This document shows, piece by piece, positions 1 through 64,000 of a DNA stretch of 64,000 nucleotides. The stretch spans positions 13,250 to 77,249 of the forward strand of contig CANJLD010000013.1 in assembly GCA_947475165.1 (NCBI GenBank). The letters are read 5' to 3'. The position numbers and the translations under genes are program-made. A model generated the notes under the pieces. The model saw only the letters and a list, made by a program, of their open reading frames with translations, did not search any database and was not told the DNA's origin. Positions within the stretch are counted from its first letter, which is position 1. Every line of letters starts with the position of its first letter. Origin of the DNA: Bacteroidota bacterium. Lineage in GTDB: Bacteria; Bacteroidota; Bacteroidia; Chitinophagales; LD1.

Positions 1-771
1 CGAAAGGCAATTATGCCCGAGCAATTTTCCTAAGCCATAAATACCGGCAGTTTCCATTTCAAGATTGGTAATACGAAAATGCTTGTGGCGGAATTTGTTG
101 ATGACTTCGATGAAGTTCGGAAACTCCTGTTGTAAACGTAAGCGTCTGCCTTGCGGGGCGTAGAAACCGTTAGCGGTTATGGTAGTTCCTTTTTTGTAGT
201 TTGATTCAAACTTGCGCAATAAATTTTCACCGGCAGAAGCAATGTAGGGCTTAGCATCTTTAAAATACATTTTTAAATAAGCGGCAAATGCTTCCAAGTA
301 AACTGTTTCCTGAATCGTGTTTTCGTAGGAATAGAAATTAAGTAAACCATCCATACCAATTCCTGTTTCAGAAATAAGAATGGTGTCTACATCAATATCT
401 TCATTCACCGAACCGGAAGTTCCAACGCGAATAATATCAAGTGCAGTAAGTTCGTCCTTAATTGTGCGTGTGGCGAAGTCAATATTTACCAAAGCATCTA
501 GTTCGTTAAAGACAATATCTATGTTATCGGTACCAATGCCGGTGCTGATAACCGAAATGCGCTTGTTATTCAGGTAACCGGTATGCGTTACAAACTCGCG
601 GTGATGCACCTTATGCTGGATGGTATCAAAATGCTTGCTTACACTTTCTACCCGGTCAGGGTCGCCAACGGTGATGATGGTATCGGCAATTTCACTGGGC
701 TTTAAATGAAGATGGTAAATGCTTCCATCGGGATTTATGATAAGTTCCGATTCCGGTATGCGTTCTTTCAT
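1..771 (-). CDS. nucleoside phosphorylase family protein (PNP/UDP type), C-terminal end lies beyond the left edge
   Basis: My translation of the minus strand from ATG 771-769 gives MKERIPESELIINPDGSIYHLHLKPSEIADTIITVGDPDRVESVSKHFD... and later DIIRVGTSGSVN. The frame stays open to position 1. The start abuts the stop of the upstream gene (772-774). Confidence 0.7.
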   Translation of the reverse strand, partial: MKERIPESELIINPDGSIYHLHLKPSEIADTIITVGDPDRVESVSKHFDTIQHKVHHREFVTHTGYLNNKRISVISTGIGTDNIDIVFNELDALVNIDFATRTIKDELTALDIIRVGTSGSVNEDIDVDTILISETGIGMDGLLNFYSYENTIQETVYLEAFAAYLKMYFKDAKPYIASAGENLLRKFESNYKKGTTITANGFYAPQGRRLRLQQEFPNFIEVINKFRHKHFRITNLEMETAGIYGLGKLLGHNCLS

Positions 772-2508
772 TTAATTCAGTTTGCTCCATTTGAAGGTTT
801 TGCTCAAACCGTTCAAATGAATATTCACCAGATAAATTGCCGATTGCAAATTTGAGTTTTGATAATTGAAAACCAACTGACTTTCATCAGCAGTGAAAAT
901 AATTTGTCCTTGAAGGTTTAAAATCTGCAACTGAATTTTTTCATTATTCGGATTTGCAAGAGAGAAAGAGTTATCGTGATTCATAAACTGAATAGGGAAG
1001 TTTCCTTCTTCGTTAATTCCAACACTGCAATTGATAAGCGGATTATTAGGAGCCAGTCCACGATAAAATAAACAAGCATAAATAGGGCAGGTGTATTTGC
1101 CACCGGTGAGCAAAGTATCTGCATCAAGCAATAACTGTGCTGCCTGTGGCATTGATAAATTTTGCGCATAAGAATAATGCGCTTGTAAAATTATGCTGTC
1201 AGTAGCATCGCGCCCAATACTATTTCTAATGCACCATAAGGTCGCGCTCCATATCTGCCCGTTATGATAAATGCTGCCGGTTATATCATCAGGATAAACC
1301 CATGTGGCATTCAGTACGCGTCCGTTCCAAAATTCGTTGTGTCCATCCCAATTAAAAACCCAGTTGCTATTATAACTGTTTAACGCTCCGGAATAAGAAG
1401 CGGCAAGGTAGTCACCAAAACCTTCGTCTAACGAGTTCCGTTGTTGTCCTACATTACTGCTCGGTGCTGCCGTTTCAGAAACGAAATGTCCATACTCATG
1501 CACGCATACATCCGCATCTTCGGCATCGTCTACACCACCGGTGCCGTAGTAAAGCCGTTTAGGCGATGCGAGAGGAGAGAAGTAAGAATTATCAGCACCA
1601 TTCATGGCGTGAGGGTCAATCTCAATCAGCGAGTCGGCACAGCCAAAACCGAGCGTATGAATATGCTGGTGCATGGTGTTGATATGGTAGAAAGCATTTA
1701 CATCTTCAAAGCCGCTTTGCGAACGGTTGAAATAAAACTGTCCGGTAGTTGAAGTTGCAGGTGCGTAAGTAGGTAAATCGAAATCGCTTACGCGCACAAA
1801 TGAATTTTCGAGAATGAATTGCGTACCGGTAAAGGTGGTTGTGAAATTTACGGTTTGAAGTTGGGCATCAAGTTGCGCGTTGGTTGTATCGTCATTGTCG
1901 CAATATGGGCAACCATAATTTTGTTGTGATGATGTAAGCGGGTCGGGCAAAAAAACTTTGCCGCTTACTAAGGAATCTTGAGCGAAGTATGAGTTTACAT
2001 CGCGCTCGAAAACCGTTTCGCTGTTTGCTTCAAGCACTTCTTTGTTGTTAATGATTTTTCTATCGCATAAAACCGGAATTTCATTTTGGAGCGCAATAAC
2101 AGAGTTTGTAATTGCACCGGTTGTGCTCAAATTCCAATTGCTTGTGTTTTCAGAATTATCGAAAATGGAGTGAATTACATTTTGTCTGTCGGTATTCACT
2201 TTTACTTCACTCTGATAAACTTCAACTCCATTAAAGGTTTGAGTAAACGAATAGTGAAATCCACCTGGGCTTTCATTATTGTAGTTAAACTTTAAACCGG
2301 TTCTGAAATCTTTTAAGTTGGCAAGATTCTTCTTTAAATATTGTTGAATATTCTCCGCTGTGTTCTTCGCGCCTTCTAATTGAATTTTCTGAAAAGAGGA
2401 ACGACAGGTGGAAGTTTTGTATTGAGCAGGAGAGTAGTCCTCATCCGTTTTCTGTGAAAAAGAAAATAGAGAACCAAGAACTAAAGCAAGAGTGAATTGT
2501 GTTTTCAT
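772..2508 (-). CDS. secreted zinc metalloprotease with T9SS type-A C-terminal sorting domain
   Basis: ORF track 772..2526. The likely start is MKTQFTLALVLGSLFSFSQ at 2508, which reads as a signal peptide. It has the HExxH motif VHEYGHFV, an N-terminal FTP/PepSY-like propeptide segment, and a C-terminus (...AIYLVNIHLNGLSKTFKWSKLN) typical of T9SS CTDs. Confidence 0.8.
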   Translation of the reverse strand: MKTQFTLALVLGSLFSFSQKTDEDYSPAQYKTSTCRSSFQKIQLEGAKNTAENIQQYLKKNLANLKDFRTGLKFNYNNESPGGFHYSFTQTFNGVEVYQSEVKVNTDRQNVIHSIFDNSENTSNWNLSTTGAITNSVIALQNEIPVLCDRKIINNKEVLEANSETVFERDVNSYFAQDSLVSGKVFLPDPLTSSQQNYGCPYCDNDDTTNAQLDAQLQTVNFTTTFTGTQFILENSFVRVSDFDLPTYAPATSTTGQFYFNRSQSGFEDVNAFYHINTMHQHIHTLGFGCADSLIEIDPHAMNGADNSYFSPLASPKRLYYGTGGVDDAEDADVCVHEYGHFVSETAAPSSNVGQQRNSLDEGFGDYLAASYSGALNSYNSNWVFNWDGHNEFWNGRVLNATWVYPDDITGSIYHNGQIWSATLWCIRNSIGRDATDSIILQAHYSYAQNLSMPQAAQLLLDADTLLTGGKYTCPIYACLFYRGLAPNNPLINCSVGINEEGNFPIQFMNHDNSFSLANPNNEKIQLQILNLQGQIIFTADESQLVFNYQNSNLQSAIYLVNIHLNGLSKTFKWSKLN

Positions 2509-2526
2509 TCTAATAAAGATACGCAT

Positions 2527-3429
2527 TTACACATGCGCAGTTTCAACAAAGCAACTCGAAAGAATAATAAGTACAATAGATACGACAGCAAACGCCAAAC
2601 CAAGCAAATTGACTTTCGATATTTTTTCTTTAAAGAAAATAATACCGGCAAGGGTAGCAAGTGCAACAGTTCCCAAATTACTGATAGGAAACACAACAGA
2701 ACTTCCCCAACTGATATTGGCAAGTGCTTTGAGAATAAACAAAAGAGAGAAGTAATTAGCTATACCCAAAAGAATTCCGCCAACTAAACTGCTGCTTTTG
2801 AACGAAGCACGCTTGGTAATTAATTGAAAAATTAAAACAACCGAACCTACTAATGCTGCAGCCACAAAAAGAAACAGAGAGAATTCTTCCATGCCTGTTT
2901 CGCTTAGATACTTTTTATTGGCGTATTGCGTTAAACTATCACAGGCACCGCTGCCTACAAAAACAATTAAGGGCAAAACAGCAAACGATGATTTATGCGT
3001 TGCTCTTTTCTCTTCTTCTTTTAAACTGGAAAGAATAACAGCGGCAAACGCAAACAGAATACCGGTTAGTTTAAGCCAATTAAATTCTTCGCCATAAACA
3101 GTAAACGCCAACAGTACAGGAAAAACCAACCCAAGTTTCATAGCAACTGATGCTGTAGATACTCCGTATCGAACAGTAGTTATACTAGTGAAATTGAAAA
3201 TTACGATAAAGAAACTTCCGAGGAACAGAGCTAATGGAAGCCAATCTGCCGAGAAAACTGCTCCGTTAAGCAATTGAGTTTTATCAGGAATGAAAATGAA
3301 TGCGCAAATAGTAGCTGATAAATAATTGAAAACTATTGCCTGAAATACAGGAATACCTCTTCGTTCGAAAATTTTGAAAGCGAGAATGAGCAACGTTGTG
3401 CAGAAGATGGCGAGGAACAAATAAATCAT
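2527..3429 (-). CDS. EamA/DMT-superfamily membrane transporter
   Basis: 300-aa polytopic hydrophobic protein with about 10 predicted helices arranged as two similar halves. Confidence 0.7.
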   Translation of the reverse strand: MIYLFLAIFCTTLLILAFKIFERRGIPVFQAIVFNYLSATICAFIFIPDKTQLLNGAVFSADWLPLALFLGSFFIVIFNFTSITTVRYGVSTASVAMKLGLVFPVLLAFTVYGEEFNWLKLTGILFAFAAVILSSLKEEEKRATHKSSFAVLPLIVFVGSGACDSLTQYANKKYLSETGMEEFSLFLFVAAALVGSVVLIFQLITKRASFKSSSLVGGILLGIANYFSLLFILKALANISWGSSVVFPISNLGTVALATLAGIIFFKEKISKVNLLGLAFAVVSIVLIILSSCFVETAHV

Positions 3430-4460
3430 GAAGTGCTATTAGCGTAAACCTTCAATACATCTTTTTCAATTTCTGTTTCCGCAATCAACTTTCCTGAAAT
3501 TGCAGGAGCACGCTTTCCTTCTTTTAACTCATGCGCAGTTGTAAATACTCTTGCCTCGTCCCAAAGATTTTGCTCTATAAATTGTTTCAACGTATCGGGA
3601 CCACCTTCTATTGTTACTGACTGAATATTTCGTTCGTATAATTTATTTAGAATTTGCTCTATCACATTTTTTCTAAAATCAATTTGAATGAAATGATTTG
3701 TGCTATTCTCTTTTGATTGCAATTCGTTAAACACAAGCGTAGTTGCCTTGTTATTAAATATTTTTCTGTCCACTGGTAGCGATAAACTTTTGTCAATCAC
3801 CATCCGCTCCGGATTCTTTCCTTGCCATAGGCGTGCTGTTAACTCGCAATCGTCAACGGTTACTGTGTTTCTTCCTACTAATATTCCTTGCTCTTCGGTT
3901 CTCCACTTGTGCATCAACTTTTTTGATTCGCTGTTGGTGAACCAGAATTGTTTGGGTTCGTTTAACGCAATAAAACCATTGGCACTTTCCGCCCATTTTA
4001 AAATGATGTAAGGACGATGCTTTGAATGAAATGTAATAAACCTTCGATTTAGAAAGTCTGATTCTGCTTTGAATACTTCTGTAATTACTCCAACTCCTGC
4101 AGCTTTTAGTTTCTTAATTCCTTTACCCGATACCAGCGGATTTGGGTCGTAACTGCCGACAACAACGCGCTTCAATTTCTTTTGCAAAATTAAATCGGCA
4201 CAAGGTGGTGTTTTGCCAAAGTGCGAACAGGGCTCAAGATTTACATATAGCGTAGAATCTTTTAATAGCTCTTGATTACTGACTGATTTGACTGCATTTA
4301 CTTCTGCATGTGCTTCGCCAAATTTTTGGTGATAGCCTTCTCCTATGATTTCTCCATCATGTACAATTACACAACCAACCATGGGATTTGGCGCAACATT
4401 TCCTAAACCACGAATGGCAAGGTCAAGACAACGTTGCATAAATTGTTCGTGTGTATTCAT
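3426..4460 (-). CDS. ribD: bifunctional riboflavin biosynthesis deaminase/reductase RibD
   Basis: Carries the deaminase zinc motifs HAEVNA and PCSHFGKTPPC, followed by a reductase domain. The ORF track start is 4469, but the ATG at 4460 avoids overlap with the upstream gene. Confidence 0.9.
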   Translation of the reverse strand: MNTHEQFMQRCLDLAIRGLGNVAPNPMVGCVIVHDGEIIGEGYHQKFGEAHAEVNAVKSVSNQELLKDSTLYVNLEPCSHFGKTPPCADLILQKKLKRVVVGSYDPNPLVSGKGIKKLKAAGVGVITEVFKAESDFLNRRFITFHSKHRPYIILKWAESANGFIALNEPKQFWFTNSESKKLMHKWRTEEQGILVGRNTVTVDDCELTARLWQGKNPERMVIDKSLSLPVDRKIFNNKATTLVFNELQSKENSTNHFIQIDFRKNVIEQILNKLYERNIQSVTIEGGPDTLKQFIEQNLWDEARVFTTAHELKEGKRAPAISGKLIAETEIEKDVLKVYANSTS

Positions 4461-4462
4461 TA

Positions 4463-4870
4463 CTACCATTCAAATATTATATCCTGCTCAATATCGGGGT
4501 GAATTGATTTTGCCACTGGACAAGTGCGAGCTGCATTTTCGAAAATTGTTTTCACTTTCTCTGTAAAATTGTTTTTCGGAAACTTAATGACTGCAGTAAT
4601 CTTTGAAATTCTTCGCGGGTCGCTTGCCATGGTTTTGGTAATTTCTGCTTCACAGCCTACTAATGCATCATCCATTTCCATCGCTCGTGCTTTAATCCCC
4701 ATTATTGAAATCATACAACTGCCTAAAGCGGTTGCCACTAAATCGGTGGGAGAGAAGGATTGTGCTAAACCCTGATTATCGAGCGGTGCATCGGTAATCA
4801 CTTCTGTGCCTGAATACAGATGCGTCATTCGGGTGCGCAGTTTTCCTTCGTAAATTATTTTAGAAGTCAT
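4463..4870 (-). CDS. OsmC/Ohr family peroxiredoxin-like protein
   Basis: 135 aa with two conserved Cys contexts (LGSCM and ARTCPV) typical of the OsmC family. Confidence 0.75.
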   Translation of the reverse strand: MTSKIIYEGKLRTRMTHLYSGTEVITDAPLDNQGLAQSFSPTDLVATALGSCMISIMGIKARAMEMDDALVGCEAEITKTMASDPRRISKITAVIKFPKNNFTEKVKTIFENAARTCPVAKSIHPDIEQDIIFEW

Positions 4871-4942
4871 ATTCCTTGCTTTTTATTATTCGCAAACTTA
4901 AACCAAAACAATTTCGTTTATAGTTTGTAATATTGATTCGAA

Positions 4943-5698
4943 ATGCAGAAACATTTTTTTCTTCTTTTGTTAGTATTGTTTACTTCTATTTCGCTGTTTT
5001 CTCAGCGGAAACAAAAGACAGTTGACCCGCGCGATTTTCAATATAAGCACGAAGCCTCAGGCGGTGTGCGCATACAAACCAACGGCTTTACCATTTTTGC
5101 GGAGTACGGCTGGATAAAAGATATCAAGCGCACGCGCCTGCTTCAATTAGAGTATTCCTACTTTATGGATTACCGATATAAAAAACAAAATTCGCCAATA
5201 CCCGGTGGGCGCGATTATGTTTTTGGTTTGCAGAACCGGTTCCATGTTATACGCGCGGCTTATGGTTTTAAGCGCGTAATTGCCGACAAGTCAGCGCGTA
5301 ATGGAGTTTGTTTATCGGCTACTTTTTTTGGCGGGATTTCGCTGGGTTTGCTTAAGCCTTATTATCTTACCCTGTTGCAACCTACCGATGGCGGACCACC
5401 GGAACTGAAAGAAGAACGTTATTCGCCTGCTAATGAAACCCGGTTTCTTTCTCGCGATAGTATTGCCGAAGCAGCACCTATTCGTTTTGGGCTTAACCAG
5501 ATACAACCGGTAGCTGGTGCGCATATAAAAGCAGGGCTTGATTTTGATTGGGGAAGCAAGGATGCCTTTGTAAAAGCTTTACAAGCCGGTGTAATGATTG
5601 ATGTGTATTACAAACGTTTGCCACTTATGGTGAACAATACTAACCGGTTCTACCAGGCAGCGTTTTATATTTCTTTCCAGTTTGGTAAACGGTGGTAA
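4943..5698 (+). CDS. hypothetical secreted protein, possible outer-membrane beta-barrel
   Basis: Signal peptide MQKHFFLLLLVLFTSISLFSQ, alternating beta-like pattern, and an aromatic C-terminus (...SFQFGKRW). Confidence 0.6.
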   Translation: MQKHFFLLLLVLFTSISLFSQRKQKTVDPRDFQYKHEASGGVRIQTNGFTIFAEYGWIKDIKRTRLLQLEYSYFMDYRYKKQNSPIPGGRDYVFGLQNRFHVIRAAYGFKRVIADKSARNGVCLSATFFGGISLGLLKPYYLTLLQPTDGGPPELKEERYSPANETRFLSRDSIAEAAPIRFGLNQIQPVAGAHIKAGLDFDWGSKDAFVKALQAGVMIDVYYKRLPLMVNNTNRFYQAAFYISFQFGKRW

Positions 5699-5707
5699 AC
5701 TCTCTGC

Positions 5708-6124
5708 TTAAGCAAATGCAGAAGCATAAGCTTTCATTTTTACAATCATAGAATTTAGACCATTTGAACGTTTCGAAGTCAGAAAGGACTGGAGTTCAAT
5801 TCTATTGATGAATTCAAGATTATTATTGATGATATCTGTTGGCGACTGTCCGGATAAGACTTTAATAAGTAAGGCAATTATTCCTTTTGTAATTACAGAA
5901 TCGGAATCTGCTTCGAAAAATATTTTCCCATCTTTTTCATAGGCATGTAACCATACTTTGCTTTGACAACCTTTTACTAGAAAATCGTCAAGCATATATT
6001 TTGAGTTTATATGCGGAAGCTTTTTCCCGAGATCAATTAGATAATCAATTTTATCTTCTCGTTCATCAAATAGATTGAAGTCTTCGACAATCTCATTTTC
6101 AATTTCAGTGATTGATTTCTGCAT
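5708..6124 (-). CDS. sufE: SufE-like sulfur acceptor protein
   Basis: 138 aa with the conserved KGCQSKVWL active-site Cys context. It lies directly downstream of sufS. Confidence 0.85.
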   Translation of the reverse strand: MQKSITEIENEIVEDFNLFDEREDKIDYLIDLGKKLPHINSKYMLDDFLVKGCQSKVWLHAYEKDGKIFFEADSDSVITKGIIALLIKVLSGQSPTDIINNNLEFINRIELQSFLTSKRSNGLNSMIVKMKAYASAFA

Positions 6125-6133
6125 GACGCAATG

Positions 6134-7342
6134 CTATGAAAGTCTTTTCACAATGCGTTTAAGGGCATTAACGGTGGCGTCAATTTCTTCCTTGGTATTA
6201 TAGAAGGCAAACGATGCACGGCAGGTTCCTTCAATCTTTAGCCTATCCATTAATGGCTGACAGCAGTGGTGTCCAATCCGAATAGCAATTCCCTGCTCGT
6301 TTAGGAGAATGCCTATATCATTCATGTGGATGTTATTTACTAAGAAAGAAATAACAGATGCTTTGTTTTTAGCAGTTCCTACGATTCGTAACCCTTCAAC
6401 TTCTAAAAACTTCTCCGTTCCGTAAGCCAGTAGTTCATCTTCGTATGAAGCAATTTTATCTAAGCCAATCTCATTGATGTAATTGATTGCCGCACCCAAT
6501 GAGATTCCTCCTTCAATATGTGGAGTGCCTGCTTCAAACTTAAATGGCAAATCGTTGTAAGTAGTTCCGGCAAACGAAACGCTTTTAATCATTTCTCCAC
6601 CGCCCATGTATGGATTCATGGCTTCCAGTAATTCTGCTTTACCGTAAAGAATTCCTATACCGGTTCCGGCAAATACTTTATGTCCGCTGAAACCGAGAAA
6701 GTCGCAATCCAGATCTTTAACATCAACTTTCTTATGTGGAAGGGCCTGTGCGCCATCAATAAAAACTACAGCGCCAACTTTATGCGCTTCGCTTATAACT
6801 TCTTTAACCGGATGAATAGAGCCAATCGCATTGGAGATGTAGGCGATGGAAACAATCTTTGTTTTTTCTGAAAGCAATTTCAAATACTCTTCAAAAATTA
6901 TTTCACCGGCATCGTTAATAGGAATTACGCGAAGCGTTGCCCTTTTTTCTTCACAAAGCATTTGCCATGGAACTATGTTGCTGTGATGCTCCATTTCGCT
7001 CACAATAATTTCATCACCGGCTTTAATGAACTTTCTGCCGTAAGAAGTGGCTACAAGATTAACGGCTTCGGTAGTACCGCGAACAAAATTTATTTCGTGT
7101 TCGCTGGCGTTAATGTGTTGTGCAACAGCCGTTCTGGCATTCTCATATTTCTCTGTAGCCAATTGCGCCAGATGATGTGCCCCGCGATGTATATTGCTGT
7201 TGTATTGTTCGTAGTAATCTTTAATAGCATTTATAACTGCCAAAGGTTTTTGTGAAGTAGCTGCATTATCAAAATAAATAAGCGGCTTGCCGTTTACGCT
7301 TTGGTGCAGGATAGGAAACTGCGCGCGAATAGAATCATTCAT
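6134..7342 (-). CDS. sufS: cysteine desulfurase SufS (class V aminotransferase)
   Basis: PLP-lysine context SGHKVFAGTGIG, active-site RIGHHCCQP, and a position between sufD and sufE. Confidence 0.92.
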   Translation of the reverse strand: MNDSIRAQFPILHQSVNGKPLIYFDNAATSQKPLAVINAIKDYYEQYNSNIHRGAHHLAQLATEKYENARTAVAQHINASEHEINFVRGTTEAVNLVATSYGRKFIKAGDEIIVSEMEHHSNIVPWQMLCEEKRATLRVIPINDAGEIIFEEYLKLLSEKTKIVSIAYISNAIGSIHPVKEVISEAHKVGAVVFIDGAQALPHKKVDVKDLDCDFLGFSGHKVFAGTGIGILYGKAELLEAMNPYMGGGEMIKSVSFAGTTYNDLPFKFEAGTPHIEGGISLGAAINYINEIGLDKIASYEDELLAYGTEKFLEVEGLRIVGTAKNKASVISFLVNNIHMNDIGILLNEQGIAIRIGHHCCQPLMDRLKIEGTCRASFAFYNTKEEIDATVNALKRIVKRLS

Positions 7343-8649
7343 CAGAAATTCACTTTTAATTCATCTTTCAACTTGTCACACAAAAACTGGCGGATAGGCT
7401 TGCTGTGTATATGGTCTATTACTTCGTGCGCAAAAGCGTAAGTGAGAATTTGCGTTGCTTCTTCTTTGGTAATTCCTCTGGCACGTAAATAGAACAAGGC
7501 ATTCTCATCTAACTGACCAACTGCCGCACCGTGGCTGCACTTTACATCATCGGCAAATATTTCCAGTTGTGGTTTGCTGTTTATACTGGCATCGTTAGAA
7601 AGCAATAAGGCTTTACTCGATTGGAAAGCATTTGTTTTTTGCGCATCAGGCTTTACAAAAATCTTTCCGTTGAACACACCGGTAGAATCACCGCTTAATA
7701 CTCCTTTATAAAGTTGATTGCTGGTGCAGTTAGGAGCAACATGGTCAACTAAAATATGATTATCGATGTGTGCGTTTTCTTTTCCAAAATACAAGCCATT
7801 TAAATCGGCATGAGAGTTTTCGCCTATTAAACGGGCAGTTACGTTGTTTCTGATAATTGCACTACCGGTTCCGGTGTTAGGAGAGGAGAACGTAACAGTT
7901 GCTGCACTAAACTTTCCATCGCGCTCAACCTGACTTTCTAAAGTGTGAATGCCAATAGCATTACTCACTTCTAATTGTAGCTTTACTATGTCTATCGAAG
8001 CATTCTTGCCAACAAACACTTCCGATACGTGATTGTATTGAACGTTGATGTTGCTGGCGTTGCGGAAATCTTCTGCAATTTGAATAGAAGCACCTTCTTC
8101 TACAATGGCTAAACTTCTTGTTTGTGTGAAAGCGTTTATATCAGATGCCGTAAAGAAATACTGCACATAAATAGGCTCGTTAACCGTCACGTTCTTTTGA
8201 ACATGAATGAATACACCATCGTTTACAAAGGCAGTATTCAATGCCGCAAAGTGTTCTTCGTTATAGTTAATTAGTTTGCCAAAATGTTTCTCCACTAAAG
8301 TAGTATGAGAACCAAAAGCTTCTCTTAAACTGCAAACGGTTAGTCCCTTTGTATCAGGAACAATACTTAACTCCGGATGAAAAACTCCGTTCAAGAAAAT
8401 AATACGAAACGAATATGGAGGTAAGCTGGCAATGTAATTCTTAACCGCAGCGTTCACCTGGCTATCAACCGGTGTAAGTGAAAGCTGTTCGTTCAGTTTT
8501 GTTTTAATATTGGTATATTTCCATTCTTCGTGACGCGAAGAAGGAATGCCGAGTTTTTCGAAAGCCGTAAACGCGTTCTTCCTCAGCTCAACAACATTCG
8601 AATTGCTTACCTCTGCAAACTGCTTAGATATATTTTCTGCCAAACTCAT
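7342..8649 (-). CDS. sufD: Fe-S cluster assembly protein SufD
   Basis: 435 aa with a SufB/D beta-helix type sequence. It sits between sufC and sufS and shares a 1-nt overlap with sufS. Confidence 0.88.
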   Translation of the reverse strand: MSLAENISKQFAEVSNSNVVELRKNAFTAFEKLGIPSSRHEEWKYTNIKTKLNEQLSLTPVDSQVNAAVKNYIASLPPYSFRIIFLNGVFHPELSIVPDTKGLTVCSLREAFGSHTTLVEKHFGKLINYNEEHFAALNTAFVNDGVFIHVQKNVTVNEPIYVQYFFTASDINAFTQTRSLAIVEEGASIQIAEDFRNASNINVQYNHVSEVFVGKNASIDIVKLQLEVSNAIGIHTLESQVERDGKFSAATVTFSSPNTGTGSAIIRNNVTARLIGENSHADLNGLYFGKENAHIDNHILVDHVAPNCTSNQLYKGVLSGDSTGVFNGKIFVKPDAQKTNAFQSSKALLLSNDASINSKPQLEIFADDVKCSHGAAVGQLDENALFYLRARGITKEEATQILTYAFAHEVIDHIHSKPIRQFLCDKLKDELKVNF

Positions 8650-8652
8650 TTT

Positions 8653-9411
8653 TTATACTAGCTCGCTGTTTTCTTCTTTAATCCAATCGTAACCCTGTTC
8701 TTCTAATTTCAAAGCAAGTTCTTTGCCACCGCTCTTTACAATCTTTCCACCATACATTACATGCACATAATCAGGAACGATGTAGTTCAATAAACGTTGG
8801 TAGTGCGTTATCACCAAAAAACTTCTTTTGTCATCGCGCAGTTTGTTCACACCGTTGGCAACAATGCGCAGCGCATCAATATCTAAACCCGAATCGGTTT
8901 CATCCAACAAACAAAGCGTTGGCTCAAGCATTGCCATTTGAAAGATTTCGTTGCGCTTTTTTTCTCCTCCGCTGAATCCTTCGTTTACTGAGCGGCTAGT
9001 GAACTCTTTATTCATTTCCACCAAAGCCATTTTCTCGCGCATTAACTTTAAGAAGTCTTTTGCATCCATTGGTTCTAAACCCTGATGTTTGCGTTTGGCA
9101 TTCACCGCGGCTTTCATAAAATTAGTAGTACTCACTCCCGGAATCTCTACCGGATATTGAAACGCCAAAAATACCCCTTCGCGGGCGCGCTCATCGGCAC
9201 TCATTTCTAACAAGTTCTTGCCATTGAAAGTTACTTCACCGGATAGCACTTCGTAATCTTCTTTACCGGCAAGGGTAGATGCCAGTGTTGACTTACCGGT
9301 TCCGTTAGGACCCATAATAGCATGGATTTCTCCCGGTTTTATTTCGAGATTAAAATCTTTAAGGATTTGCTTTTCGGCTATTCCTACGTTTAGGTTTTTG
9401 ATTGACAGCAT
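8653..9411 (-). CDS. sufC: Fe-S cluster assembly ATPase SufC
   Basis: Walker [13 protein letters not shown] signature FSGGEKKR, and Walker [13 protein letters not shown]. Confidence 0.95.
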
Positions 9412-9578
9412 TGCTCTTTTTCTTTATTCTGTTTCTTGTTCGTTTATCTTCGGTTGCGTAAGCGTCTTTTCTAAGTTCCTCGTAAATGGGTTTTAATATC
9501 CTGTTGTAAATTGTCTTTCCGGTGGAGTAGATTTTGAATATTCTGAAAATCATTTTGCCTTATTTTATGCAAAACTAC

Positions 9579-11024
9579 TTAACCCACGCTTCCTTCCAGA
9601 CTGATTGATAACAGCTTCTGCGCTTCTACCATAAACTCCATAGGCAGTTGCTTGAATACTTCTTTGCAATAACCGTTTATAATCATACTCACAGCTTCTT
9701 CGTTCGTCAACCCGCGTTGATTGCAATAGAACAACAGGTCTTCGCCAATTTTAGAAGTAGTGGCTTCATGCTCTACCTTACCGGTGCTGTTTTTTATTTC
9801 CAAATATGGGAAAGTATGTGCACCGCATTTATCGCCAATCAATAAACTATCGCACTGCGATGAGTTGTAAGCATTATCTGCCGTTCTGTGCACTTGCACC
9901 TGTCCGCGATAACTGTTTTGCGATTTACCCGCGCTTATTCCTTTACTTACAATACGACTCTTGGTGTTTTTACCAATGTGAATCATCTTGGTGCCGGTAT
10001 CGGCCTGCTGATAATTATTGGTTACCGCTACCGAATAAAACTCACCAATAGAATTATCGCCCTTCAAAATACAAGAAGGATATTTCCATGTAATAGCAGA
10101 ACCGGTTTCTACCTGTGTCCAGCTAATCTTTGAATTCTTACCCTGACAAATACCACGCTTGGTTACGAAATTGTAGATACCGCCCTTGCCTTCTTTATCA
10201 CCGGGATACCAGTTTTGAACGGTGGAGTATTTTATCTCCGCATTATCATGTGTAACCAGTTCCACCACTGCAGCGTGCAATTGGTTTTCATCGCGCATTG
10301 GTGCGGTGCAGCCTTCTAAGTAAGATACATAACTTCCTTCATCGGCAATTATGAGCGTGCGCTCAAACTGACCGGTGTTCTCCGCATTAATTCTAAAGTA
10401 GGTAGAAAGCTCCATCGGGCACCGAACGCCTTTTGGAATGTAAACAAAGCTTCCATCGCTGAATACCGCGCTGTTCAATGCCGCATAATAGTTATCGCGT
10501 TGCGGAACCACACTTCCCAAATACTTTTTAACCAGTTCCGGTTGTACTCGGATAGCTTCTGAAATAGAACAGAAAATAATTCCCTTCTCTTTCAGGCTTT
10601 CGCGGAAGGTAGTAATTACGCTTTCGCTATCCATTACATAATCAACCGCAACACCGGCTAACAGCTTCTGCTCCTGAATAGGAATGCCCAGTTTATCATA
10701 AGTGTTACGAATTTCGGGGTCAACATCATCTAATGAGTTGATGACCTTTTTCTTCTTCTGTGCAGCGTAATAAATAATGCTTTGGAAATCAATTTCAGGG
10801 AAGTGAACGTTCTGCCACTTCGGTTGCTCCATTTTGAGCCATGCCTTATAGGCTTTCAATCGCCATTCCAGCATCCATTCCGGCTCTTCTTTTTTGGCAG
10901 AAATAAAGCGCACGGTATCTTCACTTAAACCAACGGCAGCAAACTCCTGCTCAATATTGGTGGTAAAGCCATACTTGTAGTCGTTAGCTACTACTTCGTC
11001 AATAATTTTATCGTTTTCTGCCAT
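9579..11024 (-). CDS. sufB: Fe-S cluster assembly scaffold SufB
   Basis: 481 aa, highly conserved SufB sequence (…[21 protein letters not shown]…), first gene of the suf operon. Confidence 0.95.
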
Positions 11025-11038
11025 ATAATTTGTGAGCG

Positions 11039-11046
11039 CAAATCTA
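11039..11046 (-). promoter_or_regulatory. candidate Bacteroidota -7 promoter box TAGATTTG upstream of sufB
   Basis: The minus strand reads ...GCGATTAGATTTGCGCTCACAAATTATATG. TAGATTTG fits the TAnnTTTG consensus. I found no clear -33 TTG at canonical spacing. Confidence 0.3.
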
Positions 11047-11061
11047 ATCGCTTTTTTTACA

Positions 11062-11080
11062 GTTTAGATAGCGTCTAAAC
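11062..11080. promoter_or_regulatory. perfect 7-bp-arm palindrome GTTTAGA-N5-TCTAAAC, candidate operator upstream of sufB
   Basis: Read directly from the sequence: agtttagatagcgtctaaac, 38-56 bp upstream of the sufB ATG. Confidence 0.25.
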
Positions 11081-11303
11081 AAAGATAAGCAGGATATTGT
11101 TTAGTAAAAATGCGAAAGACCTCTTCACAGATGGGCTTTCATTGGTGTTATAGTTCGCATGGGAACTTATACCTGAATGACAGTCAGTTATTTAACTGGC
11201 AGTTAAATAAGCTGCGCATCATCTTTCATAAATAGTTACCAATGCAGAGGTGAAAAAGTCGTTTGCAGGACTGACAAAATACAATGCAGCGTATTAAATG
11301 CGA

Positions 11304-11333
11304 TTAAACGCATAGGCGCATAGGGAACATAGG
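11304..11333. repeat. single copy of octamer-triplet element (CGCATAGG CGCATAGG GAACATAGG)
   Basis: ttaaacgcataggcgcatagggaacatagg is about 85 percent identical to one arm of the inverted repeat at 16280-16358. Confidence 0.6.
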
Positions 11334-11555
11334 TTAATTGAAAAGCCTGTTTGTTTGTAAGTTTGAGATGCCTGCGGAACTATGGAATAGTATGAAACAG
11401 CCAACGAAGTTCAGCCATGTGACAGGTTCCTGTCCGGCCGCAAGGCTAAATGAATGGGGCTTAAATGACGGCAACAGATTGTAAACCTAACTGATAAATA
11501 AGACGGCTTTTATAAAATGGTTGTTGGTGATAACACCAACAATAGCGAAAAATGA

Positions 11556-11592
11556 AATAAAAAAAACGCCCCGCAAAAAATGCGGGGCGTTT
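11556..11592 (-). terminator. rho-independent terminator after the 11634-11969 gene
   Basis: A 9-bp GC-rich stem (acgccccgc / gcggggcgt) has an A-run on the plus strand, which is a T-run on the minus strand. It sits 42 nt past the stop codon. Confidence 0.85.
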
Positions 11593-11633
11593 AAGAAAAC
11601 TCTATAGCTTAAACAAGCAATTGCAAAATGTAG

Positions 11634-11969
11634 TTACTCCTTTTTTGTTGGTTCGTCAATACTTGATTTCTCCACAGGTTTAGCTGGCGTTCCGCTCGCT
11701 TTTTGAGTACCTGCTGCTGGTACCGAACTGCTGGGTTTATTTGCCGGCTGTCGTACTGTCTTTGAATCGTATTGAGTAACCGCTGGCTTGGCAGCAGGGG
11801 CAGGGGTATTCGTGCTTACTGTTACGGGATTGCCGATGGTTACAGGAGGAGAAACGGCAGGATTCAACTTTTGAATTTCAGGCGAACGGTCGTCTACACG
11901 TGCCGTTTGCGCTGATGCGCTAATGCTGATGGCTGTGCCGATAAGAATGGTCATTATTATCTTTTTCAT
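11634..11969 (-). CDS. small secreted Pro/Ala/Thr-rich protein
   Basis: Signal peptide MKKIIMTILIGTAISISASAQ followed by low-complexity P/A/T/S-rich sequence. It is the last gene of a minus-strand operon. Confidence 0.65.
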   Translation of the reverse strand: MKKIIMTILIGTAISISASAQTARVDDRSPEIQKLNPAVSPPVTIGNPVTVSTNTPAPAAKPAVTQYDSKTVRQPANKPSSSVPAAGTQKASGTPAKPVEKSSIDEPTKKE

Positions 11970-12058
11970 GTTTCTGTTTTTTAAAGCGATGCAGCAACAT
12001 CTTTTACTGCTGCATCGCTATTATGAATAATTTTTTATTTCAATTAATAATCTAAATC

Positions 12059-13963
12059 TTAAGGTTCAGTAACCATAATCCAGCCATTCATCCAATCATT
12101 GCTGTTAATAGTATTTGCGCTGCTGTTACGAACACCAAAACCAATGGTATAAGTTCCTGCAGGAAGTGTAACAGACTCCGCTGCAGCCCAACCAATCCGT
12201 TGGGTTCCCATAACACCTTCCATATAGTTGCTTCCGGCAAAATGAGTTACTGTTCCCGCACCTAACTGATAGCACAAACCATAATCAAAAGAACCTCCTG
12301 CTACGGTAGAAGCCATTTGAGCAACTGCTGAGCCGGTAATTTTTTTGGTTGAAGTAAGTGTAACAGTAACCGTAGGACCTGCAAATACATACACAGAAGA
12401 ACTGGCGGCAATAGTGGAAACAAGGCCATTAAAAGCACTAATTGTTGGCGAAGGGTTTCCTTTCGATAAATTACCGTTAGCATCAATTGCTACAAAGGTT
12501 CCGGTTCCTGCTAAATTTTCCATTCGAACAGTTCCGTTGGTATGCAGCAAGGCAGTTGGGTCAACACCTCCAATACCCACAAAACCGGTAGCATCTTGTA
12601 TCACAAAGCGGCTTCCTCCGCCACCCAATTCAAATATTTCGTAATAATTATCAGCAGGGCGGTTGCGGGTATTCCACTGATTAACTCCTGCTTTTACAAA
12701 ACGTAAAGCAGCATCACCACTGCTGGCATCAATATCTACCACGCTGAAACTGGCTGTTGATTTTACTAAAAGTCCGGTAGCACCTCCGTGGTCAACCTCT
12801 AATTTATAAGCGGGTGTTACAGTACCTATTCCAACATTTGTTCCATCGTCAAAAATCTGGCTGCACGTTGCTGTAGTTCCATTTGATTTAAGAACTGTGT
12901 TGGCTGTTGCACAACCCACAGGGCCTGTTGCTCCCGTTGCACCGGTAACACCTGTGCCTGTTGCACCTGTTGCTCCAGCAACACCTGTGCCTGTTGCACC
13001 TGTTGCACCTGTTGCACCTGTTGCTCCAGCAACACCTGTGCCTGTTGCACCTGTTGCACCTGTTGCTCCAGCAACACCTGTGCCTGTTGCACCTGTTGCA
13101 CCTGTTGCTCCAGCAACACCTGCGCCTGTAGCTCCCGTTGCTCCGGTTGCGCCTGTAGCTCCGGTTGCACCTGTAGCACCACCGCCTGCTCCTGTTGCGC
13201 CTGTTGGGCCTGTAGCACCGGTTGCCCCTGTAGCACCACCGCCTGCACCTGTTGCACCTGTTGCGCCTGTTGCACCTGTTGTGCCTGCTCCTGTTGCTCC
13301 GGTTGCACCTATTGCGCCAGTTGCTCCGGTTGCACCTGTTGTGCCTGCACCTGTTGCACCAGTCGCTCCTATTGCGCCAGTTGCACCTTGAGGTCCGGTT
13401 GCGCCAGTTGCACCTTGAGGTCCGGTTGCTCCGGTTGGTCCGGCACCTGAACCTGTTGCACCTGTTGCGCCAGTCGCTCCTGTTGCACCTGTAGTTCCTG
13501 CTCCGGTTGCTCCGTCAGCACCCGTTGGTCCTTGTGGTCCTGTAGCTCCTGTTGCACCGGTTGCTCCTGCAGCCGAGTTAGCTGCGTATAAAGCGTAAGG
13601 CACACTTAACAATTGAGAAGTTCCCATATCTACAAAACCCGCAGATGCCACGTTGACTTCAACCTGTAAAAATTTAGCTCCGCTGCCCCAGTTAACTGTG
13701 CTAAGGTTGCCAACGCTGCCTATTTGCACGTTTACTAAACCAAACTGGTTAGCTGTAGTATTGATTGTTTCGGTAAATACGCTGGTACCTGTGGCAGTGC
13801 CATCGTGAATGGTAAAGCGTAAAGATACCGTTGTGTTGTTGGCTACGGCTGCTCCCGTATTGGTGCGAACTACCGCTTGATAGTTCATTTGTTGTGGCGC
13901 TTGTGCCCAAAGGGTTGTTGCAGTAAGCAGAACTGCAGCGGCCAGGAGTAATCTTTGTTTCAT
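12059..13963 (-). CDS. secreted protein with collagen-like Gly-X-Y (GAT)n region and globular N- and C-terminal domains
   Basis: Signal peptide [21 protein letters not shown]. About 215 aa are dominated by [10 protein letters not shown]-type triplets. The C-terminal domain contains [16 protein letters not shown], a motif seen in fibre-like proteins. Confidence 0.85.
12920..13570 (-). repeat. triplet-repeat DNA encoding the Gly-X-Y region, with internal 45-54 bp higher-order repeats
   Basis: Repeated cctgttgcacctgttgcacctgttgctccagcaacacctgtg blocks. The triplet repeat also generates spurious ORFs in other frames and on both strands. Confidence 0.85.
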
Positions 13964-13999
13964 GTGCTTATTTTTTAATTAGTGAATAAATTAAGAGGA

Positions 14000-14521
14000 T
14001 TAATTAATGATTTGAAATTTTTTAGAAACTGAATGAAGCTTGCCGTCTTTGTCGCTTACAAAGTTCATGGTAAGAATATACATTCCGGCTGCGTATAGCG
14101 AAACATTCAGTTGTTCTACTATTTTACCGCTATCGTAATTGGTATTGTATACATCCGAAATCTTCTGCCCTATGGCATTGTATAAAGTAATCTCAACTTT
14201 TCCTTCTTCCGGCAACAGGAAACCAAACCAAAGGTTGTCTACTGCGGGATTTGGATATACTACAAAGGAACCGAATTCATCCTTTGTCATATCTATTAGG
14301 CCGGTAATGTTATCGTTGGGTTGCTGAAAACCCTGGGTAAGAATGTTTCCGTTGGCCGAAAAGGTTTGCACCATAGTCATTTCGCCCACCGTGTATGAAA
14401 GACTGCCGTTTGCGTTTTGCGAATACCCACCGGTGCTGGCAATTACCGTTGGTGTTAGCATTTGGGCATTTGCTGCAAAAGCAAAAAACAGCATAAGCCA
14501 TGCGGTGTAGATTTTTTTCAT
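14000..14521 (-). CDS. small secreted protein with T9SS type-A C-terminal sorting domain
   Basis: The likely start is MKKIYTAWLMLFFAFAANAQ. The C-terminal region reads FVVYPNPAVDNLWFGF...GMYILTMNF...KKFQIIN. Its stop lies 36 bp upstream of the collagen-like gene. Confidence 0.8.
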   Translation of the reverse strand: MKKIYTAWLMLFFAFAANAQMLTPTVIASTGGYSQNANGSLSYTVGEMTMVQTFSANGNILTQGFQQPNDNITGLIDMTKDEFGSFVVYPNPAVDNLWFGFLLPEEGKVEITLYNAIGQKISDVYNTNYDSGKIVEQLNVSLYAAGMYILTMNFVSDKDGKLHSVSKKFQIIN

Positions 14522-14554
14522 GTGTATTGGTTTAGGTGGCAAGGTAAATAATAA

Positions 14555-14584
14555 ACGGAAAAAACAAGAAATTCCTTGTTTTTA
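14555..14584 (-). terminator. hairpin terminator (bidirectional shape) right after the DUF1353-like ORF
   Basis: aaaacaag-aaattc-cttgtttt, flanked by an A-run and a T-run. It starts 2 nt after the stop at 14586-14588. Confidence 0.6.
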
Positions 14585-14585
14585 T

Positions 14586-14801
14586 TTAAGCAGGAATTGT
14601 GGCACCGTCAAATCCTGTACCGGCAGGAACTTTCCACTGTTTACAGGACGGGACAATGTAGGCAAATTCATTTACAAGTTTCATTTTCCTGCCATCATCC
14701 AGCCACTCAGCAACTACTCTCCCAACAAACTTATCCTTTCGCTCAGGGCCAAATATGGCAACAGAAGAAAGCATTAATAACAGACCTGAAATTATTTTCA
14801 T
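14586..14801 (-). CDS. DUF1353-like N-terminal fragment (71 aa), probably a truncated gene
   Basis: The hydrophobic N-terminus and ...WKVPAGTGFDGATIPA match the DUF1353 core motif (vP.Gf.tDgaSiP), but the ORF stops immediately after the motif. Confidence 0.45.
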   Translation of the reverse strand: MKIISGLLLMLSSVAIFGPERKDKFVGRVVAEWLDDGRKMKLVNEFAYIVPSCKQWKVPAGTGFDGATIPA

Positions 14802-14904
14802 GTTTAGTATGTTTTGTTCTTCAGGTTAGTGCTGGTGTGGTGGGATAAGACCAACAAAGCCGAAAAATAAAATTTTGTTTTTTAATTAAGGCACAAGAAC
14901 CTGC

Positions 14905-15402
14905 CTAGCGGCACGCAGGCGCATGGCTAAATTGCCGGGCTGCATTCTTGCGCCAATTGCTTTTTGCGTTGCAAACGCTTTTGTAATCGCATCCTCGTTT
15001 CAAACGAGGACGAGCAGGGGTTGTATAATCGTTATGTTCCGGTAAATCATTGTTATGATTTATTGTGTTATAGTTATGATGTGCCAAATCATAACTATGT
15101 TTTGTTGTTTCATGGTTATGATGAGTTGTATAATCGTTATGTTGGGGTAAATCATATTTATGATTCATCGTGTAATGGTTATGATGCGCCAAATCATAAC
15201 TATGTTTAGTTGTATCATGGTTATGATGCGTTGTATAATGGTTATGTTGCGGTAAATCATAGTTATGATTTATGGTGCAATGGTTATGATGCGTCAAATC
15301 ATAACTATGTTTTGCTGTATCATGGTTATGATGCGTTGTATAATGGTTATGATGCGAAAAATAATTGCAATTATTTTTCGTGACATAACAATTATTTGGC
15401 AA
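14905..15402 (-). CDS. histidine-rich tandem-repeat protein (35-aa unit, HHNH / KHSYDL motifs)
   Basis: The 165-aa ORF spans the whole 105-bp repeat array. Of 21 inter-unit substitutions, 13 are at codon position 3, 7 at position 1 and 1 at position 2. I saw no signal peptide and recognise no homologue. Confidence 0.55.
   Translation of the reverse strand: MPNNCYVTKNNCNYFSHHNHYTTHHNHDTAKHSYDLTHHNHCTINHNYDLPQHNHYTTHHNHDTTKHSYDLAHHNHYTMNHKYDLPQHNDYTTHHNHETTKHSYDLAHHNYNTINHNNDLPEHNDYTTPARPRLKRGCDYKSVCNAKSNWRKNAARQFSHAPACR
15021..15351. repeat. 105-bp tandem repeat, about 3.1 copies
   Basis: Units start at 15021, 15126 and 15231, with a partial unit at 15336. Adjacent full units differ at 12 and 9 positions. 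Confidence 0.9.
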
Positions 15403-15418
15403 ATAATGGTCATTCCGC

Positions 15419-15496
15419 AGGGCAGAGTAGGAGGAAAGGGGCTGGTTTTGAGGGAAAAACGGAGAAAAAGGGGAGAATTGCGGAAAGAGGCAAGGG
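15419..15496. other. polypurine (plus strand) / polypyrimidine tract with quasi-mirror symmetry
   Basis: agggcagagtaggaggaaaggggctggttttgagggaaaaacggagaaaaaggggagaattgcggaaagaggcaaggg lies between the T9SS gene stop and the His-rich ORF start. Confidence 0.6.
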
Positions 15497-15497
15497 C

Positions 15498-16256
15498 TTA
15501 TTGCTTAACCACCCGGAAATACTTTGCGGAAGGTTGAGTTTGCAGTTTCAGAAAATAAACACCGGCAGGAACATCGCTCAGATTAATAGAAGAACCGGAA
15601 ACAAAATCTGTTTTAATAAGTGAACCGGTGAGACTGTGCAGGGTAAAGGGCGTGTTTTGTAGCGGATAACTCAAGTTCAGTTGCCGGGCTACTGGGTTAG
15701 GGTATACGATGAGCGCATCGCCCGAAATATCGCTTACACCGGTAAGCGTATTGCAGGTCTGCGAATGCGCATTCCAGTATTGCATAAAACTGTTGTAGGC
15801 CATTTTCCAAACCTGAAGTTCCTGCGGCACAAACGAGCCGCCCGAAATACGCCCGTAAAGTGTATCGTTTGCAAAACGAAGTTCGGGTGTAAAACCAAAA
15901 TTATAGGTGCGCACATAATCGCCAATTACCTGCCAGGGTTGGCTTACCGAATCCACCGGTGTTAAAGCCGCCAGCAAAGTATCGCCAATCTGCCCCATAT
16001 ATTCTGCCGACTGCGACACCGGTCCGTTGCAATCAAAATCGGTTCCGTTCCAAATGGTTATAGTGTCGCGGCTTTCGGTTCCTTTAATTACATCTAACAC
16101 CTGAAACCGTCTGCCATGCTGCACAGAGTCTATCATTACGCACCGCACCACCGTGCCATAGTTTTGCGAGAACTCGCAGAACGAACTAAACACAATAGAG
16201 CAGGAGTAGCCATAAGCTGAAGAGAGCAAGAGGAGAAAAGCGAGGAGTTTTTTCAT
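15498..16256 (-). CDS. secreted protein of unknown function with T9SS type-A C-terminal sorting domain
   Basis: The likely start is MKKLLAFLLLLSSAYG at 16256 (ORF track 16304). The C-terminus reads LIVYPNPVARQLNLSY...GVYFLKLQTQPSAKYFRVVKQ. Confidence 0.8.
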   Translation of the reverse strand: MKKLLAFLLLLSSAYGYSCSIVFSSFCEFSQNYGTVVRCVMIDSVQHGRRFQVLDVIKGTESRDTITIWNGTDFDCNGPVSQSAEYMGQIGDTLLAALTPVDSVSQPWQVIGDYVRTYNFGFTPELRFANDTLYGRISGGSFVPQELQVWKMAYNSFMQYWNAHSQTCNTLTGVSDISGDALIVYPNPVARQLNLSYPLQNTPFTLHSLTGSLIKTDFVSGSSINLSDVPAGVYFLKLQTQPSAKYFRVVKQ

Positions 16257-16279
16257 GGTGGCTAATTTAGGGAAATGCA

Positions 16280-16358
16280 TTAAACACATAGGCACATAGG
16301 TCACATAAGTGTAAAAGAATTTCTCTTTTTATGTGTTCTATGTGCCTATGTGTTTTAA
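16280..16358. repeat. long imperfect inverted repeat built from CACATAGG octamer triplets (about 29-bp arms, 20-nt loop)
   Basis: ttaaacacataggcacataggtcacataa ... ttatgtgttctatgtgcctatgtgttttaa, with about 27 of 29 positions complementary. It lies between the Rrf2 gene stop and the next gene start. Confidence 0.8.
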
Positions 16359-16361
16359 AAT

Positions 16362-16802
16362 CTATTTACGGTATCGTTTCAATTTCTTCTCTTTCTCCAG
16401 CAACACCGAAAAAGTATTATCCTTTAAAGTGGCAACCGTCTGCTCGCGTATTACTCGGAACACTTCGCGGATGGGGCAGGTAATTTCATCTACACATTCT
16501 TCGCAGGGCTCGTAATATTTATGCGCTACACAAGGCACAAGCGCAATAGCCCCATCAAATAGACGCATTACTTCTGCCATGTTTATTTTATCGGCAGGTT
16601 TAAGCAGATAATAGCCGCCACCCTTTCCTTTTTTGCTGCCGAGGTAACCGGCTTTGCGCAGTTCGAGCAGAATGGCTTCGAGAAACTTTTTGGGAATGTT
16701 TTCTTCGGTCGAAATCTCTTCAATCAGCACCGGTTCACCGGTTTTCTTTTTGGCAAGGTAGATGAGTGCCTTAATAGCATACTTCGATTTCTTGGTAATC
16801 AT
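16362..16802 (-). CDS. Rrf2 family transcriptional regulator with four-Cys cluster
   Basis: N-terminal wHTH signature MITKKSKYAIKALIYLA and a Cys pattern CX8CX2CX5C (PCVAHKYYEPCEECVDEITC). It is divergent from the TSUP gene. Confidence 0.85.
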   Translation of the reverse strand: MITKKSKYAIKALIYLAKKKTGEPVLIEEISTEENIPKKFLEAILLELRKAGYLGSKKGKGGGYYLLKPADKINMAEVMRLFDGAIALVPCVAHKYYEPCEECVDEITCPIREVFRVIREQTVATLKDNTFSVLLEKEKKLKRYRK

Positions 16803-16897
16803 GCCGTGAAAGTGCAAATATTTTACCTGATGCAGACAATCTTTCTATTACTCTATCGTTTTTGTAGAGAATTGCTATTTTTGCACCCTCTATTTAT

Positions 16898-17779
16898 ATG
16901 ACAGTTCTGCTTAACCGGTTTATTGGCACGCTCTATAAAGTGCGTTTGGTATTAATTCCCCTGCTTGTTTTACTGGTTTGTGTGGTGGTGTATTTAGTTG
17001 CCGCGCATTCTTTTCATGTCCCTTTCTCGCAAATATTTACACCCGAATTGCTCACTTACATTTTAGTAGGCATTGGCGCACAGTTAATAGACGGTGCTTT
17101 GGGTATGGCTTACGGTGTAAGTTCTACTACGTTTTTAATGAGTGTGGGTGTAAGCCCTGCTGCGGCAAGTGCGGCTGTGCATGTAAGCGAGGTTTTTACT
17201 ACCGGTGCATCGGGTTTATCGCACCTTGGGTTTAAGAACATTAATAAAAAACTGTTTCGCGCCATGGTTATTCCGGGCGTTCTCGGTGCTATGCTTGGCG
17301 CGTATGTGCTTACAAGTATTAATGGCGATTTTGTAAAACCTTTTGTTTCGCTTTACCTGCTGATAATGGGCGTAGTGATAATCCGGAAGGCATTGCGCAC
17401 AGTAATTGCAAAAGAAAAAGTAAGCAGAGTTGGTCTTCTTGCCTTAGCCGGTGGCTTTCTCGATTCTATTGGCGGTGGAGGCTGGGGACCGGTGGTTACT
17501 TCAACACTTTTGAGTAAAGGCAGAAGTCCGCAATACACAATTGGCACAGTAAACGCTACCGAGTTTTTTGTAACCTTTGCCAGTGCCGGTGTGTTTACCT
17601 GGTTCTTGGGTTTGCAAAACATTTCGGTAATTGCCGGTTTGGTGCTTGGCGGAATTATAGCCGCTCCTTTCGGTGCGCTGCTGGTAGGTAAAATAAAACC
17701 TAAACCGCTGATGATTGCCGTTGGCGTGCTGATAATTCTCCTTAGTTTGAGAAACCTTATCAAATTTCTTCCGCTGTAA
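16898..17779 (+). CDS. TauE/SafE (TSUP, DUF81) family anion exporter
   Basis: 293-aa polytopic membrane protein with two internal repeats and the Gly-rich helices typical of DUF81. Confidence 0.75.
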   Translation: MTVLLNRFIGTLYKVRLVLIPLLVLLVCVVVYLVAAHSFHVPFSQIFTPELLTYILVGIGAQLIDGALGMAYGVSSTTFLMSVGVSPAAASAAVHVSEVFTTGASGLSHLGFKNINKKLFRAMVIPGVLGAMLGAYVLTSINGDFVKPFVSLYLLIMGVVIIRKALRTVIAKEKVSRVGLLALAGGFLDSIGGGGWGPVVTSTLLSKGRSPQYTIGTVNATEFFVTFASAGVFTWFLGLQNISVIAGLVLGGIIAAPFGALLVGKIKPKPLMIAVGVLIILLSLRNLIKFLPL

Positions 17780-17782
17780 TTC

Positions 17783-19147
17783 ATGGCTGAACGTATTCCT
17801 CACATTGCCGTTATTGGCGCAGGTGCAAGCGGAACTCTTACCGCAATTCACTTATTGCAGAAACTAAAACAACCGGCAGTAGTTTATTTGGTTGAGAAAG
17901 CAGAAACCAAACTGTATAGAGGGGCAGCTTATTCAAGCACTTTGTTTTACGAGCCGCTGAATGTGCCGCTGGCTAAAATGAGTGCGTATGCGCTAACGCC
18001 CGACAGTTTTTTTGATTGGGTAAAACAGCACAGAAACGCAGATGCACTTAAAACAGATTTTGTTTCGCGCAGATGGTATGGCGATTATTTAACGGCACAA
18101 TTGTACGAGGCGCAGGCGAATGTTGCAGAAGGAGTGAAGTTTGAAACTGTAATTGGAGAAGTAACAGATATTTCAAAGCAAAAAGAGCGTAATTACGAAT
18201 TGCTATTGGAGAATGGCGAAACATTGCAGGCAGATTTCTTAGTATTTGCCACCGGTAACGAATTGCCGGGCGAAATTATTTCGAAAGAAGAAAAGGAACT
18301 GCTGGGCAAAAACTATGTAGCTAATTCATGGACAGTGAATCCGTTTGAGCATCTCGCACCAAACGATAGTGTTTTGATTATCGGCACCGGTTTATCTATG
18401 ATTGATTTGGCTGTTAGTTTGAAAAAACAAAACCATCAAGGAAAGATATACGCGCTTTCGCGAAATGGATTATTGCCTAAGCCACACGGCAATGCACCGG
18501 TTTACCAACTTTCGAAAGATGTGTTGAGTGAGGATATTGAACAGCTGTATCAAAATATACTTTCAGAAATTGAGCTGGCTAAGCAGAGTAACATCGGCTG
18601 GATAAGCGTTCTCGATGCTTTGCGTCCGCAGTCTGTAAACATTTGGAAGACACTTAGTAAAGAATCGAAGAAATTGTTTTTGCAGAAGTATCGCAACCGG
18701 TGGGATATTCACCGCCATCGTATTCCCGCTTCGTCTGCAGTTGAAATAGAAGCAATGATTAAGCAAGGACAGTTTGAAGTGTTAACCGGATCGGTTAGTA
18801 AGGTTGAAAGAACCGGAGAAGCCTTTTCGGTTCAATACAATACCGCATCGGTTGTTTTGGTAAACTATGTAATCAACTGCACCGGTCCATCGGGCGACTA
18901 TACAAAGACCGGAAACACTCTGCTAAAAAACCTGATTGCAAAAGGTATGATGAAACAGGACGAACTTTTAATAGGTATAGAAACCGGTGAAGCAGGAGAA
19001 ATATTAAAGCAGGGCAACACCCCTTTACAAAACGCATTTGCAGTTGGCCCCCTTCGGAAAGCAAACGAGTGGGAGAGTATTGCTATAGCTGAAATACGGG
19101 TTCATGCCGAGCAAACCGCTCAGGCAATTCTTTGTTTAATGGCATAA
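17783..19147 (+). CDS. FAD/NAD(P)-binding oxidoreductase-like protein (NAD_binding_9 type)
   Basis: N-terminal Rossmann motif IAVIGAGASGTL and a second dinucleotide motif VLIIGTGLSMID. It starts 3 nt after the TSUP stop. Confidence 0.7.
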   Translation: MAERIPHIAVIGAGASGTLTAIHLLQKLKQPAVVYLVEKAETKLYRGAAYSSTLFYEPLNVPLAKMSAYALTPDSFFDWVKQHRNADALKTDFVSRRWYGDYLTAQLYEAQANVAEGVKFETVIGEVTDISKQKERNYELLLENGETLQADFLVFATGNELPGEIISKEEKELLGKNYVANSWTVNPFEHLAPNDSVLIIGTGLSMIDLAVSLKKQNHQGKIYALSRNGLLPKPHGNAPVYQLSKDVLSEDIEQLYQNILSEIELAKQSNIGWISVLDALRPQSVNIWKTLSKESKKLFLQKYRNRWDIHRHRIPASSAVEIEAMIKQGQFEVLTGSVSKVERTGEAFSVQYNTASVVLVNYVINCTGPSGDYTKTGNTLLKNLIAKGMMKQDELLIGIETGEAGEILKQGNTPLQNAFAVGPLRKANEWESIAIAEIRVHAEQTAQAILCLMA

Positions 19148-19228
19148 TCAGCCTTTTACAAAATTTTAATAGCCCCACTTCGTCATCATTTCTACATTCG
19201 TATTCATAATTAAAACAACAAGTAAAAC

Positions 19229-20029
19229 ATGAGAACTAATCACGAAATTGATTACCGTATTTTTGGAGAAGAAATGCAATGCGTGGAAATTGAACTAGAC
19301 CCGCAGGAAACAGTAGTAGCAGAAGCAGGTGCTTTTATGTATAAAGACCAGCAGATTCAAATGCAAACTATTTTTGGTGATGGAAGTAGTAATGGAGGAG
19401 GAGGATTAATGGGAAAACTTCTCGGAGCAGGCAAGCGTTTACTCACCGGTGAAAGTTTGTTTATGACAGCCTTCTCGCACATGGGCAGCGGAAAGGCGCG
19501 AGTTGCTTTTGCTTCGCCATATCCCGGTAAAATTATACCAATGGATTTGCAGCAGTTAGGCGGCAAAATGATATGCCAGAAAGATGCTTTCCTATGTGCA
19601 GCAAAAGGCGTGAGTGTTGGAATTGATTTTCAAAAGCGTCTCGGCACCGGTTTATTTGGTGGCGAGGGATTTATTATGCAAAAGCTGGAAGGTGATGGTT
19701 TGGCGTTTGTTCATGCCGGTGGGCATATTATTGAACGCGAACTGAAAGCCGGTGAGGTATTGCATATTGACACCGGTTGTGTGGTAGCGTATACCAAAGA
19801 AGTTGACTTTGATGTGCAGATGGTAGGAGGAATAAAAAATACACTGTTTGGAGGAGAAGGATTTTTCTTTGCAGTATTAAAGGGGCCGGGCAAAGTTTGG
19901 CTTCAAACATTGCCAATTTCAAGATTAGCTTCACGAATTCATCAATATGCTCCGCAAACCGGAAGCAGGAAAGAAGAGGGAAGTGTATTAGGCGGATTAG
20001 GTAATTTGTTAGATGGGGACGGTTACTAA
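19229..20029 (+). CDS. TIGR00266 / AIM24-like family protein
   Basis: N-terminus ...EIDYRIFGEEMQCVEIELDPQETVVAEAGAFMY and Gly-rich loops characteristic of the family. Confidence 0.7.
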   Translation: MRTNHEIDYRIFGEEMQCVEIELDPQETVVAEAGAFMYKDQQIQMQTIFGDGSSNGGGGLMGKLLGAGKRLLTGESLFMTAFSHMGSGKARVAFASPYPGKIIPMDLQQLGGKMICQKDAFLCAAKGVSVGIDFQKRLGTGLFGGEGFIMQKLEGDGLAFVHAGGHIIERELKAGEVLHIDTGCVVAYTKEVDFDVQMVGGIKNTLFGGEGFFFAVLKGPGKVWLQTLPISRLASRIHQYAPQTGSRKEEGSVLGGLGNLLDGDGY

Positions 20030-20050
20030 ATTTATTTTTTGAATTTATAT

Positions 20051-20086
20051 CTGTGCCACGGTTTTAAACCGTGGCACAGCTTTTTA
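20051..20086 (+). terminator. rho-independent terminator after the AIM24-like gene
   Basis: Perfect 11-bp stem ctgtgccacgg / ccgtggcacag, 7-nt loop, then cttttt. It also shows that the GTG start at 20071 in the ORF track is spurious. Confidence 0.85.
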
Positions 20087-20097
20087 ATTTAGCGCAC

Positions 20098-21927
20098 ATG
20101 TGCGGAATTGCTGGCTTTATAAACTCCCGATTTAACGATGACGAGAAGCGCGGACTTACGCGCAAGATGCTCGATAAAATTTCGCATCGAGGACCGGATG
20201 CTACGAATATCTATACCGATAGTATTGTGGCTCTCGGCCACAACCGGTTAAAGATTATTGACCTTTCCGATGAAGCCAATCAGCCTTTTGAATATCAGGA
20301 TGTAGTGGTAGTGTTTAACGGAGAGATTTACAATTACATTGAAGTAAAAGCCGAACTGGAAAAGAAGGGTTACACCTTCAGAACAAAAGGTGATACCGAA
20401 GTGCTTTGTGCAGCCTACAAACATTGGGGCGAGAATTGTGTGAAACAATTCATGGGCATGTGGTCGTTTGCCTTGTGGGATAAAACAAAAAAGAAACTCT
20501 TCTGCTCGCGCGACCGGTTCGGCATTAAACCGTTTTACTACATATCTTTTGGTGAGGGACTTTACTTTGGTTCTGAATACAAAGCATTGAAAGATGTTCC
20601 GGTGTTTAAAAAGGATTTGAATATTGAGCAGTTCAACAGAGGCTTACAGTTATCGTGGGCGGTGTATAAGGATGAAACTTATTACACCATGCTTAAGTCT
20701 TTATTGCCCGGACACAATTTAGTTTGGGAGAACCGTAAGGTAACTATCACAAAATACTGGGATGTTGATTTTACTCAACCGGTTAGCCGAATGGGCTGGG
20801 AAGAAAAGAAAGGCAAGTTTTTTAAACTCTTTAAGGAATCGGTTATGCTTCATTCGCGCAGCGATGTGAAGAATGGAACTTGCTTAAGCGGTGGGCTTGA
20901 TTCTTCTGCTATTGCTTCTATGTATTCTACTTTGTTTCCCGATTCGAAAATGAAATCATTTTCGGTTTACTATGAAAACGATGTGGATGAGCGACCGTTT
21001 GTTTACGAAGTGGTGAAGAAGTATCCGAATATTCAGCCGCATTATTTTTCGCCAACTAATCAGCAGATACAGGGTAATTTCCATCGCGCGGCTTATCACA
21101 GCGATGTTCCCTTGTTGGGTTCTTCTTTTATTTCGCAATACTTTTTAATGCAGTTGGCAAAGAGCGAAGGTGTAACCGTTGCGCTTGACGGACAAGGCTC
21201 CGATGAATATCTTGGCGGTTATCTGCATTCGTTCTACCGGTTAATAGGGCAGGATTTCCGCGCGTTGAAGTTTAAAAAAGGAATGAAACTTTTAGATGCG
21301 CATGTGGCAATGGAAAATTACAGTAAAGAAAAGCGCAAGGATATTTTAAAGAAGAGTGTGTATTGCGCTGTAAGCAGCGAGCAACGCGTTTACAATGCAG
21401 AGTATGAAGGACTGAATAAATATTTGAGTGGCGATGGTGTAGAAGATATAAACTTTGCAGATGTAACGGATGATAAGTTCAACAATTTCTTGTATCACTT
21501 ACTTATGAATTCTACTCTTCAAACGCTGTTGCATTATGAAGATAGAAACTCGATGGCATTTTCTTTAGAGAGCCGCGTACCGTTTCTTGACCACCGGTTA
21601 GTGGAATTTGCTTTTACGCTTTTGCGCGAAGACAGAATTAATAACAAAGCTGAAACAAAATCTATTTTGCGCGAAAGCATGAGAAACATTTTACCGAATG
21701 TGGTAGCTGAGCGCAAAGACAAAAAAGGTTTTGTTACTCCCGGGGAAGTGCAATGGCTGAATGGCCCTCTGTCGTATTTGCTCGAAATTGATTATTCGAA
21801 ATTTAACTGGATGCGCGAAGACAAATTGAAAGAAACAGTTGAGCAATACAAAAAAGGCGATACCAGCAAAGCAAAATTTGTGTGGCGGCTAGCTTGTGCC
21901 GATTACTGGTTTAAAAATTTTAATTAA
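20098..21927 (+). CDS. asnB: asparagine synthase (glutamine-hydrolysing)
   Basis: Starts MCGIAGF (N-terminal nucleophile Cys2). The synthetase domain carries the SGGLDSS PP-loop. Confidence 0.88.
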   Translation: MCGIAGFINSRFNDDEKRGLTRKMLDKISHRGPDATNIYTDSIVALGHNRLKIIDLSDEANQPFEYQDVVVVFNGEIYNYIEVKAELEKKGYTFRTKGDTEVLCAAYKHWGENCVKQFMGMWSFALWDKTKKKLFCSRDRFGIKPFYYISFGEGLYFGSEYKALKDVPVFKKDLNIEQFNRGLQLSWAVYKDETYYTMLKSLLPGHNLVWENRKVTITKYWDVDFTQPVSRMGWEEKKGKFFKLFKESVMLHSRSDVKNGTCLSGGLDSSAIASMYSTLFPDSKMKSFSVYYENDVDERPFVYEVVKKYPNIQPHYFSPTNQQIQGNFHRAAYHSDVPLLGSSFISQYFLMQLAKSEGVTVALDGQGSDEYLGGYLHSFYRLIGQDFRALKFKKGMKLLDAHVAMENYSKEKRKDILKKSVYCAVSSEQRVYNAEYEGLNKYLSGDGVEDINFADVTDDKFNNFLYHLLMNSTLQTLLHYEDRNSMAFSLESRVPFLDHRLVEFAFTLLREDRINNKAETKSILRESMRNILPNVVAERKDKKGFVTPGEVQWLNGPLSYLLEIDYSKFNWMREDKLKETVEQYKKGDTSKAKFVWRLACADYWFKNFN

Positions 21928-21953
21928 TGCGTAGCAAGCCTTAAACAAAAGCA

Positions 21954-22475
21954 ATGGAATTTAACCTTTCGCAAGTGCTACTTATTTCAGGTAAGAGTAT
22001 TCTTATCTATCTCTTTATTATTCTCGCTATTCGCCTGTTTGGTAAAAAGGAACTGGCGCAGCTTTCGGTAGTTGATTTGGTTTTTATTCTGCTTATCAGC
22101 AATTCAGTGCAGAATGCAATGGTAGGTCCTGATACTACTTTATGGGGAGGCATGGCTGCTGCTACCGGTTTGTTTGTTATCAATTACATTTTCAAATGGG
22201 CAATGAAGAGATTCCCGAAGTTCAGCAATGCTGTGCAGGGAAGTGAACTGCTTTTGATTTATAAAGGCAAAGTGAATAAGGAAAATTTACAAGAATCTAT
22301 GCTGACTATGGATGAGTTACATGCGGCTGTGCGCGAACATGGATTAGAGACTATAGCAGAAGTTGACTTGGCCATTTTAGAAGTAGACGGCAACATCAGT
22401 GTAATGAGTAAAGATTACCAGGTAAAAACAAGCCGCAAAAGAAGAGCTCATAAAATGATTGTGAAAAGCAGCTAG
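21954..22475 (+). CDS. DUF421 (YetF-like) membrane protein
   Basis: Three N-terminal TM helices followed by the soluble domain ...ELHAAVREHGLETIAEVDLAILEVDGNISV. Confidence 0.7.
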   Translation: MEFNLSQVLLISGKSILIYLFIILAIRLFGKKELAQLSVVDLVFILLISNSVQNAMVGPDTTLWGGMAAATGLFVINYIFKWAMKRFPKFSNAVQGSELLLIYKGKVNKENLQESMLTMDELHAAVREHGLETIAEVDLAILEVDGNISVMSKDYQVKTSRKRRAHKMIVKSS

Positions 22476-22987
22476 TTTTCTAAAAATAATTTCTTTAACT
22501 CTTTGCTCTCGTTCATTTTTAATCTACCAGCTAATACCAAGCGCAGTTCTCTGCGCGCTAAAGCAGTATCAAACATTTTCTTTTCAGCATCGGTTTCAGG
22601 AAGAATAGGAACCGATTTTTTAGGCTTGCCGTTGCTGTCGAGAGCTACAAAAGTATAATACGCTTCGTTGCATTTATACCGGTGCTGCGAAGGAAGATTT
22701 TCTGCCCATACTTCAATGTGTGTTTCCATACTGGTGTTAAAAACACGAGTAACTTTTGCGGTAATGGTTACCACATCGCCCAGTTTGATAGGATTTTCAA
22801 ATGAAACATTATCAACCGAAGCGGTTACTACTACTGCATTAGAATGTTTGCCGGCAGAAATTGCCGAAGCAATATCCATCCAGTGTAAAATTTTTCCTCC
22901 ACGTAAATTGCCGAGCGCATTAGTGTCGTTAGGCAACACAATCTCGGTCATTATAATAGTTGATTCTTTAGGTGTTTTTCCGCTCAT
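22472..22987 (-). CDS. acyl-CoA thioesterase (hotdog fold, YciA/ACOT type)
   Basis: TEIVLPNDTNALGNLRGGKILHWMD motif, 171 aa. Confidence 0.8.
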   Translation of the reverse strand: MSGKTPKESTIIMTEIVLPNDTNALGNLRGGKILHWMDIASAISAGKHSNAVVVTASVDNVSFENPIKLGDVVTITAKVTRVFNTSMETHIEVWAENLPSQHRYKCNEAYYTFVALDSNGKPKKSVPILPETDAEKKMFDTALARRELRLVLAGRLKMNESKELKKLFLEN

Positions 22988-23056
22988 ATTTTTTTTGTCT
23001 TTTGTATTTTAATTCTTACCTACTTGTATTTTTTGCCTACTGCCTACTTCTGCTCA

Positions 23057-24886
23057 CTACTCTCTCCTTTTACCATAATGATACTCATACACCGAAGGGG
23101 CTTTGCGTATTTTCTCCATAGTAAGTGTACACTTCATATTTGCTAATTCTTCGGCAATATTTTTAGAACTGAAAGGCATACTGGTTCCTTTCAAGCGTTC
23201 CGGTTCAATGCCGTGGTCGTAGAGATATTTAATAATTTTCATTGCCCGCATCATCTCGGGGCGGAGCGAACCGGCTTTAACTAATTCTTGTCGCACCTTT
23301 GCAAAAGTTGGTATTGAATCAATGAATGCACGAATGCTATCGTCTTTAGTTTTACCAAACTCGCTGCGGTCAGCGCAACCATTTATTTGCACTACAATAT
23401 CCGGATTGATAGTAAGCCATTGCAGGAGATTGTTCTGCATGTTCAGATTATCGGTTCCTTCTAAATCTGTAATGTTCGGACGATAGTGGAAAACATATTC
23501 ATTAACCGTAGGGTCCAAATCAGGGAGCAGGGAATCAACTTTCAAATCATTGCGGTCGGTTTCGTTTACCATTAAACCGGTAACGTGCGAACTTTGGTTG
23601 ATATACTCAATTACGAATTTCCGCATTTTAGTTTCGCCAAGTGAAAATACACTATCGCGCACGGTAGAGAAATAAGTTTCATCGTTATATATCCAATACT
23701 TGGTAACCCAGCCCACATAATCTTTCGAGCTTTTAATGTTGTTGTATTCTTTTTGAAAGTTAAGCATACCTACTTTCATCATCGACTCGTTCACCAAAGT
23801 TTTGTCTAAGCGCAACAATTCTTTTATTACAAAGTTGTAAGTTTCGAAAAAGTGCTGCTTATCGGGCTGAAGGATAATTTTAAATACACCACTGAAATTA
23901 CTCGCCTCATAAACTGCGGTAAATTTCTTGCATCCAAGTTTACGTGCCTTTACCTGAATAAAATTGTTTTGGTCGTTCAACATAGCACTTAATAAAAATG
24001 CATAGTAACTCGACTGTTCATTCGAACGCGTTCCCGGAAACTGCCAACAAATTTCAAGCTGCGGTTGTTCTATTGGAGAGTTTACTACAAACTGTGTGGT
24101 GTAAACCATAGGTTTAAAATCAACAATTTTAATAATGGTTTCAGGGTCAAACTCAGCTTTATGCAATCCTTTAACTACTTCCGCCAACTTATTTTGAAAC
24201 TGATTTAAATCAATATTCCCAATAGCATTAACCAATGTGTTATTACTCACATAATATTTGGCATGAAAACTCTGCACATGCTCCACATCCATAAATGGGA
24301 AACTGCCTGAAGTATCGCCAATAAGAATTTGCTTGTTCGCATCTTTCCTGTACAAACGCTGTTGCAGTTTGGTTTCAAATACAGTTTTGTAATTATTCTT
24401 TTCATCAGCAATTTCTTTGCGAACGGTTTCAATTTTATTTTGCAATTCATCTTCATAAATGGGTGCAGAATAAATAGAGTCGCGTAGCAATTGCAGGCAG
24501 GCAGGATAATTAGCAGGAGAGGAGGTAAGTTGAAAAACGCTTAACTCAGTAGTGGTATACGCTACTAAAGACGTATTCTGAAAAGAAATTCCGCTTTTGT
24601 TTTTGCGTAAGTAGTTGGCAATTTTATCAGAAATAATGTTTTGAAGAATATAGGAAACGCCACTCACCGAATCGTTTTCGTAAACGGTTCCTGTTTTTAT
24701 GTAGAAAGTAATTTGCACGTTTCCAGCTGCAGGCTGCGGCACAATAAAGGCATTCAACCCATTAATTTGTTTTGATAAGTAAATGGTATTATCAAGTGAC
24801 TTTATTGTTTGGGCAGTTTGTGCTGAAACAGCAAATACAAGAGCCAGCAATACAACTGTCATCAACGGTTTATGAAAAGTAGTCAT
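23057..24886 (-). CDS. M16 (insulinase)-like non-catalytic homologue fused to an OmpA-like C-terminal domain
   Basis: The likely start is MTTFHKPLMTVVLLALVFAVSAQT at 24886. At the HxxEH position the sequence is YILQN. The C-terminus ...INGCADRSEFG...RAMKIIKYLYDHGIEPERLKGTSM resembles OmpA_C. Confidence 0.65.
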   Translation of the reverse strand: MTTFHKPLMTVVLLALVFAVSAQTAQTIKSLDNTIYLSKQINGLNAFIVPQPAAGNVQITFYIKTGTVYENDSVSGVSYILQNIISDKIANYLRKNKSGISFQNTSLVAYTTTELSVFQLTSSPANYPACLQLLRDSIYSAPIYEDELQNKIETVRKEIADEKNNYKTVFETKLQQRLYRKDANKQILIGDTSGSFPFMDVEHVQSFHAKYYVSNNTLVNAIGNIDLNQFQNKLAEVVKGLHKAEFDPETIIKIVDFKPMVYTTQFVVNSPIEQPQLEICWQFPGTRSNEQSSYYAFLLSAMLNDQNNFIQVKARKLGCKKFTAVYEASNFSGVFKIILQPDKQHFFETYNFVIKELLRLDKTLVNESMMKVGMLNFQKEYNNIKSSKDYVGWVTKYWIYNDETYFSTVRDSVFSLGETKMRKFVIEYINQSSHVTGLMVNETDRNDLKVDSLLPDLDPTVNEYVFHYRPNITDLEGTDNLNMQNNLLQWLTINPDIVVQINGCADRSEFGKTKDDSIRAFIDSIPTFAKVRQELVKAGSLRPEMMRAMKIIKYLYDHGIEPERLKGTSMPFSSKNIAEELANMKCTLTMEKIRKAPSVYEYHYGKRRE

Positions 24887-24947
24887 GCGGCAAATTTTGG
24901 AAATGCAATTCTTTCTTTCAAATTTGTTCGAACTTAAATATGTGTTT

Positions 24948-25148
24948 ATGAAACGTTTTGTTATTCTCATTTCAGTTGCCTTTTTACTTTCTGTTGGCTT
25001 TTCATCGTGCAAGAAATGTTATTCCTGCGATTTTGGAAACAATGATGTTCGCGAATTTTGTTCAAAAGATTTTCCTGATGGCACCGAAGGCCTGCAAATG
25101 ACAGTAGATGCTTATGAAGAGCAGGGCTACAAATGCACCGCTAAGTAA
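24948..25148 (+). CDS. small Cys-rich lipoprotein (66 aa)
   Basis: MKRFVILISVAFLLSVGFSSC lipobox-like signal, then a KKCYSCDF...FC...KC pattern. A strong terminator follows. Confidence 0.5.
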   Translation: MKRFVILISVAFLLSVGFSSCKKCYSCDFGNNDVREFCSKDFPDGTEGLQMTVDAYEEQGYKCTAK

Positions 25149-25167
25149 TAGAATAATATCCTATAGC

Positions 25168-25211
25168 AGACGCTCCATCTCGATTTTTTCGGGATGGAGC
25201 GTCTTTATTTT
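25168..25211 (+). terminator. rho-independent terminator
   Basis: 12-bp stem agacgctccatc / gatggagcgtct followed by ttatttt. Confidence 0.85.
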
Positions 25212-25297
25212 CATACTGTTCATTTCCCTGTTTACAAATTCGGAACAAGTAATGATGTTGCAGAAATAAATTCTGAGCAATTTCATTTCCCCGTAAA

Positions 25298-26410
25298 ATG
25301 GAAAATGCTACTACATATATAAAAGGTCGTGGTTCGCAACTGAACCCCGCAAACCGGTTCCTAAAAAACAGCGAACGGGAGATTTATGTAGATGATTTGC
25401 CTACACAAGAAGAAAGGGAAGAGTTGCTTACAGAAAATCCAAAGACAAAATACATTGAAGTTTTTCCAAAAACTATTCTGAATAAAGTAGATAGTCCGGA
25501 TTTGGGAATGGGATGGAGCATGAATCCATACCAGGGTTGTGAGCATGGTTGTATTTATTGTTATGCAAGAGGCACTCATGAGTATTGGGGCTACAGTGCC
25601 GGTGCAGAGTTTGAACAAAATATTCTGGTAAAGAAAAATGCTCCAGAACTATTGGAGAAAGCGTTGATGAATAAGAAATGGGAAGCATCTGCAATTATGC
25701 TTTCAGGCAATACAGATTGCTATCAACAGGCAGAAAGAAAACTTAATATAACAAGGGAACTTCTAAAAGTGTTTTTGAAATTTAAGCATCCGGTGGGCAT
25801 TATTACCAAGAACAGCTTGGTTGAGCGCGATATAGATATTCTTTCGGAATTGGCAGCGCAAAGACTGGTGAATGTAACTATGAGTTTGACTACGCTGGAT
25901 GAAAAACTGAAAAGAGTAATGGAGCCGCGAACTTCATCAGCTTTCAGCGTGCTGCGAACCATTAGTAAACTTTCAAATGCAGGTATACCGGTGAATGTGA
26001 ATGTGGCACCGGTGATACCTTCTATTAACGATGAGGGTGTTTTTGATGTAGTAAAGACGGCAGCCGAAGCAGGTGCTTCAAGAGCAAGTTATATTGTAGT
26101 GAGGTTGAACGGGCACAACGGAAAGCTATTTGAAGATTGGGTTACACGTAATTTTCCTGACCGGGTCAACAAAGTATTGAACCAGATTAAAACCATGCAT
26201 GGCGGAAATCTGAACGATTCAACCTACGGTAGAAGAATGAAGGGTGAGGGAAAGTTTGCAGAATTGATTCGGATGCAGTTTGCTTTGGCAAAGCAGAAGT
26301 TTATGAGTGCAAAAGAATGGCCTGCTATTGATTACACTTTGTATGAAGCAACAAGAAATGAATTGATACGACAGGAAGGCGAAGACAAAAACCAGTTGAG
26401 TTTGTTTTAG
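25298..26410 (+). CDS. radical SAM protein, PA0069-like family
   Basis: N-terminus KGRGSQLNPANRF and the CxxxCxxC cluster CEHGCIYCYA. Confidence 0.8.
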   Translation: MENATTYIKGRGSQLNPANRFLKNSEREIYVDDLPTQEEREELLTENPKTKYIEVFPKTILNKVDSPDLGMGWSMNPYQGCEHGCIYCYARGTHEYWGYSAGAEFEQNILVKKNAPELLEKALMNKKWEASAIMLSGNTDCYQQAERKLNITRELLKVFLKFKHPVGIITKNSLVERDIDILSELAAQRLVNVTMSLTTLDEKLKRVMEPRTSSAFSVLRTISKLSNAGIPVNVNVAPVIPSINDEGVFDVVKTAAEAGASRASYIVVRLNGHNGKLFEDWVTRNFPDRVNKVLNQIKTMHGGNLNDSTYGRRMKGEGKFAELIRMQFALAKQKFMSAKEWPAIDYTLYEATRNELIRQEGEDKNQLSLF

Positions 26411-26424
26411 AAAATACGTTATTC

Positions 26425-27756
26425 TTATATGTGCATTTTTAAAATCTCTTTTGTCTTGTCTGTTACTTTAAACCTTTCGTCAATACGGTAGCCTGCCACC
26501 CAAACAATTTTCTTGTTTGATTCAATCACCCAGATGTTTTCTTTTTCGTTGAGCGAAACCTTTTCATCAGTAAAGAACTTCTTTAGTTTCTTCTTTTTCA
26601 ACTTCATCCCGAAAGGGTAGAAGTAGTCTCCCTGTTTCCATTTGCGTACTATGAGAGGGAATTCGAGTTTACTCTTATCGAGAAACGCGGAGCGTTTATC
26701 TGGTGTGATTGGTGATTGGTGATTGGTGATTTGTAATTTCCCTTTGCCCAACTTCACTTCTTTGTCTCCTTCACATATAAATTGAATAGAGAAATCTTTA
26801 TCCGCCAGTTTTGTTAGAATTAAAAACCTTCTGTCTTTAATAATTCTTGCAGTTGAGGAAAGAAACTGCTTGCCTGCTTCACCATCAACAGCGCCAAGTA
26901 TATCATCTACCTGTTCTGAATTAAAACCATAATCTTTCAAATACTCAAACAAAACGCTGGAAGCGTTTTCGGTTTTCTTCAGTTTGAGAATAGGAATGTA
27001 AATGTCGTTGGCTCTTTGTAGGAAAAGTTGTGAAGATGATTTCTTCATCTCCTTTTCATACATCACTTCAAGTTCAGTAAACAATTCAATCTTATCAGCA
27101 AAAGCATTTTCGAGGGAAGGATTTATCTCTTTCAGCAGCGGAATAATATTGTGACGGATTTTATTGCGCGTGTATTTGTCATCGGCATTTGAACTATCTT
27201 CTCTAAACTCTAATTTGTTTTGTTGCTGATAGTTTTCAATCTCTTCTCGTGAAGCAAACAAAAGCGGACGAACAATGTTTCCTTGTCTTACAGGAATTCC
27301 TCTTAATCCTCTTATGCCAGTACCTTTGGTGAGGTTTAAAAGAATGGTTTCGATATTGTCGTTTAGATGATGAGCGGTGGCAATAAGATCAAACTCTTTT
27401 TCTTTCCGCAATTCTTCAAACCAAGTGTAACGCAGTTCGCGGGCAGCCAACTGAATAGAAATGCTTTTCTCCACAGCATATTTCTTTGTGTCAAACTTCT
27501 TTACAAAAACTTCTATGCCATATTTCTTTCCTAACTCCTTTACTAATTGTTCATCGCCATCAGATTCCTTTCCGCGTAATTGAAAATTGCAATGGGCAAT
27601 TGCAAAAGGAAATTTTGCTTCATTAAATAAAACGCACATCACTACCGAATCAATTCCTCCACTTACGGTAAGCATGGTTTTCTTCTTCGCATTAGCCAAA
27701 CGCTTTGCTGTGTTGAACTCAATAAACTTCTGCACCAGTGCTTTCTTTTTATTCAT
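26425..27756 (-). CDS. tilS: tRNA(Ile)-lysidine synthetase TilS
   Basis: PP-loop SGGIDSVV and conserved HHLNDNIET. 443 aa. Confidence 0.9.
   Translation of the reverse strand: MNKKKALVQKFIEFNTAKRLANAKKKTMLTVSGGIDSVVMCVLFNEAKFPFAIAHCNFQLRGKESDGDEQLVKELGKKYGIEVFVKKFDTKKYAVEKSISIQLAARELRYTWFEELRKEKEFDLIATAHHLNDNIETILLNLTKGTGIRGLRGIPVRQGNIVRPLLFASREEIENYQQQNKLEFREDSSNADDKYTRNKIRHNIIPLLKEINPSLENAFADKIELFTELEVMYEKEMKKSSSQLFLQRANDIYIPILKLKKTENASSVLFEYLKDYGFNSEQVDDILGAVDGEAGKQFLSSTARIIKDRRFLILTKLADKDFSIQFICEGDKEVKLGKGKLQITNHQSPITPDKRSAFLDKSKLEFPLIVRKWKQGDYFYPFGMKLKKKKLKKFFTDEKVSLNEKENIWVIESNKKIVWVAGYRIDERFKVTDKTKEILKMHI
26705..26739. repeat. five tandem heptamers GTGATTG inside tilS
   Basis: gtgattg gtgattg gtgattg gtgattt gtaattt, which encodes LQITNHQSPIT on the minus strand. 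Confidence 0.8.
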
Positions 27757-28096
27757 CTTCTAATTGAGTAAGTGCTTCGTTCAGTTCTCTTAATGTTTTG
27801 TTGTCTCCTGCAATTCTTGTCACTTCCTTCCCTTTATTATAAGCAGCTATTGCTTTGTCTGTTTCCTGGAACCGCTCATGGAGTTTGCCGAGTTGGTAGT
27901 AAGTAGCCAAATAATCAGGAAATTTTTCCGTAAGTAACTCTAAATACTTCTTCGCTTCTGTATCATCACCGGCACTAATATATTCCTGAGAAAGGGCGAA
28001 TTTCAGAAACGCATCATCCGGCTTTTGCGCTTCCCATTCTTTCAGTTTTTTCAGCCGCTCTTCATTCATATTTTCAGTTGCGTTTTCATCGAACAA
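27749..28096 (-). CDS. small TPR-repeat protein
   Basis: 115 aa with TPR-like helices (…AKKYLELLTEKFPDYLATYYQLGKLHERF…). It overlaps the tilS start by 8 nt. Confidence 0.7.
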   Translation of the reverse strand: MFDENATENMNEERLKKLKEWEAQKPDDAFLKFALSQEYISAGDDTEAKKYLELLTEKFPDYLATYYQLGKLHERFQETDKAIAAYNKGKEVTRIAGDNKTLRELNEALTQLEDE

Positions 28097-28170
28097 TGGT
28101 AGGGAAAATTTGTTTTGATAATTATCAAACTTAAATACTTTCGCACCGCAATTTTAAAAACAATATACAG

Positions 28171-28911
28171 ATGAAGATACTTGTTCCAATAGCTAAAGTT
28201 CCCGATACTACTTCTAAAATCGCTTTTGTTGACAATAACACCAAGTTCAATCCTGACGGTGTTACTTTTATTATGAACCCAACCGATGAGTGGTATGCCC
28301 TGGTTCGCGCTATTGAGTTGAAAGAAAAACAAGGTGGCGAAGTAGTGGTAATTCACGTTGGTCTGGCTGATTCTGAACAAATTATTCGTAAAGCTCTTGC
28401 GATTGGTGCTGATAAAGCTGTGCGTGTAGATGCTGACCCTACTGATGCATATTTTATAGCTGCTCAAATTGCTGCTCATGCAAAAACAGAAAACTACGAT
28501 TTGATTATTGCCGGTAAAGAAACTATCGACTATAACTCTTATGAAGTAGGCGGAATGGTTGCTGAACTGCTTGACCTTCCATGTGTGGCGCTTGTTCAGA
28601 AATTAGAAATCGAGAACGGAGTCGCAACAATCAAGAGAGAAATTGAAGGCGGAACTGAAACCGTTGAAGTGAAATTACCGATGGTGGTTTGCGCACAAAA
28701 AGAATTAGCTGAAGCTCGTATCCCGAACATGAAAGGAATTATGGGTGCAAGAACAAAACCTTTGACGGTTGTTCCTGCCGATGCTACTGAAAAGCTGACA
28801 ACTATTACCAGCTATCATCTTCCTGATAAAGCAAATGAGTGCAAGTATGTATCACCGGATAATGTAGGTGAGCTTGTAAGATTGCTACACGAAGAAGCAA
28901 AAGTTGTTTAA
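28171..28911 (+). CDS. etfB: electron transfer flavoprotein beta subunit
   Basis: MKILVPIAKVPDTTSKI... is a typical EtfB N-terminus. The gene lies upstream of etfA. Confidence 0.92.
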   Translation: MKILVPIAKVPDTTSKIAFVDNNTKFNPDGVTFIMNPTDEWYALVRAIELKEKQGGEVVVIHVGLADSEQIIRKALAIGADKAVRVDADPTDAYFIAAQIAAHAKTENYDLIIAGKETIDYNSYEVGGMVAELLDLPCVALVQKLEIENGVATIKREIEGGTETVEVKLPMVVCAQKELAEARIPNMKGIMGARTKPLTVVPADATEKLTTITSYHLPDKANECKYVSPDNVGELVRLLHEEAKVV

Positions 28912-28950
28912 GTCTATTGTCTAACATCTAAAGTCTAAAATCAAAAATAT
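28912..28950 (+). repeat. five tandem heptamers (RTCTAWW) filling the etfB-etfA spacer up to the etfA ATG
   Basis: gtctatt gtctaac atctaaa gtctaaa atcaaaa atat ATG. The same motif type lies 5' of gyrA. Confidence 0.7.
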
Positions 28951-29928
28951 ATGGCAGTTTTAAGTTTTGTAGAAGTATCGCAAGGGAAAATAAAGAAAGC
29001 ATCGGTTGAAGCCGCTTACTATGGTTCTAAAGTGGCTGAAGGTCTTGGTACCGATTCAATAGCGGTTGTTCTAGGAACAGCATCTGCAGAAGAATTGGCA
29101 ACGCTCGGAACAGTTGGTGTGAAGAAGGTTCTTCATGCGAGTGATGCACGTTTCAATAACTTCGATTCAAAAGCATTTACCAAAGCGGTAAGCGAAGCAG
29201 CAAACGGTGCCGGTGCTACTGTGGTTGTTCTTTCATTTAACCAAAACGGAAAACTTTTAGCTCCGCGTATCTGCGTTCGTTTGAAAGCTGCTTATGTTCC
29301 CGGTGCTGTGGAGTTACCGGTGTTTAATGGAGCAAGCGCAACGGTTAAGAAAAATGTTTTCTCCGGTAAAGCAACTGCCGAATATCAATTGAATACAGAA
29401 AAGAAAGTAATTGCAGTAAATCCTAATTCACTATCACCTGTTCGCGGTGCGGGTGCGGCAGCGGTTGAAACTTTTGCTCCGGAAATGGCTGATACCGATT
29501 TTGCATCAGTAGTAAAAGGTGCCGATTTAATTGTTGGCGAAATTCCATTGAGCGAAGCAGAGTTAGTTGTGTCTGCCGGTCGCGGAATGAAAGGACCTGA
29601 GAACTGGGGACCGATTGAAGAACTTGCCAAATTATTAGGTGCAGCAACAGCTTGCTCACGTGCAGTGGCTGATGTTGATTGGAGACCTCACCACGAGCAT
29701 GTTGGTCAAACCGGTTTAACCATCCGCCCTAATCTTTATATCGCTGTTGGTATATCAGGAGCTATTCAGCACTTGGCCGGAGTAAACGGGTCGAAGGTTA
29801 TTGTGGTAATTAACACCGACCCTGAAGCACCATTCTTTAAAGCTGCCGATTATGGAATTATAGGAGATGCAGCGGTAGTAGTACCAAAGTTGATTGAAGA
29901 GTTTAAGAAACAAAAAGCTGCTCACTAA
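28951..29928 (+). CDS. etfA: electron transfer flavoprotein alpha subunit
   Basis: Conserved FAD-binding C-terminal region VVSAGRGM...YIAVGISGAIQHLAG. Confidence 0.92.
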   Translation: MAVLSFVEVSQGKIKKASVEAAYYGSKVAEGLGTDSIAVVLGTASAEELATLGTVGVKKVLHASDARFNNFDSKAFTKAVSEAANGAGATVVVLSFNQNGKLLAPRICVRLKAAYVPGAVELPVFNGASATVKKNVFSGKATAEYQLNTEKKVIAVNPNSLSPVRGAGAAAVETFAPEMADTDFASVVKGADLIVGEIPLSEAELVVSAGRGMKGPENWGPIEELAKLLGAATACSRAVADVDWRPHHEHVGQTGLTIRPNLYIAVGISGAIQHLAGVNGSKVIVVINTDPEAPFFKAADYGIIGDAAVVVPKLIEEFKKQKAAH

Positions 29929-29948
29929 GAGCTAAGAATAAAATTAGG

Positions 29949-29985
29949 AATGTCATGCTGAATAAAAAGCATGACATTTTTATTT
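29949..29985 (+). terminator. rho-independent terminator after etfA
   Basis: 11-bp stem aatgtcatgct / agcatgacatt followed by a T-run. Confidence 0.85.
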
Positions 29986-30035
29986 ATGGAAAATCACTTT
30001 ACATTTCGCACCGCTTGACTATTTTAGATTGAGGA

Positions 30036-30629
30036 ATGAAGAAAATTGAACTCGATATTATTGCCCTTTCGCACAGCGTAACACAGTCGCATTCGTTTGC
30101 AGTGGTGTTGGGCGAAGTTGGCGGCACGCGTAGATTACCAATAGTTATTGGCGGGTTCGAAGCACAGGCCATTGCAGTGGCTCTTGATAACATGAAACCA
30201 TCACGTCCGCTTACACACGATTTGATGAAAACCATGTGTGATACTTTTGAGATTGAACTGGAATACATTTTTATTTCTAAGCTGGCTGATGGTGTTTTCT
30301 ATTCAAACCTTGTATGTAAACGCGGTGCTGAATACTTTGATATTGATTCGCGCACCAGCGATGCTTTGGCACTTGCCGTTCGTTTTGATTGCCCTATTTA
30401 TGTAGAGGAATCTATTTTGTTAGAAGCAGGAGTGGAGGCAGACCCGAACGAACAAGTATCTCTTATAAACCCGGAAGAAACAGAAGCAGCCGAGCTGACT
30501 AAAACTTCGGCAACTAATTATCATGCTATGAGTGTTCCCGAATTACAGGTGGAACTTAAAACTGCTCTTGATAATGAGGATTATGAACTTGCCGCACGTA
30601 TTCGCGATGAGTTGAACCACCGGAAGTGA
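30036..30629 (+). CDS. bifunctional nuclease (DUF151/BFN) with C-terminal UVR motif
   Basis: SFAVVLGEVGGTRRLPIVIGGFEAQAI... and C-terminal DNEDYELAARIRDEL. Confidence 0.8.
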   Translation: MKKIELDIIALSHSVTQSHSFAVVLGEVGGTRRLPIVIGGFEAQAIAVALDNMKPSRPLTHDLMKTMCDTFEIELEYIFISKLADGVFYSNLVCKRGAEYFDIDSRTSDALALAVRFDCPIYVEESILLEAGVEADPNEQVSLINPEETEAAELTKTSATNYHAMSVPELQVELKTALDNEDYELAARIRDELNHRK

Positions 30630-30699
30630 TTTAAGATTGAAAATTGAATACCGGTCGCGGTTCTGAATTTCTTCAATCTTAAATATTCAATTTTAAATC
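30628..30699 (+). promoter_or_regulatory. inverted heptamer arrays able to form two mutually exclusive hairpins between the nuclease and nucleoside-transporter genes
   Basis: The 5' arm is gatttaa gattgaa aattgaa ta and the 3' arm is ttcaatc ttaaata ttcaatt ttaaatc. There is a perfect 13-bp pairing (30629-30641 with 30672-30684), or alternatively a pairing with 30684-30699. Confidence 0.5.
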
Positions 30700-30772
30700 T
30701 GCATTCACCACTCGCTGCTCGCCACTAACTATTCACTATTTCTTTTATGTTTGAACAAATCTAATTTTAAGC

Positions 30773-32053
30773 ATGGAACGTTTTACCGGACTGATTGGTA
30801 TTGCTTTAATTCTGGGAATTGCATTTGCATTTAGTAACAACCGGAAGGCTATAAGTTACCGGTTAGTGTTAAGCGGTTTGGGTTTGCAATTAGCACTCGC
30901 TGTGTTTGTTCTTAAAACAAGTATTGGCCAAAACACATTTCAATACGCGGGTGATAAAATAAAACGCCTGCTCGAAATGGCAGACAAAGGCGGTGAGTTT
31001 GTGTTTGGTGGTTTAATGCGGCCCGATTTGCTGCATCCTATTTTTGGCGACCAGTACAGTTTTCTTTTCATGTTCCGCATTATGCCCACTATAATTTTTG
31101 TGGCGGTGCTGGTAAGTATAGCTTACCACATTGGCATTATGCAGATAATTGTTTCTGCCATTGCGCGCGCAGTACATTTTCTAATGCGTGTATCGGGAAG
31201 CGAAGCACTATCGAATGTGGCCTCTACTTTTGTTGGTCAGGTGGAAGCGCAGATTATGATTAAGCCGTACATCAGCACCATGACCATGAGCGAGTTGCTG
31301 GCGAGTATGAGCGGAAGTATGGCTTGTATTGCGGGTGGGGTAATGGCTGTTTATATTTCGATGGGTGTACCGGCAGCGTATCTGTTAGCCGCCAGTATTA
31401 TGGCGGCACCGGCCTCGCTGGTTATTGCTAAAATTGTTTGGCCGGAGACCGAAGAAAGTGCCACCAAAGGAGCAGTTAAATTAGAAGTGAAACAAGTACA
31501 CGCCAATTTGCTTGATGCCATATCGCACGGTGCCGGTGACGGGCTTAAAGTTTCGCTGAATGTAATTGCTATGCTTATAGGTTTTATAGCCCTTATTGCT
31601 TTGGTAAATGCTGTGCTTATTAAAATAGGAGCCATTATTGCCATGACCGGCATGAACCTGGATATGATTGGTATTAACCTGAACCATTTTACCCTCGACT
31701 CTATCTTTGGTGCTATCTTCTCGGTATTTGCCTGGACTATGGGCGTACCTGCCAACGAAACGCATACGGTAGGAACGCTGCTGGGAACTAAACTCGTTAT
31801 CAACGAATTTGTGGCGTATGCTAATCTATCGCCTATGATTAAAGCCGGCACACTTTCGCCTAAGGCTTTGGTGATAGTAAGTTTTGCGCTTTGCGGCTTT
31901 GCCAACTTTAGCTCTATTGCCATTCAGGTTGGCGGTATTGGAGAACTAGCCCCTGACAGACGTAAAGATTTAGCCAAACTCGGATTTAAAGCGTTGATGT
32001 GCGGCACACTTGCCAGTTATCTTTCGGCTACTATTGCAGGGATACTTTCGTAA
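30773..32053 (+). CDS. concentrative nucleoside transporter (NupC/CNT family)
   Basis: 426-aa polytopic protein with conserved CNT C-terminal region ...GFANFSSIAIQVGGIG.... Confidence 0.85.
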   Translation: MERFTGLIGIALILGIAFAFSNNRKAISYRLVLSGLGLQLALAVFVLKTSIGQNTFQYAGDKIKRLLEMADKGGEFVFGGLMRPDLLHPIFGDQYSFLFMFRIMPTIIFVAVLVSIAYHIGIMQIIVSAIARAVHFLMRVSGSEALSNVASTFVGQVEAQIMIKPYISTMTMSELLASMSGSMACIAGGVMAVYISMGVPAAYLLAASIMAAPASLVIAKIVWPETEESATKGAVKLEVKQVHANLLDAISHGAGDGLKVSLNVIAMLIGFIALIALVNAVLIKIGAIIAMTGMNLDMIGINLNHFTLDSIFGAIFSVFAWTMGVPANETHTVGTLLGTKLVINEFVAYANLSPMIKAGTLSPKALVIVSFALCGFANFSSIAIQVGGIGELAPDRRKDLAKLGFKALMCGTLASYLSATIAGILS

Positions 32054-32315
32054 TACTTTTCACTGCCCCTCATCACATTTTTGTTTTGGATTAATTTAGT
32101 TTTGAGATAGTGACATGACTCTTGTCTTTTGTAATTAGCCATGTAATTCTTTTTATTACTACACTTCAAAAATAATTGTGGATATCAATATTTTTATTTC
32201 CTTTGAAGTAGCTGAATTGTTTAAGTGACGATATATGTTGTTCTTTTTTATCTCTGTAAATTGTATTTTTTCTTCTGTTCAGTATAAACAAAAAACATTT
32301 TAAAACCAATTGCTT

Positions 32316-32771
32316 ATGAAAAGAGTTTACCCTGTAATCAATAGCTTACTTTGTTGCGGTTACGAAATTAATTTCCATTCATTTATTTATGGTAAAGGGC
32401 GGGTGTTACTCGCCTTTATTATTTGTGCAATGTTCACCGGAACCGTTGTCCCGGCTTATGCACAAACAACTGTAAAGTCAACAGCAGAATATCAACCTGC
32501 CAAACAAGGCACCTATCAATTAATCTTCAACAACCGCAATCAGGATAAGGAAATAGTTCTTGATGCGCATGAGTTATTGGTAATTGAAAAGCTACGAAAA
32601 GATAATGAGGTAGTTTATGCAGCTGCTACATACTCTGATGATATCCGTGTAAAGATACTTCCGCGTAATGCAATTAACAGTCCGGGTTTCAAACCTGTTC
32701 CTTTAAAATACTATAAGGATGAAGAAAGTTACGAAGAGTATCATAACATCCGCTACATAGAATTACAATAA
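32316..32771 (+). CDS. hypothetical protein upstream of the giant adhesin
   Basis: ATG at 32316 (the ORF track uses TTG at 32310). There is an internal hydrophobic segment ending AYAQ. I recognise no family. It ends 58 bp before the adhesin start. Confidence 0.55.
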   Translation: MKRVYPVINSLLCCGYEINFHSFIYGKGRVLLAFIICAMFTGTVVPAYAQTTVKSTAEYQPAKQGTYQLIFNNRNQDKEIVLDAHELLVIEKLRKDNEVVYAAATYSDDIRVKILPRNAINSPGFKPVPLKYYKDEESYEEYHNIRYIELQ

Positions 32772-32829
32772 GCCTGACTCAAATTATTTTTTCAAGAAAT
32801 AGCATTAACAAGTTTATAAACTTAAGCCA

Positions 32830-35800
32830 ATGAGAAATTTTACAAAACTCCTGACACCCTTTTTTGTTTTTGTTCTTTCAGTATTGAGTGGAAATGTTTT
32901 CGCTCAGGTACCCGGCAATGATTTAATCTGCAACGCAACTGTTCTTTCAGTAGGGCTTAGTTGCACGCAAGGTACTAACCTAAACTCAACTGCCACCGGT
33001 AGCCCCGCAGTAGCAACTTGCTGGAATCCGGCATCCTCTAATAATGATGTGTGGTATAGCTTTGTGGCTACTACTGTTAACATGACGGTAAGTACAGACT
33101 TTTCAGGGTTAACACTCAACAACACACAAATTGCTGTATACAGTTCTTCCACTAATAACTGCACCGGTACACTTACCTTAGTTGGTTGCGGTGAAAACGG
33201 TGGAACTAACGTAACCAATAACTCTATTACAGATATGAGTTTAGTTCCCGGAAATACCTACTTTATACGTGTAGATGGAAACGGAACAGCAACAGGTACT
33301 TTTTGCGTAAGTATATATGACACTTACACTCCAGGCTCAACTCCTTGCGAAGCGCAAATTGTAAACGCTAATAACCTTACCTGCTCAAATACAAACGGTA
33401 ATCAGGCAAATAACAATACCAATCCGGCCGCTTCTTACCCGGTTATTGGTTCTGATTATGGTGGTTGCGATAATGAGACCAATCAAGTGGGAACTTGGGC
33501 AACGTTTACTCCGAATAGCGCAAGTGTTACGCTCACTAATCAAAGCGGTGGTGCTCGTGACTATACACTATTTGGTGGAACCTGTGATAATTTAAGTTGG
33601 ATTAGCTGCACATCAGTAGCAAATAATGCTACTACGCAATTTCCTAATTTAACTTTAGGTGGAACTTATTTCATACTAACTACTGTTCAAGCAAGTGCTA
33701 CTACTACCAATGTAAATACAAATTTTTGCTTAACAAACACTGTTCCTTGCACTCCGCCTACAAATAATACTTGTGCAACTGCACTGGCAGTAACTGCAAA
33801 CGTGCCTTATAGTGTAACTAACTATTGTGCAACAGCTGATCAACCGCCTGCATTATGTTCAGGTACACTTCAAAACAATATCTGGTTTAACTGGACTACT
33901 CCTGCTAACTGGACTGGTCAGGCCTTTTTCCAATTGTTTCAGGAGAATTGTAGCGATGGAGCAAACTCTCAGGGAATGCAATGTTCTGTTTATACTGCCG
34001 GTGTGGTTTGTGGAAGCACAGCTAACTGTGTTGCTACTTCTAATACCATTACAGATAATAACGTAAATATAGTTTGGACACCTGTGCCCGGTGCCACTTA
34101 CCTGATTAACTATGATGGTTACTCAGGTGAAGTATGTTATATGAATTTTCAAATTACCAATACCGCTTCGGTAGTAGTGGTATCGGTTAACTCTGCAACT
34201 ATTTGCGCAGGCGATTCAGTAGTGCTTACTGCAACCAGTAATGCTACCGGTTATACCTGGTCAACCGGTCAAACAGGAAGTTCAATAACTGTTAGTCCTT
34301 CAACTACCACATCTTACTCTGTTTCTGCAACTGCCGGTGGAACCGGTTCTGCAATTTCAACAGTAACGGTGAATCCTATTCCCGCCTCACCAACAGCAGG
34401 AAGTAATACACCGGTATGTGAAGGTGCATCTTTAAATTTAACGGCAACCAATATTACTAATGCTGATTACAGTTGGACCGGACCAAACGGATTTACTTCA
34501 AACCAACAGAATCCATCAATTCCGAATGTTTCGCCAGCTGCAGCTGGAACTTATGAAGTGACTGCCACGGTACTTAACTGCGCTAATCATCCCGCAACTA
34601 CCACAGTAGTTATAAATCCTGTACCGGCTGCACCAACTGCAGGAAGTAACAGCCCTGTTTGTACCGGTGGCACTATAGATTTAACAGCCACCAGTAACAC
34701 ATTGAACACTGATTACAGTTGGACAGGTCCAAACGGATTTACATCGAATTTGCAAAATCCCTCTATTCCAAATTCTACTGCTGCTAATTCAGGCACTTAT
34801 TCTGTAACTACCTCTGTATTGGGTTGTGTTAGTGCTGCATCTTCTACAGTTGTAACTGTAAGCCAAACACCTGCCGCACCGGTTGCAGGAAGTAATAGTC
34901 CAATTTGCGAAGGTTCAAACCTCAATCTATTTGTAGGTACCGTTGCCGGTGCCACTTATAGCTGGACTGGCCCTAATGGATTTACCTCGAACTTACAAAA
35001 CCCTTCTGTGCCAGGCGCAACTGCAAGCGATGCCGGAGTGTATGAAGTAGTGGCGGTAATTTCTGGTTGCTCAAGTAATACCGGTACCACAACTGTAGTG
35101 GTTAACGCTATACCCGCTGCACCTGTTGTTGGAAGCAATTCGCCAGTTTGCGAAGGGGAAACAATTAACTTAACGGTTTCAACTATTCAAGGTGCAACAT
35201 ATGCTTGGACAGGGCCAAACGGGTTTACTTCTAACCTTCAAAACCCTTCTATTCCAAATGCACAGGATGTAGCATCGGGCACCTATTCATTGGTTGCAAC
35301 TTTAGCAGGCTGTAGCAGCGACCCGGGAACAACTCTGGTATTGGTGAATAAAATCCCGGCACCACTTGCATCGAGCAACAGCCCGATATGCGCGGGTGCA
35401 ACTTTAAATTTAACTTCAACCACTTTTGGAAACGCAACATATACATGGTCGGGACCAAACGGATTCACATCTAACTTGCAAAACGCTTCCATTCCAAATG
35501 CAGATGTTAATGCATCAGGAACTTATTCAGTAACCGTATCATCAAATGGATGCACCAGCACTTCTGCCGGAACGGTAACAGTTGTAGTAAATGTAACATC
35601 ACCACCGGTGGCATCTAATAGCGGACCAATTTGTTCCGGTGCTACTTTAAACTTAGCAGCAACTACTATCACAGGTGCCACTTATAGCTGGACAGGACCA
35701 AACGGTTTTGCCTCAACTTTGCAAAACCCATCTATTATTAATGCCACCACTGCTGCCTCAGGAACATACTCAGTAACAGCAAACGTAAGCGGATGTAACA

Positions 35801-38800
35801 GCAGCAGTCCGGCTACCACTACAGCGGTTGTTAATCCAATACCTGCAATTATAGCGGGAAGTAATAGCCCTATATGTGCGGGCTCTGCTTTAAATTTAAC
35901 AGCAACCACTTTTGCTGGAGCATCTTATAGCTGGACTGGTCCAAACGGATTTGCATCAAATCAGCAAAACCCTTCTATACCAAACGCAACACCGGCAGCA
36001 TCCGGAACATATTCAGTAAACGCAACTGCTACCGGTTGTAGTAGTTCTTCACCTTCAACAACTGTAGTAACTGTAAATGCTATACCTGCCACACCAACAG
36101 CCGGAAGCAACAGTCCTATCTGCGAAGGAACAACGTTAAACTTAACAGCAAGCACAATAGCGAATGCTACTTATAGCTGGACAGGTCCTGCTGGTTTTAC
36201 TTCTGCTTTGCAAAACCCTTCTATTCCAAATTCTACTTTAGCCAACTCCGGAGTTTATTCAGTTAAGGTTTCTATCAATGGTTGTAATAGTGCTACTGTC
36301 ACAACCAATGTGATTGTTCATCCAATACCGGCATCGCCTACTGCTGCAAGCAATAGCCCTGTATGCGAAACTTTAACTATCAACTTAACAGCTACTACCG
36401 TAGCCGGTGCAACTTACAGTTGGACAGGACCAAACGGTTATACATCTTCTTTACAAAATCCATCTATTAGTAATGCGACACTTAATGATGCTGGAGTATA
36501 TGGTGTTGCTGCTACAATAAGCGGTTGCACAAGCCCTGCCTCTTCTACTACAGTTGTAGTTACTCCGCTACCACCGGCTCCTATTGCAACAAGCAACAGT
36601 CCGGTTTGCGTAGGCGATACTTTGTTATTATTCGCCAGCTTTATTCAGGATGCCACTTACTTATGGACAGACCCGATTGGGTTTACATCTACTGAGCAAA
36701 ATCCGGTAGTGCCAAACGTTACTCTTTTAGCTGCGGCTACTTATACAGTAGTTGCTACGGTAAATGGATGCACAGGACCTGGCTCACAAACAACTGTAGT
36801 TATCGTGCCTCGCCCCGATGCATCGTTTACTTCTACTGCACCGGTTTGTTTCGGAACACCGGTAGATTTCAATAACACCGGAAGCACTGGTAACGGGGTT
36901 ACTTTTTCATGGGATTTTGGTCCGGATGCTACACCAAGTGCATCTACTTTAGAAAACCCAACAGGTATTGTATACGCCACAGCAGGAACAAAAACAGTTA
37001 CTTTCACTATCGATAATGGTGCCTGCGCAACTTCGGTTACTCAAACTATAACTGTAACTGTAACTGGTTTACCATTTGCAGATTTCGCTAACGATGGTCC
37101 GGCATGTGCTGCGCCAGGCGATATTACATTTACCGATGCCAGCACCGGTAATGTAACTTCATGGTTATGGGATTTCGGTCCAAATGCCACACCTGTAACC
37201 TCTACAAGCGGAGGACCTGTAACCGTAACTTTCTTAACTACTGGAACACATTCAGTAATGCTTACTGTAACCGGTGGCGGCTGCTCAAACACTACTACCA
37301 AAACGGTAGATGTAGGCGTAGTAGGAGCGGACTTTACTTCTTCAGTTTCTCAAAATGGTGATGATGGATGTTTAGGTCAGGGAGTTAACTTCTATAATAT
37401 AGGAAGCTCTGGCAGCGGTGCTACACACTTCTGGAATTTTGGAGCAGGTGCCACACCAGCAACTTCTACCGATGAAAATCCTGCCGGCATTATATATGGC
37501 AGTACCGGAGCTAAAATTGTAACCCATACCGTTACAGTTGGTGCCTGCGGCACGAACGCTACTATCCAACACATTATTACTATCAACCCAATTCCGGTCA
37601 CTTCCTTTACTTCTACTGCACCGGTTTGTGCCAATACAGCTATTGACTTTACCAATACCGGAAGCACAGGAGTTAATTATTCCTTCTTCTGGGATTTTGG
37701 TGCCAACGCTTCGCCATCAACTTCAATTGCTGAAAATCCGGCAGGAGTAACTTATAGTGCGTCAGGAACAAAAACTGTTACGCTTTCTATTACTAACGAA
37801 TTCTATTGTGTTGTTCAGGCAACGCAGAGTATTATTATCAATTCAACACCCACAGCTTCGTTCTCTACCAATACACCGCAATGCACTTTGTTACCTGTTG
37901 ATTTTACGAATACAGGAACTGCAACAGGTGTAACATGGGCATGGGATTTCGGAATAGATGCATTACCTGTTTCATCAACAGTTCAAAACCCAACCGGTGT
38001 AACTTATGCTATACCTGGAATTAAAGTAGTTACTTTAACTACTACTGACGGAGCATCGGGTTGCACTGCAACAGCTACTAATTCAATTACTATTAACATG
38101 ACCCCATATGCATCGTTTACTACGAATGCACCGCAGTGTTCTAATGTTGGATTTGACTTTACTAATACCGGAAGCACCGGTGGCAGTTGGGCATATACCT
38201 GGAACTTTGGTTTAGGAGCTAACCCTGCAATATCATCAGCAGAAAATCCTGCCGGTGTATTGTATGGTTCAGCAGGAACTAAAACAGTAACATTTACTGT
38301 TTCAGGACAAGGTTGCACACAAACAAGTACACAGACTATTGTGGTAGATCAGGCACCAACCGCAGGCTTTACTTCTACAGCACCGCAATGTTCGGGTGCA
38401 GGAGTTGACTTTACTATTACAGGAACAAGTTCCGGTGTGAGTTACGCATGGGATTTGGGCGCAGGAGCAACACCTGCTACCAGCACCGACCAAAACCCAA
38501 CGGGAGTAGTTTATTCTACTGCGGGAACTAAAACAGTAACCTTAGTAACTACAAATACCAATACTGGATGCATTGCAACGGCAACGGCAACTATTAATAT
38601 CAACCAAGCACCTACAGCAACATTTACTTCAAACGCCCCTCAGTGTTCTACCGTTCCTATTGACTTTACTAATACAGGAAGCACCGGTGGCAGTTGGTCG
38701 TATGCATGGAGTTTTGGAACGGGTGCAAATCCACCAAGCTCTTCTGCTGAAAACCCAGGCGGTATAGTTTATAGTTCATCAGGAACAAAAACTGTATCGT

Positions 38801-41800
38801 TCACAATTTCAGGAAATGGTTGTACCCAAACAAGCACTCAATCCATTACTATAAATGCAACACCGGTTTCGAGCTTTATTTCCAATGCACCACAATGCAC
38901 CGGCTTGCCGGTTAACTTCGGAAACACCGGAACAACAAGCGGAGTAGCATGGTCGTGGGATTTTGGCTCAGGTGCAACTCCTCCAACTTCAACTGTCCAA
39001 CATCCTCAAGGTGTTGTTTATGCAACTTCCGGATTGAAAGGAGTATCGCTTACGGTTACAGATACTTCTAGCGGATGTTCAGTTACAACTACTAACACTT
39101 TCAATATTTACGAATCGCCAACTGCCACATTTACTTCTAATGCACCGCAGTGTTCTACTGTGCCTATCGACTTTACAAACACAGGCAGTACAGGAAGCAA
39201 CTGGTCTTACGCATGGAACTTAGGCCAGGGAGCTATTCCTGCTTTCTCTTCTGCAGAAAACCCGGGTGGTGTTATTTACAGTTCCTCTGGAACTAAGACA
39301 ATAACGTTTACCATTTCTGATCAACATTGCACAAGCACCAGCACTCAGTCAATTGTTATTAATGCTACACCTACCGCAAGCTTCGTATCTACAACACCGC
39401 AATGCACGGGTCTTCCGGTTGATTTCGGAAATACAGGCACAGGTACGGGAGTAACATGGGCTTGGAATTTTGGTAATGCTGCCACACCAGCTACCTCAAC
39501 CGACCAGCACCCTACCGGAGTTGTTTATTCTGCAGGCGGATTAAAAGGAGTTACTTTAACTACCACCGATACAACAAGCGGATGCTCGGTAACCGTGTTC
39601 AATACCTTTACTATTTATGAATCACCGGTGGCAACATTTACATCTAATGCACCACAATGTTCAACGGTTGGTATTAACTTTACTAATACGGGAAGCACAG
39701 GAAGCAACTGGTCGTATTCATGGAATTTGGGGCAGGATGCAAATCCAATTTTCTCTTCAGCAGAAAACCCTTCAGGTGTCATGTATGCTTCATCTGGAAC
39801 CAAGACAGTAACCTTTACTATTTCAGATCAGCATTGCACGCAAACGGCTACCCAAAGTATTGTCATCAATGCTACACCAACAGCTGTGTTTACTTCCACC
39901 GCGCCACAATGCACTGGCCTTGCAGTTGATTATACTAACACAGGCACTACTAATAATGTAGCATGGACATGGAACTTAGGTGCAGGAGCAACACCGGCAA
40001 CAAGCACAGACCAAAATCCGGCAGGAGTGGTTTATGCAACTTCTGGAACTAAAACAATTACACTTACGGCAACCGATACTACTTCGGGATGTTCGGTAAC
40101 CACTTCAAATACCATAACGATTCATCAAACACCTACGGCTACATTCACTTCGAATGCACCGCAGTGTTCAACGGTGGGTATTAACTTTACCAACACTGGT
40201 AGCACCGGTGGTAACTGGTCTTACTCATGGAACTTAGGTCAGAATGCTATACCGGCAGTATCATCAGCAGAAAATCCAACAGGTGTAATGTACAGCACCG
40301 CGGGAACTAAAACGGTAACATTTACTATTGCCGACCAGCATTGCACACAAACATCTACACAATCAATCACTATACAACCTACACCTACTGTAGGATTTAC
40401 CTCAACAGCACCACAGTGCACAGGCTTACCTATTGATTTCACCAACACAGGAACCAATACCGGTGTAACTTGGGGATGGACTTTTGGCGCAGGCTCAACA
40501 CCGGCTACCAGCACAGATGAAAACCCCACAGGTGTTGTTTATGAAACTGCAGGAACCAAGAATGTTACGCTTACCACAACAGATGTAGGCTCGGGATGCT
40601 CGGTAACCGTTACCACTACCATCAATATTCACCAAACACCTACCGCCAGCTTTACTTCTAATGCTCCGCAGTGTGCGGGCGTGGGAATCGACTTTACCAA
40701 TACCGGCAGCAATGGTGGTAACTGGTCTTATTCATGGAACTTCGGACCGGGTGCTTCACCGGCTACTTCCTCAGGACAAAACCCTACAGGTATCTTTTAT
40801 ACATCTTCGGGAACCAAAACAGTAACCTTTACTGTTTCAGACCAAAACTGTACGCAGACTTCTACTCAAACAATTACTATTAACGAAACACCGGTGGCTA
40901 ACTTTACATCCACCGCACCGCAGTGCACCGGCCTACCGGTTAACTTTGCTAATACAGGTACCGCTACAGGCGTAAGCTGGGCGTGGAGTTTTGGTGGAGG
41001 GGCATCACCGGCAACCGATATAGTTGAAAATCCATCGGGAGTTGTTTATGCAACTGCGGGAATTAAAACAGTAACTTTTACCATTACTAATATCGCTACT
41101 TCTTGTGCGGTTACGGCTACTTCTACTATCAATATTTATCAAACGCCTACTGCTACGTTTACATCCACCGCACCGCAATGTGCTCGTACACCAATTAACT
41201 TTACCAATACCGGAACATCGGGTGGTAACTGGTCTTTTGATTGGGATTTGGGAACAGATGCCACACCATCTACTTCGGTATCTGAAAACCCAAGCGGAGT
41301 CTTATACAATTCGTCAGGAACCAAAACGGTTACGTTCACTATTTCTGATGCTAACTGTACGCAAACATCTACCCAAACCATTAATGTCAATCCGTTACCT
41401 TATGCAGAAGCAGGTGCAGATACTACAATCTGCGCTAACCGCGATGTAGTATTGGGCAGCGACTCAACCACAGCAGGCAATACTTACAACTGGTTCCCAT
41501 CCAACACGCTTAACAATCCGTTTTCACAAAATCCTATTGCAAGCCCTACAGCTTCGGTTACAACTTATAGCGTAACTGTAACAGCAGCAGGAACCGGTTG
41601 CCAAAATTCAGACTTTGTAACTATCACCATGCTTGACCCGCTTAGTGCCGATGCCGGACCGGATGTAGAAATTTGTTTGAACGATAGCGTGCAGATTGGT
41701 GCCGGATTTATTGAAGGGCAGTTCTACAAATGGGCTCCTGCAAATGGGCTTAACGATGTAACAACAAGCAACCCGATTGCAAGTCCAACTCAAACCACTA

Positions 41801-42387
41801 CTTACACATTGGTAGTAACTGATACAGTAGGCTGCGACCCAATAACGGATAACGTAACCATCACCGTTCACGCATTGCCGAGTGCAAATGCAGGAGTGGA
41901 TGATACCATTTCGCAAGGCGCATCAATACAATTAATTGGAACTGGTGGCTTGCAATATTACTGGACACCAACTACAGGATTGAGCAACGCCAACTTGTTT
42001 AACCCGGTGGCAAGTCCTGACAGCACTACCAATTATGTATTAATCGTAACCGATTTATTCGGTTGCCAAAACACAGATACTGTGCTTATTACAGTAATTG
42101 ATTTCGAAGTGCCTTACTGGATTCCTTCAACATTTACACCAGACGGAAACGGACACAACGATGTATTGTATGTGAGGGGAGGAGGCTTCCTAACGTTTGA
42201 GTTTTCTATTTACAACCGGTATGGCGAACTACTATTCCTTACTAAGAACATTGCCGAAGGATGGGATGGTAACAGCAGGCTATCCGGTGACGATACACCA
42301 CCCGATGCCTATGTTTGGAAAGTTACCGGAGTGCTGAATAATGGAACTAAGGTAGATGCGAAAGGTTTAGTTAATCTGGTTAAATAA
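32830..42387 (+). CDS. giant (3185 aa) cell-surface adhesin-like protein with T9SS type-B (gliding-motility CHU_C-type) C-terminal domain
   Basis: Signal peptide, Cys-containing N-terminal domains, 10 Ig-like modules with W-x-GPNGF-x-S-x-x-QNP, 18 PKD modules, and 3 pre-CTD modules. The C-terminus reads PSTFTPDGNGHNDVLYVRGGG...YNRYGELLF...GWDG...YVWKV. Confidence 0.92.
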   Translation: MRNFTKLLTPFFVFVLSVLSGNVFAQVPGNDLICNATVLSVGLSCTQGTNLNSTATGSPAVATCWNPASSNNDVWYSFVATTVNMTVSTDFSGLTLNNTQIAVYSSSTNNCTGTLTLVGCGENGGTNVTNNSITDMSLVPGNTYFIRVDGNGTATGTFCVSIYDTYTPGSTPCEAQIVNANNLTCSNTNGNQANNNTNPAASYPVIGSDYGGCDNETNQVGTWATFTPNSASVTLTNQSGGARDYTLFGGTCDNLSWISCTSVANNATTQFPNLTLGGTYFILTTVQASATTTNVNTNFCLTNTVPCTPPTNNTCATALAVTANVPYSVTNYCATADQPPALCSGTLQNNIWFNWTTPANWTGQAFFQLFQENCSDGANSQGMQCSVYTAGVVCGSTANCVATSNTITDNNVNIVWTPVPGATYLINYDGYSGEVCYMNFQITNTASVVVVSVNSATICAGDSVVLTATSNATGYTWSTGQTGSSITVSPSTTTSYSVSATAGGTGSAISTVTVNPIPASPTAGSNTPVCEGASLNLTATNITNADYSWTGPNGFTSNQQNPSIPNVSPAAAGTYEVTATVLNCANHPATTTVVINPVPAAPTAGSNSPVCTGGTIDLTATSNTLNTDYSWTGPNGFTSNLQNPSIPNSTAANSGTYSVTTSVLGCVSAASSTVVTVSQTPAAPVAGSNSPICEGSNLNLFVGTVAGATYSWTGPNGFTSNLQNPSVPGATASDAGVYEVVAVISGCSSNTGTTTVVVNAIPAAPVVGSNSPVCEGETINLTVSTIQGATYAWTGPNGFTSNLQNPSIPNAQDVASGTYSLVATLAGCSSDPGTTLVLVNKIPAPLASSNSPICAGATLNLTSTTFGNATYTWSGPNGFTSNLQNASIPNADVNASGTYSVTVSSNGCTSTSAGTVTVVVNVTSPPVASNSGPICSGATLNLAATTITGATYSWTGPNGFASTLQNPSIINATTAASGTYSVTANVSGCNSSSPATTTAVVNPIPAIIAGSNSPICAGSALNLTATTFAGASYSWTGPNGFASNQQNPSIPNATPAASGTYSVNATATGCSSSSPSTTVVTVNAIPATPTAGSNSPICEGTTLNLTASTIANATYSWTGPAGFTSALQNPSIPNSTLANSGVYSVKVSINGCNSATVTTNVIVHPIPASPTAASNSPVCETLTINLTATTVAGATYSWTGPNGYTSSLQNPSISNATLNDAGVYGVAATISGCTSPASSTTVVVTPLPPAPIATSNSPVCVGDTLLLFASFIQDATYLWTDPIGFTSTEQNPVVPNVTLLAAATYTVVATVNGCTGPGSQTTVVIVPRPDASFTSTAPVCFGTPVDFNNTGSTGNGVTFSWDFGPDATPSASTLENPTGIVYATAGTKTVTFTIDNGACATSVTQTITVTVTGLPFADFANDGPACAAPGDITFTDASTGNVTSWLWDFGPNATPVTSTSGGPVTVTFLTTGTHSVMLTVTGGGCSNTTTKTVDVGVVGADFTSSVSQNGDDGCLGQGVNFYNIGSSGSGATHFWNFGAGATPATSTDENPAGIIYGSTGAKIVTHTVTVGACGTNATIQHIITINPIPVTSFTSTAPVCANTAIDFTNTGSTGVNYSFFWDFGANASPSTSIAENPAGVTYSASGTKTVTLSITNEFYCVVQATQSIIINSTPTASFSTNTPQCTLLPVDFTNTGTATGVTWAWDFGIDALPVSSTVQNPTGVTYAIPGIKVVTLTTTDGASGCTATATNSITINMTPYASFTTNAPQCSNVGFDFTNTGSTGGSWAYTWNFGLGANPAISSAENPAGVLYGSAGTKTVTFTVSGQGCTQTSTQTIVVDQAPTAGFTSTAPQCSGAGVDFTITGTSSGVSYAWDLGAGATPATSTDQNPTGVVYSTAGTKTVTLVTTNTNTGCIATATATININQAPTATFTSNAPQCSTVPIDFTNTGSTGGSWSYAWSFGTGANPPSSSAENPGGIVYSSSGTKTVSFTISGNGCTQTSTQSITINATPVSSFISNAPQCTGLPVNFGNTGTTSGVAWSWDFGSGATPPTSTVQHPQGVVYATSGLKGVSLTVTDTSSGCSVTTTNTFNIYESPTATFTSNAPQCSTVPIDFTNTGSTGSNWSYAWNLGQGAIPAFSSAENPGGVIYSSSGTKTITFTISDQHCTSTSTQSIVINATPTASFVSTTPQCTGLPVDFGNTGTGTGVTWAWNFGNAATPATSTDQHPTGVVYSAGGLKGVTLTTTDTTSGCSVTVFNTFTIYESPVATFTSNAPQCSTVGINFTNTGSTGSNWSYSWNLGQDANPIFSSAENPSGVMYASSGTKTVTFTISDQHCTQTATQSIVINATPTAVFTSTAPQCTGLAVDYTNTGTTNNVAWTWNLGAGATPATSTDQNPAGVVYATSGTKTITLTATDTTSGCSVTTSNTITIHQTPTATFTSNAPQCSTVGINFTNTGSTGGNWSYSWNLGQNAIPAVSSAENPTGVMYSTAGTKTVTFTIADQHCTQTSTQSITIQPTPTVGFTSTAPQCTGLPIDFTNTGTNTGVTWGWTFGAGSTPATSTDENPTGVVYETAGTKNVTLTTTDVGSGCSVTVTTTINIHQTPTASFTSNAPQCAGVGIDFTNTGSNGGNWSYSWNFGPGASPATSSGQNPTGIFYTSSGTKTVTFTVSDQNCTQTSTQTITINETPVANFTSTAPQCTGLPVNFANTGTATGVSWAWSFGGGASPATDIVENPSGVVYATAGIKTVTFTITNIATSCAVTATSTINIYQTPTATFTSTAPQCARTPINFTNTGTSGGNWSFDWDLGTDATPSTSVSENPSGVLYNSSGTKTVTFTISDANCTQTSTQTINVNPLPYAEAGADTTICANRDVVLGSDSTTAGNTYNWFPSNTLNNPFSQNPIASPTASVTTYSVTVTAAGTGCQNSDFVTITMLDPLSADAGPDVEICLNDSVQIGAGFIEGQFYKWAPANGLNDVTTSNPIASPTQTTTYTLVVTDTVGCDPITDNVTITVHALPSANAGVDDTISQGASIQLIGTGGLQYYWTPTTGLSNANLFNPVASPDSTTNYVLIVTDLFGCQNTDTVLITVIDFEVPYWIPSTFTPDGNGHNDVLYVRGGGFLTFEFSIYNRYGELLFLTKNIAEGWDGNSRLSGDDTPPDAYVWKVTGVLNNGTKVDAKGLVNLVK
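34381..36810 (+). repeat. 10 tandem ~243-bp (81-aa) Ig-like modules
   Basis: Each module contains Cxx(A/T)xLxL, (Y/L)(S/T/A/L)W(T/S)(G/D)P(N/A/I)G(F/Y) and QN(P/A)(S/V), ending in VVxxxP. Confidence 0.85.
36811..41397 (+). repeat. 18 tandem ~255-bp (85-aa) PKD modules; the last 14 alternate between two subtypes
   Basis: Subtype 1 reads FTSTAPQCTGLPVDFTNTGT..GVTWAWxFG...SGCSVT. Subtype 2 reads FTSNAPQCSTVxIxFTNTGSTGGNWSYSWNxG...SDQHCTQTSTQ. Confidence 0.85.
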
Positions 42388-42432
42388 AAAACGAAACAGA
42401 ATCAATTCTAAAAGTTCTATAAACTAAGAAAT

Positions 42433-43455
42433 ATGAAAAACATAAATAAAATCACACTGAGCTTCATCATCGGTTTGCTCTTATCTTTTTCTGTAGGCGC
42501 ACAGGATACCCGCTTCTCGCAACCGCTTAGCAATCAGTTATCGCTAAATCCGGCAATGATGGGATTGACCAACGATTTCAGAATAAACCTGAATTACCGC
42601 AACCAGTGGGCGAGTATCGACAAGGGTTATTCAACCTATGCGGTATCGTTAATGTACCCGTTGTTTTTAAAAACCGGTGGAGCAAAAAATGATAGCACTC
42701 GTAAAGTTGAAGGACGTTCACGATTAGATTTCGGTGTTAATGTAACCGATGACAAATCTGGCGGCTTTAACCGGGTAAATGCTACGCTTTCTATTGGCTA
42801 CGGATTAAAACTGAATGCAGCACACGCTTTACACGTGGCGTTAAATTTTGGCTACTACCGTTGTTCAATTGACCCTACTCATCAAACCTTCGATGAGCAA
42901 TTTCAGAATGGCAGTTATAATGCTTTGAACCCAACTGGCGAAGATCTTTACCCTAGCAAAGGCGCACCGGATGTAGGGCTTGGTTTTATGTGGTACTTTA
43001 CACCGGAGAGCGGAAAAGTGCAGGCGTTTGCCGGGCTTGCCGGTTATCATGTAAACCAACCTAACCTTACTCTCACAAAAGGAAGAGGAACATTGCCTGC
43101 CCATTTTAACTTTCAGGCAGGAGTTAAAATAATTGGTAAAAAAATGGACTTCACTCCGGTGGTTTTGTATAACCTTCAAGGGCCATTTAAGCAGTTCTCC
43201 GGTGGTTTGTTGATGGCCTACAAGTTTGAGCAAAAAGGCAAGTTAGTAGTTGGTACCTGGTTTAAGGAAAGAGATGCCATTGTAGCACAAGTAGGCTACG
43301 AGCACAAATATTTCTTCCTTAATTACAGCTACGATTTTGGTATTTCGAAACTCGCGCGCACTACCAGAGGTTTAATGACACATGAAGTATCACTTGGCTT
43401 TAAACTGATTGATGTAGCCGGTAAAAAAGGAATTAAGCCAGTGAACTTTTTATAG
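42433..43455 (+). CDS. PorP/SprF family T9SS outer-membrane protein
   Basis: Signal peptide, then AQDTRFSQPLSNQLSLNPAMMG, the family N-terminal motif. It lies 45 bp downstream of a type-B CTD cargo gene, which is the canonical pairing. Confidence 0.85.
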   Translation: MKNINKITLSFIIGLLLSFSVGAQDTRFSQPLSNQLSLNPAMMGLTNDFRINLNYRNQWASIDKGYSTYAVSLMYPLFLKTGGAKNDSTRKVEGRSRLDFGVNVTDDKSGGFNRVNATLSIGYGLKLNAAHALHVALNFGYYRCSIDPTHQTFDEQFQNGSYNALNPTGEDLYPSKGAPDVGLGFMWYFTPESGKVQAFAGLAGYHVNQPNLTLTKGRGTLPAHFNFQAGVKIIGKKMDFTPVVLYNLQGPFKQFSGGLLMAYKFEQKGKLVVGTWFKERDAIVAQVGYEHKYFFLNYSYDFGISKLARTTRGLMTHEVSLGFKLIDVAGKKGIKPVNFL

Positions 43456-43474
43456 TCTCATTACCCCTCTAAAT

Positions 43475-43512
43475 AAAAAGCCTCTCGCACAATTTCGGTA
43501 GGCTTTTTATTT
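43475..43512 (+). terminator. rho-independent terminator after the PorP/SprF gene
   Basis: aaaaagcct / aggcttttt stem with a 16-nt loop and a T-run. Confidence 0.7.
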
Positions 43513-43582
43513 TCTGGCTGTTGTTTGGGTGCATCCCTGCCAAATGGAGAAGGACGTCAAGCAAAGCGCGACAGGATGAGGC

Positions 43583-43610
43583 AAAAAAAAAGCCGCGCTA
43601 CCGCGCGGCT
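43583..43610 (-). terminator. rho-independent terminator after the 43628-44836 gene
   Basis: GC stem agccgcgc-tacc-gcgcggct, preceded on the plus strand by an A8 run (a T-run on the minus strand). Confidence 0.85.
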
Positions 43611-43627
43611 CCTATTCCATCATCAAA

Positions 43628-44836
43628 TCAGATTTCCACCGTTACTCTCCAATGCCCCATCACCCCACCCACATTCTGCACATTACTATACTGCCCGTTT
43701 CCAACAAGATTCATAAACTCCTGCACCGTATGCGTCACACTCTGTCCCGCCTGCACATCTACAAACTGCCCACCCGGCAAACCGGCAGGAGAATTAGAAC
43801 TATAAAACCGCATAGTGCTGTTCACCGCCTCAAGAGTTATCACAGAAGTCGGCTCAATTCCATTCCCCTGCAAATTAATATTCGCAATCAGCATCATCAT
43901 CAAATCCCCCTCCACTACCACCAAAGCATGCATCACAATTTTCCGCTTCAACTCCTTCCCCGGTCCTATATGCACATTCGTTTCAGTCACCGGTGAGTAT
44001 CCACCCTTCTCCCATTTAAAATCAAAATCACCACTTGGCAACTGTGCAATACCAAAATTCCCTTTCACATCCGTTTCAGCTTCGCCAATTTTCGTGAGCG
44101 TACCGGTTTCATAAATCGTAAACACAACATTTTTTAATGGCGCAGTATTTTCATCCCGCACCTCACCGCGCACCTTCGCAGTAGTACTGCCCAGGTCAAT
44201 AATAATTCTAGCCTGCTCATAACCCTTGCAGAAATTCACATTCGTAATCTCTAAAGTATTCACCATCACATCCAGTTGCCCTTCCAGTAAATCATCAATC
44301 ACCTCGCGCACCATTCTTGAGCTTTGTTCAACCGCCTGGCTCTTGCTTATTATTGCCTGTCTCGGGTTCTGCGTAGCCGATCGGTACAAATTAATCGCTG
44401 TTTGCAAATCCGTTACATCAGTAGCCACAATACCATAAGGCGCAGCACCTGCAAAATTATCATCCGCAGCATCATGAATAGTTTGGCAAACATCATCCAC
44501 ATCTTCTTTACTAATTTTATCCAGCTTAGGCCTTGTATAATTCACAAGCGCCTTAAGCGTATTATTATTAACCGAATTAGCATAACCCAAAGTTGCGTTG
44601 GCGCATTTCAAGGCATAATCCGTCATTGTTTTGCGCAGCAGATTAGTGTCTAGTGTTACCCCTGTAGTTGTTCCGGTAACAACTTGGTTCAGTCCGTTAA
44701 TCAAAACCATCTTAGCCTTCACATCTGCCAGCTTAATTGCAAAAGCAGTAATTCCGGCTGTAGCGGCCACATTCAGGTCGCAGTAGTGGGTAGTAGTGTC
44801 AATCATGTTCACGCGGTTGGTGTCTTTTCTGTTCAT
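43628..44836 (-). CDS. hypothetical protein: helical N-terminal half, carboxypeptidase-regulatory-like beta-sandwich, unknown C-terminal domain
   Basis: 402 aa with no signal peptide. The segment VRGEVRDENTAPLKNVVFTIYETGT...TDVKGNFGIAQLPSGDFDFKWEKGGY fits the CarboxypepD_reg pattern. It is monocistronic between a terminator and the 21-bp array. Confidence 0.7.
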   Translation of the reverse strand: MNRKDTNRVNMIDTTTHYCDLNVAATAGITAFAIKLADVKAKMVLINGLNQVVTGTTTGVTLDTNLLRKTMTDYALKCANATLGYANSVNNNTLKALVNYTRPKLDKISKEDVDDVCQTIHDAADDNFAGAAPYGIVATDVTDLQTAINLYRSATQNPRQAIISKSQAVEQSSRMVREVIDDLLEGQLDVMVNTLEITNVNFCKGYEQARIIIDLGSTTAKVRGEVRDENTAPLKNVVFTIYETGTLTKIGEAETDVKGNFGIAQLPSGDFDFKWEKGGYSPVTETNVHIGPGKELKRKIVMHALVVVEGDLMMMLIANINLQGNGIEPTSVITLEAVNSTMRFYSSNSPAGLPGGQFVDVQAGQSVTHTVQEFMNLVGNGQYSNVQNVGGVMGHWRVTVEI

Positions 44837-44957
44837 AAAATTTGTTTTTTGTTATGTAATAATCTTAAGATGCCGGCACTTAAAAATTCCACACGTTTTG
44901 GCATAAAAAATTTTCATCCAAAACAAAACCCCTTGAAAATCAGCAAATTATTTTCAG

Positions 44958-45272
44958 CGGTGGAATCGCGAACCCCATCGGTGGAATCGCGAACGACAGC
45001 GGTGGAATCGCGAATCCCATCGGTGGAAACGAAAATGCGAACGGTGGAATCGCGAACCCCATCGGTGGAAACGAAAACGCGGGCGGTGGAATCGCGAACC
45101 CCACCGGTGGAAACGAAAATGCCAGCGGTGGAATCGCGAACCCCACCGGTGGAAACGAAAATGCCAGCGGTGGAATCGCTAACCCCATCGGTGGAAACGA
45201 AAACGCGGGCGGTGGAATCGCGAACCGCATCGCTGGAAACAAAAACAGCAACGATGGAATCTCCAAATCCCA
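44958..45272. repeat. 15-unit tandem array of 21-bp repeats with alternating A/B unit types (42-bp higher order)
   Basis: A units read cggtggaatcgcgaacccca[t/c] and B units read cggtggaaacgaaaa[t/c]gcnnn. The order is A A A B A B A B A B A B A B A. CGGTGGAA is invariant in 13 of 15 units. Confidence 0.95.
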
Positions 45273-45341
45273 CTTCTATAATCTAAAATCCAAAACATCT
45301 CCCGCGCCTCCGCAAACTCCGCGAGAAACACCATCCCACAG

Positions 45342-45409
45342 TTTAATCACCAATATCTTTCTCTGCTACTATACAACACACCACGCTAAGCACAAAATTG
45401 GTGATTAAA
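45342..45409. repeat. perfect 13-bp inverted repeat TTTAATCACCAAT / ATTGGTGATTAAA with a 42-nt spacer
   Basis: Read directly from the sequence, about 180-250 bp upstream of gyrA. It is followed by TGTGGAAAA (45411-45419), an 8/9 match to the DnaA-box complement. Confidence 0.7.
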
Positions 45410-45492
45410 ATGTGGAAAAATCCCTTCTATATACTTTGTAAAGGGGGTGTCGAAAACCTATATTCGTGCGCTTAAAATTAAGCTAATACGAA

Positions 45493-45588
45493 ATTTAAGA
45501 TTTAAGACTAAAAATTGAAGAATAAACAGCCGCTTAAAAGGCAAGCCTTTTCAATCTAAAATCTAAAATCCAAAATCCAAAATCTACC
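45493..45588 (+). promoter_or_regulatory. gyrA 5' region: heptamer array (ATTTAAG type, 5 units), short GC hairpin, then heptamer array (AATCYAA, about 5 units) ending at the ATG
   Basis: atttaag atttaag actaaaa attgaag aataaac ... aaaaggcaagcctttt ... aatctaa aatctaa aatccaa aatccaa aatcta cc ATG. Confidence 0.55.
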
Positions 45589-48177
45589 ATGGCTGACGAA
45601 CTCAATCCACCAACACCGCCCAACGAAAATACAGGCGGACAAGACCAAAACCTTCGCAATTTGCCCCGCATTATTCCTATTAATATAGAGGAAGAAATGA
45701 AAACCGCTTACATTGATTACTCAATGAGCGTAATCGTTTCGCGCGCTATACCTGATGTGCGCGATGGCTTAAAGCCAGTTCACCGCAGAGTATTGTATGC
45801 CATGAACGAGCTCGGACTCAGCCCTACCAAGCCGCACAAAAAGAGCGCGAGAATAGTGGGAGAGGTGCTCGGTAAATATCACCCGCACGGTGATAGTTCG
45901 GTTTATGATGCTATGGTTCGTATGGCACAAGACTGGAGTTTGCGTTATCCCTTAGTAGATGGACAAGGTAACTTCGGTTCTATAGATGACGATCCACCGG
46001 CAGCAATGCGTTACACCGAAGCCCGTTTTCGCAAAATTGCAGAAGACATGCTTGGCGACATTGAAAAGGAAACCGTAGACATGCGCCTTAACTTTGACGA
46101 CTCGTTAGAGGAGCCAACCGTTCTGCCTTCAAAAATCCCTAACCTTTTGGTAAACGGAGCCAGCGGAATTGCCGTAGGTATGGCAACAAACATGCTTCCC
46201 CATAACCTAACCGAGGTTGTTGATGGAATTATCAAATACATTGATAATAAGGATGTAACGATAGAAGAGTTAATGACAGTCATCAAGGCTCCGGACTTTC
46301 CAACAGGCGGAACAATCTACGGTTACGATGGCGTTCGTCAGGCATTTATGACCGGGCGTGGGAGAGTAGTTCTTCGCGGTAAAGCCGAAATAGAAGTGCA
46401 GGACAATGGTCGCGAATGGATTATCATTTCCGAAGTTCCCTACCAGGTAGTAAAGAGCGATTTGATTAAAAAGATAGCTGAACTTGGCGATGAAAAGAAG
46501 ATAGAAGGAATAAGCGAAGTTCGCGATGAGTCCGACCGTAACGGTATCCGTATGGTTATCGAGTTGAAGAAAGAAGCCATCAGCAATGTAGTCTTAAATC
46601 AGCTTTTTGCTTTAACATCCCTACAAACTTCTTTCGGGGTAAACAATGTAGCCATCGTTAACGGCATTCCTAAGATTCTAAACCTTAAGGATTTCATCCG
46701 TTACTTTGTAGAATTCCGTCAGGAAGTAGTAATAAGAAGAAGCCAATGGGAATTGCGCAAAGCACAAGAACGCGCACACATATTAGAAGGCTTACTAATC
46801 GCCCTCGACCACTTAGACGAAGTTATTAAACTCATCCGCGCTTCTGCCGATAGCGATATTGCCAAAGCAGGCTTAATTGCCAACTTCGGCTTATCCGAAA
46901 TTCAGGCAAAAGCGATCCTCGAAATGCGTTTATCGCGTTTAACAGGTCTCGAAAGAGATAAGATTCGCGAAGAATACAACGAGTTGCAAAAAACAATCGA
47001 ATGGTTAACCAGAGTATTGGCCGAAGAGCCTTTGCGCATGGAGATTATTAAAAACGAAACACTCGAAGTTCGCGAAAAATATGGCGATGAGCGCAGAACC
47101 AACATCGAATATGCGGCAGGCGACTTCAATATGGAAGACCTCATTGCCAACGATGAGGTAGTAGTAACCATTTCGCACATGGGCTATATTAAAAGAACCC
47201 CATCTGCCGATTACAAAACCCAAAACCGTGGCGGACGCGGCAGCAAGGGCAGCAACACGCGCGATGAGGACTTTATCGAACACATGTTCCTCGCCACTAA
47301 CCACAACTACATTCTCTTCTTTACTCAATTAGGAAGATGTTTCTGGCTCAAGGTTTACGAAATTCCGGAAGGAGAGAAGACCGGCAAAGGCCGCGCTATT
47401 CAAAACATGATTAGCATTCCTAAAGAAGACAAGATTATGGCTTACATCCCAGTTCAGAACCTGAATGTAGATGAATACCTCGATACCAACAACATTATCT
47501 TCTGCACCAAACAGGGAACTATCAAGAAAACAACCCTTCGTGCTTACAGCAATGTTCGCCAAGGCGGTGTAAACGCCATCGAAATCCGCGAAGGAGATGA
47601 GCTGGTTCAGGTAAGTTTAACCAACGGCAACAGCGAAATAGTAATTGCTACCAAAGCCGGCAAAGCTATCCGCTTTAACGAACAAAAAGTTCGTGCGGTG
47701 GGAAGAAATTCAGTAGGTGTAAGAGGCGTAACCCTCGATGCCGATACAGACGAGATTATTGGAATGATTACCGTAAACACCGAAAACAAGAACGAAACCA
47801 TCATGGTTCTTTCGCAAAAAGGCTACGGCAAACGCTCTTATTTAAACGACCCTGAAACAGGCGAGGAAATTTATCGCATCACCAACCGGGGCGGAAAGGG
47901 CGTTAAAACTCTGAACATTACCGATAAAACCGGTTACCTGATAGCCATACTTAACGTTACTGATAACGACCATGTTATGATTATCAATAAAAGCGGTATT
48001 GCAATACGTATGGCAGTTGAGCAATTGCGCGTAATGGGTCGTGCAGCACAAGGCGTTCGCTTAATTCGCCTCGATGCAAAAGACCAGATTGCCGCAGTAG
48101 CTAAAATCGAAAACGGCAAACTAAACTACAATGCCGAAGAAGATGGAGAGTTAGGCAAAGCAGAAGAAACAGAATAG
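45589..48177 (+). CDS. gyrA: DNA gyrase subunit A
   Basis: Conserved ...[14 protein letters not shown]... and the QRDR context [17 protein letters not shown]. 862 aa. Confidence 0.97.
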
Positions 48178-48193
48178 TAAATGTGATAATTTG

Positions 48194-48272
48194 CTAATTC
48201 GGAAATTAGGGAATGAAGAAACTTAAATCAGGCATGATTTTACATTTCATTATCTAATTTCCGAATTTTCAT
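48194..48272 (+). terminator. inverted repeat (14-bp arms, 44-nt loop) plus T-run downstream of gyrA
   Basis: aattcggaaattag (48196-48209) pairs with ctaatttccgaatt (48254-48267), followed by tttc. The large loop makes the terminator assignment tentative. Confidence 0.45.
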
Positions 48273-48306
48273 ATTTTCAAATCATAAAAATCAAACCAAC
48301 AACGAA

Positions 48307-49449
48307 ATGAAAAGACTTACCCTAATCACTTTTTTAGTTGCAACAGCAGGTTTCACCTTTGCACAAGACGGCAACAACATCTGCACCTGGAACGCCATGA
48401 ACACCTACAACAGCGGTGGAGGACCCGAAGACCTTGAGCGAGGAATCAAATGCACCGATGAAGCAGCTGTAAACGATGCTACCGTAGTAAAATCTAAAAC
48501 CTGGTTCTATCGTGGCCAACTTTACACATTGATAGCACAGGATAAAACTCTAAGCCCAAAATACGGAACTGCCGTTTTCGAAGCCATCAAAGCATTCAAA
48601 AAATTATATGAGTTAAACGACCCTAAGTTTAAAGACTGGGAAGAAGTATTCAAATACCTAATGCCACTGGCAACCAACACCTTTAATACTGCAGTAGACA
48701 ACTATCAAACTAAAAACTACGCACAGGCATTCCAGTATTTCTACGCCATCAAAGATATAAATGCCATCATTGAAGGAAAAGGACAGAAGGCAAACATAGA
48801 ACTGGCAGTAGCCTTAAAAAATGCAGCCATCTGTGCCGAAAACGCCAACGATTTACCCGGAGCAATAAACGTATACAAAGACTGGTTAGCAGTTGCACCT
48901 GATGCAATTGCCTACCGCAGTTATGCAGTAGCCCTAAAAAAATCTGGCAAAGCAGAAGAATCAAAAGCAATTGTAACCGAAGGCTTAGCTAAATACCCTA
49001 AAGACGCAAACCTGTTAGTAGAAAAGATAAACGTTTACTTAGAAGGAGCACAATACCCCGAAGCTTTAGCTTACGTAAACAATCTGTTAGATGTAGAACC
49101 AAACAATGATGGAGCCTTATTTATTAAAGGATTAGCCTACGAAAAAATCGGCAACGAGGACAGCGTGGTGTATTACTATACCAAAGCAGCAGAAATAAAT
49201 CCAAAGAACATTAAGCCATGGAACAACCTCGGAGCCTTGTATGTAAACAAAGCCAACCTAATGGTTGAGGAAATGAACAAGTTAGGCAACACATCAGCCG
49301 ACATTAAGAAGTATGACGAATTAAAAAAACAACGAAGAGAACTTTATTTAAAAGCAAAGCCATATTTAGAAAAGGCAAAAGAAATAGACCCGAACGATGC
49401 TCAAATTACCAGAACATTGAAACAGGTAGAGTTGTATACAGCAGATTAG
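48307..49449 (+). CDS. secreted TPR-repeat protein
   Basis: Signal peptide MKRLTLITFLVATAGFTFAQ and multiple TPR-like helices (…GALFIKGLAYEKIGNEDSVVYYYTKAAEINPKN…). Confidence 0.8.
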   Translation: MKRLTLITFLVATAGFTFAQDGNNICTWNAMNTYNSGGGPEDLERGIKCTDEAAVNDATVVKSKTWFYRGQLYTLIAQDKTLSPKYGTAVFEAIKAFKKLYELNDPKFKDWEEVFKYLMPLATNTFNTAVDNYQTKNYAQAFQYFYAIKDINAIIEGKGQKANIELAVALKNAAICAENANDLPGAINVYKDWLAVAPDAIAYRSYAVALKKSGKAEESKAIVTEGLAKYPKDANLLVEKINVYLEGAQYPEALAYVNNLLDVEPNNDGALFIKGLAYEKIGNEDSVVYYYTKAAEINPKNIKPWNNLGALYVNKANLMVEEMNKLGNTSADIKKYDELKKQRRELYLKAKPYLEKAKEIDPNDAQITRTLKQVELYTAD

Positions 49450-49603
49450 CAATATAATAAAGGGGAGTTGATGCTCCCTTTTATTGCAATACATTACTAT
49501 ACATAACATTAATTATAATATAAATGAATACTACAGAAAGCCTTAATTTAATAAAGTTGACAACTACCAACTTCTCCTATATTCGCGCCTAAATAACAAG
49601 GAA

Positions 49604-50693
49604 ATGACTACCGAAAATATTAATGAAACCAGGAACCGTCTCGATGCTCTGAGGCGGTATCTTTGACTACGATAACCGCAAATTAAAAATCGGGCAGGAC
49701 GAGAACAACACCACCCACCCCGATTTCTGGAACAATCCAAAGAAGGCCGAGGAAATTCTGAAAGAGATTAAGCTCAACAAGTTTTGGGTGAATAGTTTCG
49801 ACAATGCCTGGAAAGCCGTTGAGGACGTAACCGTTATCCGCGAGTTTTACGAAGCCGGTGAAGCCACTGATGCTGAATTGAAAGAAGCCTATAACCAGGC
49901 TCTTGCTGCCGCTGATGATTTGGAGTTTCGCACCACGCTGAACCAACCCGAAGACCAATTGTGCGCTGTGCTCGAAATAAATGCCGGTGCCGGTGGAACC
50001 GAAAGTTGCGACTGGGCGAGTATGCTCATGCGTATGTATGTAATGTGGGCAGAAAACCACGGGTTTAAAATCAAAGAAGTAGACAGAACCGATGGCGAAG
50101 TAGCGGGAATAAAATCGGTGTCACTTGAAATTGACGGTGAATTTGTTTACGGTCACTTAAAAGGCGAAAACGGTGTGCACCGCTTAGTGCGCATCTCTCC
50201 TTTCGACAGCAACGGCAAGCGGCATACTTCGTTTGCATCGGTGTTTGTTTATCCCATGGCAGATGATACCATTGAAATAAATATTCCTGCCAGCGAAATG
50301 GAGTGGGCAACCTTCCGCGCCAGCGGTGCAGGCGGGCAGAATGTAAACAAAGTAGAAACTGCCGTGCGGGTAAAACACTTGCCAACCGGTTTAGTAGTAA
50401 GCTGTCAGATTACACGTTCGCAGCACGAAAACCGGGACCTTGCTTTAAAAATGCTGAAATCGAAACTTTACGAAATAGAAGTGCAAAAGCGTAACGAAGC
50501 CCGCGATAAGATTGAAGGAACCAAGATGAAAAATGAATGGGGCTCGCAGATTCGCAATTATGTACTGCATCCTTACAAACTAATTAAAGACAACCGCTCG
50601 GGTTACGAAACCGGAAATATTCAACCGGTGCTGGATGGAGAGTTAGATGAGTTTATTAAGGCGTATTTATTGCACGCTACTAAAAAAGTTTAA
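49604..50693 (+). CDS. prfB: peptide chain release factor 2, expressed through a programmed +1 frameshift
   Basis: Frame 0 (ATG 49604) ends at an in-frame TGA at 49664-49666. The +1 frame continues to 50693 and contains the SPF (RISPFDS) and GGQ ([10 protein letters not shown]) motifs. Confidence 0.93.
49661..49667 (+). promoter_or_regulatory. prfB +1 frameshift site CTT TGA C
   Basis: Canonical slippery context tat-CTT-TGA-C, with an upstream purine-rich gaggcgg. Confidence 0.9.
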
Positions 50694-51546
50694 GTAGATA
50701 ACTCAATTCATCTACTCGCTCTTTTTCTTTTTTCTCTTCGGCAATATCAATCAGGTAACGGAGTTGTTCTTTGAGGATGCTCAGGTTATCAGAAGGAATA
50801 AAGAATTCATCCAACTGCTCGGCATCTAATTTGTTGATGTAATCCTTTATCTCGTTGCGCGAGAAGATAGAGCCTTTGTTGATGGGGTTGATGTAGAACA
50901 TTACTTCGCGCTCTAAGTATAGCTCGGTGTTGAAATCGAAAATGGTTTTCTTACAGAAGGCTAGAATGTAATGACGCATCAGCGTAACACCATACACCGG
51001 CAGGTTCAAATCGTTGGCAAGAATTTGATAGATAATACCTACACTCATCGAGCAGCCCTTCCGGTTCTCTAACACATGGTTAATGCAGTAATCGAAATAA
51101 TCAGACGAAACCTGCTGCCCTTTAAAATTGTGATAGTTGTAAAAAACCTGATTGAATATCTGCACCTGCTCCAGCGGAGTCTGATTGTAGTTTAACTCCA
51201 GCCAGATGCTTTGGCGTATCTTCTGCAACCGAATGCGCACATCATCCATATTGGCATCGGGATAAAAGTATTTGCTGATTAAAAATGAACCGGTGAGCAA
51301 ATCGGGAGATTCTTTGCTCAACCACAACTTGAATTCCTTTACTAAAGAATCGAACTGAATGCCGTGAATAATTTCTTCGAGGCGTTCGTGTGTAGTAGGA
51401 GTTAAATCTGCTGTCCATGCTTCTTCCAAAGTTGGAACCACCTCAATACCGAAACTCATTAACTTATCGTGAACGTGGCGGAAGACTTCCTGGTCGTTAT
51501 CATCCAGCAGTTTAATCAGCGCATTTATTTCACGTTCGTTTGTCAT
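50680..51546 (-). CDS. hypothetical protein (possibly SirB1/transglutaminase-like N-terminal family)
   Basis: The probable start at 51546 forms an ATGA overlap with the topA stop (51543-51545). The functional call is weak. Confidence 0.6.
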
Positions 51547-53891
51547 TCTTTCTTTTTCCGTCCGCCCCACTTCTTCTTGCCTTTGTTGGTGGGACCCTGC
51601 TCTGCTATTATCGTTTGTATTTCTTCAATAGTAAGCAGTTCGGCAGTTTTATCTTTCGGTATTTTATAATTGTCTTTTTCCCTCTTTATATAAGGGCCGT
51701 ATCTTCCGTTCAAAACCTGAATACCTTCTGCTTCGAAATTAAGAATCAGTTTCGCAGCATCCTTCTCGGCTTTCTCACGAATGAGTGTGAGCGCGTCCTC
51801 TAAATTAATCGTATAAGGGTCTTTGTCTTTAGGAATAGAAACAAACAACTTGTCGTTTTGAATGTAAGGACCAAAGCGACCAATGCTTGCCTTTACATCT
51901 TTATCGTTCAATTGTCCGAGAGTGCGGGGAAGTTTGAAAAGCTCAATGGCTTCTTCAAACGTGATAGTCTCCAGCGATTGCGTAGCACGCATTTTTGCAA
52001 AGCGTGCTTTCTTACCGGTTTCCTCATCAGCCTTTCCAATCTGCGCCATCGGACCAAACTTACCCATTCGAACAATCAATGGTTCACCCGAAGCAGGGTC
52101 AGTTCCCAATAACCGCTCACCGGATACGCGCTCCGCATCCTTCGTTGTTGTTTCAACTGTCTTATGGAATGGCTTGTAGAAATCGCCAATCATTTTGTTC
52201 CAAACCTTTTTGCCTTCGGCTACTTTATCAAACTGAAGTTCAACATCAGCCGTAAAGTTATAGTCGAGAATGTTCGGGAAGTTTGCCACGAGAAAGTCTG
52301 TCACAAGCAAACCGATATCGGTAGGAAATAATTTATTTTTCTCTGCCCCGGTGATTTCTGTTTTAGTTTCTCCTTCAATCTTGCCGCCTTTCAAAACGAT
52401 TACTTTGTATTTGCGCTCTACACCATCGCGAGCTTCTTTAACTACATAACCTCTTTTTTGCACGGTAGAAATGGTTGGCGCATAAGTAGACGGTCGGCCA
52501 ATACCCAACTCCTCTAACTTCTTCACCAAACTTGCTTCGGTATATCTTGCAGAAGCTTTTGTGAATTTTTCGGTAGCAATCAATTCCTTTAACTCCAGCA
52601 CCTGTCCTTCTTTCACCGGTGGAATCAATGCTTCTGCTTCTTCATCTAAATCAGCATCTTCATCTACTCCTTCATTATATACCTTCAGGAAACCTTCAAA
52701 CAAAATAACTTCTGCTTTTGCCTGTAATGTTTCTTTGTTATTGTTGTTTACAATATCAATAACCGTCTTTTCAATCTGTGCATCTGCCATTTGCGAAGCA
52801 ATAGTGCGCTTCCAAATCAAATCGTATAGTCTTTGCTCATCCGGTTCAGCTTCAACGGTTGCGTTTTCCATATGCGAAGGACGGATAGCTTCGTGGGCTT
52901 CTTGTGCACCGGCAGTCTTGGTTGCATAAGTGCGCTGTTCATAAAACTCTTTCCCATATCTGCTCTTAATCTCTTTCGATAAGGCTTTGTGTGCAGTTTC
53001 CGAAAGGTTGGTAGAGTCCGTTCTCATATAAGTAATGTGCCCGTTCTCATACAAGCGCTGCGCAACACGCATAGTGTTTGAAACCGACATACCTATTTTG
53101 CGTGAAGCTTCTTGTTGCAATGTAGAAGTAGTAAAGGGAGCAGCTGGTGAACGCTTGCCCGGTTTCTTTTCAATAGCACTTACTTTAAATTCTGCATTCG
53201 AAACTTCTTTCAGAAATTTCTCTGCATCCTTTTCTGTTTTGAAGTTACTTGAGCGCTCTGCTTTGAATACCGACTTCTTTCCGCTTGCATCTGTAACAAA
53301 AAAGAAAGCAACAACTTTAAACGAAGCCACAGGAGTAAACCCGCGAATCTCTCTTTCCCTTTCAACTATCAAACGAACAGCAACCGATTGAACTCTTCCC
53401 GCAGAAAGAGACGGCTTTACTTTCTTCCACAACACCGGAGAGATTTCATAACCCACTAACCGGTCAAGCACTCTGCGCGCCTGTTGTGCGTTTACCAAAT
53501 CCATATTAATAGTGCGCGGATTGGCAACTGCTTCAAGTATCGCTTCTTTAGTTACCTCTGTATATGTAATGCGTTTTGCCTTCTTCGGGTTCAGTTTCAA
53601 CACATCACACAAGTGCCACGAAATGGCTTCTCCCTCGCGGTCCTCATCCGTTGCCAAGAAAATCTCTGTCGCGCCTTTCGCCAGTTTCTTTAACTCCTTA
53701 ATTACTTTCTCTTTGTCTTCACTTACTACATAGTTCGGCTCAAATCCATTCTCTATATCTATATTCAAACCGCTATCCGGTAAGTCGCGGATGTGACCGT
53801 AACATGAAGTAACCACATAATCACTACCAAGAAATTTATTGATGGTCTTTGCCTTTGCAGGGGACTCAACGATGATGAGGTTTTTGCTCAT
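51543..53891 (-). CDS. topA: DNA topoisomerase I
   Basis: TOPRIM N-terminus MSKNLIIVESPAKAKTINKFLG, active-site context YITYMRTDS, and a basic C-terminal tail. Confidence 0.96.
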   Translation of the reverse strand: MSKNLIIVESPAKAKTINKFLGSDYVVTSCYGHIRDLPDSGLNIDIENGFEPNYVVSEDKEKVIKELKKLAKGATEIFLATDEDREGEAISWHLCDVLKLNPKKAKRITYTEVTKEAILEAVANPRTINMDLVNAQQARRVLDRLVGYEISPVLWKKVKPSLSAGRVQSVAVRLIVEREREIRGFTPVASFKVVAFFFVTDASGKKSVFKAERSSNFKTEKDAEKFLKEVSNAEFKVSAIEKKPGKRSPAAPFTTSTLQQEASRKIGMSVSNTMRVAQRLYENGHITYMRTDSTNLSETAHKALSKEIKSRYGKEFYEQRTYATKTAGAQEAHEAIRPSHMENATVEAEPDEQRLYDLIWKRTIASQMADAQIEKTVIDIVNNNNKETLQAKAEVILFEGFLKVYNEGVDEDADLDEEAEALIPPVKEGQVLELKELIATEKFTKASARYTEASLVKKLEELGIGRPSTYAPTISTVQKRGYVVKEARDGVERKYKVIVLKGGKIEGETKTEITGAEKNKLFPTDIGLLVTDFLVANFPNILDYNFTADVELQFDKVAEGKKVWNKMIGDFYKPFHKTVETTTKDAERVSGERLLGTDPASGEPLIVRMGKFGPMAQIGKADEETGKKARFAKMRATQSLETITFEEAIELFKLPRTLGQLNDKDVKASIGRFGPYIQNDKLFVSIPKDKDPYTINLEDALTLIREKAEKDAAKLILNFEAEGIQVLNGRYGPYIKREKDNYKIPKDKTAELLTIEEIQTIIAEQGPTNKGKKKWGGRKKKE

Positions 53892-54035
53892 GCTTATTTT
53901 TTAATGAGGCGCAAATAAATGTTTTTGGAATCAAACCAACAAACACCCCTTTATTACGTTACCAACTTCATTTTGTTTTTTGAATCAGACAGAGATACGA
54001 CAGAAGAATTATCTTAGCGCAAAAATTCACCGTTG

Positions 54036-55391
54036 ATGAAATTGAATTCACTCACTGCCATCTCTCCTATTGACGGACGCTACCGGAACAAAACAGAACA
54101 ACTTGCCGACTATTTTTCAGAATATGCTTTGATAAAATACCGCGTGCATGTAGAGGTTGAATACTTCATTTCACTCTGCGAAATTCCTCTGCCGCAGTTG
54201 GCTGACTTTCCGGTAAAGCATTTTCCATCGCTCAGAGATTTACTGAAAAATTTTTCAGAAGCCGATGCAAAGACTATTAAAGAAACGGAGAAAGTAACTA
54301 ACCATGATGTGAAAGCTGTTGAATATTTTCTGAAGGAAAAGTTTGATGCACTCGGTCTAGATAAATGGATAGAGTTCATCCACTTTGGGTTAACATCGCA
54401 AGACATTAACAACACTTCCATTCCTCTTTCCTTTAAAGATGCAAACGAACAGGTTTATCTCCCTGCTATTAAAAGATTAATTGCACAGCTTGAAAAACTT
54501 GCTAAAGACTGGAAAGACATTCCAATGCTGGCTCATACACACGGTCAACCTGCATCGCCAACTCTTTTAGGAAAAGAGATTTTTGTTTTTGTTGAGCGAC
54601 TGAAAGAACAACTGCATCTGTTCGACCAAGTACATTACAGTGCAAAGTTTGGCGGAGCTACCGGTAACTTAAATGCTCACCAGGTTGCCTACCCTAATAT
54701 CGGGTGGACTGAATTTGCCAATGACTTTACAGAAAGAAAATTGCGTTTGAAGAGAAGCAAACACACTACGCAAATAGAACACTACGATAATCTTGCCGCA
54801 CACTTTGATGCGATGAAGCGCATCAACACAATCTTAATTGATTTATGCCGCGATGTGTGGACTTACATTTCGATGGAATATTTTAAGCAGAAGGTAAATA
54901 AGAATGAAGTAGGTTCATCTGCCATGCCGCATAAAGTAAACCCGATTGATTTTGAAAATGCAGAAGGAAACCTCGGTATTGCTAACGCACTATTTGAACA
55001 TCTTTCTGCCAAACTTCCCATCTCCCGTTTGCAAAGAGATTTAACTGACTCAACCGTTCTCAGAAATGTAGGAGTTCCGGTAGCACATACAATGATTTCT
55101 TTTTCTTCTATTGAAAAGGGTTTTTCAAAGTTATTACTGAACGAAGATGCACTCAACAACGATTTAGAAAAGAACTGGGCGGTTGTGGCAGAAGCTATTC
55201 AAACAGTTTTAAGAAGAGAAGGTTATTCTAAACCTTACGAGAAGCTAAAAGAACTCACGCGTGGTACCGGTGGCATTACCAAACAATCAATTCACGAGTT
55301 CATTTCCAATCTTGATGTTAGTAAAGAAATAAAAACCGAATTGCGCAAGATAAGTCCAAAGAATTACACCGGGGTAAAGTTCACTATCTAA
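54036..55391 (+). CDS. purB: adenylosuccinate lyase
   Basis: ISPIDGRY N-terminus and fumarate-lyase signature SSAMPHKVNP. I prefer the ATG at 54036 over the TTG at 54033. Confidence 0.95.
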   Translation: MKLNSLTAISPIDGRYRNKTEQLADYFSEYALIKYRVHVEVEYFISLCEIPLPQLADFPVKHFPSLRDLLKNFSEADAKTIKETEKVTNHDVKAVEYFLKEKFDALGLDKWIEFIHFGLTSQDINNTSIPLSFKDANEQVYLPAIKRLIAQLEKLAKDWKDIPMLAHTHGQPASPTLLGKEIFVFVERLKEQLHLFDQVHYSAKFGGATGNLNAHQVAYPNIGWTEFANDFTERKLRLKRSKHTTQIEHYDNLAAHFDAMKRINTILIDLCRDVWTYISMEYFKQKVNKNEVGSSAMPHKVNPIDFENAEGNLGIANALFEHLSAKLPISRLQRDLTDSTVLRNVGVPVAHTMISFSSIEKGFSKLLLNEDALNNDLEKNWAVVAEAIQTVLRREGYSKPYEKLKELTRGTGGITKQSIHEFISNLDVSKEIKTELRKISPKNYTGVKFTI

Positions 55392-55394
55392 GTT

Positions 55395-55679
55395 ATGGAT
55401 GTTAAAGAACTACCCAAAGGCATACGTGAATCGGAATATCTAACAGAAGGCAATTTGAAACAGTTAGCTATCTGCGAAAGACTACCGACCGAAAAAGAAT
55501 TATTCGAAATGCGACCGGTACCCGAAGTGATACATATATTAGAGAACTACGGACACGATTTTGTTCTCTTCGAAAAAGAAATGCACGAACTCGCCAAACA
55601 GGAAATTGAACAGCACAACGAATGGTTTGCGCTCAAACTGTTGATGGTGGTGGAATACACTCGCGAGAGTTTAGTTTAA
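55395..55679 (+). CDS. hypothetical small protein (94 aa)
   Basis: Its ATG is 3 nt after the purB stop. I recognise no motif. Confidence 0.5.
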   Translation: MDVKELPKGIRESEYLTEGNLKQLAICERLPTEKELFEMRPVPEVIHILENYGHDFVLFEKEMHELAKQEIEQHNEWFALKLLMVVEYTRESLV

Positions 55680-55692
55680 AATAATTTCCCGT

Positions 55693-56076
55693 TTATATCA
55701 ACTCCTCTATTTTCTTCTTAGTAAGAATTTTATCAGTTACTGTTTTAGCCAATGACAAAGTAGTCTGCAAATGTTGCAATGATTTATCCTTATTTTTCCC
55801 TTCATAGAGATTAGCTAAGAGCGAATGATATAAATGATTGTCATTCAGGTTCAGTTTTTCGGCTTCTTTGATTGCTTCTTCTCTCCCATTTGCCTTTGCC
55901 AGTGCATACGTTCTGTTTAGTGCTGCTATAGGTGAGTATTCCATTTGCAGCAGTTTATTGTAGAGTTGCAATATGTTCTCCCATTTTTCGGAAGTATTGC
56001 TTTTATGTGTATGCCAATAGGCAATAGCTGCTACAGATATTTCAAACCAATTAAGAGCGTTTTCTTTTGACGTCAT
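55693..56076 (-). CDS. stand-alone homologue of the C-terminal (DUF6596-like, TPR-like) domain of SigJ-type ECF sigma factors; sigma domains absent
   Basis: ...YSPIAALNRTYALAKANGREEAIKEAEKL...HLYHSLLANLYEG resembles the C-terminal ~130 aa of ~400-aa ECF sigma proteins. Only 87 bp separate it from the upstream gene. Confidence 0.5.
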   Translation of the reverse strand: MTSKENALNWFEISVAAIAYWHTHKSNTSEKWENILQLYNKLLQMEYSPIAALNRTYALAKANGREEAIKEAEKLNLNDNHLYHSLLANLYEGKNKDKSLQHLQTTLSLAKTVTDKILTKKKIEELI

Positions 56077-56163
56077 GTTTTTTGTTTTAACAGTTATAAA
56101 AATGAATTACACCTTCATAACGATTGAGGTTTCGGGAATTGGACAAAAGGAGAAAATAATTTT

Positions 56164-58410
56164 TTACCGAATGAGGGTAACGGTTCCGTGGATATTGGTG
56201 AAATTACTCCTAGACAAGCGGTACGTAATACGATAAACATAAACACCTGCCGGTGCTGTATGACCCTGATAGGTGCCGTCCCAACCATTTTCGTTATAGG
56301 TATCGAAAACTTTTTCGCCCCAGCGGTTGAATATGGTTATGTGAATATCAAAGATGGTGCAATTGGCAAAGGCATTGAACCGGTCATTGTTTCCATCATT
56401 GTTAGGAGTAAACACATTGGGAGCAAACAGGAAACAGTTGCAGTTGGTGGTTTCATAATCTACCTGAATAGTATCTGCCTTGCTGCAATTGCTCACATCA
56501 ACTTGTGCCCAATACATCCCCTGCTGAGTTACCGTATAATCCGCGTTAGTTGAATTATCCTGCCAGAGATAACTTGCGTTTGGCGTGGCAACATTCAGCA
56601 GAAGGGTTTCGCCTACACACAAAGTAGTGTCATAGCCAAGGTTTATTGCGGATACAGATATTACAGAAAGAGTAGTGGTAGAAATACTGTCACATCCGTT
56701 TACCGAAGTAAATGTGCTACTGTAAGTTCCCGCGGTGCTTTCGTAGTTGCCGTTTATTAAAACACTATCACCCGTGCAGATGGAAATATTTTGTATGGCT
56801 GATGATGTTGACAGAACAGCAAGATTTACTGTAACCACACTATCACATCCGTTGGAAGCGGTATAGATTACAGTATAAGTTCCCGCGGTGCTTTCGTAAT
56901 TTCCGTTAATTAATACGCTGTCGCCATTGCAGATAGAAGCATTCTGCGTACTTGATGAAGCAGCTAATAATGCAAGATTGGTAGTTGCAATACTATCACA
57001 TCCGTTTACCGAAGTGAATGTGCTACTGTATGTTCCCGCGGTGCTTTCGTAGTTCCCGTTTATTAAAACACTATCACCGGTGCAAACAGAAACGTTTTGT
57101 GTGCTTGATGAAGTTGGGAGAACTGCAAGATTGACCGCAACGATGCTATCGCACCCGTTTGCCGAAGTAAGTGTATCGCTGTAAGTTCCTGCTGTGCTTT
57201 CGTAAATACCGTTAATCAAAACACTGTCATCAGAACATATGGTGACGTTTTGATTGTTAGTTGAAGCCGGTAACACACTAAGGTTAGTTGTAGCAACACT
57301 GTCACAACCGTTTACGGAAGTATAGGTTGTACTGTAAGTTCCTATTGTGCTTTCGTAGTTACCGTTAATCAAAACACTATCACCGGTACAGATAGAAATG
57401 TTCTGATTACTTGTTGAAACCGGCAATAGAGAAAGGTTTGTAGTGATGATACTATCACAACCATGAGTGGTAAGCAGAGTATCGGGATAAGCACCTGCTG
57501 TACTCCGGTAAATTCCGTTAATCAAGACACTGTCACCGCTGCAAATACTGGTGTTGACCATGCTTGCTGCCGGTGCATAAACCCTGATGGTGCGCGAAAA
57601 GTTGCTGCTACCGAAACCGTTTGATGCGGTAAGTGTAGCGGTATAAGTACCTGCCGTATTATAGCAGATGTTGGTTGGATTCTGTGCGGAGGATGTTGCT
57701 GTATTTGCCCCGGGGAATGTCCATGCCCAAGTGGTTGGATTGTTGGTGCTTAAATCTGTAAAGCTAATACAGGTACCGGTGCAAAAATCAGTATCGCTTG
57801 CGCTGAAGTTGGCTATAGGTATTTGCGGAGTGCTGCATGGTCCTACTAGGTTAAAGCCATCCAGCGAAGCGTAGTAGTTTCCGGTTGGTGCTTTTGCCTG
57901 CAACACCATAGAAGCAGCGGTGGCGGTAAAAGTAAGACTGAGTGAGTTCCAGTTAGGCCCCATAGGGAAGGAGTACGTTTGACAGGTAGCTCCTACACAA
58001 ACCTGCGGCATTGCCGGAGCGCTGTTATAAATAGAGGTACCGGTACCGAAACAGGCACCGCAAAAGTAAAGTGTGTAAGTGTTACCGGGAGTAAGGCCAG
58101 TGATAGTTGTTTGCGCACATTCACCCAAAGCAGCTAAACCCAGCCAGTTTCCGCCATCCGGTGAAGGTGAAGAAGGAATTTGCGAACCGGTGACATAGGA
58201 TGCAAAAGTAGTGTTACATAAATCGGGAGAAAAACCGCAAACGGTCCAACCGGCTGCATTAATAACCACATTATTACCTACCGGGGAACCGTTTAATGAA
58301 CCATTCGTGACAACTTGTGCCTTTAAAAAAAAAGGAAACAGCACTGACAGCACAACAATGATGCTGATAAGAAATTGAGTGGCAGAACCTGTGGGGTTAA
58401 ACTTCTTCAT
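56164..58410 (-). CDS. surface protein with PKD domain, six 51-aa Cys-containing repeats and T9SS type-B C-terminal domain
   Basis: Signal peptide and a PKD segment (WAWTFPGANTATSSAQNP). Repeats read CTGDSVLINGNYESTAGTY...NGCDS. The C-terminus reads FAPNVFTPNNDGNNDRF...FNRWGEKVF...GWDG...GVYVYRI. Confidence 0.88.
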   Translation of the reverse strand: MKKFNPTGSATQFLISIIVVLSVLFPFFLKAQVVTNGSLNGSPVGNNVVINAAGWTVCGFSPDLCNTTFASYVTGSQIPSSPSPDGGNWLGLAALGECAQTTITGLTPGNTYTLYFCGACFGTGTSIYNSAPAMPQVCVGATCQTYSFPMGPNWNSLSLTFTATAASMVLQAKAPTGNYYASLDGFNLVGPCSTPQIPIANFSASDTDFCTGTCISFTDLSTNNPTTWAWTFPGANTATSSAQNPTNICYNTAGTYTATLTASNGFGSSNFSRTIRVYAPAASMVNTSICSGDSVLINGIYRSTAGAYPDTLLTTHGCDSIITTNLSLLPVSTSNQNISICTGDSVLINGNYESTIGTYSTTYTSVNGCDSVATTNLSVLPASTNNQNVTICSDDSVLINGIYESTAGTYSDTLTSANGCDSIVAVNLAVLPTSSSTQNVSVCTGDSVLINGNYESTAGTYSSTFTSVNGCDSIATTNLALLAASSSTQNASICNGDSVLINGNYESTAGTYTVIYTASNGCDSVVTVNLAVLSTSSAIQNISICTGDSVLINGNYESTAGTYSSTFTSVNGCDSISTTTLSVISVSAINLGYDTTLCVGETLLLNVATPNASYLWQDNSTNADYTVTQQGMYWAQVDVSNCSKADTIQVDYETTNCNCFLFAPNVFTPNNDGNNDRFNAFANCTIFDIHITIFNRWGEKVFDTYNENGWDGTYQGHTAPAGVYVYRITYRLSRSNFTNIHGTVTLIR
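56645..57575 (-). repeat. six tandem 153-bp (51-aa) repeats, some pairs more than 90 percent identical at DNA level
   Basis: For example, ccgaagtaaatgtgctactgtaagttcccgcggtgctttcgtagttgccgtttattaaaacactatcac near 56700 is almost the same string as one near 57005. Confidence 0.85.
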
Positions 58411-58460
58411 AAATGCTAATGAAGTTGTGAATTTAAAATATTCTATATTACTCTTTGCCT

Positions 58461-59195
58461 ATGCTAAACAGAATGAAGAAGACGTATTATGTATTGATAG
58501 TGTTGCTTACTACTGCACTTTCTGCATTTACTCCTGAGAAATCTGCAACAGATAACAGGATATTAAGCTATACTGTGAACCCGAAAACGCAGGAGCTTAA
58601 ATTTTACTGGAAAGATGAGAAGGGAGATATATATAAGAGTATACTTAACTTAAAGAACCAGTTTGCCGGTAAACATAAAACACTGGTGTTTGCCATGAAC
58701 GGAGGTATGTATATGCAGAACAACGCTCCGCTCGGGCTGTATATAGAGGAGAACAAACGCTTGTCGGCCCTCAACCAGGCTACCGGTACCGGTAATTTTT
58801 ATTTAAAGCCTAATGGGGTGTTCTATATTGCCTTCGATAAACACGCAGTAATCTGCAAGAGCAATGATTTTAAAGAGAATAAGAACATTGCCTTCGCCAC
58901 ACAATCGGGGCCCATGTTGGTGATTGACGGTAAGATTCATGCTGAATTTAAGGAAGGCTCTAAGAACTTAAACATAAGAAATGGTGTAGGCATTTTACCC
59001 GATGGCAAAATTGTTTTTGCTCTGAGTAAAGAGGAAATAAACTTCTACGACTTTGCTAAATACTTTAAAGACCTGGGTTGCAAAAACGCTTTATATCTGG
59101 ATGGTTTTGTATCGCGCACTTATTTGCCTGAAAAGAAATGGATACAAACCGATGGAAACTTCGGAGTGATTATTGGCGTAACGGTTCCTGAATAA
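58461..59195 (+). CDS. phosphodiester glycosidase family protein (DUF2233)
   Basis: Motifs FAMNGGMY, NFYLKPNGVF, QSGPMLVIDGK, IRNGVGI and NALYLDG. Confidence 0.8.
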   Translation: MLNRMKKTYYVLIVLLTTALSAFTPEKSATDNRILSYTVNPKTQELKFYWKDEKGDIYKSILNLKNQFAGKHKTLVFAMNGGMYMQNNAPLGLYIEENKRLSALNQATGTGNFYLKPNGVFYIAFDKHAVICKSNDFKENKNIAFATQSGPMLVIDGKIHAEFKEGSKNLNIRNGVGILPDGKIVFALSKEEINFYDFAKYFKDLGCKNALYLDGFVSRTYLPEKKWIQTDGNFGVIIGVTVPE

Positions 59196-59240
59196 TGGTC
59201 AACCCCGAAAGTTTTTTTGAACCCCTTAGGGTTTGCATAA

Positions 59241-60581
59241 TTAGAAAAATTTCCTCACCAGTTCTTCGCTTTGTCCGATGGCTTCTTCTTCGTCTTCCGC
59301 CATTTGCTTTTGAACAGCAATGTTGTGTTCGGTATAAGTAATAGCATTTAAACCGGTACTTACGTTCTTTGTTTTAGTCATAAAATCTGTTTTATACTTA
59401 GCGGGCAGCGGGTCGGCAAAGGTTAGCTTTTGATGCAGCGGGTCAACCTGTGCACCGTCTTTCCAGAAGCGGTAACATACGTGCGGACCGGTTGCTAATC
59501 CGGTGCTGCCTACATAACCAATCACTTCGCCTTGTCTTACTCTTACACCGGGGCGTATGCCTTTTGCAATTTTACTCATGTGCAGATACTGCGTTTTGTA
59601 TTCTCCGTTGTGGCGAATCTTTACATAGTTACCGTTAAACACTTTGAACTGCGCGTTCTCTATTACCCCATCAGCCGTAGCCAGAATAGGAGTTCCGTAT
59701 GCCGCTGCATAGTCGGTGCCTAAATGCGCTTTCCAAATTTTGGTAACCGGATGGAAACGTTTTATGGTAAAGCGCGAAGAGATACGCGAAAACTTAACCG
59801 GTGACTTCAGAAACTGTTTCTTCATGCTGTTTCCATTCTCATCGTAGTAGTCGCCTTCGTGAGCGTTGTCCTTTGAATAGTAAAATGCATAGTTGTCTTT
59901 GCCACCGCTGTTGAACACTATGGCACTTATTTCGCCAATAGCTACGCTCCTGCCGTTCACCATATCTTCATCATAAATAATCTTGAACTTGTCACCATTC
60001 TGAATTTTATAGAAGTCGACACTCCAGGCAAAAATCTCTGACATGCGCACAGCAAGCGAAGGATCAATATTGTTTTGCTCCAGTGTTGCGTATAGCGATG
60101 ATTGAATAACCCCGCTTACTTCGCGGTGTTTACGCTCTACCGAGCTTTGTCCGCGGTACATGTAAAGCGAATCATCGAGGTTAAACACTACATAGTTCAC
60201 TTTGCTTTCTTCATACACCAGCATTTTCGGAATCATGAGCGAGTCATTCTTCTCGCACAGTACAGTAAACGAGTTACCGGCTTTTATCTTCTTCAAATTA
60301 AAAACCTCGCCCGACTTACTTACAAAGTAATTGATGGCACCGGCTGTAACATTGTATTGCGAAAAAATTTCGGAAAACAATTCATTCGGCTTTACTAAGT
60401 GATTGAGCACCTTAAAGTCGTTGAGGTTAATGCCGTATTTAAACACGGCTTCTTCTCTTACAACCGCTACCTGTTTCTGCGGTTTTTCGCCTCTTAGTTC
60501 GATTACAATTTCCACTACCCATACGGCAATAATTATCGCAAATAATATCAAAGCAACAGAAGGTCCGTATTGTTTTACCAT
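59241..60581 (-). CDS. M23 family metallopeptidase with N-terminal membrane anchor
   Basis: HLGTDYAAAYGTPILATADGVI and YLHMS...GYVGSTGLATGPH motifs. The likely start is MVKQYGPSVALILFAIII at 60581. Confidence 0.85.
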   Translation of the reverse strand: MVKQYGPSVALILFAIIIAVWVVEIVIELRGEKPQKQVAVVREEAVFKYGINLNDFKVLNHLVKPNELFSEIFSQYNVTAGAINYFVSKSGEVFNLKKIKAGNSFTVLCEKNDSLMIPKMLVYEESKVNYVVFNLDDSLYMYRGQSSVERKHREVSGVIQSSLYATLEQNNIDPSLAVRMSEIFAWSVDFYKIQNGDKFKIIYDEDMVNGRSVAIGEISAIVFNSGGKDNYAFYYSKDNAHEGDYYDENGNSMKKQFLKSPVKFSRISSRFTIKRFHPVTKIWKAHLGTDYAAAYGTPILATADGVIENAQFKVFNGNYVKIRHNGEYKTQYLHMSKIAKGIRPGVRVRQGEVIGYVGSTGLATGPHVCYRFWKDGAQVDPLHQKLTFADPLPAKYKTDFMTKTKNVSTGLNAITYTEHNIAVQKQMAEDEEEAIGQSEELVRKFF

Positions 60582-60742
60582 AGTAAAGTATTTGAGCCAT
60601 GAAAATAGTTGCACCGGTGCCGATAAGGAAGTATTTGACTCATTCGTTAATAACACCAATGGTAAATGTGTCGTACAGAGAAGACAAACCCCCAAATCCC
60701 CTAAAAGTACTTGAAAGGCAAAGCCGGATTTGTATTTTGTAT

Positions 60743-60773
60743 TAAGTCCCCTTTAAGGGATTCAGGGGTTTTA
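60743..60773. repeat. CCCCT...AGGGG hairpin element, copy 1
   Basis: taagtcccctttaagggattcaggggtttta is about 80 percent identical to the element at 62587-62616. It overlaps the stop codon of the DUF2147 gene. Confidence 0.6.
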
Positions 60774-61223
60774 CTCCGCCAGTGTCCAGGTAGAAGTTCG
60801 GCCTAAGAAAGATGCACTGCAAATAAAGCCGCGAAGGTCGAGAGTGGCTCCTTTATAAGTTAGTTTGCCGCAGTATGTTTTTCCGTTCTTCGGGTCGTAA
60901 ACGGTGCCACCTGTGTAAAGGTTTTTGTCTTCAGCATCTATTGAAAAGCCACGGAGAATCAAGAGACCAATGACCGGTGTTGATTGTTGTTTCTCATCCG
61001 GGTTTTCTTTGTCCAGTTTTGGTTTGCCGGTCTTCTCATCATTTGGTTTATCTAGCCATACAATTTTGCCGTAATACTTTCCGTCCTTGGCAAGGTAAAC
61101 CTGAATCTTACTGGTCTTTTCCTGATTATACCATGTGTGTTCAATCTGATTTTTTTCGCGCTGTGCAAATGTGGCTATACTGAAGAGCATTAAGGTGATG
61201 ATGGTTACAATGTTTTTGTTCAT
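60771..61223 (-). CDS. DUF2147 domain protein (secreted)
   Basis: The likely start is MNKNIVTIITLMLFSIATFAQ at 61223, followed by ...GKIVWL...GGTVYDPKNGKTYCGKLT...LDLRGF. Confidence 0.8.
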   Translation of the reverse strand: MNKNIVTIITLMLFSIATFAQREKNQIEHTWYNQEKTSKIQVYLAKDGKYYGKIVWLDKPNDEKTGKPKLDKENPDEKQQSTPVIGLLILRGFSIDAEDKNLYTGGTVYDPKNGKTYCGKLTYKGATLDLRGFICSASFLGRTSTWTLAE

Positions 61224-61397
61224 GTGTTGTTGTTTGTTGTTGTATGTAATTATTGTGCCAAAATAAAAAGTTCTATGCAAACAATTGTTTCCTCACGGAC
61301 GATATCGCAATTATAAGGAGATGTATCATAGACGGACCCAAACATCATTTTCTTTTTTTGCAAATTCGTGTAGGTTTGCCACGCAAAATTTTAAACT

Positions 61398-62573
61398 ATG
61401 AACGAAGTATATATTGTAAGTGTAGCACGGACAGCCATTGGAAGTATGAGTGGTGTATTGTCGCAACTTTCTGCCGTGCAGTTAGGTGCGCAAACCATTA
61501 AGAAAGCTATTGAGCGTGCCGGCATTACAGGTAACGATGTGGAGGAAGTTATAATGGGAAATGTGATTCAGGCAAACACTGGTCAGGCACCGGCACGGCA
61601 GGCAGCATTAGCTGCGGGTGTTCATGCGGGAGCAACATGCACAACCGTAAATAAAGTTTGTGCGAGCGGAATGAAGGCTATTATTTATGGCGCACAATCA
61701 ATTATGCTGGGCGATAAACATATTGTGGTTGCCGGTGGAATGGAAAGCATGACCAACGCGCCTTACATGATGGCAAGCGGAAGAAACGGTTACCGTTACG
61801 GTAATGGCGAATTGCTGGATGGTATTGTTCGCGATGCTTTGCAAGACCCTTATACAAAAGAGATGATGGGCAGCAGTGGCGACCGGTGCGCCAAAAAATT
61901 CAACTTTACGCGCGAGGAGCAGGATGCATTTGCTGTAGAGAGCTACCGCAGAGCCGGTGAAGCTTACAAGAACGGCTGGTTCAGCGATGAGTTGTTTGAT
62001 GTTGAAATAGCCGGACGCGGTGAATCGACTTTTGTAAAAGAAGATGAAGAGTATAAAAAATTACGTGCCGATAAAGTAGCAACCTTGAAACCAGCCTTTG
62101 GAAAAGACGGAACGGTTACGGCAGTAAATGCTTCTAAAATAAATGACGGTGCTGCAGCGGTGGTTTTAATGAGCGGAAAGAAGGTAAAGGAACTGGGACT
62201 GAAACCAATTGCCAAGCTAACCGGTTATGGCGATGCCGAACAGGCACCGGATGATTTTACTACTTCGCCTTCTATTGCCATGCCTAAGGCTTTAGCTAAA
62301 GCAGGTTTGGATATTAAGAGCGTAGATTATTTTGAAATTAACGAGGCCTTTGCCAACGTAACTATGGCCAATACTAAACTGCTGGGTTTAGATGCTGCAA
62401 AAGTAAATGCCTTTGGCGGTGCGGTGGCCCTTGGGCATCCGGTGGGAGCGAGTGGTGCGCGTATTATTATTACCCTGCTTTCTGTGTTAAAACATAAGGA
62501 TGGTAAATACGGTTGTGCAGGTATCTGCAACGGTGGCGGTGGTGCAAGTGCGGTAGTGATTGAGAGATGCTAA
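61398..62573 (+). CDS. acetyl-CoA C-acetyltransferase (thiolase II)
   Basis: Active-site contexts [16 protein letters not shown] and CNGGGGA. 391 aa. Confidence 0.93.
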
Positions 62574-62581
62574 AGAGGACC

Positions 62582-62616
62582 ACCCCTAAGTCCCCTAAAG
62601 TGGATTTAGGGGTTTA
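62582..62616. terminator. CCCCTAAG hairpin element, copy 2, between convergent genes (bidirectional terminator candidate)
   Basis: acccctaa (62582-62589) pairs with ttaggggt (62606-62613) around a 16-nt loop. It overlaps the last codons of the minus-strand gene. Confidence 0.5.
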
Positions 62617-64000
62617 CCAAAATTTTACCTGTATAGGTTTTACCGGTATTAGTAATTCTTACCACATAGAATCCACTGCTTAGTTCTGCTGTGCCAACGG
62701 TAATTTTATTGCTGTTTTGGTTCACCGGTGCATTCATTCTTTCGCCAATAATGTTGAACAATTCTGCCTTTGCTGAACTTAAATCAACACCTTCCATTGC
62801 GCACACAAAATAATTGCGTGCCGGGTTTGGATAGATTTTCAATTGCATTTGGTCAGGCAAAACCTGAGGCGTTGAAAGGACTGTGCTTTGATCCCACATT
62901 GAATCGGAATACATCAGCAAACCGCCTCTTGAGTTACCTACTAAATATTCCAGCAAGCCATCGTTATTAATATCGGCTACCGAAATAGTAGCACGGGTTC
63001 CAGCATCGCTCTTTAATAAATCGGCATCGTTAAGCGTAAACGCACCGCTGCGCAGGTTGTTCGGGTTTATATCGTAATTGAATATAGCTCCACGATTAGT
63101 TCCTATTAATAATTTTAAGACACCTGTGCCTGTCTTTAATACAAAAGGCACCGCATAACCTTCGTTAGAGCCGGACTGGGTTATGTTTATACTTCCAAAA
63201 CTTACGTTAACCGAATCTTTATGAAACTGCGGATTGGTCTTGGTTCCAAAATTCCAGAAGTATGAAATCTTTCCATCCTTTTTACCTACCAGAATATCTA
63301 AAAGCGAATCGCCATTTACATCGTAAATAAACGGTGCGCTAAATTGTCCGGCATCAATAGAATCATATTGCGGTGTGGTCATGGCCGGGAAAGCTGCAAT
63401 TGTGCCACCGGTGTTTTTAAAAAAATGTAGATAGCCGTTTATTTCGCCCACTAGCATATCCTGTTTGCCATCGCCATCTAAATCGCCAAAGGCGGGGTGT
63501 GGTGCTACCAATAAATAATCGCTGAACGGTGTGCCACCGTTGCCTTTGTAATCTTCGGTGCGCATTTTAAATTTTGGCTGAGTAGCAGTGCCGGTGTTTT
63601 CGTAATAAGCCAGCGTTCCTTTATACGTTTGGTAAGGACGGAAATATCCGAAGTTACCTACAATAATATCCTGCAAGCCATCGCCATTAAAATCAAAGAA
63701 CACCGGTTTAGAGTCTGTTCCGAAATCGAGCATATCGTGCACTAAAAACGAATCGCTTTGATATTCAAAATTGCAGATTTGATTGTTTGCATTTTTGTAA
63801 AGCTTTACATTTTTAATATCCATTCCGCCTGCAGTAACGTTGGGCGAAATGAGTATATCTTCTAAACCATCGTTAGTTACATCGGCACCAAAGGCAGCCG
63901 GATAGGTTGCCATAAGTATAGGTGTGTTGCAAACCGGGTAAATTGAATCCCATTGAGTAATGTTGGCGTAAGAACTGTCTCCGCCATTCTTTAAAAAACT
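62606..64000 (-). CDS. FG-GAP/VCBS-repeat protein with T9SS type-A C-terminal sorting domain; N-terminus beyond the right edge
   Basis: Repeated D.NGDG..D motifs. The C-terminus reads LKIYPNPARNYFV...GFYVVRITNTGKTYTGKILVNP. The frame stays open upstream of the M at 63913 through position 64000. Confidence 0.85.
   Translation of the reverse strand, partial: SFLKNGGDSSYANITQWDSIYPVCNTPILMATYPAAFGADVTNDGLEDILISPNVTAGGMDIKNVKLYKNANNQICNFEYQSDSFLVHDMLDFGTDSKPVFFDFNGDGLQDIIVGNFGYFRPYQTYKGTLAYYENTGTATQPKFKMRTEDYKGNGGTPFSDYLLVAPHPAFGDLDGDGKQDMLVGEINGYLHFFKNTGGTIAAFPAMTTPQYDSIDAGQFSAPFIYDVNGDSLLDILVGKKDGKISYFWNFGTKTNPQFHKDSVNVSFGSINITQSGSNEGYAVPFVLKTGTGVLKLLIGTNRGAIFNYDINPNNLRSGAFTLNDADLLKSDAGTRATISVADINNDGLLEYLVGNSRGGLLMYSDSMWDQSTVLSTPQVLPDQMQLKIYPNPARNYFVCAMEGVDLSSAKAELFNIIGERMNAPVNQNSNKITVGTAELSSGFYVVRITNTGKTYTGKILVNP

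Follow-up and report, generated by a model that had tools for sequence, protein, structure and literature searches.

The window, by which is meant the whole 64-kb stretch of DNA that was analysed, carries on its minus strand a tandem array (15019..15354) of 16 in-register 21-nt subunits, equal to 3.2 higher-order units of 105 bp. The array was delimited with TRF and by listing its units. TRF returned a 105-bp period with 3.2 copies, 90% matches and zero indels at 15020-15356, together with sub-periods of 21, 42 and 63 bp. Each 105-bp unit comprised five 21-bp (7-codon) subunits, which translate on the minus strand as xHNxYTT (type a), HHNHDTT (b), KHSYDLA (c), HHNHYTI/M (d) and NHxxDLP (e). 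The core of every 21-nt subunit was an invariant 5-nt CATA(A/G), giving phased direct repeats of the length known from iterons (~17-22 bp). The 21- and 105-bp periods recurred in L015, a metagenome contig carrying the orthologous locus with neighbours identical in kind to those of the window, and fell within the range of head-to-tail minisatellite units (~10-100+ bp). Within the 64-kb window the array motif was found only at this array, which is referred to as copy A.

Open reading frame and gene calls

Copy A lies inside a 165-codon ORF with a TTG start (14905..15402, minus strand), which was taken from the ORF listing and which the omega and codon tests given below indicate to be probably incidental. 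Its translation contains 31 His, 25 Asn, 18 Thr, 14 Tyr and 11 Asp, and its C-terminal tail is basic with 3 Cys. A previous sequence-only reading of this DNA had described a His-rich repeat ORF with a basic 3-Cys tail, a 105-bp unit repeated ~3.1 times at 15021-15351 and a frame open on the minus strand only; the composition was accurate, the repeat agreed with TRF and the frame was correctly identified. In every allele the His frame contained its terminal stop only, with 3-5 stops in three of the other frames and 21-37 in the remaining two. It was open in all eight alleles examined, and 1-2-nt indels were found in no unit. When random 105-nt units were repeated in tandem, 40-52% had one or more frames free of stops, compared with two in the real unit, so the open frame is weak evidence here. 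Preservation of the frame is automatic because the period is 21 nt.

Upstream of the TTG the His frame stays open for 34 more codons, with no start codon among them, and the first ATG of the ORF is codon 79. The 87-aa sub-ORF beginning at this ATG (14905..15168, minus strand) is the annotated gene in public assemblies, among them MAG GCA_947480525.1, of which a 261-kb contig matches the window; just this C-terminal part of the 165-aa ORF was called there. A 90-aa ORF on the plus strand (15265-15537), also called as a gene in public assemblies, was rejected as spurious since it runs over the 3' end of the T9SS gene. Antisense coding was rejected because the in-register antisense frame has a stop in each 105-bp unit (TTA read as TAA). 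AlphaFold, run on the single sequence of the His ORF, predicted no fold (pLDDT 37), which is weak evidence.

Ends of the array

At its left end the array is bordered by a 47-nt flank (15355..15401, minus strand; TGCCAAAT..GTTATGTCACGAAAAATAATTGCAATTATTT...), which was common to all three loci at which the array was found when the junctions in the window, L015, L009 and L016 were compared. Homology between the loci starts at exactly 15401 (TGCCAAAT...). From its sequence the flank looks like two decayed units. A 31-nt core of the flank was invariant in 4 alleles, with the neighbouring nucleotides varying at 6/17 positions (Fisher P = 0.001); this invariance may reflect function or simply recent common ancestry. 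An inverted-repeat search identified a 56-bp imperfect palindrome at 15340..15395 (28-nt arms, 86% complementary, no spacer), which covers the left flank and the first array unit inside the putative N-terminus and is the dominant hairpin in the RNA fold. An inverted copy of the left end was sought downstream of the array and none was found.

The right end of copy A is an a-unit followed by a 37-codon 3' tail (14905..15018, minus strand; PARPRLKRGCDYKS...ACR*), which contains three hairpins (fold z = -2.2) and was 100% identical in L015, L009 and L010. The glnN-linked copy (copy B) lacks this tail and ends inside a c-unit (...KHSYDL|GSLG*), only 4 codons further on. Because copy B ends in this way, the basic Cys tail is regarded as locus-specific and outside the repeat family.

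Neighbouring genes

Copy A is surrounded by T9SS cargo genes, a DUF1353 fragment and a collagen-like gene, with the Rrf2 and suf genes lying outside the block of inserted DNA described below. The junction comparison placed a 95-nt, almost pure polypyrimidine spacer (15403..15497, minus strand) between the stop of the T9SS 252-aa gene and the array. This spacer was 98% conserved in L015 and belongs to copy A only, being found in neither copy B nor copy C.

Beyond the 3' tail, a 71-aa DUF1353 fragment (14586..14801, minus strand) gave a Pfam match below the cut-off, over profile positions 1-31 of 91. It has a signal-peptide-like N-terminus. Against L015 its omega was 3.3, with 11/12 nucleotide differences changing the amino acid, and on this sequence comparison it is probably a decaying gene remnant. 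Another contig (L033, positions 1-156) matches the window at 100% identity downstream of 14709, a position within the 71-aa ORF, and is unrelated upstream, making 14709 a further breakpoint in the array-adjacent spacer.

The collagen-like gene is a 634-aa ORF of GAT/GPT triplets (12059-13963, minus strand) with very high local GC (0.6). In one assembly its repeat region has another length and the gene called is one of 286 aa only (L008/L031), pointing to a second repeat in the island that is either copy-number-variable or assembly-unstable. The motif CATAGG-N2-CATAGG occurs 3 times in 64 kb (16282-16355 and 11311-11324), against 0.11 expected. Two of the copies are the arms of a hairpin with 27-nt arms between the Rrf2 regulator and T9SS 252-aa genes and the third lies ~290 nt upstream of sufB; from this placement the motif is a candidate operator for the Rrf2-family regulator, which would control the suf operon. 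The window also contains a 3185-aa ORF at 32830-42387 (plus strand).

Copies at three loci

The DNA upstream of junction 15401 occurs in three unrelated versions. In copy A (window, L015) it is the polypyrimidine spacer after the T9SS 252-aa gene, in copy B (seen in L009 and L010) it is the glnN intergenic region, and in copy C (L016) it is a terminator-like hairpin after a GH5-like T9SS 434-aa gene. The array therefore has the shared unit and the several dispersed loci with unrelated flanks that characterise minisatellites. Copy B was confirmed as a genuine second locus on long contigs that were reached via the GlnN protein. Its 47-nt left flank and its unit types are those of copy A, and its neighbours are glnN and orphan genes; regions A and B have flank and array in common and nothing else. 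Copies A and B were found in the same metagenome sample, and we infer that all three loci are carried by one genome.

Each of the three contexts supplies an in-frame start upstream before any stop. In copy A this is the TTG at the junction, the sole start of this copy, which was created by the junction and is followed 7 nt downstream by a hairpin with a 28-bp stem. Copy B has an ATG 28 codons upstream, in locus-specific DNA, and copy C an ATG 25 codons upstream. At locus B the whole ORF is called by gene callers, as 131 aa (11.9 units) or 166 aa (16.9 units). GC-rich hairpins (CCCCCGC-TGG-CGGGGG; GTCACGCGC...GCGCGAC) were noted in the glnN intergenic region (L036 4700-5000 / L009 2250-2420); they are REP-like or terminator-like and fall within what would be the N-terminal coding part of copy B.

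Copy number was polymorphic, as in minisatellites, with 11.9 versus 16.9 units at locus B. Alleles of locus A had 16 units each and differed in unit content. Indels between alleles involved whole 21- or 105-bp blocks only. Two independent ENA k141 contigs (L009 and L010), with 15 and 20 units, were compared with window 14170-15215 and with L036/L037. Each proved to be an exact hybrid, with B on its 5' side and A on its 3' side; the switch falls in an identical crossover zone of 46 nt, and both contigs end at window 14170. They were accordingly ruled out as representing a strain with a different upstream context, and are either real ectopic recombinants or recurrent assembler chimeras.

Homology searches and sister lineages

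HMMER was run against 1.84 billion protein representatives, and the 87-aa protein of this locus itself (P0001) was the only true match. Sixteen further weak matches were returned, and 11/11 of those inspected were unrelated low-complexity repeats. A word-index protein search also gave no homologue; as it missed even the 87-aa protein itself it is a weak negative, and the HMMER result was preferred for that reason. The His ORF had no match in Pfam, NCBIfam or the PDB, and no similarity to a described His-rich metal-binding family was found. Protein patterns and the left-end 21-mer were searched in 185,579 species genomes without finding a relative. The 21-mer had 13 matches in GTDB genomes, all of them chance AT-rich matches; the sole phylogenetically plausible one, in a Saprospiraceae MAG (L020), showed no array on inspection. 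The array was not found in viral, plasmid or phage collections. An Rfam scan of 14000-16500 (E <= 1) gave only meaningless miRNA-precursor matches caused by the hairpins. The sequence-only reading had recognised no homologue and no adjacent metal-handling genes and had proposed an HMM search. The first statement survived that search, and the second applies at both loci, since no genes for metal uptake, metal regulation or metalloenzyme maturation are linked to copy A or copy B. Genes for Rep, ParB, recombinases and transposases were likewise sought near copies A and B and none was found.

Homologues of the GlnN linked to copy B belong, where named, to Chitinophagales MAGs, which points to an uncultured Chitinophagales bacterium as the carrier of the array. 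The array was sought upstream of glnN in relatives with GlnN 95-96% identical and was absent. In one relative with a 96%-identical GlnN, a phage-integrase-family (tyrosine recombinase) gene lies ~2.8 kb upstream of glnN (L041 1-227), which makes this upstream region a possible hot spot for integration. In a relative with an orthologue of the T9SS 252-aa gene (58% identity), sufB comes next, 57 nt on. Because sufB follows directly there, the whole block at 11025-15497 appears from this comparison to have been inserted in this lineage specifically, the array lying at one of its edges. Besides the array, the block comprises the DUF1353 fragment, a T9SS 180-aa gene, the collagen-like gene and a 111-aa ORF. 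Copies A and B each lie at an end of DNA that is missing from relatives. As the arrays are absent from sister lineages, a recent origin is indicated rather than the decay of an old sequence.

Substitution pattern and selection

Adjacent 105-bp units differed at codon positions 1, 2 and 3 by 7, 1 and 15 substitutions, respectively; the earlier hand count of 7, 1 and 13 was nearly right. Purifying selection had been argued from the third-position bias, and a metal-binding or storage protein suggested from the composition. The first argument, and with it the case for a real metal-binding protein, did not survive the counts. Among 22 changed codons, 14 changes were nonsynonymous and 8 synonymous, and third-position changes were often themselves nonsynonymous (N>K, D>E, H>Q, I>M). 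His was not conserved, and the two full-length paralogues share no start or C-terminus.

Between the window and L015 the His ORF showed 24 nucleotide differences, of which 19 were nonsynonymous and 5 synonymous. Omega was estimated by the Nei-Gojobori method and was 0.81 for the His ORF against 0.05-0.19 for the flanking T9SS252, Rrf2, TauE and FAD oxidoreductase genes. The split of synonymous and nonsynonymous differences fitted neutrality (P = 0.6), and an omega of 0.15 was rejected (P = 1.6e-4).

Variants were then pooled from 69 subunits of five alleles, giving 33 distinct variants, 24 nonsynonymous and 9 synonymous. Pooled omega was 0.55-0.94, a range set by the assumed transition bias, and was not different from 1. 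About one stop-creating variant was expected among the 33 and none was observed (P(none) = 0.25-0.43); with so low an expectation the lack of stops is uninformative. At His codons ~7 nonsynonymous variants against 1 synonymous matched the neutral expectation of 8:1, and the purifying selection on His that would mark a His-rich metal-binding protein was not detected. The His codons were CAT in 31/31 cases, compared with 53% CAT in 29 genes of the window (P = 5e-9, with copies non-independent).

Second codon positions were depleted, holding 2/33 distinct variants (chi-square P = 0.003), or 1/17 (P = 0.047) once possible inter-unit conversions were removed. The nAn triplet pattern was kept, and on translation H, N, D, Y, Q, K and E swapped freely. 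Adenines were the least variable bases in the array. Conservation within the unit had a period of 3 and showed no dyad-symmetric blocks. The third-position excess of the sequence-only reading was confirmed, its argument for purifying selection was not, and the depletion at second positions is the one coding-like feature left. Because second positions are depleted, a codon-level constraint may be acting or may have acted in the past. This depletion is not predicted by a neutral non-coding satellite, and the only explanations we can offer are past coding, present selection on composition, or non-independence of the variants.

Interpretation

The reading towards which we lean, with modest confidence and from sequence comparisons, is that the His-rich 'gene' is an interspersed young minisatellite with an incidental ORF and not a conserved metal-binding gene. 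Copy A would then be, at about the same level of confidence, one member of a young, lineage-restricted and MIRU-like interspersed VNTR family. The incidental nature of the ORF is argued by the near-neutral omega, the unconserved His, the exclusive use of CAT, the absence of a shared start, promoter or C-terminus and the ragged 3' ends; the lack of homologues, the recent origin and the decaying neighbour point the same way. The comparisons show that a 21-bp unit rich in CAT and AAC has been amplified and built into a 105-bp higher-order repeat, that whole 21- or 105-bp blocks are gained and lost, and that the array and its decayed 47-nt left edge lie at three or more loci of one population. Expansion would proceed by replication slippage or unequal recombination, as the allele differences suggest. 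CAT, AAC, TAT and GAT would then be read as His, Asn, Tyr and Asp. With a period that is a multiple of 3 and a unit that is stop-free in one frame, the array can be read as one long ORF, which would be a by-product rather than a gene selected for metal binding. If the element has an effect, this would be exerted at the level of DNA or RNA. It could act as a hairpin-rich, phased and probably bent spacer in a string of co-directional genes, or as a substrate for ectopic recombination between loci.

A possible but doubtful alternative is that the arrays are translated as a very young orphan family of at least three paralogues, putative disordered proteins of His/Asn/Tyr/Asp heptad repeats. Selection would act on composition (polar xAx codons) and not on residue identity, and by analogy the proteins could buffer or bind divalent metals. 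This alternative stays alive because second positions are depleted, with H, N, D, Y, Q, K and E exchanging freely, because the frame is uninterrupted at every locus and in every allele, and because an in-frame start lies upstream in each context. Indels are all of whole units, although the 21-nt period preserves the frame automatically. A precedent exists in Hpn and Hpn-2, small, lineage-restricted, His-rich nickel-binding paralogues of gastric Helicobacter (PMC4671568). Against translation stand an omega of ~0.8 with His not conserved, His codons that are exclusively CAT, paralogues without a common promoter, start or C-terminus (copy A having its TTG only), the lack of metal-handling neighbours at A or B and the lack of a predicted fold. 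More tentative still is the full scenario in which the minisatellite recently gave birth to a translated His/Asn/Tyr/Asp heptad-repeat family at three or more loci, with the second position held as adenine, starts borrowed from upstream DNA and possibly a metal-buffering role.

It is unlikely that the array is instead a functional DNA element, in which CATAAC-type cores two helical turns apart would be bound cooperatively by a putative protein and would mark the edges of islands. Iteron, centromere or operator arrays, or the arm-type sites of recombinases, could serve as models. The 21-bp phasing with an invariant 5-nt core per unit fits this proposal, as do the 56-bp palindrome, which is an inverted repeat of the array motif, and the precise left boundary common to three contexts. 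The position of copies A and B at the ends of DNA that relatives lack and the tyrosine recombinase gene near the glnN site of a relative would also agree with it. The 31-nt invariant flank adds to these, but a recent common ancestor of the copies would account for it just as well. The right ends lack precision and are not alike from copy to copy, conservation has period 3 and is not dyad-symmetric, plasmid, phage and viral collections gave no match, and no Rep, ParB, recombinase or transposase gene lies near A or B. The adjacent binding-protein gene on a replicon or mobile element that accompanies iteron and centromere arrays was thus found at neither locus.

That the array is the relic of a formerly coding repeat gene, with a codon-like pattern inherited from a translated past and broken by the rearrangements that also truncated the DUF1353 gene, would account for second-position depletion alongside a near-neutral omega, for the 71-aa remnant with its omega of 3.3 and for a rearrangement-prone region with an extra breakpoint at 14709 in L033, but is very improbable given that the databases searched held no intact parent gene or homologue and that sister lineages lack the arrays.

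Several known classes were rejected. The units are contiguous without spacers, unlike a CRISPR array. The adenines are the least variable bases, the opposite of mutagenesis in the target of a diversity-generating retroelement. On inspection the GTT...AAC boxes were in the wrong order for the R''/R' sites of an integron attC, and no integrase is present. A his-type leader or attenuator would be far shorter than this ORF, which has no amino-acid biosynthesis genes downstream. A MITE or IS-type element was rejected since the left boundary alone is shared, the right ends lie in different unit types and there is no inverted copy of the left end.

Several practical consequences follow. If a repeat has a period divisible by three and its substitutions show a third-position excess, it can mimic a selected gene, and synonymous and nonsynonymous counts together with a comparison of paralogues are needed before such a repeat is called a gene. 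The array is a potential VNTR marker, and a potential cause of contig breaks and chimeras when metagenomes containing this freshwater-type Chitinophagales lineage are assembled. If it is translated, it would represent a rare bacterial gene birth from a tandem repeat and a new lineage-specific family of His-rich proteins.

Comparison with known systems

Pneumococcal BOX elements (boxA-boxB(n)-boxC) have two defined ends and are present in over 100 copies per genome. The array resembles them in being modular and intergenic, in varying in how many tandem internal modules it contains, in having one terminal module that is defined and in its strong predicted hairpins. It differs from BOX in that its left end alone is defined and its right end is ragged.

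Iteron and centromere arrays, as in plasmid origins and F sopC, consist of ~20-bp helically phased direct repeats with internal dyad symmetry and a terminal inverted repeat. The array shares the ~20-bp phasing, the internal dyad symmetry and the end inverted repeat of the same motif. Unlike those systems it has no cognate protein gene and no plasmid or phage context, and it has 12-20 copies and codon-like conservation.

With Hpn and Hpn-2 (PMC4671568) the His ORF has in common its small size, an extreme His content, restriction to one lineage and the existence of paralogues. Their sequences are not similar, and here the His positions are unconserved and no metal context is present. Unlike in Hpn and Hpn-2, the His content here comes from a recently amplified CAT-rich DNA repeat.

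The likeness to MIRUs is by analogy one of the same kind and not of the same family, and searches of genome, plasmid and phage collections with this element gave no relative. MIRUs are interspersed, polymorphic between strains and located mainly between genes, in spacers presumed to be part of polycistronic transcripts (PMC3635867). The array differs from them in its two-level 21/105-bp structure, palindromic subunits and conserved decayed left edge, in its long ORF (131-166 aa), in having only 3 known loci and in occurring in the phylum Bacteroidota. Small ORFs are reportedly also contained in MIRUs, as is said of work by Supply et al. in 1997. Like MIRU-VNTR loci, the array consists of tandem units of tens of bp at dispersed loci with strain-variable copy number, and copy A lies within a string of co-directional genes.
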